A stretch of 64,000 nt of DNA from contig JBFFUI010000005.1 in NCBI GenBank assembly GCA_041571435.1, forward strand, positions 26,214 to 90,213. Direction: 5' to 3'. Each line of letters starts with the position of its first letter. Within the stretch, counting starts at the first letter, position 1. The translations under genes and the position numbers were made by a program. Positions 1 to 64,000 of this stretch are shown here, one piece after another. Under the pieces are notes generated by a model. The model was not told the origin of the DNA and searched no databases. It worked only from the letters and a program-made list of their open reading frames with translations. Origin of the DNA: Sulfurimonadaceae bacterium (GTDB lineage: Bacteria > Campylobacterota > Campylobacteria > Campylobacterales > Sulfurimonadaceae).

Positions 1-403
1 TTGCCGGATCCGGCGGATAGAATAGGCCGACCTCCTCGACCGCTTTTTGGAGGTCCATGTTGATGACACCCGGCTGGACTATGGCGACCATGTTCTCCAT
101 GTCGATCTCAAGGATTTTGTTCATATGTTTTTCAAACGCGAGAACAATGCCCCCCTTGCTTGGAAGCGCACCTCCGGTAAATCCTGAACCTGCTCCGCGG
201 GGAACGATGACAATGCCATGTTCATTACAGTACTTCAGTATGGCGCTGACATCCTCTTCGTTTCTGGGAAAGAGAACGGCGTCAGGTTCAAAGTGTGCGC
301 GTGTTGCATCATAGGAATAGGCAATTAAGTGCGCTTTGTCACTGTAGACATTTTCTTTATCCAGCAGTTTCTCAAAAAAGTAAATATGCGAATGGTCTAA
401 CAT
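1..403 (-). CDS. glcD: FAD-linked glycolate oxidase subunit GlcD (5' part; runs off window start)
   Basis: Manual translation from ATG at 403: MLDHSHIYFFEKLLDKENVYSDKAHLIAYSYDAT...IVPRGAGSGFTGGALP...FYPPDPA, a FAD-binding PCMH motif. Not in the ORF track. Confidence 0.9.
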   Translation of the reverse strand, partial: MLDHSHIYFFEKLLDKENVYSDKAHLIAYSYDATRAHFEPDAVLFPRNEEDVSAILKYCNEHGIVIVPRGAGSGFTGGALPSKGGIVLAFEKHMNKILEIDMENMVAIVQPGVINMDLQKAVEEVGLFYPPDPA

Positions 404-405
404 GG

Positions 406-1212
406 TTACTCCTCAATGTTAAATTTTTTGATCAGATCGTGCGCAGGCGTTTTCATTGCGTTGATATAGTCGTATAACATCTTTGAGTCGCTGTTATGCT
501 CCACTAACAGCTCAAGATAGTGGGGAGCATACGCCTCCAAAGGACGACTGGCTTCTCCCCATACCCACCAGGAGGTGGCGATCTCTTCGACCCGGGAATA
601 AAACGGAAGTTTGATGTTCTTGACCTCCAGTTCGACAGGCGTTAACTGGATAAGGTTAATTGTCTGGCAGTCCAATGTGAAGAGAGCATTGTTGACATAG
701 GTGTACAAAAGCCCTATTTCGGCCAGGGTACAATAACCAGAGATGTCATCTTCCAACGGTGTCGGATGTGCCTGGTACGAGAGATAGGTAGCAAAGTTGT
801 CCGGGTGGACCCATTCAACACCGCGAATTTTCTTGGTGATGATGTGATAGGTCTCTTCATTTGGCGCAAGCAAAAGAGCACGTGAGTACCCAAAAGCGAG
901 AATGACTTCGTCACCAACTTCCGCTTGCCAGTTGCCATTTGGCAGAGAGTTCTGTTTCAGCCCCTCATATTCCGACAGGGCCAATGTGGCAACACCTGAA
1001 GCTTCATCATACGATTCGACAAAAGCGTCCGCAACGATGACACTGTGCTCATTTGTAAAATGGCGGACAACAAAACCATGGACACCTTTAGCGATCGTTT
1101 TGACCTTAACGGTCGCACTTTTGCCATCGTCGCTGACAGATTGAACGGGCATGTGAAGTTCAGCCGCATATATAAAGAGGGGGAAAAGAAAAAACAATAG
1201 AAATTTTTGCAC
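406..1212 (-). CDS. Plasminogen-binding protein PgbA N-terminal domain family protein (exported)
   Basis: Signal peptide; lies between glcD and an M23 peptidase as in Helicobacter/Campylobacter; LAFGYSRALLLAP and HPDNFATYL segments. Confidence 0.7.
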   Translation of the reverse strand: MQKFLLFFLFPLFIYAAELHMPVQSVSDDGKSATVKVKTIAKGVHGFVVRHFTNEHSVIVADAFVESYDEASGVATLALSEYEGLKQNSLPNGNWQAEVGDEVILAFGYSRALLLAPNEETYHIITKKIRGVEWVHPDNFATYLSYQAHPTPLEDDISGYCTLAEIGLLYTYVNNALFTLDCQTINLIQLTPVELEVKNIKLPFYSRVEEIATSWWVWGEASRPLEAYAPHYLELLVEHNSDSKMLYDYINAMKTPAHDLIKKFNIEE

Positions 1213-1438
1213 AAACAGTCCTGATAATTTTATGTATCGGTGAATTATAGCCCAGTTTATCTTTGTCTAGACCAAGATGATCGAGCTACAGAAAAAATTG
1301 AAAAACCATGCGGATAATCTTATGATAGTACCAAGAAAGGGGGAAGGTTAGCTCTTGGTAAGCAAAGTTTCGATACCCTTACAAAAATCTAAGAACAGGG
1401 TCATAATCAAGCCCTGAAGAGTCTTGGAAAGGGTAGGT

Positions 1439-2656
1439 ATGCATCGTCTGTTTCTATTGATCTTGCTCCCTCTTGTTCTGAGCGCTTCGCGTGTAGAATA
1501 TCTACGCTGGGAAAACGGGATGACCTATCTGAGTTTTCTGGCTAAAAATGACCTGCCGTCTCGTCCGCTCTACTGGAACCTTGACAGAGAAGACCGCATC
1601 ATAACCGAAGAGATCTACAGCGGTGTCGGGTATCAGGTGCTGCGCGACGACAATAACATCATTGAGCAGGTACTGATCCCGATCTCTGACGAGCTTCAGC
1701 TTCATATCTACCAAGATAAAAATAAACACTACCTGTTCGAAGCGATCCCTGTTATCTACAAAACGCAACGTATCGCCTTTACAACAACAGTGGAGAGCAA
1801 CCCCTCTGCAGCTATCTACAATGCCACCCACTCCAAGCGGGCGATGAGCGCTTTTATCAGTGGTTTTAAAAAGTCGATCAACTTCGCACTGCATGTTCAA
1901 AAAGGTGACCCTATCGTCATGATTTACGATCAGAAATACCGTTTTGGCAAGCCGTTCTCCATGCCGAGGCTTCAACTGGCAAAGATCCAGCTTAACGGCA
2001 AATGGCATGGTGTGTATCTGGGCCCAAATGAACGCTACTATGACGCCAAAGGCCGTGAAGTCGAAGGGTTCCTGCTGGGTAATCCTGTTATGGGTGCACG
2101 TATTAGTTCAGGTTTTACGCGACGCCGATGGCACCCGGTGCTGAAAAAGTACAGGGCGCATATGGGTATCGATTATGCGGCACGTACGGGTACGTACATC
2201 AGGGCCGCAGGTGCAGGTACGGTCATCGAAATGCGTCGCAGCTCGAGTTATGGTAATTTGACCAAGATCCGTCACAGTGACGGGTATATGACGCTTTATG
2301 CCCATCAACAGAAGTTTCGCAAAGGGATGCGCCGCGGAAAACGTGTCAAAAAAGGTGAAGTGATCGGTTATGTAGGGACAACTGGGCTCTCTTCCGGACC
2401 GCATCTGCACTTTGGACTCTATAAAAACAACCGCCCTATCAATCCGCGCAGTGTGATCCAGGTCACCACCAAAAAGCTTGTTGGAAAACTGAAACAGCAG
2501 TTTAACGATATTGTAAAACGGTATAATGAAGAAGCCGAGACGATCTTGGCAGAGAATCGAAGCGTTGATCCTGTCTGGGACTTTGGTTCTGTCTGTTATG
2601 TGATGCATGACAAGTTTGAAGAAGGAGGAGAGTGTAATGCAACAGTACGAGAATGA
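1439..2656 (+). CDS. M23 family peptidoglycan DD-endopeptidase, Csd3/HdpA-like
   Basis: HMGIDY (HxxxD) and GPHLHF (HxH) zinc motifs; signal peptide from ATG 1439; synteny with pgbA-glcD. Confidence 0.88.
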   Translation: MHRLFLLILLPLVLSASRVEYLRWENGMTYLSFLAKNDLPSRPLYWNLDREDRIITEEIYSGVGYQVLRDDNNIIEQVLIPISDELQLHIYQDKNKHYLFEAIPVIYKTQRIAFTTTVESNPSAAIYNATHSKRAMSAFISGFKKSINFALHVQKGDPIVMIYDQKYRFGKPFSMPRLQLAKIQLNGKWHGVYLGPNERYYDAKGREVEGFLLGNPVMGARISSGFTRRRWHPVLKKYRAHMGIDYAARTGTYIRAAGAGTVIEMRRSSSYGNLTKIRHSDGYMTLYAHQQKFRKGMRRGKRVKKGEVIGYVGTTGLSSGPHLHFGLYKNNRPINPRSVIQVTTKKLVGKLKQQFNDIVKRYNEEAETILAENRSVDPVWDFGSVCYVMHDKFEEGGECNATVRE

Positions 2657-3986
2657 GATGCAGCATGCACTGGAACTCTATTTAAACGGCAAAGAAGAGT
2701 ATGACCTTCACGCGAGTGAGGTTGCCTATCTTCTTAAAAAGATTCGTCGCGAGAGCAAGGAAGAGTTTTTCGATGCCCTCTCACGTATCCCGCAAAGTGC
2801 ACGTGGTGACGTTCTTCTTGAACTCACTGAAAAGCTAAAAGACGAGGCGATCAGCTTCTATTCGACCAAAGAACTGGCGGAAGCTATTGAAGGGCTGGAG
2901 TCGGATGATGCAACGGACCTTGTCCAGGATATTGATGAGTTCGATGAAGAGAAGTCCGATGCTGTTATTGCCCAGCTTGACGATGACGATCGTGAAGAGA
3001 TCGAACACCTGCTCCATTATGAAGAGGATCAAGCCGGTGGCTGGATGCAGACCGAACTTTTTGATGCGACTTTGGATGAAAAGATCCAGAGTGCACGCGA
3101 CCGCCTGAAGGAGATGAAGAGCACCGGAGAGCTTGAAAACGTCCATCAGGTCTTTATTATCAACGAAGAACGTCGTTTGATTGCGACGATTCCGCTTGAG
3201 GATGTGATCCTTTTCGATTTTTCAAAGACATTTCGAGAGCAGATCGAATCCAGAGAGTTCCGTTCGGTCGAGGTTTCGGCCGATATCGAAGATGTTGCGT
3301 CAATGTTTGAGCAGTTTGACCTTTCGGTCTTGCCGGTTGTCGATCGTCAGGGTCATTTGGTCGGACGTATTACCTCCGATGACATCTATGACGTCATCGA
3401 AGAACGTGCGACGGAACAGATCTATAACCTCGCGGGGGTTAACGATGATGTCGAACAGGAAGAGGACCTTCTGGCGATCTTTAAAAAACGTGCTTCATGG
3501 CTCTTTATAAACCTACTTACGGCTATTTTGGCGTCGATCGTCATCGGGCTGTTCGATGCGACTCTGGCCGCCTTTGTATCGCTAGCAATTTTGATGCCGA
3601 TCGTCGCTTCTATGGGTGGCAATGCAGGTACACAGACGCTGACCGTAATGGTGCGTAAGATGGCGTTGGGTGACATTGATGTGGTGAATGCCAAACAGGC
3701 GGTTGTCAAGGAGTTTTTCGTTGCACTGCTCAACGGTCTCATATTTGCTGTTTTGATGGGCACAGTCGCGTATGTATGGTTCGATATCCCTCGACTTGGG
3801 TTGGTCATCGGTTTGGCAATGATCATCAATCTTTTGATCGCAGGCTCATTTGGCGCACTGATCCCTCTGTTGCTGAAACGTATGAACATCGATCCGGCCG
3901 TCGGTTCGACGGTGTTATTGACAACGGCAACAGACGTTTTTGGCTTTTTCAGTTTCCTCGGTCTTGCAACACTCATATTGCTCTAG
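2637..3986 (+). CDS. mgtE: Magnesium transporter MgtE
   Basis: MgtE N domain, CBS pair, MGGNAGTQ and DPAVGSTVLLTTATDV motifs; RBS GGAGAG before ATG 2637. Confidence 0.95.
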   Translation: MQQYENEMQHALELYLNGKEEYDLHASEVAYLLKKIRRESKEEFFDALSRIPQSARGDVLLELTEKLKDEAISFYSTKELAEAIEGLESDDATDLVQDIDEFDEEKSDAVIAQLDDDDREEIEHLLHYEEDQAGGWMQTELFDATLDEKIQSARDRLKEMKSTGELENVHQVFIINEERRLIATIPLEDVILFDFSKTFREQIESREFRSVEVSADIEDVASMFEQFDLSVLPVVDRQGHLVGRITSDDIYDVIEERATEQIYNLAGVNDDVEQEEDLLAIFKKRASWLFINLLTAILASIVIGLFDATLAAFVSLAILMPIVASMGGNAGTQTLTVMVRKMALGDIDVVNAKQAVVKEFFVALLNGLIFAVLMGTVAYVWFDIPRLGLVIGLAMIINLLIAGSFGALIPLLLKRMNIDPAVGSTVLLTTATDVFGFFSFLGLATLILL

Positions 3987-4175
3987 ATAACTGCCGCTCT
4001 GTATCAATCGACACTTCCAGCAGTTAGACCTTGCTATAACCTTTCCTGCGCTCTGCAATCCTTAACACTTTTAACTAAATGATCTTCTTGTCTGAGTCTT
4101 AAATACGGGGTGCTTATACTGTTCTAAGATGTGAAGCTGTCCCTGTGCTATATTGTTGTTATAGAAGGATAGAGA

Positions 4176-4529
4176 ATGAAACGATTAATGGTACTGCTCG
4201 TTGTGTTGTTTGGATTGAATTCGGCACTGGTCGCGCGTAGTGACAATTATGATGCAATGGGATTCAAAGTTTATCTCAAGCACTGTAAAGAATGTCATGG
4301 CAATCCCTATAGAGGCGCGGCCATGCGAAAGAGCCGCGAATGGAAAAAACTTTTTGCCGATGATGCCAATAGATTGATCGCCCTGCATAAAAATAGTCCG
4401 GAAAAAGATGCGGTGTCTGCCCTGATCAAACGCACGAGTAAGACGAAACACCTGCGAAAATTTTTGATGGAGAGTGCTTCTGACTCCGGAATAGTCACGA
4501 GTTGCGACGGAAATTTCTGCGGTCGGTAA
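4176..4529 (+). CDS. Small exported monoheme c-type cytochrome
   Basis: Signal peptide, CKECH heme motif, RBS AAGGA. Confidence 0.8.
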   Translation: MKRLMVLLVVLFGLNSALVARSDNYDAMGFKVYLKHCKECHGNPYRGAAMRKSREWKKLFADDANRLIALHKNSPEKDAVSALIKRTSKTKHLRKFLMESASDSGIVTSCDGNFCGR

Positions 4530-4554
4530 GCGTGCGTTTGGTTATAATCACGAT

Positions 4555-5124
4555 ATGTATAACATCGACAATATAACTTTAGAACCATGCAGTGATTCCG
4601 CTTTTGTGAAGCTGGAGCGGATGCACTATACCCAAGGCGGCGAGAAAAGGAGTTGGGACCTTGCTCAGGTCCATGACAGTGTGGCGGTCCTTATCTATCA
4701 TACGAGCAAAAATGCTTTTGTGATCGTCAAACAGTTCCGGCCGCCGGTCTATCTTAAAAACAGTGACGGATTTACCTTTGAGCTTTGTGCCGGGATCGTC
4801 GACAAGAACCTGTCGCTTGTCGAGATCGCCCAAGAAGAGATAGAAGAAGAGACAGGTTATGCCGTACCTGCAGAGAGAATCGATAAGATCACCTCGTTTT
4901 ATACATCGGTAGGGTTTGCCGGGGCAAAACAGGCGCTCTACTATGTTGAGGTTGATGATGATGACAAGGTGCATGATGGCGGCGGTATTGATGTTGAGGC
5001 CATCGAAGTGGTCTATCTGCCTGTCGATAAAGCTAACAGCTTTATCTTTGACGAAAGTATAGTCAAAACACCGGGCATCATGTTCGCCATGACCTGGTGG
5101 TTCAGTGAGAGAAAACTCTCTTAG
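4555..5124 (+). CDS. NUDIX hydrolase (nucleoside-diphosphate-sugar pyrophosphatase type)
   Basis: Nudix box AGIVDKNLSLVEIAQEEIEEETGY; QFRPP and GGGIDVEAIEV motifs. Confidence 0.9.
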   Translation: MYNIDNITLEPCSDSAFVKLERMHYTQGGEKRSWDLAQVHDSVAVLIYHTSKNAFVIVKQFRPPVYLKNSDGFTFELCAGIVDKNLSLVEIAQEEIEEETGYAVPAERIDKITSFYTSVGFAGAKQALYYVEVDDDDKVHDGGGIDVEAIEVVYLPVDKANSFIFDESIVKTPGIMFAMTWWFSERKLS

Positions 5125-7148
5125 AATTTGTAACTGGCATTGACGTAGTAGTAGCGACCCGGTTCATTCATTAACATCACCTCGTCACCACCCGTAAGCA
5201 GTGTAAGGTCGCTATAAGTATTTGAGACAGCATAGGTGTTGTTCAAGACATTGTCCACACCAACCGTGATCCCGAAACCATATGGCAGTTTGTGGTCTAC
5301 TTTCAGGTTTACGACGCTCCAGGCAGCCAGCTCCTGCTCCCCGTTATCACTGTCATAGTTGCGCCATCTATCGGCGGCAACAAATTCGACAGTCGCCGTA
5401 CTCTCCTGGTAATAGACATAGTTCAGTGTTACGTTACCTTTAAGCGGTGGGATCTCTGCAAGGTCGATGTCGGTCTGACCTGCCAGCGGTGCATCTTTTT
5501 CACCGCGCTGATAGGCGATACCGAAATCGAAAAAGAGGTTGTCAAGCGGATAGTAGCTTCCGGTGATTTCTAAGCCGTAGATGGTGGCATCGATGTTCTG
5601 GAATGCATTTACAGCTTGACCCCCGCCATTGACGTTGCTGGCGTTGAAGTAGATATAGTTTTTCAGCATGCTGTAGAACAGTTTTGTTTTAAGAGAGAAG
5701 CTTTCATACTTGTTCTCCATCCCCAGGTCGACTTCATAGTTTGTTGTCTGATCAAGGTCCGGTGTACCTGCTTCATTCCCCATAAGTCCGTAAAAGTAGA
5801 GCTCTCTTGCATCCGGAACACGAGATGCTTTTCCCATGCCTCCAAAAAAGCCAAGGTTCATTGTCGCCTGGTAGTTTGCAAAGATGTTGGCACTTACAGA
5901 TTGATAGTCATTGTCCGGTTGATCACTTGACGGCGTGATCTTGGTATTGTCATAACGTAAGCCGTACTTGATAGCAAGATCGGATATCTTTTGGTTGAGC
6001 TCGGCAAAGAGAGCAGCATTGACGGTGTCGACATCCGTTATGCTGGTATCGCTCCACATCGGATTGATAGTTGAAGCCGGATCGCCATTTACGGTGTATT
6101 CCCCATCCCAGTTACGTTTACTGCCGTCAAGGCCTAGTTTTAATTCCAGATTATTGCCGATGTCTGTAGTGTTGATGAGTTTAACACCTTGTATATCGGT
6201 CGTCAGTTTACTGACTTTAATACCGCCTTGCGGAAGTGGCAGTGTACTTGACACTCTGTACTCGGTTGTCATCGGATGTTCAACGTCGGAGTAGTAGTAT
6301 TGCAGATCTAACTCTTTGGAGATCATACCGATGTTGCGGATGATATACTCCGCCGTATAGAGGTTCGAGTCATCATAAAGTGCATCCATCTTGCTTGAGG
6401 GGTAGAGGATGTCGTCGCTGCGGTTGGCGGTGTAGCCGAGGCGAAGCTCTTGGTCATCGGTGATGTTGAAAAAGAGTTTACCCATCAAAGTCTTTTTAGT
6501 ATAAGCATCCATATCACTGTATTGGTCCTGGTAGTTGGCACCAGCGGCTGGATTATTCAGATAGTTACTGACCTGCTGGGCAAAATCATTACCGTCTCCA
6601 TCTTTGTACTGACCGCTGGTCTCACCCGACATGCTGAGAAGAAGTTTGAAACGATCCGTCCCGCCTGTGATCGTACCGGCGGCTTTTTGGTAGCCAAAAC
6701 TTCCTGCACCGAAGTTGATGTCACCGTGGATACCCTCTTCAGGTTGTTTAGTCGTGATCTTGACGGCACCGCTTAGCGTGCCGAAATTCTCGACGTCGTA
6801 TGGGCCTTCTGTGATCTCAATACTTTCGATATTGTTCGTCAGGATATGTGAGATCGTCGGATCCATACGGTTCGGGCAGGCACCGTAGATCTTGCCGTCG
6901 TCGATCAGAACGTTAATGTTGTCTTTTTTCTGTCCGCGCAGGATGATATCGTTGGCGATGCCGCTGCGACGTACCAATGAGATCGAGGGTACTTTATGTG
7001 AAAGTGCTTCCGCAGCGTCGGCAGACTTGATCTCTTCACCGCTGACATCTTCAAGTGTCGTACTCTCAACAGAGATCGTTTCCATCTCGACTTCGGCTGC
7101 ACTGAGTACGGCTGCACAGACAAGCGACAGGTATATCATTTTTTTCAT
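5121..7148 (-). CDS. TonB-dependent receptor, OprC/NosA-like copper-binding type
   Basis: Signal peptide from ATG 7148 (RBS GGAG); plug with GACPNRMDP (CxxxM); barrel EHPM (HxM); C-terminal NEPGRYYYVNASYKF. Confidence 0.85.
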   Translation of the reverse strand: MKKMIYLSLVCAAVLSAAEVEMETISVESTTLEDVSGEEIKSADAAEALSHKVPSISLVRRSGIANDIILRGQKKDNINVLIDDGKIYGACPNRMDPTISHILTNNIESIEITEGPYDVENFGTLSGAVKITTKQPEEGIHGDINFGAGSFGYQKAAGTITGGTDRFKLLLSMSGETSGQYKDGDGNDFAQQVSNYLNNPAAGANYQDQYSDMDAYTKKTLMGKLFFNITDDQELRLGYTANRSDDILYPSSKMDALYDDSNLYTAEYIIRNIGMISKELDLQYYYSDVEHPMTTEYRVSSTLPLPQGGIKVSKLTTDIQGVKLINTTDIGNNLELKLGLDGSKRNWDGEYTVNGDPASTINPMWSDTSITDVDTVNAALFAELNQKISDLAIKYGLRYDNTKITPSSDQPDNDYQSVSANIFANYQATMNLGFFGGMGKASRVPDARELYFYGLMGNEAGTPDLDQTTNYEVDLGMENKYESFSLKTKLFYSMLKNYIYFNASNVNGGGQAVNAFQNIDATIYGLEITGSYYPLDNLFFDFGIAYQRGEKDAPLAGQTDIDLAEIPPLKGNVTLNYVYYQESTATVEFVAADRWRNYDSDNGEQELAAWSVVNLKVDHKLPYGFGITVGVDNVLNNTYAVSNTYSDLTLLTGGDEVMLMNEPGRYYYVNASYKF

Positions 7149-7187
7149 TTTCATTCTCCAGACTTTCTCTTCGTATAAGTTGGGCAA

Positions 7188-7218
7188 AGTATAAAAAAAG
7201 AGTGTTACATTAGTGTTA
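7188..7218 (-). promoter_or_regulatory. Putative receptor promoter: TAACACT direct repeat (11-bp period) plus -10 TATACT
   Basis: AGTGTTA at 7201-7207 and 7212-7218 on the + strand; AGTATA at 7188-7193. Confidence 0.5.
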
Positions 7219-7255
7219 AAAAAGGTGTGTAAAGAGAAGGTTGGTGCAGAGTGGC

Positions 7256-7924
7256 TCAATGACATTCGATGAGGTAGCCGATTTTGGAGGATGAGATGAT
7301 ATTCAACTCAGGTAGCTTTTTTCGAATCCGATAGATGAGTTGGCGGAGTGATTCGTCATTGCATACATCGTCTTCCCAGATATGCCGTTTGATTTCATCG
7401 CTGTGCACGACATTGTTACCGTGTTTAAAGAGCAGGGAGACAAGTTTCAACTCGTTTTTACCCAATTTGACAAGGTTGTCGTTGTGTTTGATCGTATTGT
7501 GCTCCGGATTGAAGGTATAGCAGCCTGATCGGTAACTCTCTTTTTCCGTTGGCAACGCACTCCTGATAGATTGCGATGCGAGCAGAATCGCCGCTTCAAT
7601 GTCGGGTTCACTGACGGGTTTGATAAGGTAGCCGAGCGGAGAGACATCCATAGCATCTTGTATGGTCGTGCTGTTTTGATAGGAGGTGATAAAGATCGAG
7701 CGGATGTTGTGATCGCGATAGATTTCCTGAGCACATTGGATCCCATCGAGTCTGCCGTTGATCTCGATATCCATAAGAACAAGGTCTACAGATGTTTTAT
7801 CCAACAGGTCAAAGAGGGGTTGGGCACTGTCAAAGCTGCTAAGAACAGTGTGCCCCAGGTCTTCGAGGGTTTCTGTTAAAAAAAGTGCCGTCAGCGCGTC
7901 ATCTTCTACGATCGCAATATCCAT
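7256..7924 (-). CDS. Two-component response regulator (receiver plus OmpR-type winged helix)
   Basis: IVEDD, LVLMDI and YLIKP receiver motifs; C-terminal SLRQLIYRIRKKL...IGY wHTH. Confidence 0.92.
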   Translation of the reverse strand: MDIAIVEDDALTALFLTETLEDLGHTVLSSFDSAQPLFDLLDKTSVDLVLMDIEINGRLDGIQCAQEIYRDHNIRSIFITSYQNSTTIQDAMDVSPLGYLIKPVSEPDIEAAILLASQSIRSALPTEKESYRSGCYTFNPEHNTIKHNDNLVKLGKNELKLVSLLFKHGNNVVHSDEIKRHIWEDDVCNDESLRQLIYRIRKKLPELNIISSSKIGYLIECH

Positions 7925-8020
7925 CTGAACCTTTACCCTGTGAAATTGCTACTATTATATGGATTCGAGTTAAAAAAAACGCCGCCACAGCATGAAAGAG
8001 ATCGCATTTTGGCCGAAAAT

Positions 8021-8052
8021 GTAACTTTTTTCTCACTTTTTTGATTTACACT
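8021..8052 (+). promoter_or_regulatory. Putative promoter: TAACTTT/TCACTTT repeat (11-bp period) plus -10 TACACT
   Basis: Repeats start at 8022 and 8033; TACACT at 8047-8052; same geometry as the receptor promoter. Confidence 0.4.
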
Positions 8053-8062
8053 TGCATCCAAC

Positions 8063-8189
8063 AGCACCTCTGAAAGCCCTATGTTGTCTACGCCACTGAA
8101 TGAAAGCGTAAGAGTGTATCAACGCAATATGCCTAATCATGTTGCGTTGACATATAAACGAAACATAGCATAGGGTGTTCAGAGGTGCT
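8063..8189 (+). ncRNA. Candidate structured leader RNA (three-way junction), family unknown
   Basis: Closing stem 8063-8087/8165-8189 (24 of 25 positions paired, including 3 G-U); hairpins 8089-8110 and 8119-8150 (13 bp); directly upstream of the RBS. Confidence 0.6.
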
Positions 8190-8208
8190 AAAAAATCAAG
8201 GAGTAAAG

Positions 8209-10053
8209 ATGAAAGAAAATTCAACGGAGGAGATCAAGCAGATGGCCCAGGAAAAAGCTCAACAGGCTAAAACAGCAGCAAAAGAGAAGCTCGATCAGGT
8301 CAAGAACATGTCGGCAGATGAAGCGAAAGAGTTGGCAAAAGAGAAGGCTGAACAGGCGAAGAAGCTGGCTGCCGAAAAGCTTGAACAGATGAAAAAGATG
8401 TCGGCTGACGATGCCAAGAAGATGGCGGAAGAGAAGATGGCAAACTTGAAGAAAATGCCGATGATCAACAAGATCAGCTACGGTGCTGCAACCGCAGCCA
8501 TCGTCTTGGGAATGGTCTTTATGTTCTCAGGCGAGTCATCGTCAAGTATCTCTTCTGATGGCAAATGGGAGCTTTTTACCTATAACGGGGAGTGTGAAGA
8601 GGGTGATCTGGTCGAAAAGAAAGATCAGCGAACAAGAGAACTACAATGTAAGATCGGTGAACGCGAATACACTGTCTTGGACCAGGGATTGTATGCCGAC
8701 GGGAAAGTATCATACGAAAAAGCTTATGACCTTGCCTATAACAACGAGAGAGAGTCTGCCGAAACAAGATATGCATTCCAAACAAGCTACAACGCCAAGG
8801 GCGAGATCAAAGGCAAGACGACGTATGTCAACAAGTTCAATAACTCCGATGACTTACAGTCGATGACAACGGAAAATTATATAAAATATGACAACGGCAA
8901 GATGAAATACAAAACGACGTATGCGGTCAAGCAGAATGACGACGGACGCTGGGTCTCTTTAATGGAAAAAGACTATAGAGGCTTTACCAATGGCAAGTCA
9001 AAAAAAGAAGTGTCGTATGAGATCAAAAAAAATAAAGATGGAACGTGGGCTTCGTTGGAAAAAAGCAAGGTTAAGTTCAATGATGCTGGTCAAAAAACCG
9101 ATGAAGAGACCTATGCCATGCAGCAGAATAAGGAAGGCAAGTGGTACGCGGCACCTGTCAAGATTTACGCTGATTCTTACTCCGGGATTAATACAGACCT
9201 TGTGCTGAAAGAGAATAGCAACGGTCGTATTGATTCTTATACAGTGGCTAAAAAATCTGTTGACTGGAACGAAACTAAACCACATCGCGTCATGGCGACC
9301 TATGAAGTGGTCCAGGATGCTAACGGCCAGTGGAAATCGCTTCTTAAAAGTGAGAAATCAAGCACAGGCGGCTCTTTTTACCATACTGAAAACGTGATCA
9401 AAAAAGACAGCAAATCGGGTAATTACAGCGCTTTGGCAACATTGAAGGGGTACTACAACAGGGCTGATGGTAAAAACATATTGAGCAGAAACACCAGCTA
9501 TAAAGTTGTTGAAAACGATTCAGGCAGATGGGTTTCATTACCGATAAAAGAGGAGAAATACAACAGAAAAGGTGTATTACAGGAAGAAACGACATACGTG
9601 GTCTTAAAAAATGCGGCGGGCGATCACGATAAGTATAAAGTATCTTCCAAATACTACAGTAAAGACAGCAAACTGTCATATTCTGCAACCTATGAAACCA
9701 AACAAAACGATGATGGCAAGTGGGTTTCAGTTATGCTCAAAGAGGAAAAATATAGCAAAGGCGCATTACATAAAGAAACGACATATGTGGTTAAAAAGAG
9801 TGCCAGCGGTGATCACAAAAGTTTCAAAGTATCTTCTAAAGAGTATCGTCAGAATACCCTGCAGCATACTGAAACTTATGAAATCAAACAAAACGATAGT
9901 GGTACATGGAGCAGTTTGCTAGTCGATTATAAGTCTTACGAATACGACAGAAAACAACAACGTTATACCAATATGCTAAAAAGACAAGACAAATACGAGC
10001 TTTTCAAAGACGATAGAGGCTGGTGGCGAAACAAACGCATCAAAAAGAGCTAA
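8209..10053 (+). CDS. Membrane-anchored protein: K/E/A-rich helical repeats, one TM helix, large beta-hairpin repeat domain
   Basis: RBS AAGGAG before ATG 8209; 30-aa repeats; TM ISYGAATAAIVLGMVFMF; about 12 TYxVxxNxxGxW repeats. Confidence 0.85.
   Translation: MKENSTEEIKQMAQEKAQQAKTAAKEKLDQVKNMSADEAKELAKEKAEQAKKLAAEKLEQMKKMSADDAKKMAEEKMANLKKMPMINKISYGAATAAIVLGMVFMFSGESSSSISSDGKWELFTYNGECEEGDLVEKKDQRTRELQCKIGEREYTVLDQGLYADGKVSYEKAYDLAYNNERESAETRYAFQTSYNAKGEIKGKTTYVNKFNNSDDLQSMTTENYIKYDNGKMKYKTTYAVKQNDDGRWVSLMEKDYRGFTNGKSKKEVSYEIKKNKDGTWASLEKSKVKFNDAGQKTDEETYAMQQNKEGKWYAAPVKIYADSYSGINTDLVLKENSNGRIDSYTVAKKSVDWNETKPHRVMATYEVVQDANGQWKSLLKSEKSSTGGSFYHTENVIKKDSKSGNYSALATLKGYYNRADGKNILSRNTSYKVVENDSGRWVSLPIKEEKYNRKGVLQEETTYVVLKNAAGDHDKYKVSSKYYSKDSKLSYSATYETKQNDDGKWVSVMLKEEKYSKGALHKETTYVVKKSASGDHKSFKVSSKEYRQNTLQHTETYEIKQNDSGTWSSLLVDYKSYEYDRKQQRYTNMLKRQDKYELFKDDRGWWRNKRIKKS
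9547..9930 (+). repeat. Intragenic tandem duplication, about 192-nt (64-aa) period
   Basis: AAAGAGGAGAAATAC...GATCAC...AAAGTATCTTCCAAA at 9547 recurs as AAAGAGGAAAAATAT...GATCAC...AAAGTATCTTCTAAA at 9739. Confidence 0.75.
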
Positions 10054-10071
10054 GAGTGTTTAGCGCTCTTA
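10051..10071 (+). other. Intergenic hairpin between the two paralogous-anchor genes
   Basis: TAAGAGTGT-tta-GCGCTCTTA with two G-U pairs; no U tract. Confidence 0.45.
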
Positions 10072-10099
10072 CAGCAGATGGATAAATGAAGGAGTAAGA

Positions 10100-10693
10100 A
10101 TGAAAGAAAATCAAAAAGAAGAGGTCACTGAAAAGGCCCAGGAAAAGACGGCGGCAAAAGAGAAGCTTGAAGAGCTCAAGAACATGTCGGCGGACGAAGC
10201 GAAGTCACTGGCAAAAGAGAAAGCAGAAGAGGCGAAGAAGCTGGCTGCTGAAAAGGTTGACCAGATGAGAAACATGTCGGCTGAAGATGCCAAGAAGTTG
10301 GCGCAAGAGAAGGTGGAACACTACAAAGCGATGCCGATGATCAACAAGGTCAGCTACGCTGCCGCGGCAGTGATCCTGTTGATCTTGCTAATGTCGATCT
10401 TTGGCAAACCTTCTTCACCTGAAGGTCGTGCACAGACGATATGTGAAGCACTTACCGACGGTGACTTTGAAGAAGCGGTTGAATATGTACAGGAAAAGTA
10501 TCAGAGAGAAGCACTTGGATTGCTGATGGCATATTCCGGAAGTGAAAAGAATCTGGAAAAAATGTCCGACTATGACTGTAGCATCGAAAAAACAAAACCT
10601 AAAGGCGATAGCAAGATAACAGTCTACTTTGAGAATGCACCATCGATAAAAATGAAACTGGACGAGGATGGTGAGTGGTACTGGCGAATGTAG
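10100..10693 (+). CDS. Membrane-anchored protein with the same N-terminal module as the upstream gene and a small DUF4878/NTF2-like C-terminal domain
   Basis: KNMSADEAKSLAKEKAEEAKKLAAEK...MPMINKVSY nearly identical to the upstream gene; SSPEGRAQTICEALTDGDFEEAVEY...KLDEDGEWY resembles DUF4878. Confidence 0.8.
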   Translation: MKENQKEEVTEKAQEKTAAKEKLEELKNMSADEAKSLAKEKAEEAKKLAAEKVDQMRNMSAEDAKKLAQEKVEHYKAMPMINKVSYAAAAVILLILLMSIFGKPSSPEGRAQTICEALTDGDFEEAVEYVQEKYQREALGLLMAYSGSEKNLEKMSDYDCSIEKTKPKGDSKITVYFENAPSIKMKLDEDGEWYWRM

Positions 10694-10807
10694 ATCCGCC
10701 TTAAGAGTTATATTCTGGCCAAAGAGAGTTGTACAAACTTTCCGGCCCCTCCAGTACTTTCAATAGTTTGATGGCACGAAATGTTTTCCCCACATCTTTT
10801 TAGCTGC

Positions 10808-11857
10808 TTAGAGCACTTGCGCTTTTTTTGCATCAAGTTTGTTTTGGGTGGTTTTGATTTTTTCAGCCGTTTTATAGTCACTCCACCTGCTTTCAAGAAA
10901 ACTTCCTTCTACTTTGAGTGTTCGTGTTAATAGCGATTGGGCTGATTTCAATACTTTCATGACTGTAGAATTATCGATTTCTCTATTGATATATTTATCG
11001 AAATATTTATCGATATCTTTATCGATAGTGTCCAAAATAAGGTTTACCTTGTCCGTTTTAAAATCGATGTTAGCCTGAATTTTGTCATGATCGTATTTCG
11101 CATCAATGGCCTGATCGATGACGTTAAAGTAGCACTTCTCGTCATAAATGATGGTCTTATATTCTTGTGTGACCTCATGCCAGGGTGCACTATTGGAAAG
11201 CAGTAATTCTAAGTAGGCGGGAAAGATGATCTCATCGGGTTCAAAGTCAATATCGTTTGTACTATGTAGCAGATCGGCGACAAATTTTGAGCAATAGCTG
11301 TCGTCCAGGAATTTATTTTTGATCTTTTCTTTGCTTGACCACCAGTACCACACTCTTTTTAATGCATTCGTGGCATAGTTTTTACCGAGTTCAAACTTTA
11401 TTTTCAGAAGCTTTTCACCGAAAGCATACAGGGGAAGTTTGTCGATAATCTTTTGCTTGATTGCTGGATTACTGTCCAGATCGTCGATATTATACTCGCG
11501 TTTTATATGGGCCTGATACTTGTCGGATAGATCCGAAAAATCTTTTATGCCGCTGTGTTCTAAAAAATCATCTTTTCTGTAAACTTTGTATTCCAAGCCT
11601 TTGGAAATATACTCGTCGAGGGTGGTATAGACGACGGCTTTTCCACCTGCGGCATGGATGAACATTCCTTTGTCCATGGAGATTAATACATGAGAGAATC
11701 GCGGATCATTGTAGGGTCTCTGTTCTTTACAACGACATAGATAAAAACACAACCACTTCCAACCGTAGATAATATATTGGGCTACTTTGACCCATTTTGA
11801 AATTTTTGTGTCGCCTTTGATAAAAATGACGTCACCCGTTTTGATCTCTGGCGGCAT
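10808..11857 (-). CDS. Permuted papain-like NlpC/P60 (YiiX/YaeF, C92-like) cysteine hydrolase
   Basis: GDVIF, FSHVLI, IHAAG, then YCSKFVA (His before Cys, the permuted order); AT-rich; RBS AAAGGAG. Confidence 0.75.
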   Translation of the reverse strand: MPPEIKTGDVIFIKGDTKISKWVKVAQYIIYGWKWLCFYLCRCKEQRPYNDPRFSHVLISMDKGMFIHAAGGKAVVYTTLDEYISKGLEYKVYRKDDFLEHSGIKDFSDLSDKYQAHIKREYNIDDLDSNPAIKQKIIDKLPLYAFGEKLLKIKFELGKNYATNALKRVWYWWSSKEKIKNKFLDDSYCSKFVADLLHSTNDIDFEPDEIIFPAYLELLLSNSAPWHEVTQEYKTIIYDEKCYFNVIDQAIDAKYDHDKIQANIDFKTDKVNLILDTIDKDIDKYFDKYINREIDNSTVMKVLKSAQSLLTRTLKVEGSFLESRWSDYKTAEKIKTTQNKLDAKKAQVL

Positions 11858-11953
11858 GTCTCTCCTTTACAAAACAGGTATGGTAATAAGATTAGTATTA
11901 AAATAATCAATAAAATCACGAAAAAAATGACTGTTTTATTATAAGATACACCC

Positions 11954-13798
11954 ATGAAAAAATTATTATTATTGCTATATCTCTGTGTGCATCTTTTTGC
12001 GGATGCAAAGAGTGCCATTGACCCTGATCTTTTCTATTACAATGACGAGACAAGAAGCTATGCTATAGAACAGATCATTGCCGAAGAGGAAGCCTTTTTC
12101 AGTTCACGCTTAGACCCTATCCGCGCAAAGTTCCCTGCAGAGGCCTCTGTCTGGATGAAGGTCCGTCTTGCCAACTCCAGCGACGCAAAGATGACCAGGA
12201 TAGTGAAGTTTCTGGATATCCGTCTTGACAGAATGGACATCTACGATGCCGAGGGTCATTTTTTGCGTTCGGAAGGCGACAGGGTTCCTTTTGCGGACCG
12301 TGTGCACAAAGATGCGCAGATCGCCATTGATATGACTGCGGAGCCTCGGTCGGAAACGGTGTACTATCTCAATCTTCTCAACGAGGACAAGGCTGACGCC
12401 TCCTACCTGGTCTACGACGAGGAGGGGTACAAAGAGCATATTCTCATCAAAAAGATGGTGCATGCCTTCTTCTTTGGTACCCTCTCAATCATGCTGCTTT
12501 ACAACTTTATGCTTTACCTCTTTATCCGTGAAATAGCTTTTTTACAGTACGTACTCTATCACGTCGTGCTGCTGATCGCGATGCTCTATTACAACGGCAT
12601 CGTTGTTGAATACTTTTACCCTGAGGCGGAGGGCCTTAATGGTGGCAATGTCCCAAGGATCTGGATGTTTCTAGCGGTCATCCTGGCGACAGAGTTCCTG
12701 CGCAGCTTTCTTCAGGTCAAAATACACACGCCGAGACTGGACAAAGGGCTTCTTTTCTTTATCTACTTGAATCTTGCCTTGCTAATACTCGATCTCTTCG
12801 GTATCAGTAAGATGATCCATTCACAGATAGGCGTTATCCTTATGATGCCGCTGAGCATCTACCTGCTTTATGTCGGGTTTTACCATGCAGTTGTCAAAAA
12901 AAGGACGATCGCCGTCTTCTATGTTTTGGGCTGGTTTATCATGATGCTCTCCATCATCATTACCGGGTTGCTCAGTTTGGGATTGATACCGAGAAATGAA
13001 GTGAGCTCCTATATGTTCCAGATAGGTTCTTTCACCGAAGTGGCACTTCTCTCTATGGGTCTTGCCTACCGTTACAACGAGACGCAAAAAGCGATCATCT
13101 ATAAAGACAGGCAGTTAAAAGAGATCAATGCCAATCTTGAAGCGACGATCATGGAGCGGACAACGGAGCTTGCCAACGAGGTCGAACAGACAAGAAGCCT
13201 GCTGGATGACCGCGAGATACTCTTTAAAGAGCTCTATCACAGGGTCAAGAACAACCTTCAGATGCTGACAAGTATTTTGTCCATGCAGCTCAGAAGGCTG
13301 GACGATGAGGCGTCAAAAAGCGCTCTTCAGGAGTTCATCGGCCGTATCAAATCGCTGGCGCTTCTGCATGAAAAACTGCAGAGTTCGGAGAAGCTTGACC
13401 GTATCAATATGCAGGAGTATTTACAGTCGCTTTTGCAAGAGGTAAAGAACGCCAATCCGTTCGCTCAGCTGGAGTTCGAACTAAAAAGTCAGGATATCTA
13501 CCTGACAATCGATCAGGTCACCCCTATCGGGCTGATCATCAACGAACTCGCGTCCAACTCGTTCAAGCACGCCTTTGAAAACATCAAGCAGCCAAAAATA
13601 GCGGTGCATTTGAAAGAGTCGGGCAGTACGCACTTGGAGCTTTTCTACAGCGATAACGGCGTAGGTGCTACCGAGCTGAGTAACGCTAAGTCCCTAGGTA
13701 CAGTGCTAATCGATACGCTTGGCAGGTCACAGCTGAAAGGGGAGGTCGCGATAGAGATAAAACCGTCGCTCTCCTACAGCATCGTGTTTCCGAAATAG
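11954..13798 (+). CDS. 7TM-DISM sensor histidine kinase (HisKA_2 type)
   Basis: Signal peptide, DISMED2-like domain, 7 TM segments, ELYHRVKNNLQ H-box, NELASNSFKHAF N-box, DNGVG. Confidence 0.92.
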   Translation: MKKLLLLLYLCVHLFADAKSAIDPDLFYYNDETRSYAIEQIIAEEEAFFSSRLDPIRAKFPAEASVWMKVRLANSSDAKMTRIVKFLDIRLDRMDIYDAEGHFLRSEGDRVPFADRVHKDAQIAIDMTAEPRSETVYYLNLLNEDKADASYLVYDEEGYKEHILIKKMVHAFFFGTLSIMLLYNFMLYLFIREIAFLQYVLYHVVLLIAMLYYNGIVVEYFYPEAEGLNGGNVPRIWMFLAVILATEFLRSFLQVKIHTPRLDKGLLFFIYLNLALLILDLFGISKMIHSQIGVILMMPLSIYLLYVGFYHAVVKKRTIAVFYVLGWFIMMLSIIITGLLSLGLIPRNEVSSYMFQIGSFTEVALLSMGLAYRYNETQKAIIYKDRQLKEINANLEATIMERTTELANEVEQTRSLLDDREILFKELYHRVKNNLQMLTSILSMQLRRLDDEASKSALQEFIGRIKSLALLHEKLQSSEKLDRINMQEYLQSLLQEVKNANPFAQLEFELKSQDIYLTIDQVTPIGLIINELASNSFKHAFENIKQPKIAVHLKESGSTHLELFYSDNGVGATELSNAKSLGTVLIDTLGRSQLKGEVAIEIKPSLSYSIVFPK

Positions 13799-13845
13799 CG
13801 GTCTCCTCGGGCTTTACTTGTAAGGTTTTTTGCTATAATCCGCCT

Positions 13846-14001
13846 ATGAACAGAACAGACAAAATCAAACGTATCACACTTATTTTTCTTGCGGCGATCG
13901 CTTCGGGCTATTTTATGTACAGCGGATTTTTCTTGCTTTTCAATGAAAGCGAGTCCAATACGACGGTTGCGCCAAAAGAATCTGCTACACCTCTAAAGTA
14001 A
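13846..14001 (+). CDS. Small single-TM membrane protein (51 aa), probably leaderless
   Basis: MNRTDKIKRITLIFLAAIASGYFMYSGFFLLFNESESNTTVAPKESATPLK; TGCTATAAT at 13831-13839, 6 nt before the ATG. Confidence 0.6.
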   Translation: MNRTDKIKRITLIFLAAIASGYFMYSGFFLLFNESESNTTVAPKESATPLK

Positions 14002-15010
14002 CGGCTTTCGGAAACTGCATCGTCACACAGTGCAGTGAACCGTGCTGACGGATCAGGACGGAACACTCCACGCCGATGACCTCTCTGTCAGGAAACGCCT
14101 GCTGGATGATGGAAAGGGCTTCTGCATCATGCCGGTCGCTGTAGGTTGGGACGATCACGGCCCCGTTGATGATCAGAAAGTTGGCATAGGTGGCCGGTAG
14201 ACGTTCATCATCGTAGTAGATGGCATCGGTCATCGGCAGGGCGATGAGACGGAAGGGGTTACCGTCCATATTACGTAGGGCCCGTAGCTGTTGTTCCATC
14301 TTGGCAAGCTCTTCGTAATGATCGTCGTTTTCATCATCACTTTTGAGATACATGATCGTATTCGTGTCGATCAGACGGGCGAGAGTGTCGACGTGGCTGT
14401 CCGTGTCGTCACCGGCCAGATAGCCGTGATCAAGCCATAAGATCTTTTCAACCCCCAGTGTCTCTTTTAAAATCGCTTCGACCTCAAACTTTTGGGTCAG
14501 TTTGGTATTGCGGTTGGGGTTCATCAGACACTGTGAAGTGGTCAACAATAGCCCTTTACCATTACTCTCTATAGCGCCGCCTTCGAGGATAAAACGCTCT
14601 TTTTGATATGCGGCACCGTAATGTTTGGCAAGCTGTGCTGTGATGGCATTGTCCAGGGATGCGTCAAACTTGTCGCCCCAGCCGGTAAAGGTAAAGTCGA
14701 TCACGGTCGGTTTACCGTTCTCAAGCACCGTGATGCCGCTACAGTCTCGTGACCAGGTGTCATCACTTTCACATCGGACAAAGTGGATATTTTCCGTATC
14801 GTTAAAATGGCTTTTGACACGTTCTATGTCGTCGCAGATCATCAGGCAGGGTTCATATTTTGCAATAGCTTCGGCGATGTTGACGAAGGTGTGCACCGCT
14901 TCGTCAAGGTAATGTTTCCAGTCGCTGTCGGCATGCGGAAAGATCATCTGAACAAAAGACTGCTCTTCAAATTCTGCCGGTAAGCGTCTTGCACTGTATT
15001 CATGTCTCAT
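13985..15010 (-). CDS. Agmatine deiminase family protein
   Basis: LPAEFE, DTWSRD, LEGGAIESNG, GDDTDSHVD, GSLHCVTMQ motifs; start 15010 or 15031. Confidence 0.93.
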   Translation of the reverse strand: MRHEYSARRLPAEFEEQSFVQMIFPHADSDWKHYLDEAVHTFVNIAEAIAKYEPCLMICDDIERVKSHFNDTENIHFVRCESDDTWSRDCSGITVLENGKPTVIDFTFTGWGDKFDASLDNAITAQLAKHYGAAYQKERFILEGGAIESNGKGLLLTTSQCLMNPNRNTKLTQKFEVEAILKETLGVEKILWLDHGYLAGDDTDSHVDTLARLIDTNTIMYLKSDDENDDHYEELAKMEQQLRALRNMDGNPFRLIALPMTDAIYYDDERLPATYANFLIINGAVIVPTYSDRHDAEALSIIQQAFPDREVIGVECSVLIRQHGSLHCVTMQFPKAVTLEV

Positions 15011-15059
15011 TTTTCGTTTTCCGTTTCCCATGCGAAGGATTCTCTTGCTATAATCGCAC

Positions 15060-16076
15060 ATGGCAATTATTCGACTCAGCCGCAAGGCATATTTTCATAA
15101 TCTTGACATTATCGCACAAAAAGTTGGTGACATCTCTAAAATCGCAGTGGTTTTAAAAGACAACGCGTACGGCCACGGGCTTTTGGAGATGGCACAGCTC
15201 TCGGAAGCGTACGGTATCCGTAACGCCGTCGTCCGTTCACGTGCCGAAGCTGAAACGGTGCAGACGCATTTTACGAAGATCCTGATTCTGGCCGAAACGG
15301 ACTGCTTGCCTGAGGAGAGCTTTACCTACGCCGTCAATTCGCTCGAGGAGATCGAGAAGATGCCCAAAGGGTGCCAGGTCGAACTTAAAGTCGACACGGG
15401 GATGCACCGCAACGGGGTGGCACTGGATGAGGTGGAAACGGCAATTTCGATGATCATCGAAAAGGGGCTGGTCTTCAACGGGGTCTTTACCCATAACCGC
15501 AGCGCCGATGCACTCAGTGCGGAGTGGTTCTGGCAGCGCAAGAACTTCGAAAAAGTCAAAGAGCAGGTGTCGGCACTGCAAGCGACATATGGCTATCAAA
15601 TGCCACGTTTTCACTCCGCCAACTCCGCGGCGACCTTCCGCTTCGGTACTTTCGATGAAGACATGGTCCGCGTCGGCATCGCGGCCTACGGCTGCCTTGA
15701 GATGGACGCGACTTTAGAGATGCCCGAACTCCAGCCCGTCTTGTCACTTCATGCCGACCGGATCGCAACGCGTAACCTGAAAAAAGGGGAGCATGTCGGT
15801 TACAATGCGACCTTCAGAGCCGACGAGGAGATGACGGTTTCGACCTACGACCTCGGCTACGCCGACGGTCTGCTGCGCACGGCTTCCAACAGCTATACAG
15901 CGCCGAACGGCGAACGACTGCTGGGGCGCGTCTCGATGGACAACACCAGCTTCACCGGCAACACCGACGAACTGCTGGTCTTCGACAACGCCAACACCTA
16001 TGCCGAAGCCGCCGGGACGATCGGCTACGAGGTGCTCGTGGGGTTGGACGCACAGATCAAACGCGTCGTCGTTTGA
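15060..16076 (+). CDS. alr: Alanine racemase
   Basis: VLKDNAYGHG PLP lysine motif, KVDTGMHRNG, GRVSMD. Confidence 0.95.
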   Translation: MAIIRLSRKAYFHNLDIIAQKVGDISKIAVVLKDNAYGHGLLEMAQLSEAYGIRNAVVRSRAEAETVQTHFTKILILAETDCLPEESFTYAVNSLEEIEKMPKGCQVELKVDTGMHRNGVALDEVETAISMIIEKGLVFNGVFTHNRSADALSAEWFWQRKNFEKVKEQVSALQATYGYQMPRFHSANSAATFRFGTFDEDMVRVGIAAYGCLEMDATLEMPELQPVLSLHADRIATRNLKKGEHVGYNATFRADEEMTVSTYDLGYADGLLRTASNSYTAPNGERLLGRVSMDNTSFTGNTDELLVFDNANTYAEAAGTIGYEVLVGLDAQIKRVVV

Positions 16077-16105
16077 TGCGCTGCATCTTTTAATCTGCCT
16101 CGTAA

Positions 16106-16738
16106 CTACTTGCCTAGCAGCGCATCGACATCAAAGTCGCAATCATTTCTTTCATTATTGGAATTACCGAAAACTCTACCGCTTAAAGATGAATTGTATT
16201 TTGCAAATGCACGCGATCGTAGAACAGTATTAAATTGGATGGACTTAAAATCTTTTCTAGTAAAGACTACATGATCTATCAATAGAGGCTCATTATGACG
16301 TTCAGCTGCATATTTAAAATAAAAATTACAATTCATTGCCGCATGTACATATTCAACTGTCTCCCTCGCCTTTTCAGGGTTTTGAATAATGATCTGTGCA
16401 GCTCTGGCACCCTGCATAGCGATCTCTCTGACGATCTGATGGTATTCGACAGGTTTGTCCTCGCAGACATCTTCATAGGCATTGACCACTTTGCCGTTGG
16501 GCAACGTCAACTGGACCTTCTCTTTTTTGCACGGGATGTAGGTGTCGTAGGTCTTGTAGATCCAGCGCTCCACATCATCCCTAACGCCATTGTTATTGGT
16601 ATCAACCCCTAGCAAGGTCGAATTGTTAATGGCAGGATCAGGCTCCGGCGGCAGGACGTGGCCGTTGATGACCTCGGGTGTCTCGGTAGCGGAGAGGCTG
16701 GTGATGAAGATCAGGATGATAAGCAGGGTATTGCGCAT
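16106..16738 (-). CDS. Exported hypothetical protein with PPEPD...GVDTNNNGVRDDVE (Ca-binding-like loop) motif
   Basis: Signal peptide; DxNxNG loop; four cysteines. Confidence 0.75.
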   Translation of the reverse strand: MRNTLLIILIFITSLSATETPEVINGHVLPPEPDPAINNSTLLGVDTNNNGVRDDVERWIYKTYDTYIPCKKEKVQLTLPNGKVVNAYEDVCEDKPVEYHQIVREIAMQGARAAQIIIQNPEKARETVEYVHAAMNCNFYFKYAAERHNEPLLIDHVVFTRKDFKSIQFNTVLRSRAFAKYNSSLSGRVFGNSNNERNDCDFDVDALLGK

Positions 16739-16740
16739 GT

Positions 16741-17298
16741 TTATCCGTTGAAGTAAACTGCGATCGGAGCAGCGATGCCAAGCACAATGAATACATAGCC
16801 GAATTTGTGCATATACTTTAAAAAGAATTTTTCAGTCGGATCGGCAGCCGTCGATCGACTGACTAGATCCATATATTTTTGGTAATCGTCTTTGAGCATA
16901 AACCTCGTAACTTTATCGTGATAAATAGAAGTCAAACCTATTGAAATAAACATTACTGGCGCCATAGCTGTTACTATGGCATCTTTTAAAACTAGAAATG
17001 GTGTTAGCGGAGAGCCGGTGAATACCTTGTAGGCAATATAGATAATATAAACAATGATGGATGGTAGAAAAATAAGTTTAAATTCTACCATTTTCACTTT
17101 TTTAGTCAATGCCGTCAGTTCACTGTCTCCGGCAATCTCTTTTTCCAGTTTTTCACTTTCATAGGCCGCTTTTTTCATTTTTTCAGGATAAAAGCGGCGT
17201 AAGTATTTGAGTGAAGGGTGTATGGCTCCACTGACAAGTAATAAGCCTATGAAGTAAGGACTTGTAAATAAGTTGATCACATCGTCCCAACTGCTCAT
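16741..17298 (-). CDS. Hypothetical membrane protein (about 4 TM), AT-rich
   Basis: RBS AAAGGAG before ATG 17298; hydrophobic segments. Confidence 0.7.
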   Translation of the reverse strand: MSSWDDVINLFTSPYFIGLLLVSGAIHPSLKYLRRFYPEKMKKAAYESEKLEKEIAGDSELTALTKKVKMVEFKLIFLPSIIVYIIYIAYKVFTGSPLTPFLVLKDAIVTAMAPVMFISIGLTSIYHDKVTRFMLKDDYQKYMDLVSRSTAADPTEKFFLKYMHKFGYVFIVLGIAAPIAVYFNG

Positions 17299-17415
17299 AC
17301 ATCTCCTTTGCATCTAAATGTACGAAGTGTAGCATAATCAACAATATTAAACGAAATCTATTGCATATTTGGTTGTGCTGAGTGTAGTTGAAAGTTGTGG
17401 ATAAACAATATATCG

Positions 17416-17892
17416 TTATTTGATGCGCCGTGTCATCCAGTAGTGTTTTTTCCAGTAGATATCATTCATGTTGGAGATAATGACGCCCTGACTTGAGGAG
17501 GCGTGCATAAAGTCCCCGTTTTGCAGGTAGATGCCGACATGACGGGTGTTGTATCCGGTTCTGAAAAAGACCAGATCACTGGTGGTTACGGATGAGCGCG
17601 GTACTTTTTTCCCGTAACCGGCCAGTGCCTTGGTGGTTCGGGGGATCTTCATCTTAAAGAGATCATAGTAGGCGCGCTGTACAAAACCTGAACAGTCGAT
17701 GCCTTGTGAGCCGTAACCACCAAGTTTGTAAGGGGTCTGATGCCATCTGTTGTGGTAGGGGTAGAGCTTGTCAAGATCACCGTAGTTCACATGTGAACTG
17801 TCTGATGATGAAGCGCTCGGGGCTGAACGGGTTGAACAACCGCTTAAGAGCGCTAGGAGAAGGAGTAAAAGAGCAGGGCGCAGACACAACAT
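17416..17892 (-). CDS. NlpC/P60 (C40) lipoprotein peptidoglycan endopeptidase
   Basis: Lipobox LSGC; PYKLGG, IDCSGF, HVGIY, HASS. Confidence 0.92.
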   Translation of the reverse strand: MLCLRPALLLLLLALLSGCSTRSAPSASSSDSSHVNYGDLDKLYPYHNRWHQTPYKLGGYGSQGIDCSGFVQRAYYDLFKMKIPRTTKALAGYGKKVPRSSVTTSDLVFFRTGYNTRHVGIYLQNGDFMHASSSQGVIISNMNDIYWKKHYWMTRRIK

Positions 17893-17893
17893 C

Positions 17894-18286
17894 TTAATTA
17901 CTTATTTTAATGATAGCCTGAGCAAAGATAACGCCGTCGATCCCTTCGCTGATCTTCTCTTCAATGCTGGCACCACTCTCGAGACGGCACAATATCTTGG
18001 CATCAAAGAGGTAGTTCTCAGCAACATTTTGTGCCGATTTGGCCAGTTCCTCGCTGACAAGAATGTACTTTGCGCCAAAGTTATGCGCATAGACAACTTC
18101 GCTGAGACTGGCAGCCTCAAGTGCGAACGTGAGACGGTTCTTCTGCAAATGTCTGATAATGTCGAGGTTCTCCTCTTTGAAGTGGGTAAAGAGGGCGCTG
18201 TTGGCGGGTGTATGTTCTATCTCATCGATTTCGTCGATATGATAAAAAGGTTCAAAGTCGATGTACGGATGGCCAAAAAGAAGCAT
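17894..18286 (-). CDS. Conserved hypothetical protein
   Basis: RBS GGGAGG before MLLFGHPY; AQNVAENYLFDAKIL and GIDGVI segments; in operon with rsmG. Confidence 0.75.
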   Translation of the reverse strand: MLLFGHPYIDFEPFYHIDEIDEIEHTPANSALFTHFKEENLDIIRHLQKNRLTFALEAASLSEVVYAHNFGAKYILVSEELAKSAQNVAENYLFDAKILCRLESGASIEEKISEGIDGVIFAQAIIKISN

Positions 18287-18299
18287 GCTGTCCCTCCCC

Positions 18300-18524
18300 T
18301 TATGCTTTGTCTCGACACTCTGTCGAACAGTAGAACTTACCTGAAGAGACGATGGCTTCGTTCGTCGAGATATAGGTGCCGCAGGTTGCACATTCTATCA
18401 TCATTTCGTCATCATCTTCTCTGCTGTTTTTTGCATGACGCTCCTTGGTGAGCGGGGTGCTTTTTTTGATAAAGAAAAAGTAGATAACGGCGATGACACC
18501 GATGACCAGTAGTAGTTTTAACAT
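18300..18524 (-). CDS. PP0621 family small zinc-finger membrane protein
   Basis: N-terminal TM; CATC...YCSTEC. Confidence 0.8.
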   Translation of the reverse strand: MLKLLLVIGVIAVIYFFFIKKSTPLTKERHAKNSREDDDEMMIECATCGTYISTNEAIVSSGKFYCSTECRDKA

Positions 18525-18533
18525 ATTTTCTCC

Positions 18534-19109
18534 TTAGACCTCGATGACAAGATAGTGGCGTTTTTGGGTCTGGATGATCTGATGTTTAAGTGAAGAGTCC
18601 ACTTCGTCAAAGACCTTTTCACCCTTGTAGAACAGCAGTTTACTCCCTTCGTGAAGAAAGGGTTTGCTAAGCTGCATCAGCATCTTCGTATCGGTCACGG
18701 CACGGGAGGTGACAAGGTCGATAGGACGGGGCTCCAACTCTTCGACACGGCAGTTGGCAACCGTGACATTTTTGAGTCCGAGGTCGGCTTTGATAAACTG
18801 CAAAAAACTGGCACGTTTTTGCAGGGGTTCACACAAGATAACCTCTGTATCGGGCAGGGCAAAAGCGAGGATCATACCCGGAAAACCGGCGCCTGTACCG
18901 ATGTCAAGAATGCTGTTGACTTTTGGCAAAAAAGAGACAGGGAAGACGGCATCATAGATGAACTTGTCCATCAGCTCTTCGTTTTTTGCACCGGTCAGGT
19001 TATGTATCTTGTTCCATTTCTTCAGCTGCTCTTTGTAGCGTTTGACGTAGTCAAAAAACTGTTCATCGAGTGTGATATTGTCTTTTAATAGTTCTGCTTT
19101 TATATCCAT
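18534..19109 (-). CDS. rsmG: 16S rRNA m7G527 methyltransferase
   Basis: WNKIHNLTG, LDIGTGAGFPG, TSRAV. Confidence 0.95.
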   Translation of the reverse strand: MDIKAELLKDNITLDEQFFDYVKRYKEQLKKWNKIHNLTGAKNEELMDKFIYDAVFPVSFLPKVNSILDIGTGAGFPGMILAFALPDTEVILCEPLQKRASFLQFIKADLGLKNVTVANCRVEELEPRPIDLVTSRAVTDTKMLMQLSKPFLHEGSKLLFYKGEKVFDEVDSSLKHQIIQTQKRHYLVIEV

Positions 19110-19118
19110 CTGCGGCTC

Positions 19119-19652
19119 TTAAAAAGCATAGAAGTTGTAGTTTAGACCGCCATAGGCAGCACCGGCATTGAAGTCGGTGGCTTTGTCGTTAAAGGTCCAG
19201 TAGTGGCGATAAGCCAGCTCGATCTCAAAGTCGGCAGGCAGCAAGAAGATCAAGCCTGTCTGTGCACCACCCATCGGTGCTGCCTTTGTCTCCGCATTGA
19301 TGTCGGCAATGGCGGCGCCGAAACGGACACCGAAAAAGAATTTTGCCGTCGCCTTGGCAATAACAGTGAACTCATCGCTGACACCTTCGAGGGCAAGGTA
19401 GGGGTTTTGTGTCTTGTTGACAGGCTGACCGATCTCATCGGCCGCTGTAAAGCCCAGATAGATACGACTGTTTTTGTCTTGCAGGCCGATCTTCAGACCA
19501 TACTCCGGTCCGTAAAGATAGTCTGAACCTGCCGGGGCATCTGTGAGCATTGTACCGGTTGCACCGGCTTCGATACCGACAAACCATTTTGATTCTTCGG
19601 CAAACAGCGAGAACGGGAGTATAAAAAGTAAAAGGAGAGGTAATAGTTTCAT
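19119..19652 (-). CDS. Outer-membrane beta-barrel protein
   Basis: Signal peptide, amphipathic strands, aromatic C-terminus GLNYNFYAF. Confidence 0.7.
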   Translation of the reverse strand: MKLLPLLLLFILPFSLFAEESKWFVGIEAGATGTMLTDAPAGSDYLYGPEYGLKIGLQDKNSRIYLGFTAADEIGQPVNKTQNPYLALEGVSDEFTVIAKATAKFFFGVRFGAAIADINAETKAAPMGGAQTGLIFLLPADFEIELAYRHYWTFNDKATDFNAGAAYGGLNYNFYAF

Positions 19653-19797
19653 GGTGTAAAAGCCTTCATCAATAGTCTATCTTTGAACATTTATCATATA
19701 ACATTAGCGCTCAAAAAAAACTTCACTGTTGTTTATTTGAATGATTTTAACCGTGTAACCGGTCATATGCAAACGAAAAGCCGATTGACGGTCGTTG

Positions 19798-20361
19798 TTA
19801 CAGAAGGTGTCCCATCTCATCTTTTTTGACTTGAAGGTACTCCTCATTGTGTACATTGGAGTCGATGATGATCGGAAGGCGCTCAACGATCTCGATATTT
19901 TCGAGGGAGTTGATTTTGTCCGGATTGTTGGTCAGCAGACGGATCTTTTTGATATTGAAGTGTTCCAAAATGGTCGTGACGATCTCATAGGTGCGTTCAT
20001 CAGCCGCAAAGCCCAACTGGTGGTTGGCTTCGATAGTGTTGAAACCCTGGTCCTGCAAAGCATAGGCATTGATCTTGTTGAGCAGACCGATGTTGCGCCC
20101 CTCCTGACGGAGGTAGATCACCATACCGCCTTCCTTCTCGATCGTGTTGAGCGCAAACTCCAGCTGATCGCGGCAGTCACATTTCAGACTGCCGAGGGCG
20201 TCTCCCGTCAAACATTCGGAGTGGACACGGACGATAGGTGTTTCATCTAAAGGCTCTTTGTAGATAACAAGGTGTTCTTTATGTGCCTCTTTAAACGCTT
20301 TGACTTTAAAATTGCCAAATCGTGACGGTAAATTGGCTACCTCTGAAATTTTTATGTTCAT
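19798..20361 (-). CDS. ribA: GTP cyclohydrolase II
   Basis: VRVHSECLTGDALGSLKCDC, QEGRNIGL, LLTNNP. Confidence 0.97.
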   Translation of the reverse strand: MNIKISEVANLPSRFGNFKVKAFKEAHKEHLVIYKEPLDETPIVRVHSECLTGDALGSLKCDCRDQLEFALNTIEKEGGMVIYLRQEGRNIGLLNKINAYALQDQGFNTIEANHQLGFAADERTYEIVTTILEHFNIKKIRLLTNNPDKINSLENIEIVERLPIIIDSNVHNEEYLQVKKDEMGHLL

Positions 20362-20463
20362 ATTCTCTATTCTGCTTCTTCATTTTAATAATCTAATCGA
20401 TATTATATTGTCTATCTAATTATACATAAATATTATCACTTAAATATGTCAAAGGTCTAAAAA

Positions 20464-21432
20464 ATGTTTCAACGTTTCCGTCGTAACCGTTTAAATCCCC
20501 ATCTTCGTGCACTTGTCCGCGAGACACATGTCTCAACAGATGATTTCATCTACCCGCTTTTTGTCCGTCCAGGCAAAGGGATCAAAACCGAGGTTGCATC
20601 GATGCCGGGTGTCTACCAGATGAGTATTGATGAGGCGGTCAAAGAGTGTGAAGAGCTTAAATCTTTGGGACTCTATTCGATTATCCTGTTCGGTATTCCC
20701 GAGACGAAAGACTCGGTAGGTTCCGATGCGCTTTGTGAGCATGGGATCATCGCTGAAGCGGTGCGCAGCATTAAAAAAGCGCACCCTGATATGTTTGTTG
20801 TGACGGACCTCTGCTTCTGCGAATACACAGACCACGGTCACTGCGGTATCATCGACCATGTTCATGAGACGGTAGACAACGATGCAACACTGGAGCTCTC
20901 CGGCAAACAGGCACTTGTACATGCTAAAGCAGGTGCCGATATGATCGCACCTTCTGGGATGATGGACGGTATTATCGAGACACTGAGAACAGCGCTGGAT
21001 GAGGGTGGATATGAGAATCTGCCTATCATGAGCTATTCGACAAAATTCGCAAGCGGATATTACGGTCCGTTCCGCGATGTCGCAGAATCGACACCGTCCT
21101 TTGGTGACAGAGGCTCCTACCAGATGGACCCGGCCAATCGACGTGAAGCGATCAATGAAAGTATTGTCGATGAAGCACAGGGAGCTGATATCTTGATGGT
21201 AAAACCGGCTCTGGCGTACCTGGATATTGTTCGTGATATTAAAGAGAATACACGTCTGCCGATGGCTGTCTACAACGTCAGCGGCGAATACGCAATGCTT
21301 AAATATGCCGGTGACCAGGGACTTATCGATTATGATCGTGTTTTGATGGAGACAATGATTGCGTTCAAACGGGCAGGTGCGGATATCATTATCTCGTACC
21401 ATGCCAAAGAAGTTGCCAGACTTTTAGGGTAG
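20464..21432 (+). CDS. hemB: Porphobilinogen synthase
   Basis: [32 protein letters not shown]. Confidence 0.97.
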
Positions 21433-21441
21433 TACTGCTGC

Positions 21442-23856
21442 ATGACCAACTCTGTACTCTACTTTTTGAGCCGCTTCAGTGTTAAGCTCAAAGTCGGCTT
21501 TCTAATCCTTTTTTTGATCACGGGGATCATCTTTTGGAACCTGTCGTACATCTCTACGAACTATCGTCTCTATGGCGAAAAGATAGAGAACCTCAAATCA
21601 CTTGAGAAGGTATATGCGATCGAGGCACTGATCACCGCTTTTCAAAATGAACGGCGTGAAGCGCTCAATTTCCTCTACGTGACGCATGATCCAGCTGCCT
21701 ATGATAATAGTGTCAAGATGACACAAAAAAGGCTCGCTGGACTTCAAGAGCTGATGCAACACTGCAACTATGAACAGAAAAAGAAAATCGTTCGTCACAG
21801 TCTCGAGGGGTTTCCTGAAGTAAGGGCGGAGATCCTTGCACGGAAATTAAGTGGTACAGAGGCCGTACGGTATTACACGGACGGGATGATCAAACATCTC
21901 ATCGATATCGTGGCATCCGTCAGCCAAAAAAACAGCACGGATGGTTTTACCGCCTATTTTGACATTATCAACGCGGTTGAGTACAGTGCCTTGGAAGCGG
22001 ATCTTACCATCGCTGTCATGGGTGAGGATGCGCTCAACATCGACCTTTATGACGTGATAGTCCTGCAGGGGGGCAAGGCACAGAGTGAATTGGACAGTTT
22101 TAAACGTATTGCAGACACTGAAATCATTAATAGGCTCTATGCGAACTATCGAACCGGTGATTTTGTCGAAATGAATCTTGAAAAAGAGAAGTTCCGAAAT
22201 CACCTCTTCGGTGTCAAAGATGAACCGTTTGACCCTGGTGTATGGAGCAGCGTTACCAAAAACTATATCCAAAACCTTCGACAGATCTCAGGTCTTGAAT
22301 TTGAACAGCTTTCGCAGCAGTTGCAATCGGAGGTCGAACACTATCTTTCAAGAGTTTATCAAGACCTGTCAATGTTAATCGTACCTATTATCATTGTCGC
22401 ACTGATAGCTTATTTTATCTTTTTGGATATCAACATGGCACTGCGGACGATGTTGGACTTTTTAAACGGACGCCGCTCCAACGGTGCCAAAAAAGACCGT
22501 TATCTGCTCCTGAAATCACCGAGTGAACTGGGACAGGTCTATCGTCAGCTTTTTGCCTTCAATATGAAGATCAACAAGCAGTTCAAGATCATCAGAAGCA
22601 ACTATGAGTCAGATACATTGACGGGACTTCCGAACCGTGTGAAGTTGCTCAACTCTATGGAAAAAGCCCTCAAAGAGAAAAAGAAGTTTACACTGCTCTA
22701 CATCGATATCTATAATTTCTCTCTGATTAACGATTCGTTCGGTCAGACCGTCGGCGATATCTATCTCAAAGAGGCGGCAGCTGTTTTGCAGAGGCTGGTA
22801 AAAGAGATCGCCGTCGATCCGATTATAAAACTGCAGGTATACCGTATGGGCTCTGACGAGTTTGTGATCGTTTGTGCTAATCAGCAATACATCTCCCGGG
22901 TGGTAGAAGCTTTGACCGATACGTATCTTGTCAAAGTCGACGGCATTGAGATGCCGCTGACCTTTAGCTTCGGTCTGGCCAACAGCAATGAGACGTCGAC
23001 CCGAAGCTCTCTATTGACACAGGCCGAGTTGGCAGTCAAAGATGCGATAGCCAATCAACAGCGTTACAGTGTCTATACGGGTGATGACTCCTACAGAGTC
23101 AGGTATCAGACTAACCTGGAGTGGGTGAAACGTATTCGAAACGCCTTTGAACACAACCGTTTTGAAGCCCATTTTCAACCGATCGTCTCGACTAAAGATG
23201 AACGCTGTGCCAAGTTCGAGGTCTTGATACGTCTGAGTGAAGAGGAGGGTGAAGAGGTTATCTCACCTGTAGAGTTTCTACCGGTTCTCCAGAAAATAGG
23301 GCTTGAAAAACGTCTTACGAAGGTGATCATCGACCAAAGTTTCGAGCTGATCCATCAGTGTGACAAGGATATCTCCATCAATATGACCCGCGACGATCTT
23401 GATGAGGACATGCTGCAATATTTAGAGATGAGCCTGCAACTGCATAAGGTTGATGCATCAAGTATATCGATTGAACTGGTCGAGACGGAAGAGCTGCTCC
23501 AGGAGCGGTATATGAAGATCATTCAAGCATTTAAAGCATTGGGGTGTAAGATAGCGATTGACGATTTTGGTACGGGGTACTCAAATTTTGCCTATTTAAC
23601 ACAGATCCGACCCGATTTCCTGAAGATCGACGGATCGTTGATCAGAGACATCGATGTGAACAGAGAGAGCCGCAGTATCGTAAAAGGAATTGTAGACCTT
23701 GCGCAATCACTTGATGTCACATTGATCGCAGAATTTGTCAGTACACCCGATATTTATGCTATTATTCAAGAATTAGGTATTGAATACGCACAGGGCTACC
23801 ATTTTGGCAAGGCTGAAAGTTGCGATGTGATATTAGCGAAAGAAGGAAAGAAGTGA
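21442..23856 (+). CDS. Membrane-bound NIT-like sensor / GGDEF / EAL c-di-GMP phosphodiesterase
   Basis: Two TM segments flanking LITAFQNER (NIT-like); DTLTGLPNR and degenerate GSDEF; EVLIR and DDFGTGYS. Confidence 0.85.
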
Positions 23857-24773
23857 GACATTTTTTAACACTTAAAGATTACACTAAAGAGGAGATCCTG
23901 GAGATCATCGCTTTAGGTTTGGCGATCAAAAAAGAGCTTAAAAGCGGTGAACGCAAAGCCCATATGGCTAACAAGACCCTGGCCATGATCTTTGAGAAAA
24001 GTTCAACACGAACACGTGTCAGTTTTGAGAGCGGTATCTTTCAGCTTGGCGGTCACGGGCTTTTCCTCTCCAACCGTGACATCCATCTCGGTCGCGGCGA
24101 ACCGGTCAAAGATACGGCACGGGTAATTTCGTCTATGTGTGACATGGTGATGATCCGTACGTTTGCACATTCGATGCTCGAAGAGTTCGCATCATACTCC
24201 ACGGTACCTGTTATCAATGGATTGACAGACTCTTATCATCCGGTACAGCTTCTGGCAGATTATATGACGATGGTCGAGCACAACAGAAGTGAAAACATTG
24301 TGGCGGCATATGTCGGAGACGGAAATAACATGACCCATTCGTGGATGATGCTGGCTGCCAAGCTCGGTTTTGAATTGCGTGTGGCTACCCCGAACGCTTA
24401 CGAGGTTGATGCCGATATCAGAAGAGAAGCGGAAGAACTTGCCAAAGAGAGCGGTGCGAAACTGATCTTTACCAACTCCCCTCAAGAAGCTGTCGCCGGT
24501 GCAACTGTCGTAACAACAGATACGTGGGCATCAATGGGGCAAGAGGATGAGAAAGATGAGCGTATCAGGGCTTTTGACGGCTTTATCGTCGATGAAGCAC
24601 TGATGGCAGAGGCGCATGAGGAAGCGATCTTCTTGCACTGTCTGCCGGCATATCGCGGTCAAGAGGTAAGTGAAGGTGTTTTGGAAGGGGCGCAAAGCGT
24701 AGTCTTTGATGAGGCAGAGAATCGTCTGCATGCACAAAAAGGTCTGATGGTCTGGTTGGACCGACAACAATAA
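23853..24773 (+). CDS. argF: Ornithine carbamoyltransferase
   Basis: [25 protein letters not shown] start overlaps the upstream stop. Confidence 0.96.
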
Positions 24774-24934
24774 AATTCTCCCTGTCGGATCTGTCCCAGG
24801 TCTGCAGATCGATCGTCTACTCTCCTGAGGCTCTTGAAAACTGCATTTATCCCTAATTTGGTTACGGTTTTAAGAGAATCTTGCTCTCGGTCAGTGTATA
24901 CTCTATCAAAATGTTAAATTATGAAGGTTGTTAC

Positions 24935-26134
24935 ATGTTTAAAATTGGAATATCACTTCTTTTTATGGTTGGGATAAGTTTTGCTGCATCACCGGAAGCA
25001 GCCCCTAAACTTAATGAAAAGTTTCAAAGTTCAAGTAACTGTAAAACTTGTCATATGCCGATTGTAACGAAGTGGGAGCAATCGTATCATGCCAAGTCGC
25101 ATTACGAGAGTAATGAGTACCTGCGTGCTTCGATGGATTATGTACAACGCAAGACACGAAAATCCATCAATGCGGTCAAAGTACAATGTGCCATATGTCA
25201 CAACCCGCGTATTGCTGTTACTGAGACCGGCATCGATTATGAGATCGCTGCCGTGATGGAGCTTGACAAAGGTTCTGCTGTCAACAAAGCGGTTAACAGT
25301 AAAGATATCGCCGAGGGGATCAACTGTCTGGTCTGTCACAATGTTGACAGTATTAACGAGCACCTTCCAGAATCAAAACGCGGTATCCATCGTATAACAT
25401 GGAACCCTGTCGGTGTTATGAGCGGACCGTTCGCCGATGCCAAATCCCCGTACCACAACACCCAACAGCGCGACTTTTTCAGTAAAGACCCTAAAGAACT
25501 CTGCTTTGTCTGCCATGCGAATGACCGTTCTGTAGGCGGTTTTGTCTTTGCTAATACAAAGCGTGAATATAAAGAGACACAAAAACAGTGTGCTGACTGC
25601 CATATGAGTCCGAAAAAGCCGGGTGTTGCAAGTACACTTCCAATTGACAACGGCAAGCAGAAAAAACGTATGGTCCGTGAACACAGTTTTGCGGGAGCGC
25701 ATGCGACATCGATGTGGAATGGCGCGCTGGATGTCAGCGGTAAAAAAATCGGTGATAACCTGCTTGTTACAATCAGCAATAGTAATCCGCACAACATACC
25801 TACAGGTTTCGGAGCGAGAGAAATCGTTGTTGATGTGGTCTATATGTCCGGCAGCAGTGTCGTGGATAAAAAGGTGTATTCATTGACACAGCACTATACC
25901 GACAAGCGCGGCAAAGCCACAATCCCGCACCTGGCAGTAAAAGCTACGGAAGCGATGTCAATTCCTGCACACGGCAAGCGCGACTTTTCTGTGAAGATCC
26001 CGAAAGGCACGGGTAATGCAGTCGTTACTGTTTCGTATAGACTGGTTAACAATGAAGTAAGAGCGTTGTTGAAACTCAAAGAGAAAGAGTGGGGCGAAAA
26101 GAAATTTATCGCCAAAGCGACTGTTCGCTTTTAA
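24935..26134 (+). CDS. Periplasmic pentaheme c-type cytochrome (c554-like N-terminus)
   Basis: Signal peptide; CKTCH, CAICH, CLVCH, CFVCH, CADCH. Confidence 0.85.
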   Translation: MFKIGISLLFMVGISFAASPEAAPKLNEKFQSSSNCKTCHMPIVTKWEQSYHAKSHYESNEYLRASMDYVQRKTRKSINAVKVQCAICHNPRIAVTETGIDYEIAAVMELDKGSAVNKAVNSKDIAEGINCLVCHNVDSINEHLPESKRGIHRITWNPVGVMSGPFADAKSPYHNTQQRDFFSKDPKELCFVCHANDRSVGGFVFANTKREYKETQKQCADCHMSPKKPGVASTLPIDNGKQKKRMVREHSFAGAHATSMWNGALDVSGKKIGDNLLVTISNSNPHNIPTGFGAREIVVDVVYMSGSSVVDKKVYSLTQHYTDKRGKATIPHLAVKATEAMSIPAHGKRDFSVKIPKGTGNAVVTVSYRLVNNEVRALLKLKEKEWGEKKFIAKATVRF

Positions 26135-26158
26135 GAGGCAAGAGCCTCTTTAGTTTTT
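26133..26158. terminator. Hairpin terminator between convergent genes
   Basis: AAGAGGC-aaga-GCCTCTT followed by TAGTTTTT. Confidence 0.65.
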
Positions 26159-26159
26159 A

Positions 26160-26366
26160 CTACCCGCGCATCTGCATCGTAATTAAAAAATCCTCACCCT
26201 CTTGTCTGACGGCAAACTGATGTTTACCGCAGAAATCATCATTCATCTTTCTTGCAAGTTCACCTGCTTCTATCAGCGCATCATCTTTATCGCTAAAAGT
26301 GGTTACGGTCTGGATATTGGCACGACGAACACAGCCGCACTCTCGTTCTATAATAATTTTATGCAT
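26160..26366 (-). CDS. Small hypothetical protein with CGC and CGKH motifs (putative metal-binding)
   Basis: RBS AAGGA; ECGC...FCGKH. Confidence 0.75.
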   Translation of the reverse strand: MHKIIIERECGCVRRANIQTVTTFSDKDDALIEAGELARKMNDDFCGKHQFAVRQEGEDFLITMQMRG

Positions 26367-26467
26367 GGTATTTCCTTCGTAAAATTTTGCGAAGTATAGT
26401 TAAAGAGATTTAAGCAGAAATAAGGTGTTTCGGTCCCATGGACCGGTTAAGAATAGAGGAAGCAGGG

Positions 26468-27433
26468 TTAGTATTTGATACCTGTGGCCTGACGTACTTT
26501 TTCGATAATAGGCATCGCCACATTACGTGCTTTTGATGCACCGAAAGCAAGGATCTCGCGTACTTCATCCTGGTTGTTCTCAAAGTATTCGCGCTTTTCG
26601 CGGTAGGGGCGGAAGTACTCCCAGATCACATCGTGAAGGTTAAGTTTGAAGTGACCGTGCCCTTCGCCACCGCGTTCATAGCGTTCCTGAAGCTCTTTTT
26701 GCTCCTCTTTGTTCAAAAAGAGTTTGGTAATGTTGTAGACATTGCAGTTCTCCCACTCTTTTGGATCTTCGAGCGGTACGGCTTCCGTGACGATCTTTTT
26801 GATTGTTTTGAGCTGTTTCTTCTCTTCGCCGAAGATGTTGATGATGTTGCCGTAGGATTTGGACATCTTCTGTCCGTCAATACCCGGAACAGTTGCGACC
26901 TTGTCGTCGACACGGTGTTCCGGGATCACAAAGACATCGCCGTGCATGTTGTTGAACTTAGTCGCAATATCACGTGCCATCTCGACATGCTGGATCTGGT
27001 CTTTTCCGACCGGGATGACATCCGAGTTGAAGAGCAGAATATCGGCTGCCATCAGAACAGGGTAGGAGAAGAGGTTATGGTTGCTCGCGATCCCTCTTGC
27101 CGTGTTATCTTTATAGCTGTGGCCGCGTTCCAGAAGACCCATTGGTGTAAAAGCTGAAAGCGCCCAGTAGAGTTCGAGCACCTCTTTGACATCAGACTGT
27201 ACCCAGAAGGTCGACTTTTCCGGGTCTACACCAAGGGCCAAAAAGTCGATAGCTGCCTGCATCGTCAATGCAGCCAGACGTTCCCCGTCATGGACCGAGG
27301 TCATTGCATGGTAATTGGCAATAAAAGCGAAAACCTCGCTATTGTCTTGTGAATCGACCATCTGCTTGATCGAACCGAAATAGTTACCAATGTGTAGATC
27401 TCCAGAGGACTGGATTCCAGTTAAAACGCGCAC
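26468..27433 (-). CDS. trpS: Tryptophan--tRNA ligase
   Basis: HIGN and KMSKS motifs; GTG start after AAAGGA. Confidence 0.97.
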   Translation of the reverse strand: MRVLTGIQSSGDLHIGNYFGSIKQMVDSQDNSEVFAFIANYHAMTSVHDGERLAALTMQAAIDFLALGVDPEKSTFWVQSDVKEVLELYWALSAFTPMGLLERGHSYKDNTARGIASNHNLFSYPVLMAADILLFNSDVIPVGKDQIQHVEMARDIATKFNNMHGDVFVIPEHRVDDKVATVPGIDGQKMSKSYGNIINIFGEEKKQLKTIKKIVTEAVPLEDPKEWENCNVYNITKLFLNKEEQKELQERYERGGEGHGHFKLNLHDVIWEYFRPYREKREYFENNQDEVREILAFGASKARNVAMPIIEKVRQATGIKY

Positions 27434-27581
27434 ATCTTTTCCTTTATTAGGGCCATTTTGATGATGCAATTATAGCCAATTAGTCTCTGATTATCATTAT
27501 TTCTAAAAGGAGTTGCCCGACGTTAATCTTTTATTATATTAGATGTGATATTCTAAAATATATCAAGTAAAAGGATGAATT

Positions 27582-27917
27582 ATGAATATTCAAATTCGAG
27601 CAAAAGACATTACTCTAAATGAGCACACGAAAGCGCATATTGATGCAGCAGTAGAGCAATTTATGAAATATGGTCTGGACATTACAACAACAAATGTTGT
27701 CCTCACTAAAGAAAAAAATGGTGTTGGTGTCGAGTTTGAGTTTCATATCGCCCACAATACACCGGTCATCATCAACCAAAGCGACAAAGATCTGGATGCT
27801 GCTATCGACGTGGCGATCGATCGTGCAAGCAAAGCACTCCGTCGTATGCATGATAAAAATGTTACACGTCGCGGTGGCTCTATCAAAGACGTAGAACTTG
27901 TTGAAGAAGAGGCATAA
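27582..27917 (+). CDS. hpf: Ribosome hibernation factor (short HPF/RaiA type)
   Basis: MNIQI...DLDAAIDVAIDRASKALRRMHDK pattern. Confidence 0.85.
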   Translation: MNIQIRAKDITLNEHTKAHIDAAVEQFMKYGLDITTTNVVLTKEKNGVGVEFEFHIAHNTPVIINQSDKDLDAAIDVAIDRASKALRRMHDKNVTRRGGSIKDVELVEEEA

Positions 27918-27937
27918 CCTTTTCGACATACCTTTTA

Positions 27938-27960
27938 GGAAGCCCCGAGAGGGTGCTTCC
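27938..27960 (+). terminator. Hairpin after hpf
   Basis: GGAAGCCCC-gaga-GGGTGCTTCC (one bulge). Confidence 0.55.
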
Positions 27961-28042
27961 GATCTCCTCTCCCATTTATGTTCTATTTTCAAAGTTATTT
28001 TATAATCTAAATCACATTACTCATTAATATCAGGAAATTATC

Positions 28043-28474
28043 ATGGATAAAATAAAAGTCGTCTGTCCCCACTGTTCAAAAGTAAATGCGATCCCTTATA
28101 AAGCCTCTTATAATCGAGCTAACTGTGGCGAATGTAAAGGCTCATTGTTGGATACAAAAACGGTTCAGCTGACAAGTGCCGATTTTGACCATCACCTTGT
28201 CAACAGTGATATTGTCGTTGTAGTGGACTTCTGGGCACCGTGGTGCGGGCCTTGCAAGATGATGGCACCCGCTTTTGAAGAGGCTGCAGCATTGTTCCCG
28301 CTCAAGGCCCGTTTTGCCAAGATCAACACAGAAGAGCAGCAGGCTCCTTCCGCCAAATTCGGTATCCGATCCATCCCGACAATGATCGCATTTAAAAACG
28401 GCAAAGAGCTTGACCGTGTTTCCGGCGCCTTAAGTGTTGACCAGATCAAACAGTGGGTCGGGCAGTTTATTTAG
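28043..28474 (+). CDS. trxC: Thioredoxin 2 (zinc-finger thioredoxin)
   Basis: CPHC...CGEC zinc finger plus WCGPC. Confidence 0.93.
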   Translation: MDKIKVVCPHCSKVNAIPYKASYNRANCGECKGSLLDTKTVQLTSADFDHHLVNSDIVVVVDFWAPWCGPCKMMAPAFEEAAALFPLKARFAKINTEEQQAPSAKFGIRSIPTMIAFKNGKELDRVSGALSVDQIKQWVGQFI

Positions 28475-28537
28475 TCCTGCCGAAAGACAAATTTTCATTT
28501 TTTGCTATAATTCCGCAATTTATTTGAGGAAGCCGTC

Positions 28538-29167
28538 ATCCGTTTTTTATTTATTATAACTGTGATCTTTTTCATTACACTGCATGCAGAGGGTGTTGAG
28601 AGCGACAACAAGCCGTTCTCGTTTCGCTTGGGCTATGGTGTCGCTGATGCTAACAACCTCGGTGATATCCTTATCGGTGACTGGAACCGTTACGATAAAG
28701 AGACTACTGTGATCAACATGGAGGGCGGTTGGCGGTTTGTCGAAAACGCCTTTGACTACCCGTTTGATTTCTATCTTAAAGGCGGAGTCTCGTACTTTGA
28801 CGAAAACGGGTATGCCGAGGACTTTTTAGAGGCGACGCTGTACATCAAGGTCTACGGTAAAGTCGATTTTTGGGACAACCGTCTCCGGATAGGCTTTGGA
28901 GAAGGTTTCTCTTATGCACAGCATGTTCCGATCGCCGAGGTAGATGATGCCGCCAATAATGATGGTACGAGTGATCCGACAACCAAATTTCTGAACTATC
29001 TGGATATCTCGTTTGACATTGATCTGGGTCGTCTGGTCCGTATCGAGAGCATAAAAGATACGTACCTCGGGTACACGTTGAAACACCGGTCCGGTGTTTT
29101 CGGTCTTTACGGAAGAGTCCATGGTGGTTCAAACTACAACATGGTGACTCTGGAAAAAAACTTTTAA
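28538..29167 (+). CDS. Outer-membrane beta-barrel protein (PagL-like HxS motif); probable ATC start
   Basis: LNYLD...KHRSG...GGSNY, terminal Phe; a full signal peptide appears only if translation starts at ATC 28538 (ORF track starts at GTG 28562). Confidence 0.7.
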   Translation: MRFLFIITVIFFITLHAEGVESDNKPFSFRLGYGVADANNLGDILIGDWNRYDKETTVINMEGGWRFVENAFDYPFDFYLKGGVSYFDENGYAEDFLEATLYIKVYGKVDFWDNRLRIGFGEGFSYAQHVPIAEVDDAANNDGTSDPTTKFLNYLDISFDIDLGRLVRIESIKDTYLGYTLKHRSGVFGLYGRVHGGSNYNMVTLEKNF

Positions 29168-29176
29168 GGATTCGCT

Positions 29177-29620
29177 ATGTATCAATGGATGTTATGGTTT
29201 CACATTATCTCGATGGTGAGTTGGTTCGCCGTCCTCTTCTACTTGCCGCGTCTTTTTGTCTACCACGCCGAAAATGCTGACAATGCAGGTTTCATCGAGG
29301 TGGTCAAGGTGATGGAGATGAAGATCTACAAGTATATCGGTGTACCGGCATTCTGGGCGACACTGCTCTCAGGGCTTATGCTGATTTACCTGGCAACGGA
29401 TCATTATGGAGTAAGCATTTTCAAGATGGGGGGCTGGTTCCACGCCAAACTTCTCTTTGTCGCGATCCTGATTGGCTACTTCTTCTCTATGGGCTATTAC
29501 CGTAAAAAACTACTGGAGGACAACCGTATAAAAAGCGGGAAGTTTTTCAGGATCTATAACGAAGGCCCGACAATTCTGTTACTGCTCATCGTTGCTATGG
29601 TGGTCGTTAGACCGTTTTAA
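29177..29620 (+). CDS. hemJ: Protoporphyrinogen IX oxidase HemJ
   Basis: HII..WFA.LFYLPRLFVYH, WFHAKL, RIYNE. Confidence 0.93.
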   Translation: MYQWMLWFHIISMVSWFAVLFYLPRLFVYHAENADNAGFIEVVKVMEMKIYKYIGVPAFWATLLSGLMLIYLATDHYGVSIFKMGGWFHAKLLFVAILIGYFFSMGYYRKKLLEDNRIKSGKFFRIYNEGPTILLLLIVAMVVVRPF

Positions 29621-29713
29621 CGAATTTTACACGTCTGCAAACCAGTTTCAGAATATTAGGTTTGCGATACCAACGATTGGTATTCGTATCAATCTTGAGG
29701 CACGATAAAATAC

Positions 29714-29731
29714 AAGATTACTTCTCACACA
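29714..29731 (+). repeat. Left copy of 18-nt imperfect direct repeat flanking the AT-rich cassette
   Basis: AAGATTACTTCTCACACA versus AAGATTATCTCTCACACA at 32466-32483 (16 of 18 identical). Confidence 0.5.
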
Positions 29732-29869
29732 TTTAATGCGTACAATTTTTAAAAACAATTTTTTGAGTATTCAATAAATAGGTTATTTATCATACCGATT
29801 TTGCTCTACAAAATGTAGTTTTTTTTTGCATAAAGCACAAGACGATATAATACTTTTTCTAATAGTAGG

Positions 29870-31285
29870 ATGAATAAAGTGTTATTTAATAGCTATGAAT
29901 TTATATTTTTATTCTTACCTTTTAGTCTATTCATATATTTCTATTTACTAGAGAAGCGTTTGATTGTAGGGGCTAAGGGGTTTATGGTTTTTATGTCAAT
30001 GTTCTTTTATTCATGGTGGAATATTGCTTACCTGCCTATCATATTGTCTTCAATGTTATTTAACTACGTTGTGGGTAACTCTTTAAATGAGAATTTTAAA
30101 AGAATTTATGTTCATAAAAAGACATTATTGGCTTTTGGAATTATCGGAAATATTATGCTGCTTGGGTATTTTAAATATTCTGATTTTATGATTGTGAACT
30201 ATAATATTCTATTCGACGAGTCAATGCCATTATTACAGTTGGCTTTGCCTTTGGCTATCAGTTTTTTTACCTTTCAACAGATCGCTTATTTGGTTGATTC
30301 ATATCGCGGAGAAACGGCTGAATATGATTTTTTGAATTATGCACTTTTTGTTACGTTTTTTCCTCAGCTTATTGCTGGACCGATTGTACATCATACTCAA
30401 ATGATGCCACAATTCGCATCGAAATGGAATCAAGTCAAGAACTATGGAAATATCGCTACAGGTCTATTTATATTTTCAATAGGTCTATTTAAAAAGGTAG
30501 TGATCGCAGATACCTTTGCGGTATGGGCTACTGATGGATTTGATTATGGACAAACGTTATATTTTACCGATGCCTGGATTACTTCTTTATCCTATACATT
30601 TCAGTTGTATTTTGATTTTAGTGGCTACATGGACATGGCAGTAGGTGCGGCATTATTGTTCAATATCAAGCTGCCTATCAACTTTAACTCACCCTATAAG
30701 GCTTTAGATATTCAGGAGTTTTGGAGACGTTGGCACATTACCTTATCACATTTTTTACGCGACTATGTCTATATTCCTTTAGGTGGAAACCGCGATGGAA
30801 ACTTTAAAACATACAATAATATTCTTGTGACCTTTATTATAGGAGGCATTTGGCATGGTGCCGGCTGGACATTTGTTTTTTGGGGTTTCCTTCACGGTAT
30901 GGCATTGGTTTTATACCATATCTGGAAGACGCTCGGTTTTACCTTACCTAATATTCTGGCTTGGTTCCTTACTTTTAACTTTATAAATGTTTCTTGGGTT
31001 TTTTTTCGCGCAGAAGAGTGGAAAGATGCCATAAAAGTATTGAAGGGGATGATAGGCGCAAATGGAGTAGATATATTGAATGTATTAAGTCTTGAAGTAA
31101 AGCAAGTAGCTATAGTCTGGATTATAATAGGGTTTATTCTGGTTCTGTTATTTCAAAATTCAAATAACTACAGAAATAAGAAGATGACAAGGGGATTGAT
31201 TGTGACAGCTTCTCTTGTGTTTTCTTACGCTGTGATACACCTTTTCGCGAATACAACAGAAGTTTTTCTATATTTTAATTTTTAG
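29870..31285 (+). CDS. MBOAT family O-acyltransferase (AlgI/PatA-like)
   Basis: LPLAISFFTFQ, FFPQLIAGPI, YFDFSGY, FWRRWHITLS, GIWHG, C-terminal FLYFNF; AT-rich. Confidence 0.95.
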   Translation: MNKVLFNSYEFIFLFLPFSLFIYFYLLEKRLIVGAKGFMVFMSMFFYSWWNIAYLPIILSSMLFNYVVGNSLNENFKRIYVHKKTLLAFGIIGNIMLLGYFKYSDFMIVNYNILFDESMPLLQLALPLAISFFTFQQIAYLVDSYRGETAEYDFLNYALFVTFFPQLIAGPIVHHTQMMPQFASKWNQVKNYGNIATGLFIFSIGLFKKVVIADTFAVWATDGFDYGQTLYFTDAWITSLSYTFQLYFDFSGYMDMAVGAALLFNIKLPINFNSPYKALDIQEFWRRWHITLSHFLRDYVYIPLGGNRDGNFKTYNNILVTFIIGGIWHGAGWTFVFWGFLHGMALVLYHIWKTLGFTLPNILAWFLTFNFINVSWVFFRAEEWKDAIKVLKGMIGANGVDILNVLSLEVKQVAIVWIIIGFILVLLFQNSNNYRNKKMTRGLIVTASLVFSYAVIHLFANTTEVFLYFNF

Positions 31286-31293
31286 GTGCGCTC

Positions 31294-32394
31294 ATGTCTC
31301 AAAAAAAACTAGTAGTCTATTTTATTTTTATTTCGATAGTCATGATTGGAATTATACCCATCGTAAATATGTCTGTACTGTATAAAAACGGTATGTTAAA
31401 TGAAAACTCTTATCGAACAGAAAAGCTGTTTAACACAGACTATATCGAAGGTATCCGGAATTACTTTTGTTTGAAAGTATGCAAGTTCTCATTCAATAAA
31501 AAAAAGGTCATTATTGGAAAAAAAGATTATCTATTTTTGGGAAATGATTATGCAAGAGTCATTGATAAGTGTCGAGGAACCTTTTATTACAAGGTGGATG
31601 AAATAGATACCTGGACAGAAAAATTAAAACAGATGCAGCAATGGTATGAAAGAAGGGGAATAAAGTTTATAATGGTTATTGCGCCAAATAAACACACCGT
31701 ATACAAAGAGTATTTGCCGGAGTGGATCAATACGGATGTAAAGACTATTACGGATGATATTGTCATGGATACTGCATCAAAAAAAATCAACTTGCTTGAT
31801 TTACGTCCAATATTGAGAAAAAAAACAAATCAAATATTGTACATGCAATCAGATACCCATTGGAATCGTTTGGGTGCATCTATAGGTTTTACAGAAACTA
31901 TTCAGTATATCAATCAGTTATATGATATAAACTATTCTTTACCTGCTTTTGAATTAAAACATAAACCTAGAAAAAGTGGAGATTTGGCAAAATTTTTAAA
32001 AATAAGAGAGCTTCTACCTGATGATTATGAAAATGAACATGAGTATGTTTTTGAAAAACTATCTAACGTGTGCCATGGAAATATAAATCGATCCACTTGG
32101 ATATTTGATACATGTAAAGTAAAACCAAACCTTGCTTTAGGAAGTCATGCTCAATATATTATTAATAAAGATTCTTTGAATAAAGACAAGCTATTGCTCC
32201 TTGCAGACTCTTTTTCAGGAGCAAACTCAAAACTTTATAATGAAACATTTGAGACTGTCTGGAAAGCGCACTATCAAAATTTACATGGACATGTATTACG
32301 TGAGTTTATTATAAAGCATAAGCCCAATATAGTCATTTATCAAATAGTAGAGAGAAATCTTTACAGTGGTGCAATTGTTGATTCACTTGAATGA
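31294..32394 (+). CDS. AlgX/AlgJ-like SGNH O-acetyltransferase
   Basis: N-terminal TM, APNK, DTHWN, GDL, LADSF, IVER; AT-rich. Confidence 0.85.
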   Translation: MSQKKLVVYFIFISIVMIGIIPIVNMSVLYKNGMLNENSYRTEKLFNTDYIEGIRNYFCLKVCKFSFNKKKVIIGKKDYLFLGNDYARVIDKCRGTFYYKVDEIDTWTEKLKQMQQWYERRGIKFIMVIAPNKHTVYKEYLPEWINTDVKTITDDIVMDTASKKINLLDLRPILRKKTNQILYMQSDTHWNRLGASIGFTETIQYINQLYDINYSLPAFELKHKPRKSGDLAKFLKIRELLPDDYENEHEYVFEKLSNVCHGNINRSTWIFDTCKVKPNLALGSHAQYIINKDSLNKDKLLLLADSFSGANSKLYNETFETVWKAHYQNLHGHVLREFIIKHKPNIVIYQIVERNLYSGAIVDSLE

Positions 32395-32465
32395 TAATAT
32401 ACAAGCAGTCGGTTATCAGCGGTCATACAATGAATGAATCTTGCCGGGTGCAGGACTGTAACTTT

Positions 32466-32483
32466 AAGATTATCTCTCACACA
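32466..32483 (+). repeat. Right copy of 18-nt imperfect direct repeat
   Basis: Matches 29714-29731 at 16 of 18 positions. Confidence 0.5.
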
Positions 32484-32555
32484 ACTCTTGTCCTATCTAA
32501 AGATAGTTAAGGGTGGCTGTTTGAAAGATAAAGCCAATACAGACTTTGAAGAGTG

Positions 32556-34097
32556 TTAGCGTTTGAGCTTGCGCTTTTCGTTTTTCGCTTTCGCTTTGAA
32601 GAGGATCGGCACACCTTCAAAGTTGAAGGCTTCACGCAGCTGATTGGTGAGATAGCGTCTGTAGGTAAAGTGCAGCCCTTTTGGTTTGTTCATGATCAGT
32701 GCGATCTGTGGCGGGCGGATGTCGTATTGTGTGGCGTAGTAGATACGGATCATCTGACCGTTCATCGACGGTAGGTGGTGTTTGCGTTGTGCCCACTCCA
32801 GAGCCTCGTTGAGCTTGGCGGTCGGGATGCGCTGTGAGAAGTTGTCGTTGATCTCGATAAGTTTGTCAAAGATCTTCTGTACACGCTGCCCGCTCTGTGC
32901 CGAGATAGTGATCAGCGGCGCATAGTGCAGGAATTTAAAGCGGTCGCGGATATCCTGGGTGATCTTGGCGTAATCCTCACCGTTGACCTTATCCCACTTG
33001 TTAAGAACGATCAGACAGGCCATTCTGTTGCTGTCGACCAGGCCTGCGATTTTTTCGTCAAGCTCTTTGAATGGTTCCGAAGCATCCAGCACAAGCAGCG
33101 CGATGTCGGCGTTTTCAAGCATTGCTTCGGTACGCATCAAAGCATACTTCTCTATACCAAGGATCTTGCCCCGCTTACGGACACCAGCCGTATCGATAAA
33201 GGTGATCTCCTTGTCTTCATATTCGATGGTCTCGTCGATAGGGTCGATCGTCGTACCGGCGACTGAACTGACAACGGAACGCTCTTCGTTGAGAAGCGCA
33301 TTGAGCAGAGAGCTCTTGCCCACATTGACACGGCCAATAATCGCAACGCGCATCTTGTTGAGAACCGATTCATCAAACTCTTTGAGATTGTCGTTGTTGC
33401 CGAAGACAGAGTCATCGATGAAGACCTCTTCCTCAGCATTAAGGATCTCCTGCTGAAGCGCGTAGTCTTCGTAAGGATCGAAGTACTCGTCATCTTCATC
33501 TTCCTCTTTAAGGCCCTGGAAGTACTCTTCGTCAGAGATCTCTTCTTCGAGCGTTTCCGGCTCTTCAACTTCTTCAACCTCTTCAACAAGAGGTGCTTCT
33601 ACCTTCTCTTTTTCCGGCAGCTGCTCTTCGATCCATTGTAAAAGGGCGTTGATGTGGCGGTTGTGCGAGACGGAAATACCGAAGATATTTTCACACCCGA
33701 ACTCATAGTACTCCCATACTTTCTCCATCATCTTGTCGTTGTCGATCTTGTTGACGACAAGGGCCATGGTCTTACCTTTTTCTTGCAGCTCATAGAAGAA
33801 ATCTTTGTCCTCTTTCTCGGGAAGGCCTTTACCGTCGACCATGTAGAGGATAATATCCGCTTCGTTGGCCGCTTTGACCGACATCTTTTTAATGGCATCG
33901 AAAAGTTCGTTACCTTCGTCTAGTCCGCCGGTGTCAAGGACTTCGACCTCTTTGTCATTGATCTGTAAAATGCGGCGCTTGATGTCACGCGTTGTTCCGG
34001 CCTGTTCTGAGGTGATGGCATCACGCTGCTTCAACAGACGGTTGAAAAATGAGCTTTTTCCGACATTCGGACGACCAATAATGGCAAGTTTTTTCAT
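32556..34097 (-). CDS. der: Ribosome biogenesis GTPase Der (EngA)
   Basis: Two G domains (GRPNVGKS, GRVNVGKS), KH-like C-terminus, long acidic linker. Confidence 0.97.
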   Translation of the reverse strand: MKKLAIIGRPNVGKSSFFNRLLKQRDAITSEQAGTTRDIKRRILQINDKEVEVLDTGGLDEGNELFDAIKKMSVKAANEADIILYMVDGKGLPEKEDKDFFYELQEKGKTMALVVNKIDNDKMMEKVWEYYEFGCENIFGISVSHNRHINALLQWIEEQLPEKEKVEAPLVEEVEEVEEPETLEEEISDEEYFQGLKEEDEDDEYFDPYEDYALQQEILNAEEEVFIDDSVFGNNDNLKEFDESVLNKMRVAIIGRVNVGKSSLLNALLNEERSVVSSVAGTTIDPIDETIEYEDKEITFIDTAGVRKRGKILGIEKYALMRTEAMLENADIALLVLDASEPFKELDEKIAGLVDSNRMACLIVLNKWDKVNGEDYAKITQDIRDRFKFLHYAPLITISAQSGQRVQKIFDKLIEINDNFSQRIPTAKLNEALEWAQRKHHLPSMNGQMIRIYYATQYDIRPPQIALIMNKPKGLHFTYRRYLTNQLREAFNFEGVPILFKAKAKNEKRKLKR

Positions 34098-34122
34098 AGA
34101 AGTTCTTTATATTTAGATGCTC

Positions 34123-34238
34123 AGAAGGTGGGTAGGCGCAAGAAAGTCGTAGTGAGAGATCACTTTGAAGTCATTGTGTAAAAACCTGTTGCTTTTACGG
34201 TGTTTTCAATAAAGGATGAAAACCTGCCTAACCTTTTC
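34123..34238. other. Imperfect palindromic (structured) intergenic element upstream of der
   Basis: Outer arms 34126-34136/34223-34234, inner arms 34165-34183/34193-34209, small hairpin 34151-34164. Confidence 0.45.
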
Positions 34239-34329
34239 CAAGGTATTGATGTTGAAATTATACCCAAATTCTAGATGATGCGTATGGGAGAAGAGCGTTC
34301 GGTAAAAGAGAAGGGAAGATAGTCTGGCT

Positions 34330-34349
34330 CCCCAGCCCTTTGGCCGGGG
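34330..34349 (-). terminator. Hairpin downstream of the LPP20 gene
   Basis: Minus strand CCCCGGCC-aaag-GGCTGGGG. Confidence 0.5.
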
Positions 34350-34357
34350 TGAAAATG

Positions 34358-34957
34358 TTATTTTGTTTCGAACTCTTTTTCAAGGTTTTCAAGTGCGTTT
34401 TGCGCCTGGAACTGTTGCCAGAGCGCATCCTGGTTTTTGAAACTTGAGATTACGTTCTCTTTTGCCGATGCATTGACACTGTTTTGTGTCACGCCTACAA
34501 GGATATAGATGTCATCGTTTTCCGGATGCTGCCAGTATGCAAGCTGTTTTGAACCGTTAAGCGTCACTTTGGCGACCTGCTTGGAGACCTGTGTTGAGAC
34601 CGTGTCCACGGTTTCGTTCTCGGCAATACCGGTAGAACGCGTGAAGCGTTCGACCTTGTCTTTTACAAGTGTTTCGATCTGCTGAGCCAGGTTGGAACGT
34701 CCGTCTGCTAGGGCATTCTTGCGTGTAAACCCTGCACCGGCTTTTGACATCTTTGCGGTACCGGTTGACGTGTACATCTCATCATAACCTTCAACAATGC
34801 CGCAGGCCCATTTAGGGGCCTCTGCTTTGTCGATGGTACATTCAGCGATAGCCACCGGTTTCTTTGCTGGTTCAGCCATCTCTTCTTTATCGCTACAACC
34901 GCTGAAGCTGACTGCCATAAGCGCGGCAAGTGTAGTTGAGATCAAGATTTTGTTCAT
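34358..34957 (-). CDS. LPP20 family lipoprotein
   Basis: Lipobox FSGC; APKW, ALADGRSNLAQQI, VSTQVSKQVA. Confidence 0.85.
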   Translation of the reverse strand: MNKILISTTLAALMAVSFSGCSDKEEMAEPAKKPVAIAECTIDKAEAPKWACGIVEGYDEMYTSTGTAKMSKAGAGFTRKNALADGRSNLAQQIETLVKDKVERFTRSTGIAENETVDTVSTQVSKQVAKVTLNGSKQLAYWQHPENDDIYILVGVTQNSVNASAKENVISSFKNQDALWQQFQAQNALENLEKEFETK

Positions 34958-35084
34958 TTTCGTATCCTTGAGTATTATGTGGGTCAATTATAGGTGAATC
35001 ACTTTAAAGGTTTCCTTTAGCAATACCATACTGACAGAGCGATTATAGGGAAGGACCATCTAGTGATCGTGAATTGTGAGCCAT

Positions 35085-36296
35085 CTATTGGACACGACTG
35101 TCCGGCATACTCTCCACATAAAGCGACTGCGACGGAAAAGCAAAAGCGGCGCCGTTTCGCTCGACAATCTCCATCAGTTCAAGGTTGATACGTTCGCGCA
35201 CCTGCATATATTCGCCCCAGTTTGTCGTCTTGGTAAAGAAGTAGCAGAAAATACCGAGGGCACTGTCCTGAAACTCTGTAAAGTGGATATAGATTGTCTG
35301 TTGGTCGACATCGTCATCGTTTTGCAGGAACTCACGCATCTCCTTCAGGATCGCTCGCATCTGTGCCGCCGTGGTGCCGTAGGTTAAACCGAGTGTCATC
35401 TTGATACGGCGTTTTTCCATCTCGGACCAGTTTAAGATAGCGCTGTTGGCGATATTGCCGTTTGGAACGCTGACCAGGGCCCTGGCAAAGGTCCTGACCC
35501 TGGTAGAACGGATGCCGATATGCTCGATAGTACCTTCGACCTCCGGGGTCTTGATCCAGTCACCTACCTTGAAAGGCTGGTCGGTAAAGATCACCATGGA
35601 GCCGAAAAAGTTGCTAGCTGTATCTTTGGCGGCCAAGGCAAAGGCCATACCGATAAGTCCCAATGAGGCGACGAAACCGGTGATGTTGATGCCCCACGTA
35701 GAGAGGATGTTCATACCGGCAAAGATCAGAATGATCGCTTTGATGATCGTCAGTAGCAGTTTGGCAAGCGTGATGCCGTTGTCGGTCTTGAAGCGTTTTG
35801 ACATCAGTTCATCCGAGCGTTGGAACAGGTTAGCTATCCGGTACAAGACCCAGGCAATAAGCGCTATTGTCAGGGTCGAGATGGTATTGGAGATCATGGC
35901 TGAGAAACTCTCACCAAAGGTTAAAAAGCTGAAGGCGACTTTGAAACCTAAAATGACAATTCCAAATGCGATAGGGCGTTGGAGCAGATAGAAGATCTGG
36001 TCGTCAAGTTCGGTGCGAGTCTTGTTAACCCAGCGAAGCCCCAGCAGCGTAATCAAACGGGTAAGCTGTTTGCGCAGTGCCAAAAAGATCAAAAAGACAA
36101 TAATTGCCGAGGTCCATGTGCCTAAAGCATTGCCGAAAACAGTGATGCTAAAAAGCTGCACGACACTCTCTGGAATCGGCAGTTTCTCAAGGATTAGTGC
36201 TTCGACGCTGTCATGCAGAGCGTGTGTCATCTTGGTGACATCGGTCACTTCGGAGATCACAGAGGTGTTGATATCGGCCGTTGTGTTTGTTTCCAT
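35085..36296 (-). CDS. MscS family mechanosensitive channel
   Basis: ALAAKDTASNFFG, PFKVGDWI, IGIRST, FAFPSQ. Confidence 0.93.
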   Translation of the reverse strand: METNTTADINTSVISEVTDVTKMTHALHDSVEALILEKLPIPESVVQLFSITVFGNALGTWTSAIIVFLIFLALRKQLTRLITLLGLRWVNKTRTELDDQIFYLLQRPIAFGIVILGFKVAFSFLTFGESFSAMISNTISTLTIALIAWVLYRIANLFQRSDELMSKRFKTDNGITLAKLLLTIIKAIILIFAGMNILSTWGINITGFVASLGLIGMAFALAAKDTASNFFGSMVIFTDQPFKVGDWIKTPEVEGTIEHIGIRSTRVRTFARALVSVPNGNIANSAILNWSEMEKRRIKMTLGLTYGTTAAQMRAILKEMREFLQNDDDVDQQTIYIHFTEFQDSALGIFCYFFTKTTNWGEYMQVRERINLELMEIVERNGAAFAFPSQSLYVESMPDSRVQ

Positions 36297-36383
36297 TCTA
36301 TCGTTCCTGATGTTTTAGAAGCAAATCATAACTTTTTTCGTTTAAAGAAGCGTTGTTCTGTATAATACTGCTATAAAAATACA

Positions 36384-36865
36384 GTGGATCATCATTTGAA
36401 TAAAAAACTTTTTTGGCTCTATATAACATCGATGTGGCTCTCTGTTCGCATCGTGCTCTTTGAAAAATATGCTTTTGTGCTGATGCTGGTTTGGTGGGTG
36501 CCATCTTTTATCCTGGCATTCGCCGTCCGTCCGTTATACAGCGGCAGTGAGTTCATTGTGTTGGGTGTCGCCTTTCTTCTGCGTAAACGTTTTTACCTCT
36601 CGATGGCAAATACCCGGGCAAGATGGATACGCAGAGGGGATTGGGTCGAGTTTGTAGAAGATGGGCATGAAGGGTATATACAGGTCTTTAAACATGGAAA
36701 AGTCCTGCGCAAGATGCGTGGTGAAGATGTGGCGTTGACGGGGCTCTTTGAAAAGGAACTTATACCGGTCTATTCGCACTTTTACCTTTTGGAGATGGAA
36801 GAGAAAAATATCATTGTCCCTTACGAGTGGATCGTCTCGATCGAACTGAAAGATGTGCCGGAGGT

Positions 36866-36869
<4 letters not shown>
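36384..36869 (+). CDS. Hypothetical membrane protein
   Basis: Three hydrophobic N-terminal segments; fills the gap between mscS and the DjlA-like gene. Confidence 0.65.
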
Positions 36870-38380
<1,511 letters not shown>

Positions 38381-38387
38381 TCATATC

Positions 38388-38407
38388 GGTTCAGCCGTAG
38401 CTGAACC
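38388..38407. terminator. Hairpin between convergent adk and the glutaredoxin-like gene
   Basis: GGTTCAGC-cgta-GCTGAACC. Confidence 0.65.
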
Positions 38408-38434
38408 AAATGCCTTCTCAATATCGAACCGCTG

Positions 38435-39205
38435 CTAATGACGCAGCAGTTTATCCATCTCAAATTCGTTATACCCTTCCACTACTCTATGGTTAATGAT
38501 CACCATCGGTATCCGTTTACCTTCATAGTGCTCAAAGAGCAATTGCCCTTCGCCGCTTGTCTCAATGTCATGTTCGGTGAATTTGACATTGTTCTTTTTC
38601 AAAAATGCTCTTGCTTTGGCACTGTACGGTGAAAGCAGTGTACTCAGAAGGATCACTTCGCGGTAGTAGGCGTTTTCAGTCTTCTCATAGTTGACAAGCC
38701 CTTTTGCAGGGTAGTAGGGTGCGATGGAATCCCACTCTTTCTTGATACGGTTATCGAGGTAGCACGAGTCCCCTTGCTGGCGATGAGCGTTGTAGTAAGT
38801 GTAGATCTTTTCTCGCATGTAGGGGCTTTTATAGTCTTCTGGGTTGTTTGTATCGATGATCGCAAGAAACGTCCGGTAATGGTCTGTTTCAATCGCGTTG
38901 GCCAGCTCGCGGTGTAGAAACTTTTGTAACTCTTCATGGGCATTCTGCAAGTTTGTCAGGGCCTTGTAATAGGCGTTTTTTATCCTCGGATCACTGTCTG
39001 ATTTCAGGGGAAGGTATTTTCCCAACACCCTGTCGCAATGTGCCTGGTATGCTAATACCTTCTGGCGTAACGGGGCATGGTAGACAAGGTTGTCAAGTAC
39101 AACGCGTGCCTTGAAAAGCGGTTCTGCAATGTCACGGTAGGGTTCCGGATAACAGCGAGCAGAAAGGGATAGGGAAAAAAGGGCCAGCAGAACAATACGC
39201 AGCAT
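38435..39205 (-). CDS. Exported protein with C-terminal glutaredoxin-like domain lacking the CxxC cysteines
   Basis: Signal peptide; SPYSAKARAFLKKNNVKFTEHDIE...IPMVIIN..VVEGY. Confidence 0.75.
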   Translation of the reverse strand: MLRIVLLALFSLSLSARCYPEPYRDIAEPLFKARVVLDNLVYHAPLRQKVLAYQAHCDRVLGKYLPLKSDSDPRIKNAYYKALTNLQNAHEELQKFLHRELANAIETDHYRTFLAIIDTNNPEDYKSPYMREKIYTYYNAHRQQGDSCYLDNRIKKEWDSIAPYYPAKGLVNYEKTENAYYREVILLSTLLSPYSAKARAFLKKNNVKFTEHDIETSGEGQLLFEHYEGKRIPMVIINHRVVEGYNEFEMDKLLRH

Positions 39206-39282
39206 GTAAATAACCTTTTTACGAGTTCTTATAACAAGTCTATAACATCTTAGCTGATAAAATTCCAAGAAAAAGAGACGTT

Positions 39283-40170
39283 TTGAAACATTATATCTCC
39301 AGCCTCGACCGCGGCGTGCTCTATATGCTGCTGGCCTCTTTTTTCTTTGCCATCATGGGCGCTTTTGCAAAACTGGCAAGCGGTTCCATGAGCTCCCTTG
39401 AGGTTGTCTTCTTTCGTAATGTCTTTGGCGTTGTGCTTGTCGGGTACGCTGTTTTGCGTCATCCGATGAAACACAGCGGCGGCAAACCTTTTTTACTTTT
39501 TTTCCGGGGGTTTATGGGCTTTACCGCGCTATTGGCTTTTTTTTACAATATTGCCCATATCCCTCTGGGTGATGCAATGACGTTTTCGAAGACCTCTCCT
39601 ATCTTCACCGCGCTCTTTGCCTGGCTTTTATTAAACGAAAAGCTGCCGCGAGTCGGATGGATAGCTGTCTTTGTCGGTTTTGTCGGTATAGTGTTCATTA
39701 CGAAGCCGACCGGTCTGATGCTCTCCAAGACCGACCTGCTCGGAATATTCAGCGGTATCGGAGCAGCGCTGGCCTACACCTCTGTCCGAGAGCTTAGAAA
39801 GTATTATGATACGCGTGCGATCGTGCTCTCTTTTATGAGTGTCGGCACCATTGGACCGCTGTTGCTGCTCATGCTGTCGTCTTTTATCCATGCACCGGAA
39901 CTTGATTTTATGCTGGGTGCGTTTGTGATGCCCAGCGGTATCGTCTGGTTCTATGTCGGTGCAATGGGGCTTTTTGCAACCCTTGCGCAGCTCTACATGA
40001 CCAAGGCGTACGGTGAGTCGCAAGCAGGCATCGTCGGGGCTGTAAGTTATACAAATATTGTCTTTTCCATCGGGCTTGGACTGCTGCTTGGCGACGCACT
40101 ACCTGACTTTATAACACTCTTTGGTATAATCTTAATAATTATCAGCGGGATTCTCGTTGTCAAAAAATAG
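39283..40170 (+). CDS. DMT/EamA family transporter
   Basis: About 10 TM segments in two repeats; upstream of kdsA as in Campylobacter. Confidence 0.9.
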   Translation: MKHYISSLDRGVLYMLLASFFFAIMGAFAKLASGSMSSLEVVFFRNVFGVVLVGYAVLRHPMKHSGGKPFLLFFRGFMGFTALLAFFYNIAHIPLGDAMTFSKTSPIFTALFAWLLLNEKLPRVGWIAVFVGFVGIVFITKPTGLMLSKTDLLGIFSGIGAALAYTSVRELRKYYDTRAIVLSFMSVGTIGPLLLLMLSSFIHAPELDFMLGAFVMPSGIVWFYVGAMGLFATLAQLYMTKAYGESQAGIVGAVSYTNIVFSIGLGLLLGDALPDFITLFGIILIIISGILVVKK

Positions 40171-40181
40171 GAGGTTCTCTT

Positions 40182-40412
40182 ATGGATGCAAATACAATGT
40201 ATTATGGCGGATTGGTGGTTATCGCGATTCTTGCCTATCTGGCGTATAACAGTAATAAAATTATCACGGCGGTGCTGCTGCTTGCTGTGGGCGGCTATTT
40301 TATCTACTCTCACAATACCGGTAAGACCATTACGGATTATAGTGAAAAAGCGGTCGAGCAGTTTGACAAAGAGACTGGATATGACAAAATGGACAAGAAG
40401 TCAGGAATTTGA
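40182..40412 (+). CDS. Small membrane protein
   Basis: RBS AGGAGG; two hydrophobic segments. Confidence 0.7.
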   Translation: MDANTMYYGGLVVIAILAYLAYNSNKIITAVLLLAVGGYFIYSHNTGKTITDYSEKAVEQFDKETGYDKMDKKSGI

Positions 40413-40452
40413 ATATGCCAATAAGGACATTGATGAAAGTGCGGACAGATAG

Positions 40453-41253
40453 ATGATATTGATGGCAGGGCCTTGTGTCATAGAGAGTGAAAAAAACATC
40501 TTTGATATCGCCAAACAACTGGAGCGTTATCAGAACGATGACCGTATCGACTTTTATTTTAAGGCCAGTTTCGACAAAGCCAACCGGACTTCGTTGGAGA
40601 GCTACCGTGGGCCGGGTCTTGAAGAGGGGCTTCGTATCCTGCAAAAGGTCAAGGATGATTTCGGATATAAAATTGTGACCGATATTCATGAGTCTTATCA
40701 GGTGAAGCCGGTGGCGGAAGTGGTGGATATCTTGCAGATACCCGCATTTTTGTGCCGTCAGACCGACCTGCTGGTGGCAGCGGCGAACACAGAACGGATC
40801 GTCAACATCAAAAAGGGGCAGTTCATGAACCCTAATGATATGAAGTACTCAGTCTTGAAAGTGCTTAAGACCCGCGGTTGTGATGAGGTCTCTTACCAAA
40901 ATGCGAAAGATAACGGTGTCCTTTTGACGGAACGCGGTTCAAGTTTCGGATACGGAAACCTGGTTGTCGATATGCGTTCACTGGTCATTATGCGCGATTT
41001 CGCTCCGGTGGTCTTTGATGCGACACATTCGGTTCAGATGCCCGGAGGCGGCGGTGGGACAACTTCAGGTGACAGTTCGATGGTGCCGCACCTTTCGCGT
41101 GCTGCGGCAGCAGTCGGTGTGGACGGTTTCTTCTTTGAGACCCATATCGATCCAAGCTGTGCGCTAAGTGACGGACCGAATATGTTAAAATTAGACGACT
41201 TATACACAACAACAGAGACAATCTTAAAAATTCAAGAAACACTAAAGGGATAA
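40453..41253 (+). CDS. kdsA: KDO8P synthase
   Basis: [36 protein letters not shown]. Confidence 0.97.
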
Positions 41254-41256
41254 AGA

Positions 41257-41727
41257 ATGAGTTTAATCGAAGGTAAATTGAAAGTTATCAATGGCAAAAA
41301 GATCGCTATTGTAAGTACACGCTGGAACCACTTCATCGTAGACAGATTGGTCGAAGGTTCAAAAGACGCGTTCGACCGCCACGGCGGTAATGCAGAAGAC
41401 CTGGACCATGTGCTTGTACCGGGTGCATTTGAGCTGCCGATGATCGTCGACCGACTGCTTGTCAGCGGGAAGTATGATGCGATCTGTGCTTTGGGTGCTG
41501 TTATCCGCGGTGCAACACCGCACTTCGACTATGTTTCTGCAGAAGCGACAAAAGGGATCGCTTCGATGTCACTTAAGCACGGCAAACCGGTCTCATTCGG
41601 TCTCTTGACGACGGATACGATCGAGCAGGCGATCGAGCGTGCCGGTACAAAAGCTGGAAATAAAGGTTTTGAAGCGATGACGACCGTGATCGAAATGCTT
41701 GACCTATACAACGAGATCGACGCGTAA
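41257..41727 (+). CDS. ribH: Lumazine synthase
   Basis: [28 protein letters not shown]. Confidence 0.97.
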
Positions 41728-42125
41728 TGGCGACACGCCACCACGCTCGAATGGCTGTTGTCAGCCTGTTGTATGCCTATGACCTTGGTAATCAGAGTAT
41801 TGCCGACTATACAGATGAGATCCTGGAAGATAAAAAGATCCGTAACAAGCAAAAAGAGTTTGCACTTGAGCTGTTCCGCGGTGTTATGGACAATCTTGAA
41901 GCCATTGACGCGGCGATTGTCAAACATCTGAAGGACTGGGATTTTGAACGTCTTGGCTCGGTAGAACGTGCCACATTGCGTCTGGGCGCTTATGAGATCA
42001 TGAATTCCGAGCTCGATTCTGCAGTCGTGATCAATGAAGCGATAGAGGTTTCCAAAGCCTTTGGAACGGAACAGTCTCCTAAATTTATCAATGGTGTGCT
42101 CGACGCGATCTCCAAAGACAAATAA
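41727..42125 (+). CDS. nusB: Transcription antitermination factor NusB
   Basis: RHHAR, VERATLRLG, INEAIE, FINGVLD. Confidence 0.96.
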   Translation: MATRHHARMAVVSLLYAYDLGNQSIADYTDEILEDKKIRNKQKEFALELFRGVMDNLEAIDAAIVKHLKDWDFERLGSVERATLRLGAYEIMNSELDSAVVINEAIEVSKAFGTEQSPKFINGVLDAISKDK

Positions 42126-44509
42126 TGCTTAGAGTACTGCTTGTAACGCTTTTAACCTTTGGCGCACTCTATGGTGCGAACAGCTGTCTGAAGTGCCATG
42201 AGGGCATCGAAGATATCCGCGACCCCGATTCCAAGATGATGGAAGAGATCTACAAGGTCGCAGAGAAAGCCGGCCACAAAGGCAATGACTGTATCGTCTG
42301 TCACGGGGGCAACCCGACGACGATGGTCAAAAAGCGTGCACACCATGGTACTGTCGAATACTTTCTGAATCATAAGGGTCCCAAAGCGTACTATCCTGCG
42401 CCGGGCAGCACCTGGATCAACCAAAACACTTGCGGGATGTGTCACCAGGAACAGGTCGATGCACAGATGAACTCCTTGATGATGACGGAACAGGGTAAAA
42501 TCCAAGGCGCACTCTGGAGTTTTGGTGCGAACGAGGGATATAACCACAATGTCGCGACCTACGATACCAAAAATCCTGAAGACCCGCACAAACGCCTGGG
42601 TACAGTTGCTTATAAACAGTATATGTCCGAACTTTCAGCACTTGAGCCGCAAGGTTTTCCCTCAGAGACGACAGCCCTGCCAAAGGCTCCGACAGCTGAG
42701 GAGATCGAAAAAGACCCTTCTCTGGCGGTCTATACCTACCTGCGCCAAGAGTGCCTGAGGTGCCACACCGGTTCCAAAGGACGTGAAAAACGGGGTGACT
42801 TCAGGGGCATCGGCTGTGCCTCTTGTCACATCCCTTACTCCAATAGCGGCTTTTACGAAGGCGGGGACAAACAGATCTCCAAAAAACCGGGCCATCTTCT
42901 GGTCCATACCATCCAGTCATCGCGAAAAGCAAAGGTAAAAGTACACGATATCGAGTATTCGGGTGTGCCGGTGGAGACCTGTTCGACCTGTCACAACCGT
43001 GGAAAACGTATCGGGGTCTCTTATCAGGGACTGATGGAGACGGAGTACCAGTCCACCTATGATGATGCTGGTAATGCGCAGCCTGAACTGCACACGAAGC
43101 GTTACATGCATATGCAGGAGGATATCCACTTTAAAAAAGGGATGCTCTGTCAGGATTGCCACACCTCAAACGACATGCACGGCGACGGCTTTTTGAGCGG
43201 CGCCAATCTCGGCGCGGTCGAGATCGAGTGTCAGGATTGCCACGGTACGACCTCGGCCTATCCGTGGGAACTTCCGCTTGGTTATTCGGATGAGTTTAAC
43301 GAGACAGCCAAATCCGGCGAACCGCGGGGGACGGCAACAACTATCGCCGAATACCTCAAGATGGGTTCTGTCCCGGAAGCGCCAGAGGGCTATCTGCTGA
43401 GTGCCCGCGGTAACCCTATTACCAAGGCTGTGCGCAACGGTGACAAGATCATGATGCATCTTGCATCAGGTAAAGATCTCGAACTTATCCCGCTGAAAAA
43501 ACTGAAAAAAGATAAAAAGCTCTCGCAAGAAGCGCTGGTTGCGATGGACCAGATCAAAGCCCATACCGACGAGCTGGAGTGCTATACCTGCCACGCAACA
43601 TGGGCACCGCAGTGTTACGGCTGTCACGTCAAGATCGACTACTCCGGCGGCAAGCAAAACCCTGACTATCTGGCTGCTTCACATGATCATGATATCCACG
43701 GTACGACAGGTGGCATGCGCAATTTGAAGAACTACCTTGTCGACGGCAGGGTGACGGAGACACGCTCATTTTTACGCTGGGAGGACCCGGCACTGTCGCA
43801 AAACGGCGAAGGGCGTATCTCACCAACGATCCCGGGCTGCCAGACGACCATCACCGTTATCGGAAAAGATGGCAACGCCCTGTTGCAGAACCATATCTTC
43901 AAGATCCCGAATGCTGAAGGTGCAGGTGAGGAGGGGCAGAACGCCATCGATATGTCCCCTGTTCAACCCCATACGATCTCCAAAGCGTCTCGCAGCTGCG
44001 AGTCATGCCATACCTCTGCCAAGGCGTTGGGACTGGGGATCGGCGGCGGAAAACTGAATGGGGATCCAAGTAGAGATACGATCATCGACCTGATGACGGC
44101 TGACGGCCGTATCTTGCCGAGTAATGTCGACACACAGCTGCCGCGTATTGCTAACCTTAAAAACGGTTACTCCCGTTTTATTGATGAAAATGGGACGCAG
44201 CTGCAGACGCTGGGACACCACTGGAAACTCTCTGCACCGCTCAATGAAGAGCAGCGTACCAATACGGACCGCGAAGGGATGTGTCTGTCGTGTCATAAAA
44301 CGATGCCCGACGGTGATCTGGCCGTTTCGGCGATGGTACACATTACAAAGATGGCAGGCTATGAGATCGACAAGAAAACGCACGGCTCAATCTTAAATAA
44401 ATTCCTGCTGATGGGAGCTTGGTTGCAACTCTTAGTTGGCGTTGGGCTTGGAAGTTATATTATATATAGACTCTTTTTCAAACGTAAACAACCAAGGAGA
44501 TGGCGATGA
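42125..44509 (+). CDS. Large dodecaheme c-type cytochrome with C-terminal TM anchor
   Basis: Signal peptide; 12 CxxCH motifs counted; C-terminal hydrophobic helix plus basic tail. Confidence 0.88.
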   Translation: MLRVLLVTLLTFGALYGANSCLKCHEGIEDIRDPDSKMMEEIYKVAEKAGHKGNDCIVCHGGNPTTMVKKRAHHGTVEYFLNHKGPKAYYPAPGSTWINQNTCGMCHQEQVDAQMNSLMMTEQGKIQGALWSFGANEGYNHNVATYDTKNPEDPHKRLGTVAYKQYMSELSALEPQGFPSETTALPKAPTAEEIEKDPSLAVYTYLRQECLRCHTGSKGREKRGDFRGIGCASCHIPYSNSGFYEGGDKQISKKPGHLLVHTIQSSRKAKVKVHDIEYSGVPVETCSTCHNRGKRIGVSYQGLMETEYQSTYDDAGNAQPELHTKRYMHMQEDIHFKKGMLCQDCHTSNDMHGDGFLSGANLGAVEIECQDCHGTTSAYPWELPLGYSDEFNETAKSGEPRGTATTIAEYLKMGSVPEAPEGYLLSARGNPITKAVRNGDKIMMHLASGKDLELIPLKKLKKDKKLSQEALVAMDQIKAHTDELECYTCHATWAPQCYGCHVKIDYSGGKQNPDYLAASHDHDIHGTTGGMRNLKNYLVDGRVTETRSFLRWEDPALSQNGEGRISPTIPGCQTTITVIGKDGNALLQNHIFKIPNAEGAGEEGQNAIDMSPVQPHTISKASRSCESCHTSAKALGLGIGGGKLNGDPSRDTIIDLMTADGRILPSNVDTQLPRIANLKNGYSRFIDENGTQLQTLGHHWKLSAPLNEEQRTNTDREGMCLSCHKTMPDGDLAVSAMVHITKMAGYEIDKKTHGSILNKFLLMGAWLQLLVGVGLGSYIIYRLFFKRKQPRRWR

Positions 44510-44937
44510 GAAAAATCATCCTGATCGTGGCACTAGTGGGCGGACTGTTCGCTAATGATATTATTGTCAAAAACTCAAACAAGAGTGTCGAAGCGACAAT
44601 GAACAAACTTCAGAACATTGTTACAAAAAAAGGTTTTACGGTCTATGCCGTCGTGGATCATCAGGCAGGCGCGACAAAAGTACGTATGAAGCTGCCGCCC
44701 TCTAAAGAGATTATCTTCGGAAATCCGAAAATGGGGACGATTCTGATGCAGGAGAAGATAGAAGTGGGGCTTGACCTGCCTATCCGAGTCCTGGTGTTTC
44801 AAGACGCGATGAAAAAGACAAATATCGCTTACAGAGACGGTAGATGGCTGGATGCCGAACATAACCTGACTAAGAAAAAAGTGCTTAACAAGATGAATTT
44901 TACATTAGACAATATGACAACAGAGGCAGGACGTTAA
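44506..44937 (+). CDS. DUF302 domain exported protein
   Basis: VVDHQAGA, IFGNPKMGT.LMQ, GLDLPIRVLV. Confidence 0.85.
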   Translation: MRKIILIVALVGGLFANDIIVKNSNKSVEATMNKLQNIVTKKGFTVYAVVDHQAGATKVRMKLPPSKEIIFGNPKMGTILMQEKIEVGLDLPIRVLVFQDAMKKTNIAYRDGRWLDAEHNLTKKKVLNKMNFTLDNMTTEAGR

Positions 44938-44939
44938 CA

Positions 44940-45989
44940 GTGAGTCGAATGACAAGTGAAGAGGCTTTAGACCTTATTCAAAACGCGGACCTTCTGGAAC
45001 TTGGAAAGATGGCGTCGGCGAGAAAAAAAGAGCTCCATCCTAAAGGGGTGACGACATTCATCGTCGATCGCAACATCAACTACACCAATGTCTGTTGGGT
45101 AGACTGCAAGTTCTGTGCTTTTTATCGCCATGCCAAAGAGGATGACGCGTATGTCTTGAGTCATGAAGAGATCGACCAGAAGATCGATGAACTGGTGGCG
45201 ATCGGCGGTACGCAGATTCTTTTTCAAGGCGGGGTTCACCCCAAACTCAAGATCGATTTTTATGAGGACCTTGTAGGCCATATCCATGAAAAATACCCGC
45301 AGATCACGATCCACGCCTTTTCGGCGATCGAACTGGACTACATCGCAAAGATCTCGAAGATCACAATCAAAGAGGTGCTGGAACGTTTGAAAGCAAAAGG
45401 GCTCTCTTCGATCCCGGGTGCGGGTGCGGAGATACTCAGCGACCGTGTCCGTGACATCATCGCGCCGAAAAAGCATGACTCAAAAGTATGGATCGATGTC
45501 CACCGTCAAGCCCACAAACTGGGAATTATGTCTACGGCTACGATGATGTTCGGCACGGTAGAGACCGACGAAGAGATCATTGAACACTGGAATATGGTAC
45601 GTAAGCTCCAGGATGAGACCGGCGGTTTCCGTGCCTTTATCATGTGGTCGTTCCAGGGTCAGAACACAAAGTTGATGGAGGAATTCCCCGACATCAAAAA
45701 ACCATCGTCAAACCGTTACCTGCGCTTGCTTGCAGTCTCACGCCTCTTTTTGGACAATATCCCCAACATTCAGAGCTCATGGGTGACACAGGGGCCGTAT
45801 ATCGGCCAGATGGCACTGAAATACGGTGCCAATGATCTCGGTTCGACAATGATGGAAGAGAACGTTGTCCGCAGTGCCGGAGCCGGTTTTAGAATGGCAA
45901 AAGATGAGATGGTTCGTCTTATCGCCGACATCGGCGAAACGCCGGCTATCCGTAATACGGCGTATGATACGCTGCAGACGTTCTCTTAA
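44940..45989 (+). CDS. mqnC: Dehypoxanthine futalosine cyclase (radical SAM)
   Basis: DRNINYTNVCWVDCKFCAF, QSSWVTQG, MMEENVV. Confidence 0.93.
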   Translation: MSRMTSEEALDLIQNADLLELGKMASARKKELHPKGVTTFIVDRNINYTNVCWVDCKFCAFYRHAKEDDAYVLSHEEIDQKIDELVAIGGTQILFQGGVHPKLKIDFYEDLVGHIHEKYPQITIHAFSAIELDYIAKISKITIKEVLERLKAKGLSSIPGAGAEILSDRVRDIIAPKKHDSKVWIDVHRQAHKLGIMSTATMMFGTVETDEEIIEHWNMVRKLQDETGGFRAFIMWSFQGQNTKLMEEFPDIKKPSSNRYLRLLAVSRLFLDNIPNIQSSWVTQGPYIGQMALKYGANDLGSTMMEENVVRSAGAGFRMAKDEMVRLIADIGETPAIRNTAYDTLQTFS

Positions 45990-45992
45990 AAT

Positions 45993-47294
45993 ATGACGAT
46001 GATGATTAAACATTTTCTCTTCTTACTACTTTTAATGCAAGGAAACTCTATGGCTTCGAGTATAGACTACATTACTGTCGAGGGCGTCAAAGTACCTCTT
46101 ATTCATGAAGAGGACAAGCGTCTTCCGATGGTCTCCCTTCAACTGGTCTTTCAAAAGAGTGGCTCGATCGAAGACAAAGCGCTGCCAGGTCTTGCAAAAA
46201 TGAGTGCCAAGATGATGAACGAAGGGACCTCTGCTCTCGGAAGCATCGGTTTTGCAAAAGTGCTTGACGCCAAAGCAGTTCATCTCAGTGCCCATACCGG
46301 TACTGAGACCTTTGTGATCGAACTGTCATCGCTCAAGGAGTCATTTGATTACGGACTGGACAAGTTTGCGGACCTGCTAAAAGATCCCAATCTGGACAAA
46401 GAGACCCTTGAAAAGGCAAAAGCCGTTACGATCGGCGCATTAAGCCGAAAAGAGAATGATTACGATTATGTTGCGGCCAGAGCCTTGAAAGGAGAACTTT
46501 TTAGAGGGACACTTTTGGAACATCCTTCCAGCGGTACGGTCGATGATGTCAAAAAAATCGCGATAGACGATGTAAAAGAGTTTTTACAAGAGCATCTGGT
46601 GCTATCACGTGCGGTGATGGTGATCGGCGGAGATATCTCCATGGCTGAAGCCAAAGAGAAAGCCGGCATGCTGTTAAAAAGCCTTCCGAAAGGAAAATCG
46701 AGTGATCTGCCATTTGTAGAGGTGGTCAAAACGAGTCAGGAAGAAGTACTGGAACGTGACACGGAACAGGCCTATGTCTACTTCGGCTCTCCGTACAACA
46801 TCAGAGTAGGGGATGAAGATGAACACAAGGCGCGTGTTGCGACCTATATCCTGGGTACCGGTGGTTTCGGAAGCCGGCTGATGGAAGAGATCCGGGTTAA
46901 GCGCGGACTGGCATACTCGGCCTATGCACGTGTCAACACAGCCCGCTCAAATGTCTATTTTTCAGGCTACCTGCAGACAAAGATCGAGTCGCAAAAAGAG
47001 GCTGAGGAGACGGTCAAAGAGGTGATTTCTACCTTTGTAAAAGAGGGAGTGACCCAGGCTGAACTTGACCAGGCAAAAAAGTTCCTTCTCGGTTCCGAAC
47101 CGCTCCGTGTCGAGACCCTCTCACAACGGCTTTCACGTACGTTCCAGGAGTTTTATAAAGGCCAGGAACTCGGCTCAAGTCTGAAAGAGCTTGAGAAGAT
47201 CAAGGTGTTGACACTTGCTGATCTGAACAGCTATATCCAAAAACATACCGAGATCAATGATCTTACTTTTGCTGTGGTGACAAGCCCTAAATAA
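45993..47294 (+). CDS. M16 (pitrilysin) family protein, non-catalytic type
   Basis: GLAKMSAKMMNEGT in place of HxxEH; SRLMEEIRVKRGLAYS. Confidence 0.88.
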   Translation: MTMMIKHFLFLLLLMQGNSMASSIDYITVEGVKVPLIHEEDKRLPMVSLQLVFQKSGSIEDKALPGLAKMSAKMMNEGTSALGSIGFAKVLDAKAVHLSAHTGTETFVIELSSLKESFDYGLDKFADLLKDPNLDKETLEKAKAVTIGALSRKENDYDYVAARALKGELFRGTLLEHPSSGTVDDVKKIAIDDVKEFLQEHLVLSRAVMVIGGDISMAEAKEKAGMLLKSLPKGKSSDLPFVEVVKTSQEEVLERDTEQAYVYFGSPYNIRVGDEDEHKARVATYILGTGGFGSRLMEEIRVKRGLAYSAYARVNTARSNVYFSGYLQTKIESQKEAEETVKEVISTFVKEGVTQAELDQAKKFLLGSEPLRVETLSQRLSRTFQEFYKGQELGSSLKELEKIKVLTLADLNSYIQKHTEINDLTFAVVTSPK

Positions 47295-47325
47295 CAGTTA
47301 TAGAGTCAAGAGATGATCGTGGAGA

Positions 47326-47784
47326 TTACTCTTTGATGAATTTTTGGTTCTCGGGGTTTGAGAGAAAGCTTGCCATCGAATTTTCTATACCGTTTTCACG
47401 TTTTGGGGGTTGGTTGCTTGCGGCCTCGCTAGGTGAGGCGAGATTGACGAAGATGGGGGTCTCGTCAACAATGACCTGCATGATGCTCAATAAAGGAACC
47501 TGCACAAAGCTGCCGATGTTCTCTTCGCCAAATCCCGCTTCAAAGATCAGTGCGTTGTTTTCAAGGCGGGCACTCTCAAAAGTATAGCCTGCTAAAAAGA
47601 AGAGCGTCATTGGGCGAAAGTCGCTGCGGATCTTCTCCGGAAGCTCCGGCTCGAAAGTAAGGTGCTCGATCTTGCAGAGAATACCGAAGTTTTGCTCTTG
47701 TTCAATCAGAAAGAGGAGCAATTCCTGTTTATGTTTGCTCATCAACTTCATATAGTTTTCATCTTTGATCATCTCATACAGCAT
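47326..47784 (-). CDS. Conserved hypothetical protein
   Basis: FFLAGYTFESA...FEAGFG...FLSNPEN; coupled to the upstream gene. Confidence 0.75.
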   Translation of the reverse strand: MLYEMIKDENYMKLMSKHKQELLLFLIEQEQNFGILCKIEHLTFEPELPEKIRSDFRPMTLFFLAGYTFESARLENNALIFEAGFGEENIGSFVQVPLLSIMQVIVDETPIFVNLASPSEAASNQPPKRENGIENSMASFLSNPENQKFIKE

Positions 47785-48380
47785 TATCGCCCCCCTTTTA
47801 TTGGAGAAATTATACCATCTTTGACTTTCTGAAAACCGACCATGGCGTTGAGCAGTGCAAACGTTGTGAAGTCAGAAAGGTCATCGGGTGCTATATCACT
47901 TTCTGCGATCTTCTTTTCGTCAAGTAGACGCGCTCTAGTTGTCCCTGCCAAAAGAGGGTGTTTCGGTGTCAGCCACCGTCTGCCGTCAAAAAATGCGATG
48001 TTGGCGATCGAGGTGTCGGTGATAAGGCCGTTTTGGACGATAAGAATATCGTCGGCAGCCCCGCGTTGTGCAAACAGGAGATCAAGTTCTGTGCGATCTG
48101 CATATTTCAGAGCATAATCAAGTGTGTCAGCCTGAATAAGTTGAAGTGTTTGGACCGATTTAGTCTGATAGGGGATATATTCGACAATTGTAGAGGTCGC
48201 ATCATAGATAACCCTGCATCGGTAAAGGGCAGTGTCCGGCGGCATGATCAGAGAAGCGAGGTCAAGATGAAGTGCATAACCCAACTGCCTGAGGCTTCTA
48301 TCTACTCTCTGTTGATGGTACGCAAGGTGAGCAGGCTGGCCTTGTTCACAGCGAATGGTCTCGAGAAGCTTTTTACTCAC
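47784..48380 (-). CDS. Aminotransferase class IV / aminodeoxychorismate lyase-like
   Basis: [30 protein letters not shown]. Confidence 0.85.
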
Positions 48381-49296
48381 TAAACAGCGCAGTACTCAGG
48401 TAACGTTCACCCGTATCGCAGAGGATGGTAACGATGGTCTTGCCCTGGTTCTCAGGACGAGCTGCGACCTGCATCGCGGCATAGACGTTGGCTCCGGCCG
48501 AGATACCGACAAGAAGTCCTTCGTGTCGCGCTAACATTTTGGCGGTGTTGATGGCGTCGTCATTACTGACTTTGATCACTTCACCGTAGATGTTCGTGTC
48601 GAGAACCTTCGGTACGAACCCGGCGCCGATCCCCTGTATTTTGTGCGGGCCGGGTTTACCTCCGGAGAGAATAGCCGAGTCCTCAGGTTCAACGGCAACG
48701 ATCTGAATGGCGGGGATCTCCTCTTTCAATATCGTGCCGGTCCCCGTCAAGGTGCCCCCGGTTCCGACTGCAGCGACAAAGATATCCACATTCTTGTCGG
48801 TGTCACGAAGGATCTCTTTTGCCGTTGTCAGTCGATGGACCTCCGGGTTGGCCGGGTTCTGGAACTGCTGCAAAATGATAGCATCGTCAAGGCTCTCTTT
48901 AAGCTCTTCGGCCTTGTCGATCGCCCCTTTCATCCCTGCAGCAGCCGGGGTCAGTACAAGCTCAGCACCGAGCGCTTTAAGCAGGTTCCGGCGTTCCATA
49001 CTCATGGACTCAGGCATGGTAAGTGTCAGATGAAGACCCAGTGCCGCACAGATCGAAGCGAGCGCGATTCCGGTGTTACCGCTTGTCGGTTCGATGATGC
49101 AGGTCTCATTTTTGATCAACCCTTTGTCCATGGCATCTTTGATCATGTTGAACCCGATGCGGTCTTTGACTGAACTGGTTGGGTTCATAAACTCACATTT
49201 CCCCAGGATAGTGGCACCCGTTTCCTGCGAAGGAAAGTTGAGTTTGACAAGAGGGGTGTTTCCGATGAGTTCGGTAATATTGTTGGCGACATTCAT
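48373..49296 (-). CDS. cysK: Cysteine synthase A
   Basis: [26 protein letters not shown]. Confidence 0.96.
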
Positions 49297-49390
49297 ACGA
49301 TGACTCCTTGGTGATTTCTCTTTGTATTGTCTATATAGTAGTTGTATGTAGGTTAAAGTTGCGTAAAGCTGAGTAAAACACTAGGGTAGT

Positions 49391-50641
49391 CTAATCGCCG
49401 TCACGAATGATCCCTGTTCCGCCCATGTTGGCACTGTGATAGATGATGCTGTGGTGTTTCTTGGCATAAAACCGCATCAGCAGCTTCTGAAGGGTGGGTT
49501 CGATAGATGGGTAGAACCAGCCGTTGTTGCTGATAGCGATCAGGTAGGGAGGATCCCCTTCATAGAGCTCTCCGCAGGTCGCCTCATAACAGATCGCGTT
49601 TCTGAACTTGATGCCCTTGACCGTCAAATCAGTCGGTTTTTCCGCCGTGACGAAGTCTGAGGCGCCGTCAAAAAAGGTGGTGTTGACCCAGGCACGCAAA
49701 AACTCCGGTAGAGGTATGTATTCGCCAAAAGGGACCAGCACCATCTTCTTGGCGATCCGGACCTCGCCGTTAAAGAAATGATAACTGACATTATAGTGAA
49801 GGCCGTTCTCGATATAGAGCGAACCGGTAATAATCTCAATATCACGGGAGTATTTTTTAAGCGTTCTGATCAGCTGGGCATCCCGGTTCAAAAAGAGAGG
49901 AAAGGCGGATTCCGGCAGGACGATCAGATCATAGTGTTCGGTAACAGCAGACGTAATGGCAGCAAGATTACGGGCAATGATACGCGGACGGTTTGCTTTT
50001 TTCCACTTCTCCTCCTGCAGGAGCATCGGTGAATAGAGCTTGATCTTTATGTCCGGCTCTACCGGCTGTGGCGAAGAGAAGTCTAAGGCTGGTAAAAGCA
50101 GAATGAAAGGGGCAAATTGAAACCGTTTCAGCTTCTCTTTTTTGGAGAAATAGAGATAGAGTGAAAGTGACGCTAAAATGAGGGCGTATTGCCACTTCTC
50201 GACGCCGAAAAACGAGTCGATAAAAGGGAGTTCGACCTGAAGCCAGTTCCAGTCCATCGGTTCGACGAAACTCAATCCGAAAAGCAGCGCAGCACGATAG
50301 AAAGGGTTTTTAGTGAAGGCCAGGACGCTGAAAAAAAGTGCGTAAAGCAGGATGAAGAAGAGGGTGATAAAAGGGGTCATCCACCCTACATTATAGTACT
50401 CGAAGCTGTAGCCTATCCAGTAAAACCAGAGCAGCCCGATAAACCCGCCGGCGGCTGCAAGGACACGAAGAGGTGCTCTAAGCAGAAAATAGAAGGCACC
50501 AAGTGCGGTAACCGTGTTGATCAGGGTGTTGGTATACCCGTACTGTTCCATATAGATAAAAGAGGAGAAAAGCAGTGCGATACCGAGACCCTTGAGAAAG
50601 TCAAGTGTTACCGAGCGAAAATCAATATTTGTCAGTTTCAT
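49391..50641 (-). CDS. lnt: Apolipoprotein N-acyltransferase
   Basis: TM N-terminus, LPESAFP, KMVLVPFGE, ICYE; ATG 50641 lies 6 nt after TATAAT. Confidence 0.92.
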   Translation of the reverse strand: MKLTNIDFRSVTLDFLKGLGIALLFSSFIYMEQYGYTNTLINTVTALGAFYFLLRAPLRVLAAAGGFIGLLWFYWIGYSFEYYNVGWMTPFITLFFILLYALFFSVLAFTKNPFYRAALLFGLSFVEPMDWNWLQVELPFIDSFFGVEKWQYALILASLSLYLYFSKKEKLKRFQFAPFILLLPALDFSSPQPVEPDIKIKLYSPMLLQEEKWKKANRPRIIARNLAAITSAVTEHYDLIVLPESAFPLFLNRDAQLIRTLKKYSRDIEIITGSLYIENGLHYNVSYHFFNGEVRIAKKMVLVPFGEYIPLPEFLRAWVNTTFFDGASDFVTAEKPTDLTVKGIKFRNAICYEATCGELYEGDPPYLIAISNNGWFYPSIEPTLQKLLMRFYAKKHHSIIYHSANMGGTGIIRDGD

Positions 50642-50731
50642 GGGCGTATTATACAAAGATTTATCCCTTCATCTATTTCAGAGGTCTGAAACAGTATAAT
50701 GCATCAATTTTTTACGCAAGGATCTATTCGT

Positions 50732-50998
50732 ATGGACATGTTAGGACAACTTTTACCGTTTGTATTTTTAATTGCGATTATGTACTTCATAATCATCCGC
50801 CCGCAGCAGCAGCAGGCCAAAGCCCACAAAGCAATGCTTGAGAGCCTAGGCAAAGGGGAGAAAGTCGTCACTAACGGCGGTCTTATCGTTGTTATCTATA
50901 AAGTTGAAGAGAACTTCTTCTCTGTGAAGATAAATGATGATGTGATCGTTAAGATCACTAAAGATGCGGTCGCACGAAAGTATGAGGATGAAGCTTAA
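50732..50998 (+). CDS. yajC: Preprotein translocase subunit YajC
   Basis: YFIIIRPQ, GEKVVTNGG; RBS AAGGA. Confidence 0.94.
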   Translation: MDMLGQLLPFVFLIAIMYFIIIRPQQQQAKAHKAMLESLGKGEKVVTNGGLIVVIYKVEENFFSVKINDDVIVKITKDAVARKYEDEA

Positions 50999-52565
50999 TT
51001 TTCGTCTGGTTATTCTTGTTCTCGCCATTATATTTGGTGTGTTCTTTTCAATGCCGTCTCTGCTCCAGACAGAGAAGGGTGCCAAGATCACGCTCGGTCT
51101 AGACCTTCAGGGGGGTCTGCACATGCTTCTCGGTGTCAAGACCGAAGAGGCTGTCGGCTCACGCATAAAGTCGATCGCAGCAAGTGTAAAACACTTTACA
51201 GACCACAATGACATCTTGCTGGACACACTTTCAGCGACTGATGAAGAGGTGAAGTTCGCGATACTCGATCCTGATGATGCACCGGCGATCGATGCGATGT
51301 TGAAAGAGATCGAGGGCGCTCAGATCAGCCACAGCGGTGAAGCGTATGCATTGACGCTGACGCCTGAATCGATTGAAAAGACCAAAAAAGAGGCGATTGC
51401 CCAGGCCATCGAGACCATTCGTAACCGTCTGGACCAGTTCGGCCTTGCGGAGCCGACTGTTGCGCGTCAGGGTGCTGAGAAGATCCTGGTGGAGCTCCCC
51501 GGTATCAAAACACAAGAGGATGAGCAGCGTGCGCGTGAACTGATCTCGCGTGCAGCGAAGCTTGAGCTGATCGCAGTCGATGAAGATCGAGCGATGCGTG
51601 TCTACAATATGACGGATGCTCAGGCGGCTCAGTACGGTGATATCATCCTGCCGGACAAAGAGAATCCTGAGGTCAAACACCTTCTTAAAGAGATCCCAAT
51701 CCTTGATGGCGGCATGTTGACCAATGCGACTGTCGCTTTCGATCAGAACAACCGTCCGGTCATCAACTTTGCACTCAACTCCGAAGGGGCACAGATCTTT
51801 GGTGACTTTACCGGCAAAAATGTCGGTAAACGGATGGCGATCGTTCTTGACGGACTTGTCTATTCGGCACCTGTTATCAACGAGCGCATCGGCGGCGGGC
51901 ACGTTCAGGTCAGCGGTAATTATACGGTCAACGAAGCAAACGACCTTGCGATCGCACTGCGTTCAGGCGCCCTGTTGGCACCGATCTATATGATGGAAAA
52001 ACGCTCTGTCGGACCGAGCCTTGGTGCAGAGAGCATCCGCAACTCGATGATCGCTCTGATCGGCGGTTTTGTATTGGTCTTTGCCTTTATGATGGTCTAC
52101 TACAAAGCGGCGGGCGTTATTGCCAACATCGCATTGATCGCCAACCTGTTTATTATTTTGGCGGTGATGGCACTTTTCGGCGCGACCTTGACTCTGCCGG
52201 GTATGGCGGGTATTGTTCTGACTGTCGGTATGGCGGTCGATGCCAATGTTATCATCTCCGAGCGTATACGTGAGCTCATCTATGAAGGTAAGTCGCTTCA
52301 CAAAGCGATCGAAGAGGGGTATGCCAATGCCATGCGTGCCATTCTCGATGCCAACATTACGACGCTTATTGCCGCGGTCGTGCTCTATGCTTACGGTACA
52401 GGCGCGATCAAAGGTTTTGCAATTACGATCAGTATCGGTATCCTGGCATCAATGCTGACGGCGATCCTGGGTACACACGGTATCTATACGATGCTTGAAG
52501 ACAAGATCTACAAAAGTAAAAACCCGGCCTTCTGGTTCGGTATCAGTAAGAAGAGGGTAGGCTAA
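50988..52565 (+). CDS. secD: Protein translocase subunit SecD
   Basis: LGLDLQGG, RLDQFGLAEP, GMAVDANV. Confidence 0.97.
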   Translation: MKLNFRLVILVLAIIFGVFFSMPSLLQTEKGAKITLGLDLQGGLHMLLGVKTEEAVGSRIKSIAASVKHFTDHNDILLDTLSATDEEVKFAILDPDDAPAIDAMLKEIEGAQISHSGEAYALTLTPESIEKTKKEAIAQAIETIRNRLDQFGLAEPTVARQGAEKILVELPGIKTQEDEQRARELISRAAKLELIAVDEDRAMRVYNMTDAQAAQYGDIILPDKENPEVKHLLKEIPILDGGMLTNATVAFDQNNRPVINFALNSEGAQIFGDFTGKNVGKRMAIVLDGLVYSAPVINERIGGGHVQVSGNYTVNEANDLAIALRSGALLAPIYMMEKRSVGPSLGAESIRNSMIALIGGFVLVFAFMMVYYKAAGVIANIALIANLFIILAVMALFGATLTLPGMAGIVLTVGMAVDANVIISERIRELIYEGKSLHKAIEEGYANAMRAILDANITTLIAAVVLYAYGTGAIKGFAITISIGILASMLTAILGTHGIYTMLEDKIYKSKNPAFWFGISKKRVG

Positions 52566-53536
52566 TGGAATTTTTCAAACAGACAAAGACCATCGCTTTT
52601 ATGGGCAAGTCAAAGCTGGCAATGGTCATCTCGATCGTGCTTGTTTTGAGCTCTTTCGTACTGCTTGCTACAAAAGGTCTGAACTTCGGTGTTGACTTTG
52701 CCGGCGGTACTATCGTTCAGGTTAAGTATGCTGAAGAGGCACCTATTGACGCGATGCGTACGCAGCTTTCAAGTAACGCGATGTTTAAAGGGGCTTCGAT
52801 CACGGAGTTCGGTTCACCTGATGAGGTGATCATCCGTCTTAAGACAAGTTCGAAAGATATCTCGAAAGATGTGGGTGATGTCACGCGCGAAGCACTTAAA
52901 GGTACCGGCGACTATGAGATCCGCCGTGTCGACATCGTCGGACCGAAGGTCGGTAATGAACTCCGTGAAAAAGGGGTTATGGCCCTTCTTCTGGCAATGC
53001 TCGGTATCCTTATCTATGTCGCGTTTCGTTTTGAGTGGCGTTTTGCGATTGCGTCTATTATCGCATTGGTACATGATGTCTCCATTGCGATGGGTGCACT
53101 TGCGCTGACGCAGATCGATGTCAACCTGGATGTCCTGGCGGCACTGTTGACTATCCTTGGATATTCACTTAATGACACGATCATTGTCTTTGACCGCATA
53201 CGTGAAGGAATTACCAACACTAAAAAGTCAGTACTTGGTGCCGTGATCGATGAGTCGGTGACCAAGACCCTGTCACGTACGACACTGACCTCATTGACCA
53301 CCTTCTTTGTGGTGTTGACCCTCTTTATGTTCGGTGGCGAGATCATTCACGCCTTTGCCTTTACACTGCTTGTCGGTGTAATCGTCGGTACCTACTCATC
53401 GATCTTTGTCGCATCACCGATTTTGATGTGGCTTGGCTTTGATATTAAAAACTATCATGGTAAACTTGCTGAGAAGGCAAAGCGCCAGGCAGAAAAAGAG
53501 AAGATGCGTGCTCAGTTCGAGCAAGGTACTTTGTAA
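52565..53536 (+). CDS. secF: Protein translocase subunit SecF
   Basis: GVDFAGG, GYSLNDTIIVFDRIRE, GTYSSIF. Confidence 0.97.
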   Translation: MEFFKQTKTIAFMGKSKLAMVISIVLVLSSFVLLATKGLNFGVDFAGGTIVQVKYAEEAPIDAMRTQLSSNAMFKGASITEFGSPDEVIIRLKTSSKDISKDVGDVTREALKGTGDYEIRRVDIVGPKVGNELREKGVMALLLAMLGILIYVAFRFEWRFAIASIIALVHDVSIAMGALALTQIDVNLDVLAALLTILGYSLNDTIIVFDRIREGITNTKKSVLGAVIDESVTKTLSRTTLTSLTTFFVVLTLFMFGGEIIHAFAFTLLVGVIVGTYSSIFVASPILMWLGFDIKNYHGKLAEKAKRQAEKEKMRAQFEQGTL

Positions 53537-53553
53537 ACGTTTAGGAGAAAGTA

Positions 53554-53892
53554 ATGGATTGGGGAAAAGTAGTATATGTTTTTTTTACGTTGATGTCACT
53601 GACGTCAACGGCAGGTTTCTTGTATGAACATACGGCGGTTGCACTTTTTGTTGCGGCGAGTCTGAACCTTGTCTCAACGATTTTGAAACTGGGTGTACGC
53701 AATCTGCTTTCGGCAGAACTGCTGGCCAGTTCGCTTGTGGCGGACCTGCACCTTATTCCTGCCTTTATCTATCTGGAGCTGATGGGGAATATGAAGTGGG
53801 CGATCGCACTGGCTATCGGTGCACTGCTTGCCAACATCTTCTCGATGGCACTCGTTTTGATCGAGAGTTCAAAAACACGAGACGAGTATTAA
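53554..53892 (+). CDS. Conserved membrane protein (DUF6394-like)
   Basis: MDWGKV...LVADLHLIPAF; between secF and leuS. Confidence 0.8.
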   Translation: MDWGKVVYVFFTLMSLTSTAGFLYEHTAVALFVAASLNLVSTILKLGVRNLLSAELLASSLVADLHLIPAFIYLELMGNMKWAIALAIGALLANIFSMALVLIESSKTRDEY

Positions 53893-53913
53893 TAAGCTGG
53901 CAGACGCCGGCTG

Positions 53914-54000
53914 ATTTTGGATTTTGAATTCTAAATTTCGAGTTAACTTTTTTCATGACCTCTTATCAATTTACCATTCAAAACTCAACATTATAATTTA
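53914..54000. repeat. Two degenerate heptamer arrays in inverted orientation
   Basis: ATTTTGG ATTTTGA ATTCTAA ATTTCGA, then TTATCAA TTTACCA TTCAAAA CTCAACA TTATAAT. Confidence 0.5.
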
Positions 54001-54019
54001 AAAAATACAAGGTTTTTTT

Positions 54020-56470
54020 ATGACGTACAACCCTTTAGAGATCGAAAAAAAATGGCAGTCTTTTTGGGACGAGAACCGCAGCTTTGAGCCGGAAGAGTCG
54101 TTTGAGAAAGAGAAAAAATACATTTTAAGTATGTTCCCGTTCCCAAGCGGAAGATTGCATATGGGGCACGTCCGCAACTACACAATCGGCGACTCGTTCG
54201 CACGTTATTACCGACAGCAGGGGATGAACGTTCTGCACCCTATCGGCTGGGACAGCTTCGGTATGCCGGCAGAAAACGCGGCGATAAAAAACGGCGCCCA
54301 TCCTAAGAAATGGACCTATGAGAACATCGACTACATGCGTAAAGAGCTCTCATCCCTGGGTCTCTCTTTTTCCAAAGAGAGAGAGTTCGCGACCTCTGAT
54401 CCGCTCTACACCAAGTTCGAACAGGCCTTTATAATCGATATGTTTGAAAAGGGGCTTCTCTACCGTAAAAAAGCGGCACTTAACTGGTGCCCGCACGATT
54501 TAACAGTTTTGGCGAACGAGCAGGTTGTCGACGGCTGCTGCTGGCGCTGTGACACCCCTATTGTCAAAAAAGAGATGAACCAGTATTACCTGAAAATCTC
54601 TGACTACTCGGATGAGCTGATCGATGATCTTAAACAGCTGGAGAAAGGGTGGCCCAAACAGGTTCTGACGATGCAGGAGAACTGGATCGGACGTTCTAAT
54701 GGTCTGGAATTTACGTTGCCTCTTGACGAACATGCAACGAATCTGCTGCGCGGCGAGTTTGACGGTTTTGACGTCTATACAACCCGCCCTGATACGATCT
54801 ACGGTGTGACCTATACGGCACTTGCACCGGAACATGCATTGGTCACGTACATGATCGAAAACAACATGCTGGACGTACGTGTGGCTGCCGAGATCGAGAT
54901 GATGAAGAATGCGAGCTCTATCGACCGCCAGAAGCACAAGCACGGGGTTGCGCTCGGTATCAATGTCATCCACCCGTTGACCAAAGAACCGATTCCGGTC
55001 TGGGTCGCTAACTTTGTTTTGATGGACTACGGTTCAGGCGCCGTTATGGCTGTACCGGCGCACGATGACCGCGACTTCGAGTTTGCGACCAAATACAGTC
55101 TTCCTATTGTCCCGGTCATCGCATCGGAACAGGATGGTATTGTTACAGACCGTGCGATGACAGATGCGGGTATGCTTTTTAATTCAGACAAGTTCAGTGA
55201 GATGAACTCCGTTGATGCCAGAGCGGCGATCATCGCGCATTTTGAAGAGGAGAAGCTCGGTAAGAAAGTGACGAACTACCGCCTGAAAGACTGGGGTATC
55301 AGCCGTCAGCGTTACTGGGGTGCGCCGATTCCGTTTGTCCACTGTCCTGAATGCGGTATTGTGACGGAGAAGAAAGAGAACCTACCGGTCACACTTCCGG
55401 ATGACGCAGAGATCACAGGTGAGGGTAACCCGCTTGAGCATCATGCCACCTGGAAATATTGCAGCTGTCCGAAGTGCGGCGGCGAAGCAGAGCGCGAGAC
55501 AGACACGATGGATACGTTCATCCAGTCTTCGTGGTATTTCCTCCGTTATACGGCAAGTCCAAAAATCCAGCAGGAACAGCCTTTCGACAAAGATGAATTG
55601 GCGTATTGGATGAATGTCGATCACTACATCGGCGGAATTGAACATGCTATCTTGCACCTGCTCTACAGCCGTTTCTTCACAAAAGTGATGCGCGACCTTG
55701 GTTACCTCGATTTTGCTGAGCCGTTCGACAGACTTTTGACACAGGGTATGGTCCTTAAAGACGGTGCCAAGATGAGCAAGTCAAAGGGCAACACGGTTGA
55801 TCCGGACGCCTTGATAGAGAAGTACGGTGCTGATACGGCCCGTCTCTTTATCCTCTTTGCTGCACCGCCGACCCAGGAGCTGGAGTGGAACGACAGTGCC
55901 GTTGAAGGGGCCTACCGCTTTTTGAAACGTTTTGCAGAGCGGAGTGTCAATGCGAAGGCAACGGCAACACTGCCGGAGATCAACCACAGTGCGCTCACTA
56001 AAGAGGAGAAGGCTGCACGTAAAAAAGTCTATGAAGCACTGCAACGCGCCAACGAGGTCTTTGAAGAGCGTTACACCTTCAACACGATGATCGCCGGTGT
56101 TATGGAAGCGATGAACGCGCTAAACGAGCAGAAAAACGAAGATGTATGGACCGAGGGGTACTGGATCCTCAGTGCTGTTTTGGAGCCGATCGTACCGCAT
56201 ATCGCATGGGAGATCTCTACAGACTTGTTCGGGCGCAACAATCTTGTACCGAATACAGTCAAAGAGGAAGTCTTTACAGTTGATTCTATCACACTGGGTG
56301 TCGCCGTGAACGGCAAGCGCCGTGCCGAGATCGAAGTCGGCGTCAGTGACAGTAATGATGCGATCATAGCGCAAGCGAAAGAGGCCCTCTCCAAATGGCT
56401 TGAGGGTAAAGAGATCGTAAAAGAGATCGTTGTCCCGAACAAGCTTGTCAACATCGTTGTCAAAGGGTAA
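54020..56470 (+). CDS. leuS: Leucine--tRNA ligase
   Basis: HMGH, KMSKS, editing domain TTRPDT. Confidence 0.98.
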
Positions 56471-57019
56471 ATGATGAGTAGGGGCGTAATGGTGTCAGCT
56501 AAACCTTATAAACAACTCTTTCAGCTGATATTGTACGCCCTGCTGTTTGTGTCGTTGACGGGTTGCGGCTATCAGCCCAGCTCCAAAGAGGCCAAAAAAG
56601 TGTTGGGTGAGACCGTCTCCACGGAGATCGTTATCTCCATGATGGACCCGGAGAATACGGTAGTGCTTAAAGATGCCCTTGACGAAGCCGTCATCCGCCG
56701 TTTTCAGACCAACCTCCGCCATCGTAAGGATGCAAAGACACATCTAAAGATTGAACTACAAAGTGTCGGATTCAACGCGTTGCAGTATGACAGCAACGGT
56801 TATATTGTGACCTACCGCACTACGATCTACCTGGCGATCACCCGTATTAGTGAGAACTTTACAAAACGTTACCGTGCGGTCGGCAACTTTGATTTTTCGA
56901 TCGATCCCAATGCCGTCATCACCGACCAGCAGCGTTTTGAAGCGATCGCGAATAGTGCTACGAAAGCTCTGGACAGTTTTGTTGCCCAGGTTGCTGCTGA
57001 AGGTACCCGAGCAGAGTAA
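56471..57019 (+). CDS. lptE: LPS assembly lipoprotein LptE
   Basis: Lipobox LTGC-GY; position after leuS; exact start uncertain. Confidence 0.8.
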   Translation: MMSRGVMVSAKPYKQLFQLILYALLFVSLTGCGYQPSSKEAKKVLGETVSTEIVISMMDPENTVVLKDALDEAVIRRFQTNLRHRKDAKTHLKIELQSVGFNALQYDSNGYIVTYRTTIYLAITRISENFTKRYRAVGNFDFSIDPNAVITDQQRFEAIANSATKALDSFVAQVAAEGTRAE

Positions 57020-58173
57020 TGCTGTCACTGCAAACATTTCTGGAGGCCAAGCCGCTCTTTTATGATAAGATTGACCTTGAGAGAATGCCGCGTGTCTACT
57101 GTGCGCTTAAAGACGTTCTTCCCTCACCAAAAGTCATTCATGTTGTCGGTACCAACGGTAAAGGTACGACTGGACGGTTTTTGGCAAATGCCCTCTTGCA
57201 AAACGGTCTGAATGTCGGGCACTACACCTCGCCGCACATTGTAAAGTTTAATGAACGTATATGGCGCAACGGCGAAGCGGTTAGCGACAGTATATTGGAT
57301 GAGGCCCATCAACGACTCTCGAAACTGCTCACGCCGAAACAGTCTGAGAGTCTGAGCTATTTTGAATACACGACGCTACTGGCAATGCTTGTCTATGAAC
57401 ATTGTGACTACGTGGTGTTGGAGGCAGGTCTTGGCGGCGAGTTTGATGCGACCAATGTCTTTGACAAGGAACTCTCCCTTTTTACCCCCATTGACATGGA
57501 TCATCAGGCTTTTTTAGGCGACAGTATCGCATCTATTGCCGGGACAAAGTTCCGCTCGATGCAGCGTACGGCGATCCTGGGTCGACAGGTCCATCCCGAG
57601 GTCGATGCAATCTACCGGGAGATTGCGCAGATGAAAGACTGCCGGGCATTTACTATCGATGATCTACTCTCGACTGAAGAGCAGCAGCAGATACAGACTG
57701 TTGCGACGCTATCAGGTTTGGCCGCCTATCTGCAGGATAATCTTCTTCTGGCCTTGAGTGCACTGAAATATTTTGGATTTGAAGCCGATGTAGGGAAGCT
57801 GGCCTCATCTCCGCTTTTTGGCCGTCTAAGCAGGATTCAGGCAAACGTTCTGCTGGACGTCGGTCACAATGTGCTGGCAGCAGAAGCCATCGTCAAAGCA
57901 CTTGTAGGTCAGAGGTTTACCCTGGTCTACAACTCTTATCGTGATAAAGATTATGAACAGATCATTAAAACACTGCACCCTATCGTTGAAGCAGTGGAAC
58001 TGATAGCCGTTGATGACGTACGTATCGAACAGGAGAGCCATTTGCGAGAGGTGATCACGGCGCAAGGGCTGGATGTTGGTACATTCCGTGCGATAGAGGC
58101 AGATAAAAACTATCTTGTCTTCGGCTCGTTTAGTGTCGCAGAGGCTTTTTTGGCGTATTTGGCCGGAGCATAG
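57019..58173 (+). CDS. folC: Folylpolyglutamate/dihydrofolate synthase
   Basis: GTNGKGT, YTSPH, EAGLGGEFDATN, DVGHN. Confidence 0.95.
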   Translation: MLSLQTFLEAKPLFYDKIDLERMPRVYCALKDVLPSPKVIHVVGTNGKGTTGRFLANALLQNGLNVGHYTSPHIVKFNERIWRNGEAVSDSILDEAHQRLSKLLTPKQSESLSYFEYTTLLAMLVYEHCDYVVLEAGLGGEFDATNVFDKELSLFTPIDMDHQAFLGDSIASIAGTKFRSMQRTAILGRQVHPEVDAIYREIAQMKDCRAFTIDDLLSTEEQQQIQTVATLSGLAAYLQDNLLLALSALKYFGFEADVGKLASSPLFGRLSRIQANVLLDVGHNVLAAEAIVKALVGQRFTLVYNSYRDKDYEQIIKTLHPIVEAVELIAVDDVRIEQESHLREVITAQGLDVGTFRAIEADKNYLVFGSFSVAEAFLAYLAGA

Positions 58174-58184
58174 AGGAAGCCGGA

Positions 58185-59102
58185 GTGGATCACAAAATAA
58201 ACATCACCATTGAAGATGCCAAAGGGATCAAAGAGTTTACCTTTCATAAACGCGTCAAGCACGTTGCCCTCTACAGTGCCGCCACCGTTGTCGTTTTGCT
58301 CATTTTAAGTGTAGCCGTCGTCTTTCAGTTGACCAGAGAACTGGGCAGCATCGAGACTAAAAAAAGTATGTTGGAGGCGCAGAACACGCTTTTGGAAGAG
58401 ACCATCAAAAGCAAAGAGCATGAACTGACACAGCTTGAAGGGCGTCTTGATGCGATCGAAGCGCTGATCGGCATGGATATCCATGATGATATGCCGCTGC
58501 GTGAACGTGTCGATGTGGCGCAGCTGACCACAAAGGTGCGTTCAATGATCTTTAATATCATTCCCAACGGTTCGCCTGTTGAGTACCTCGGTATTACAAG
58601 CGGTTTCGGTTATCGAAGCGACCCGATAACCGGACGCAGAGAGTACCACAAGGGCAGCGATATGAAAGCGAACGTTTTTGCCGAGGTCTACGCGACGGCC
58701 GACGGGGTGGTCGAGTATGCCGGGTATCACCCTAAAAGCGGTTTCGGACGGCTTATAATCATCAACAATGCTTACGGCTTCAGGACCTCATTCGCGCACC
58801 TTGGCAAGATCGATGTGAAAACCGGTCAGGTGGTGCATAAGGGGGACCTTATCGGTCTTACCGGCAACAGCGGTCGAAGCGACGGTCCGCATCTGCATTA
58901 CGAGGTCCATTATATGCAAAGAGTACTCGACCCCTATTGGTTCATAACATGGACCATGAACAATTATGCAGAGATTTTCGAGAAAGAGAAGCATGTCCCC
59001 TGGAAAGATCTGCTGGGGCTGATAGCGAACTGGACAGGCGAAGAACATCCGGCTGAACGTGCGCAGGGCAACAGCAAGATTGAGAAGAAGAGCGGGCTTT
59101 AG
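58185..59102 (+). CDS. M23 peptidase, Csd1-like
   Basis: N-terminal TM, coiled coil, HKGSD and GPHLHYE; follows folC. Confidence 0.9.
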   Translation: MDHKINITIEDAKGIKEFTFHKRVKHVALYSAATVVVLLILSVAVVFQLTRELGSIETKKSMLEAQNTLLEETIKSKEHELTQLEGRLDAIEALIGMDIHDDMPLRERVDVAQLTTKVRSMIFNIIPNGSPVEYLGITSGFGYRSDPITGRREYHKGSDMKANVFAEVYATADGVVEYAGYHPKSGFGRLIIINNAYGFRTSFAHLGKIDVKTGQVVHKGDLIGLTGNSGRSDGPHLHYEVHYMQRVLDPYWFITWTMNNYAEIFEKEKHVPWKDLLGLIANWTGEEHPAERAQGNSKIEKKSGL

Positions 59103-59177
59103 CCTTGAAAACGTCTCTCTCCTTAAAGCTTTGGTACAATGTCATCATTAGTTTAAGTTACCCTTTAAAGAAGAATA

Positions 59178-62168
59178 ATGCCCCAAAACCGTCTGTTTGA
59201 ACAGTTTAGAAACCAGAGTGTCGATGATCTAGAACTCCTTATCTGCGAAGATGAAAAAGAGAGCCTCCGTTTAGCGGATGTTGCAAAATTTTTTGAACGT
59301 GATGTGGTCGTGTTTCCCGACTTTCGGGCCCGATACGAAGAGGACCTCCGTCCGTTCAAGGAGGAGATGCAGGAGCTTTTCAGGGCGCTTCGAACCTACT
59401 ACAAAGCAGAACAAAAACCGCTTGTCATCTCACCGCTCAAGACGCTTCTTTTCCCCCTCCCGAAGCCGGAACTTCTAGAGACATTCAGCATTGAATATGC
59501 TCAGACACTCGGGCTAAAAGCCTTCAAAGAGAAGATGCTCTTCTGGGGCTACAGCTTTGTGGACATGGTGCAGGTTGAAGGTGAGATCTCATTTCGCGGC
59601 GATATTATCGACATCTTTACGCCGAATTCCGAAAACCCCTACCGCATATCGCTCTTTGATGAAGAGATCGAAGAGATCAAACACTTTACGCTTGAAAAGC
59701 AGCGGACCATAGGCGAGGCTATTGATGAGATTGAGATCGCCCCCGCCTTTTACGCTCTGGACGAGCAGGCGTATGAGACGATCGAACAAAAAGTGCTAGA
59801 GAGCGAAAGCGACAGTTTTGTCAAAGATATGGCCTCATTGGGCTTTTGGTACCTCGGTGAGCTGGCCGCCTCTTTCATTGATGACAAGAATACACAGTTT
59901 ATCAAGCCGATGGATGCCATTTTGGATGAGGCCTACATCATCAACGAGCCGCAGGTCATCCGCGAGAAATTTGACCTTGAGGTGATGGCGGAAGAGCAGC
60001 ACTGTAAAGAGCTTGCGGTCACGAATGTCCCGACGCTGCTCTCTGTCCACAAGGGCAAAAAAGTGACGATCATCGCGTCGAACGAAGCGCAGGTCAAGCA
60101 GGCTAATCTCTTCGACACGACCGGCATCAATGTCGTCTATTCGCCGATTATCCTCAACATCATCAGTGACCAAGAGATCGTCATTTCGCTCAACAAACCG
60201 GTCGCCAAGCGCCGCCGCCGCAAAAGCAGTATCATCCTTGACGACCTTAAAAAAGGGGACTATGTCGTCCATGAGGATTACGGTGTCGGTATTTTTGAGG
60301 GGATCGAACAGGCGGAGATACTCGGCGGTGTCAAGGACTTCGTGACCATTAAGTACCAGGGTGACGACAAAGTGCTGCTGCCGGTCGAAAACCTTGAGAC
60401 GATCGACCGCTATATGGCGGGCGGCGGCGCGCTGCCGGTCCTGGACAAACTGGGCAAAGGCAGTTTCGGCCGTCTGAAAGAAAAGGTCAAGAAACGCCTC
60501 TTCGAGATCGCTTCCGAGATCATCAACACGGCGGCATCGCGCGCCCTTATCAAGGCGCCGGTCATCAAATGCGACGCCGAAGCGATCAAAAACTTTCAGA
60601 ACATGGCCGGTTTCGACTACACGGACGATCAGGCACAGTCCATCAACGAGATTTTGCAAGAGATGGGCTCGGGCCATATCATGGACAGGCTGCTCAGCGG
60701 TGACGTCGGCTTCGGTAAGACCGAGGTTGCGATGAACGCCATCTACGCCGTGGCGAAAGCGGGGTTCCAGTCGGCTATGATCGTACCGACGACCCTGCTG
60801 AGTTCACAGCACTTTCACTCGCTCGAAGAGCGTTTCAACGACCTGGGTATACGTGTGGCGAAGCTGGACCGTTTCTCAACCCCTAAAGCCAAAAAAGCGA
60901 CACTGCAGGCGTTAAAAGAGGGTCTTATAGATACGGTGGTCGGGACGCACGCCCTTTTTGGCGCCGAGTTCAAGAACCTGGGGCTTGTGATCATCGACGA
61001 AGAGCACAAGTTCGGGGTCAAACAGAAAGAGAAGCTCAAGCAGCTCTATGAGAAGGTGCACCTGCTTTCGATGAGCGCGACACCGATCCCGCGTTCGCTT
61101 AACCAGGCGCTCAGCTCCATCAAGACGATGAGCCAGCTGCTCACGCCGCCGAGCGAACGTCAGGGGGTGCGCACCTTTGTCAAAGCCTATGACGAGAAAC
61201 TGGTCAAAGAGGTCATTTTACGTGAACTGCGCCGCGGCGGGCAGGTCTTTTACGTCTTCAACAACATCAACATGATGCCGATCAAAGAGGGGGAGCTGAA
61301 AAAGCTGCTGCCGGAACTGCGCATCTTGATGCTCCACTCGCAGGTCTCGGCCGTCGAGACGGAGAAGGCGCTGCTTGATTTCCAGGAGGGAAAGTATGAC
61401 ATTATGCTGGCCACCTCCATCATCGAGTCGGGTATCCATATGCCGCAGGTCAACACGATGCTGATCGACGGTGCGGACCGTTTCGGTATTGCCGACCTGC
61501 ACCAGCTGCGCGGTCGTGTCGGACGCGGGCATACCGAAGGGTTTGCCTACTTCATCGTCGATAACAAGGAGAACCTGACAGACGAAGCGAAAAAACGTCT
61601 GGTTGCCCTGGAGTCCAACAGCTTCCTGGGCAGCGGTTCCATTCTCGCTTTCCACGATCTTGAGATCCGCGGCGGGGGGAACCTGGTCGGCGATGCACAG
61701 AGCGGGCACATTAAAAACATCGGCTATTCACTCTATCTTAAGATGCTCGAAGATGCCATCAAAGAGCTGAGCAACACCCAGGAGAAGGCGCGTGCCAAAG
61801 TCGACATCAAACTGGCGATCTCCGCCTATATCTCGGAGGAGGTGGTACAGGAAGACCGCCTGCGGCTTGAGCTTTACCGCCGCCTCAGCCAGTGCGAAGA
61901 GCCGACAGAGATCTACGAGATCGAGGAGGAGGCGATTGACCGTTTCGGCAAGCTCGACGATCCGACCAAGCAGTTCTTTGAACTGATGGTCATCAAACTG
62001 CTCTCTATCGACAAGAAGATCGCCAAGATCATGAACTACGGTCAGAACATCACCGTCGAATACGCCAATGGCTCCAAAGAGTCGCTGAAAGCGGCCAGCA
62101 AAGATGACGACGACATCATAAAAGAGGTTCTGTACTACCTGCGTAATGCAAAACCGAAGGTACTATAA
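59178..62168 (+). CDS. mfd: Transcription-repair coupling factor
   Basis: GDYVVH CarD-like domain, GDVGFGKT, DEEH, QLRGRVGR, TRCF C-terminus. Confidence 0.97.
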   Translation: MPQNRLFEQFRNQSVDDLELLICEDEKESLRLADVAKFFERDVVVFPDFRARYEEDLRPFKEEMQELFRALRTYYKAEQKPLVISPLKTLLFPLPKPELLETFSIEYAQTLGLKAFKEKMLFWGYSFVDMVQVEGEISFRGDIIDIFTPNSENPYRISLFDEEIEEIKHFTLEKQRTIGEAIDEIEIAPAFYALDEQAYETIEQKVLESESDSFVKDMASLGFWYLGELAASFIDDKNTQFIKPMDAILDEAYIINEPQVIREKFDLEVMAEEQHCKELAVTNVPTLLSVHKGKKVTIIASNEAQVKQANLFDTTGINVVYSPIILNIISDQEIVISLNKPVAKRRRRKSSIILDDLKKGDYVVHEDYGVGIFEGIEQAEILGGVKDFVTIKYQGDDKVLLPVENLETIDRYMAGGGALPVLDKLGKGSFGRLKEKVKKRLFEIASEIINTAASRALIKAPVIKCDAEAIKNFQNMAGFDYTDDQAQSINEILQEMGSGHIMDRLLSGDVGFGKTEVAMNAIYAVAKAGFQSAMIVPTTLLSSQHFHSLEERFNDLGIRVAKLDRFSTPKAKKATLQALKEGLIDTVVGTHALFGAEFKNLGLVIIDEEHKFGVKQKEKLKQLYEKVHLLSMSATPIPRSLNQALSSIKTMSQLLTPPSERQGVRTFVKAYDEKLVKEVILRELRRGGQVFYVFNNINMMPIKEGELKKLLPELRILMLHSQVSAVETEKALLDFQEGKYDIMLATSIIESGIHMPQVNTMLIDGADRFGIADLHQLRGRVGRGHTEGFAYFIVDNKENLTDEAKKRLVALESNSFLGSGSILAFHDLEIRGGGNLVGDAQSGHIKNIGYSLYLKMLEDAIKELSNTQEKARAKVDIKLAISAYISEEVVQEDRLRLELYRRLSQCEEPTEIYEIEEEAIDRFGKLDDPTKQFFELMVIKLLSIDKKIAKIMNYGQNITVEYANGSKESLKAASKDDDDIIKEVLYYLRNAKPKVL

Positions 62169-62170
62169 CA

Positions 62171-62989
62171 ATGGCAAAGATCACATTAGCATTTATCGGC
62201 GATATCGTCGGCCGTCCGGGCCGTTCTATGGTGAAGAGCCATCTTAAAGCACTGCGCGACGAATTCGGTATCGACTTCGTCATCGGCAACTACGAAAACG
62301 CCTCCCACGGTTTCGGGTTGACGGCTAAAAACGCGAAAGAGCTCTTTGAGTCGGGCATCGACGTCATGACCGGCGGCAACCACTCCTTTGACAAAAAAGA
62401 GATCGCACCGCTCTTTGAAAGTATGGAGCTGCTGCGTCCGCACAACTACCCCGATGCGATGCCCGGTACGGGCGTGAAGATGTACGAGGTCAACGGCAGC
62501 AAGCTGGGTGTTGTCAACATCATGGGGCACTACACGATGCCGATGGTGGACAACCCCTTCATCTGTGCGCAAAAAGCGGTTGAAGGGCTCAAAGTAGAGG
62601 GCGCAGAGGCGATCTTTATGGACATTCATGCCGAAGCCAGCAGCGAAAAGCGGGCGATGATGATGATGTTCCAGGGTCAGGTGAGCGCTATCTTGGGAAC
62701 GCATACCCATGTCGGTACGGACGATTTTCAGATAGCCGAGGGTACGGCCTATATGAGCGACATCGGCCTGACAGGGTGCCGTGACAATGTCATCGGTATG
62801 GAGGCAAAAGTGCCTCTTCAAAGATTTCTGACCGGTATCGGCGGCCATTTTAATGTGCCGGACAAATGCAAAAAGATCCTGCAGATCGCTATTATGGAGC
62901 TCGAAGAGGGCAAGTGCGTAAGTGCCAAAAAACTGAAGATCTTTGATGACGGCAGACGCCTGGAGAGCGAGGCGTGGATAGAGGCATGA
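62171..62989 (+). CDS. YmdB/TIGR00282 metallophosphoesterase
   Basis: GDIVG, NYEN, GNH, HAEASSEK, GTHTH. Confidence 0.93.
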   Translation: MAKITLAFIGDIVGRPGRSMVKSHLKALRDEFGIDFVIGNYENASHGFGLTAKNAKELFESGIDVMTGGNHSFDKKEIAPLFESMELLRPHNYPDAMPGTGVKMYEVNGSKLGVVNIMGHYTMPMVDNPFICAQKAVEGLKVEGAEAIFMDIHAEASSEKRAMMMMFQGQVSAILGTHTHVGTDDFQIAEGTAYMSDIGLTGCRDNVIGMEAKVPLQRFLTGIGGHFNVPDKCKKILQIAIMELEEGKCVSAKKLKIFDDGRRLESEAWIEA

Positions 62990-63618
62990 TCGACAGCGGT
63001 TATGATCTCTACTCGGCACTGCAAAAACTCGATTTGCTTAAAGACGCTCCCGAATTTTGGTGGCCGAACGCCTATACCTTTGAGGTGCTTCTAGGCGCCA
63101 TACTGACACAAAACACCCAGTGGCAGCGGGTGGAAGAGACCCTTGAGAACTTGAGAAAAAATGATCTTCTTTCGCTTGATAGTATTGCCGAGAGCTATAT
63201 CGGCATCATCATCGATTGCATCCGTCCAAGCGGATTTTTCAAAAACAAATCCAAAAACATACAACTGCTGTGCCAAAACATCATCAGAGATTTTGGCGAC
63301 TTTGAGACGTTTCAAGAGGAAGTGAGCCGTGAGTGGCTGCTGGCACAGCGGGGTATCGGGTTTGAGAGTGCCGATGCGATCCTCTGTTACGCTTGTCGGC
63401 GGGAGGTGATGGTCGTTGACAAATACACCCAGCAGCTTCTTCTGGCCCTGGGCCGTGAGTTCGAAAACTACGAGGATATCCAGGCGTGGTGCGTTGAGAA
63501 TTTCAGATCTGAAAATCTTCATCACGATCTTGCCTGTTTTCATGGTATGATAGTGGAGTATATGAAACAGCATAAAAAAGGCAAAACGGTCGACATCAGG
63601 CCATTGCTGATAAAGTGA
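62986..63618 (+). CDS. HhH-GPD DNA glycosylase (3-methyladenine glycosylase-like)
   Basis: WWP, GAILTQNT, GIGFESADAILCY, VVDKY. Confidence 0.88.
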   Translation: MIDSGYDLYSALQKLDLLKDAPEFWWPNAYTFEVLLGAILTQNTQWQRVEETLENLRKNDLLSLDSIAESYIGIIIDCIRPSGFFKNKSKNIQLLCQNIIRDFGDFETFQEEVSREWLLAQRGIGFESADAILCYACRREVMVVDKYTQQLLLALGREFENYEDIQAWCVENFRSENLHHDLACFHGMIVEYMKQHKKGKTVDIRPLLIK

Positions 63619-63626
63619 GGATCATC

Positions 63627-64000
63627 ATGAAAATAGTGTATTTATTGTTGGCTGCGCTGGCAGTGCAGGCACAAGACAACTCAATGTTGCAGTATAGCGG
63701 TGTGGACAGTACGCACGAAAACGGCGTGAAGTACCATATTGAACGCCATGTTCCGGAGGAGTGCTTTGATCTGAAGGTAAATAATGCAACGGTGTGGGAG
63801 GGCAACTATGCCGCAAAGTCTGTTCCTGAGGCGTGCAAAGGAACCCTGGTCCAGACGGTGGGCACACTCTCTCCGATGCATATGGCGGAGGGGATAGAGA
63901 GTTACGGTGAGCTGGAAGTGCTCAACTTCATCAAAGAGATGGCAACAAACAAAGAGCTGGTTCTGGTGGACTCGCGCGGAGCGGACTGGTATGAGTACGA
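63627..64000 (+). CDS. Exported rhodanese-like domain protein (partial, runs off window end)
   Basis: Manual translation MKIVYLLLAALAVQA...YGELEVLNFI...LVLVDSRGADWYEY; RBS GAGGA. Confidence 0.75.
   Translation, partial: MKIVYLLLAALAVQAQDNSMLQYSGVDSTHENGVKYHIERHVPEECFDLKVNNATVWEGNYAAKSVPEACKGTLVQTVGTLSPMHMAEGIESYGELEVLNFIKEMATNKELVLVDSRGADWYEY

Follow-up and report, generated by a model that had tools for sequence, protein, structure and literature searches.

A probable IS5-derived MITE between a candidate promoter block and the ribosome-binding site of a lineage-specific membrane-protein gene in Sulfurimonadaceae

Introduction

Among the known systems closest to the locus studied here are the Correia elements of Neisseria, miniature inverted-repeat elements (MITEs) that can lie between a promoter and a gene. 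Passages of PMC10969869 describe a Correia element just downstream of the mtrCDE promoter and report that the inverted repeats of such mRNAs are where RNase III cuts. RNase III cleavage of the inverted-repeat duplex in Neisseria is also a subject of PMC2649163 (see also PMC2229807). Promoters and IHF sites carried by MITEs are known, and MITE-derived small RNAs have been reported in Coxiella (passages of PMC10969869).

A different point of comparison is the type III hammerhead ribozyme. In its core, CUGANGA links stems I and II, and a GAAA adjoins stem III. It resembles the RNA discussed here in forming a three-way junction with GUC and GAAA near the closing stem.

Here we analyse a 127-nt inverted repeat at positions 8063-8189 of a 64,000-nt stretch of Sulfurimonadaceae DNA, the whole of which we call the window. 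A first-pass annotation, made from the letters of the window, had described this repeat as a three-way-junction RNA in the leader of an accessory operon. It suggested an undescribed cis-regulatory RNA, a small RNA processed by RNase III or a ribozyme-like relic. It also proposed to look for covariation and for structural conservation in homologous leaders, and it named a multi-copy MITE as a finding that would speak against its reading.

The locus resembles the Correia arrangement in several ways. A MITE-like element lies between a promoter and a gene, its inverted repeats would give a long RNA duplex, and it is probably co-transcribed with the gene. In contrast, its sequence and parent transposase are unrelated to those of Correia elements. 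Correia elements occur in very many copies within a genome and bring promoters and IHF sites with them, whereas the element described here is single copy.

Results

The stretch at 8063-8189 is first of all a long inverted repeat. Its left arm (8063-8087, AGCACCTCTGAAAGCCCTA) is the 5′ strand of an outer stem, and its right arm (8165-8189) is the 3′ strand. The two pair at 24 of 25 positions, with a single A·G mismatch (8075/8177) and three G·U pairs (8076/8176, 8084/8168 and 8086/8166). Between them lies a 77-nt core. As + strand RNA, the whole is predicted to fold into a three-way junction that includes two core hairpins. P2 (8089-8110) is a 5-bp hairpin, UACGC/GCGUA. P3 (8114-8155) consists of a 13-bp hairpin at 8119-8150, which has one more U·G pair (8128/8141), and four extending pairs. 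The outer stem with its three G-U pairs and both inner hairpins had been reported in the first-pass annotation, and all are present in the sequence and in the fold.

The fold is very stable. In ViennaRNA the + strand RNA of the 127-nt element has a minimum free energy of −61.0 kcal/mol (z −10.2), against −27.1 ± 3.3 for 200 dinucleotide shuffles, none of which equalled it. The minus strand folds strongly too (−54.7, z −8.3), as does the element taken as single-stranded DNA (z −8.9). The first-pass annotation had argued from the G-U pairs that the structure is one of RNA rather than DNA. The three G·U pairs on the + strand are there and do favour that strand. The strong folds of the minus strand and of single-stranded DNA leave the strand argument to these pairs alone. 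When a 202-nt segment (8059-8260) was folded, the element appeared as the same autonomous module, and the downstream Shine-Dalgarno sequence was essentially unpaired.

The element lies in an intergenic region. Upstream are two tandem 11-bp direct repeats on the + strand (8020-8041), TGTAACTTTTT at 8020-8030 and TCTCACTTTTT at 8031-8041, which form a candidate response-regulator site. OmpR/PhoB-type regulators bind direct repeats one helical turn apart. A divergent gene for a regulator of this type, with a receiver domain and Trans_reg_C, occupies 7256-7924 on the minus strand, and a TonB-dependent receptor gene is also found upstream of the element on the minus strand. A candidate −10 hexamer on the + strand, TACACT (8047-8052), was read from the sequence; a sigma-70 scan did not call it. 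TACACT ends 11 nt upstream of the element and the Shine-Dalgarno sequence AAGGAG (8198-8203, +) begins 8 nt downstream of it, in agreement with the spacing first noted. No terminator was called on the + strand at the locus.

Downstream, on the + strand, a gene of 614 aa begins with ATG at 8209 and extends to 10053. Its product is a membrane protein that crosses the membrane once, through a single helix. The N-terminal repeats are K/E-rich, and the C-terminal part is also rich in repeats. The protein matched no Pfam or NCBIfam family, and the Protein Atlas gave no usable match. A second gene (10100-10693, +) encodes a 197-aa paralogue of the N-terminal part of this protein, with 56% identity over residues 1-141. 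Homologues of the 614-aa protein occur in 4 of 201 family genomes, the host genome included. A search of genome contigs with this protein returned no related locus, and a metagenome scan with the first 27 nt of the gene found 0 stretches.

The block at 8016-8054 is conserved in three species: the host (G000), a sister species (G002) and a third species of the same genus (G007). It occurs once in G000 and twice in G002. The first G002 copy stands ahead of a 95-aa ORF, with about 28 nt of leader between them; after the second come the element and then a homologue of the 614-aa gene. In place of TACACT, G007 reads TACATT and the first G002 copy TAGACT. We infer that the block is a promoter dependent on the neighbouring regulator, which would bind the direct repeats. 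Transcription would then start a few nucleotides ahead of the outer stem, at about 8059-8062. Since the promoter block upstream is conserved and only 19 nt separate the element from the start codon, the element probably makes up the 5′ portion of the transcript.

We then asked where else the sequence of the element is found. In the host genome (2.16 Mb, 66 contigs) it is single copy, as it is in G002. Among 40 relatives it was present in G002 only, at 95% identity, and among 353 family genomes in G000 and G002 only. A covariance model built from these two copies and run over 151 family genomes matched both of them and one further element, of 181 bp, in G080. Metagenome contigs carry four variants of the element, all at the same place, with G000-type and G002-type sequences both seen; no metagenome contig joined across the site without it. 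The element had no blastn match among plasmids, and a metagenome scan with the 30-nt inner hairpin found 0 stretches. A 34-nt match to the element in G231 (E 0.004) was taken as chance.

The third species is informative about the leader. In G007 the promoter block and the first codons of the gene are the same, and an unrelated leader of about 158 nt lies between them. This leader is single copy and has a moderate fold (z −2.5). A 10/11 match between it and the right arm was attributed to chance, as the local scores of 17 and 19 compare with 17.6 (sd 2.2) for shuffles. This unrelated leader between the same promoter and gene start, together with the narrow distribution of the element, shows that the leader is not a conserved RNA; it has been replaced wholesale between close relatives. 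Conservation of structure in homologous leaders, the check proposed in the first-pass annotation, is thus not seen in G007. The wholesale difference also suggests that the spot has been rearranged more than once.

Next, we considered the arms separately from the core. The genus was probed with the 19-mer GGCACCTCTRAAARCCCTA, allowing up to 2 mismatches, and the reversed 19-mer served as a control. Left arm and 19-mer differ by one mismatch, and the reverse complement of the right arm differs by two, so the element agrees with the family at 17-18 of 19 nt. All 16 genus genomes contain the 19-mer; the control was found 0 times in every one. Thirteen of the 16 have between 8 and 48 matches: G008 (48), G006 (39), G009 (34), G015 (32), G011 (29), G005 (29), G013 (26), G003 (20), G007 (17), G010 (15), G014 (13), G004 (11) and G012 (8). 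The other three are G002 (3), G001 (2) and G000 (2). In G000 the matches coincide with the left and right ends of the element at 8063-8189.

The copies behind these matches behave as MITEs. Copies sampled from G015 and G007 are 264 or 288 bp long, with one of 55 bp, and 7 of the 13 have a perfect 4-bp target-site duplication. Further variants of 60, 106, 162 and 170 bp were seen, within an overall range of 55-288 bp. The left end of a 60-bp copy in G008 (L098) is identical at 22 of 24 positions to the G002 version of the left arm. G080, from another genus of the same family, has 19 matches to the 19-mer. There, a 181-bp element with ends GGGCACCTCTAAAAACCCTAAG gives 62 blastn matches, and six of eight paired copies are flanked by a perfect 4-bp duplication. 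G015 also holds a parent-type insertion sequence (IS) of about 1.25 kb with ends GGGCATCTCTAAAAAC. This IS has a 342-aa ORF that reaches 275.5 bits (cut-off 140) with the IS5 family transposase model NF033581. The element itself is 127 bp and has no transposase-size ORF. It is overlapped by a GTG-started extension of the downstream frame (8185-10053, +) and by minus-strand ORFs such as 8033-8224 (63 aa).

The genus-wide 19-mer, the MITE-like copies and the matching insertion sequence all point the same way. Judged by sequence, an IS5-derived MITE family is present throughout the genus, and the arms are its terminal inverted repeats. The multi-copy MITE named in the first-pass annotation as contrary to its reading is therefore found at the arms, as a family in 16 of 16 genus genomes. 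An earlier count had seemed to oppose a local MITE family. With the exact 11-mer GCACCTCTGAA, the 401 genomes of the order gave at most 5 matches per genome. That count is misleading because the family has A where the element has G at position 10.

The element departs from a textbook MITE in several respects. It has no target-site duplication: its flanks read CCAA/C/AGCACC ... GGTGCT/A/AAAA, and CCAA and AAAA agree at 2 of 4 positions. The outermost G/C pair of the inverted repeat has been lost. In G000 and G002 there are no multiple copies, and the family is multicopy in 13 other genomes of the genus. A genome-wide search of G000 and G002 returned no DDE_Tnp_1 transposase. The 77-nt core matched nothing among other family copies, plasmids and metagenome contigs, and the similarities to other copies that did appear were within the range of shuffles or confined to the terminal 18 nt. 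A search for an empty site found the G007 site with its 158-nt leader in place and no contig that skips the element. Most family members have A at repeat positions 10 and 14, where the element has G; some carry G at one or the other.

Repeat-like sites lacking a partner arm were also seen in both genomes. These are two solo 11-mers in G000 (C4:73348 and C12:9160) and a solo 19-mer-like site in G002 (C60:916-934).

MITE families that have their ends but not their cores in common are frequent. We take the element to be an old or rearranged copy of the genus family. It resembles the other copies and the G015 insertion sequence in its terminal inverted repeat, and the family in its small size, its intergenic position and its lack of an ORF. 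It differs in its private core, in its length (127 bp, against the common 264 or 288 bp), in being single copy without a 4-bp duplication, and in having G for A at positions 10 and 14.

Conservation between G000 and G002 was then examined as a possible sign of selection on the structure. The two copies differ at 7 of 127 positions (5.5%). Three changes from G000 to G002 fall in the outer stem: A8063G turns an A-U into a G·U pair, U8084C a U·G into a C-G pair and U8166C a G·U into a G-C pair. C8093G breaks the closing pair of P2, and this hairpin is no longer predicted in G002. The other three changes are in loops or junctions, including junction nucleotides 8158 and 8161. P3 is invariant between the two species. 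Among the metagenome variants, G8146A breaks the P3 pair C8123-G8146, and another contig has only a loop change, A8099C. Compensatory changes were found in 0 of 46 pairs between G000 and G002, so the covariation that the first-pass annotation had proposed to look for does not appear. Four independent outer-stem transitions all give G·U and none A·C on the + strand. The pattern leans mildly towards RNA-level selection (p about 0.06, an estimate of about 1 in 16) and is too weak to carry the case.

The divergence of the surrounding genes puts these figures in context. At 4-fold sites, G000 and G002 differ by 40.9% in the NUDIX gene, 43.0% in the TonB receptor gene, 42.3% in the 614-aa gene and 23.6% in the kinase gene. 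The adjacent regulator gene differs by 7.1% (6/85), and over its first 300 coding nt the 614-aa gene is 91.7% identical between the two species. These last two values indicate that the regulator, promoter, element and gene start form one young tract, which probably came from recent recombination between both lineages. Purifying selection had been considered from the contrast between 94.5% identity in the leader and 68% in the protein, and was rejected because the whole tract is young. The 5.5% divergence of the element corresponds to the local neutral expectation, and the data are compatible with a neutral passenger.

Discussion

We read the element as a MITE, a short non-autonomous derivative of an IS5-family insertion sequence. 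It lies ahead of a lineage-specific membrane-protein gene, with the promoter block on one side and the ribosome-binding site on the other. We give this reading a probability of roughly 0.8. A MITE in a 5′ UTR is a known kind of arrangement. For the genus-wide IS5-type family itself we found no description in print, in a search of the literature on Sulfurimonas miniature inverted-repeat elements.

If it is transcribed as proposed, the element could affect the mRNA that carries it. The inverted repeats would form a 24-bp duplex starting a few nucleotides from the 5′ end. RNase III cuts duplexes of about two helical turns. Genes for RNase III (236.6 bits) and RNase J (618.8 bits) are present in the host genome, and no RNase E/G was found in it above the cut-off. 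Because RNase III is encoded, processing of the leader by this enzyme is plausible. The most likely consequence would be like that described for Correia elements: RNase III cuts the duplex, so that the leader is re-cut and the stability of the mRNA changes. The cut would leave a monophosphorylated end a few nucleotides ahead of the ribosome-binding site. Alternatively, an uncut 5′-terminal stem may hinder the 5′-exonuclease RNase J and so shield the message.

Several readings that give the structure a function of its own were weighed against a MITE. A cmscan search of the region 7500-8700 with 4227 Rfam models (E up to 10) gave five matches. Their scores, 13.7-16.7 bits, were all far under the gathering scores, and no riboswitch or hammerhead was among them. 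The first-pass statement that no riboswitch consensus is matched is upheld by this result, as no family among the 4227 models was found. Such an outcome, like the very stable fold and the 5′ UTR position, would suit a dedicated cis-regulatory RNA that senses a ligand or signal in the manner of a riboswitch and is unrelated to transposons. We give this reading very little credence. The arms are the end of a genus-wide transposon, the element is absent from the G007 leader and from 351 of 353 family genomes, and there is no covariation. Junction nucleotides 8158 and 8161 are altered in G002, as is P2. Nor was an expression platform found, since there is no + strand terminator and the Shine-Dalgarno sequence is largely unpaired, not sequestered, in the 202-nt fold. 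A free ribosome-binding site and no terminator argue that the element is not a ligand-sensing switch, and ligand sensing by it is unlikely. In place of the undescribed cis-regulatory RNA first suggested, the arms prove to match the terminal inverted repeats of a MITE family present in every genome of the genus. The credence left for a relic or variant of a type III hammerhead is next to none. GUC (8086-8088) lies at the end of the left arm, CGAAAC (8159-8164) precedes the right arm and the topology is three-way. However, G8086 and U8087 belong to the left arm itself, and the hammerhead-like GAAA is shifted by one base relative to the stem. The first-pass annotation had recorded GUC and CGAAAC without a properly placed CUGAnGA box, and this is borne out: the junction at 8111-8118 reads AGAGUGUA, not CUGANGA. 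A8161G changes GAAA to GGAA in G002, so this motif is not conserved, and no hammerhead model matched even at E up to 10. The suggestion of a ribozyme-like relic falls with this reading.

Other readings accept the element but assign it a different role. It might act as DNA, supplying promoter parts or a protein-binding site, so that the gene is partly driven from inside it. The core does contain a perfect TTGACA (8147-8152), and there is precedent in the promoters and IHF sites of some Correia elements, as passages of PMC10969869 describe. We find this improbable. No acceptable −10 follows TTGACA at 16-18 bp, where the sequence offers ATAGGG or TAGGGT, and no + strand site was called. The upstream promoter block is also maintained where the element is missing, in G007 and at the first of the two G002 copies. 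Release by RNase III of an independent small RNA of about 127 nt deserves little credence. A long duplex that could be cut on both strands and the MITE-derived precedent in Coxiella (passages of PMC10969869) speak for it, but the element has no promoter or terminator of its own and no conserved single-stranded seed, and it is found in two species only. A further reading takes the MITE to be exapted, that is, now kept by selection as a leader that tunes a response-regulator-driven operon through RNase III or 5′-end protection. We regard this as possible, if doubtful. Two species and four metagenome-contig variants have the element at one and the same position, every outer-stem transition keeps pairing on the + strand as G·U or G-C, the stem begins at the proposed 5′ end and the ribosome-binding site is free. 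G000 and G002 are otherwise without the family (2 and 3 matches, against 8-48 in 13 of the 14 others; G001 has 2). Against exaptation, the divergence of 5.5% is at the local neutral level set by the regulator (7.1% at 4-fold sites), and compensatory changes are lacking. G002 has lost P2, one variant has a disrupted P3 pair, and the homologous gene in G007 has the same promoter with an unrelated leader. We are likewise doubtful of the more specific proposal that the last family copy in this lineage was domesticated, such that its 24-bp duplex at the 5′ end sets the fate of the mRNA through RNase III or RNase J in a cell without RNase E. Were domestication true, the G·U-only substitutions would be the trace of RNA-level selection.

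Read as a MITE, the element has several implications. An extreme z-score in a leader can come from the inverted repeats of a transposon, which is a warning for scans based on fold stability. A single copy in a genome does not exclude a MITE, as the family became visible only when sister genomes were searched with nothing but the ends. The search documents an IS5-type MITE family that pervades a Sulfurimonadaceae genus, with 8-48 end matches in most genomes. The locus is also a natural comparison, in which the same promoter and gene start occur with a MITE, an unrelated 158-nt leader or a 28-nt leader. These three leaders could be used to measure the effect of a 5′-UTR MITE on expression in Campylobacterota.

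Similar ends occur outside this phylum. We scanned one genome per species for both 11-nt ends at the right spacing and obtained nine loci; one is the G002 copy and most others are gammaproteobacterial. At Rfam gathering thresholds, eight gammaproteobacterial loci gave a tRNA only. G218 has 92 copies of the 11-mer and G219 has 22; the control gives 0-1. Gammaproteobacterial elements with the 11-mer are 132-274 bp long, and 8 of 11 copies in G218 have CTAG on both sides. More broadly, MITEs and IS5-type elements with ends GGCA(C/G/T)CTCTGAA in G218, G219, Metapseudomonas and Thalassolituus have the terminal 11-12 nt in common with the element and, at 112-274 bp, are comparable in size. They differ from it in that only the terminal 12 nt agree, the target is CTAG and the hosts belong to another phylum. 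In G218, full elements of about 1.15 kb encode a DDE_Tnp_1 transposase and have CTAG or CTAA flanks, and their ends are one base off the 11-mer.

Promoter block and regulator

Two tandem 11-bp direct repeats, TGTAACTTTTT and TCTCACTTTTT, were read in the sequence at window 8020-8041, between the divergent response-regulator gene (7256-7924, minus strand) and the 127-bp MITE-like element (8063-8189). A TAnACT hexamer lies immediately downstream of them. This block occurs once in its own genome (G000) and is kept across three species. The sister species G002, which also bears the element, carries two copies (locus L042, 7880-7859 and 7511-7490, minus strand). The third species, G007, belongs to the same genus and has an unrelated leader; its copy lies at about 2084-2063 of locus L011, again on the minus strand. 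The divergently encoded regulator is of the OmpR/PhoB type, and this block probably serves as its operator.

A tract of low divergence from contig C30 of G002 spans approximately window 7256-8500. At 4-fold sites the response-regulator gene differs by 7.1%, versus 24-43% for the flanking genes. Because of this disparity, the sequence comparison suggests that regulator, promoter and leader were recently recombined or transferred as a unit between the two species. The G002 locus also contains an additional 95-aa ORF (L042, C30, 7826-7539, minus strand), inserted after the regulator gene and ahead of the promoter that bears the element. This ORF has no counterpart in the window; a separate copy of the promoter block precedes it, with a ~28-nt leader.

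Within the core of the element is a perfect TTGACA (8147-8152), which is kept in G002. No convincing -10 sequence was found 16-18 bp downstream of it.

Downstream genes

Two tandem paralogous genes for membrane proteins follow (8209-10053 and 10100-10693). Neither product has a family match in Pfam, NCBIfam or Atlas, and of 201 family genomes only 4, own genome included, were found to encode homologues. Both proteins have KEKAEQAK-like repeats at the N-terminus, and in the C-terminal part of the larger one a motif of some 45 aa (TYxxKQNDxGxW) recurs about eight times in degenerate form.

Related mobile elements

The genus genomes G003-G015, and G080 from another genus of the same family, harbor an apparently undescribed MITE family of IS5 type (for example, loci L078-L089 and L068-L075). 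Its copies are 264 or 288 bp, with many shorter variants, and have AT-rich target duplications of 4 bp. Most genomes of the genus have 8-48 matches to the ends each, but there are almost none in the G000/G002 clade. A solo 19-mer in G002, GGTACCTCTGAAAGCCCTG (L090, C60:916-934), is of the G/G subtype seen in the repeat of the element studied here. No partner arm was found for it; the site may represent an isolated transposon end, or the match may be fortuitous.

Several MITE size classes, from 132 to 274 bp, are present in a gammaproteobacterial MAG (L028-L038 in G218; also L043-L045). These have the ends GGCACCTCTGAA and a CTAG duplication, and the same genome holds IS5-type elements of ~1.15 kb with ends one base off those of its MITEs. 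The end motif is common to the G218 MITEs and the genus family, and therefore one end motif serves two phyla.
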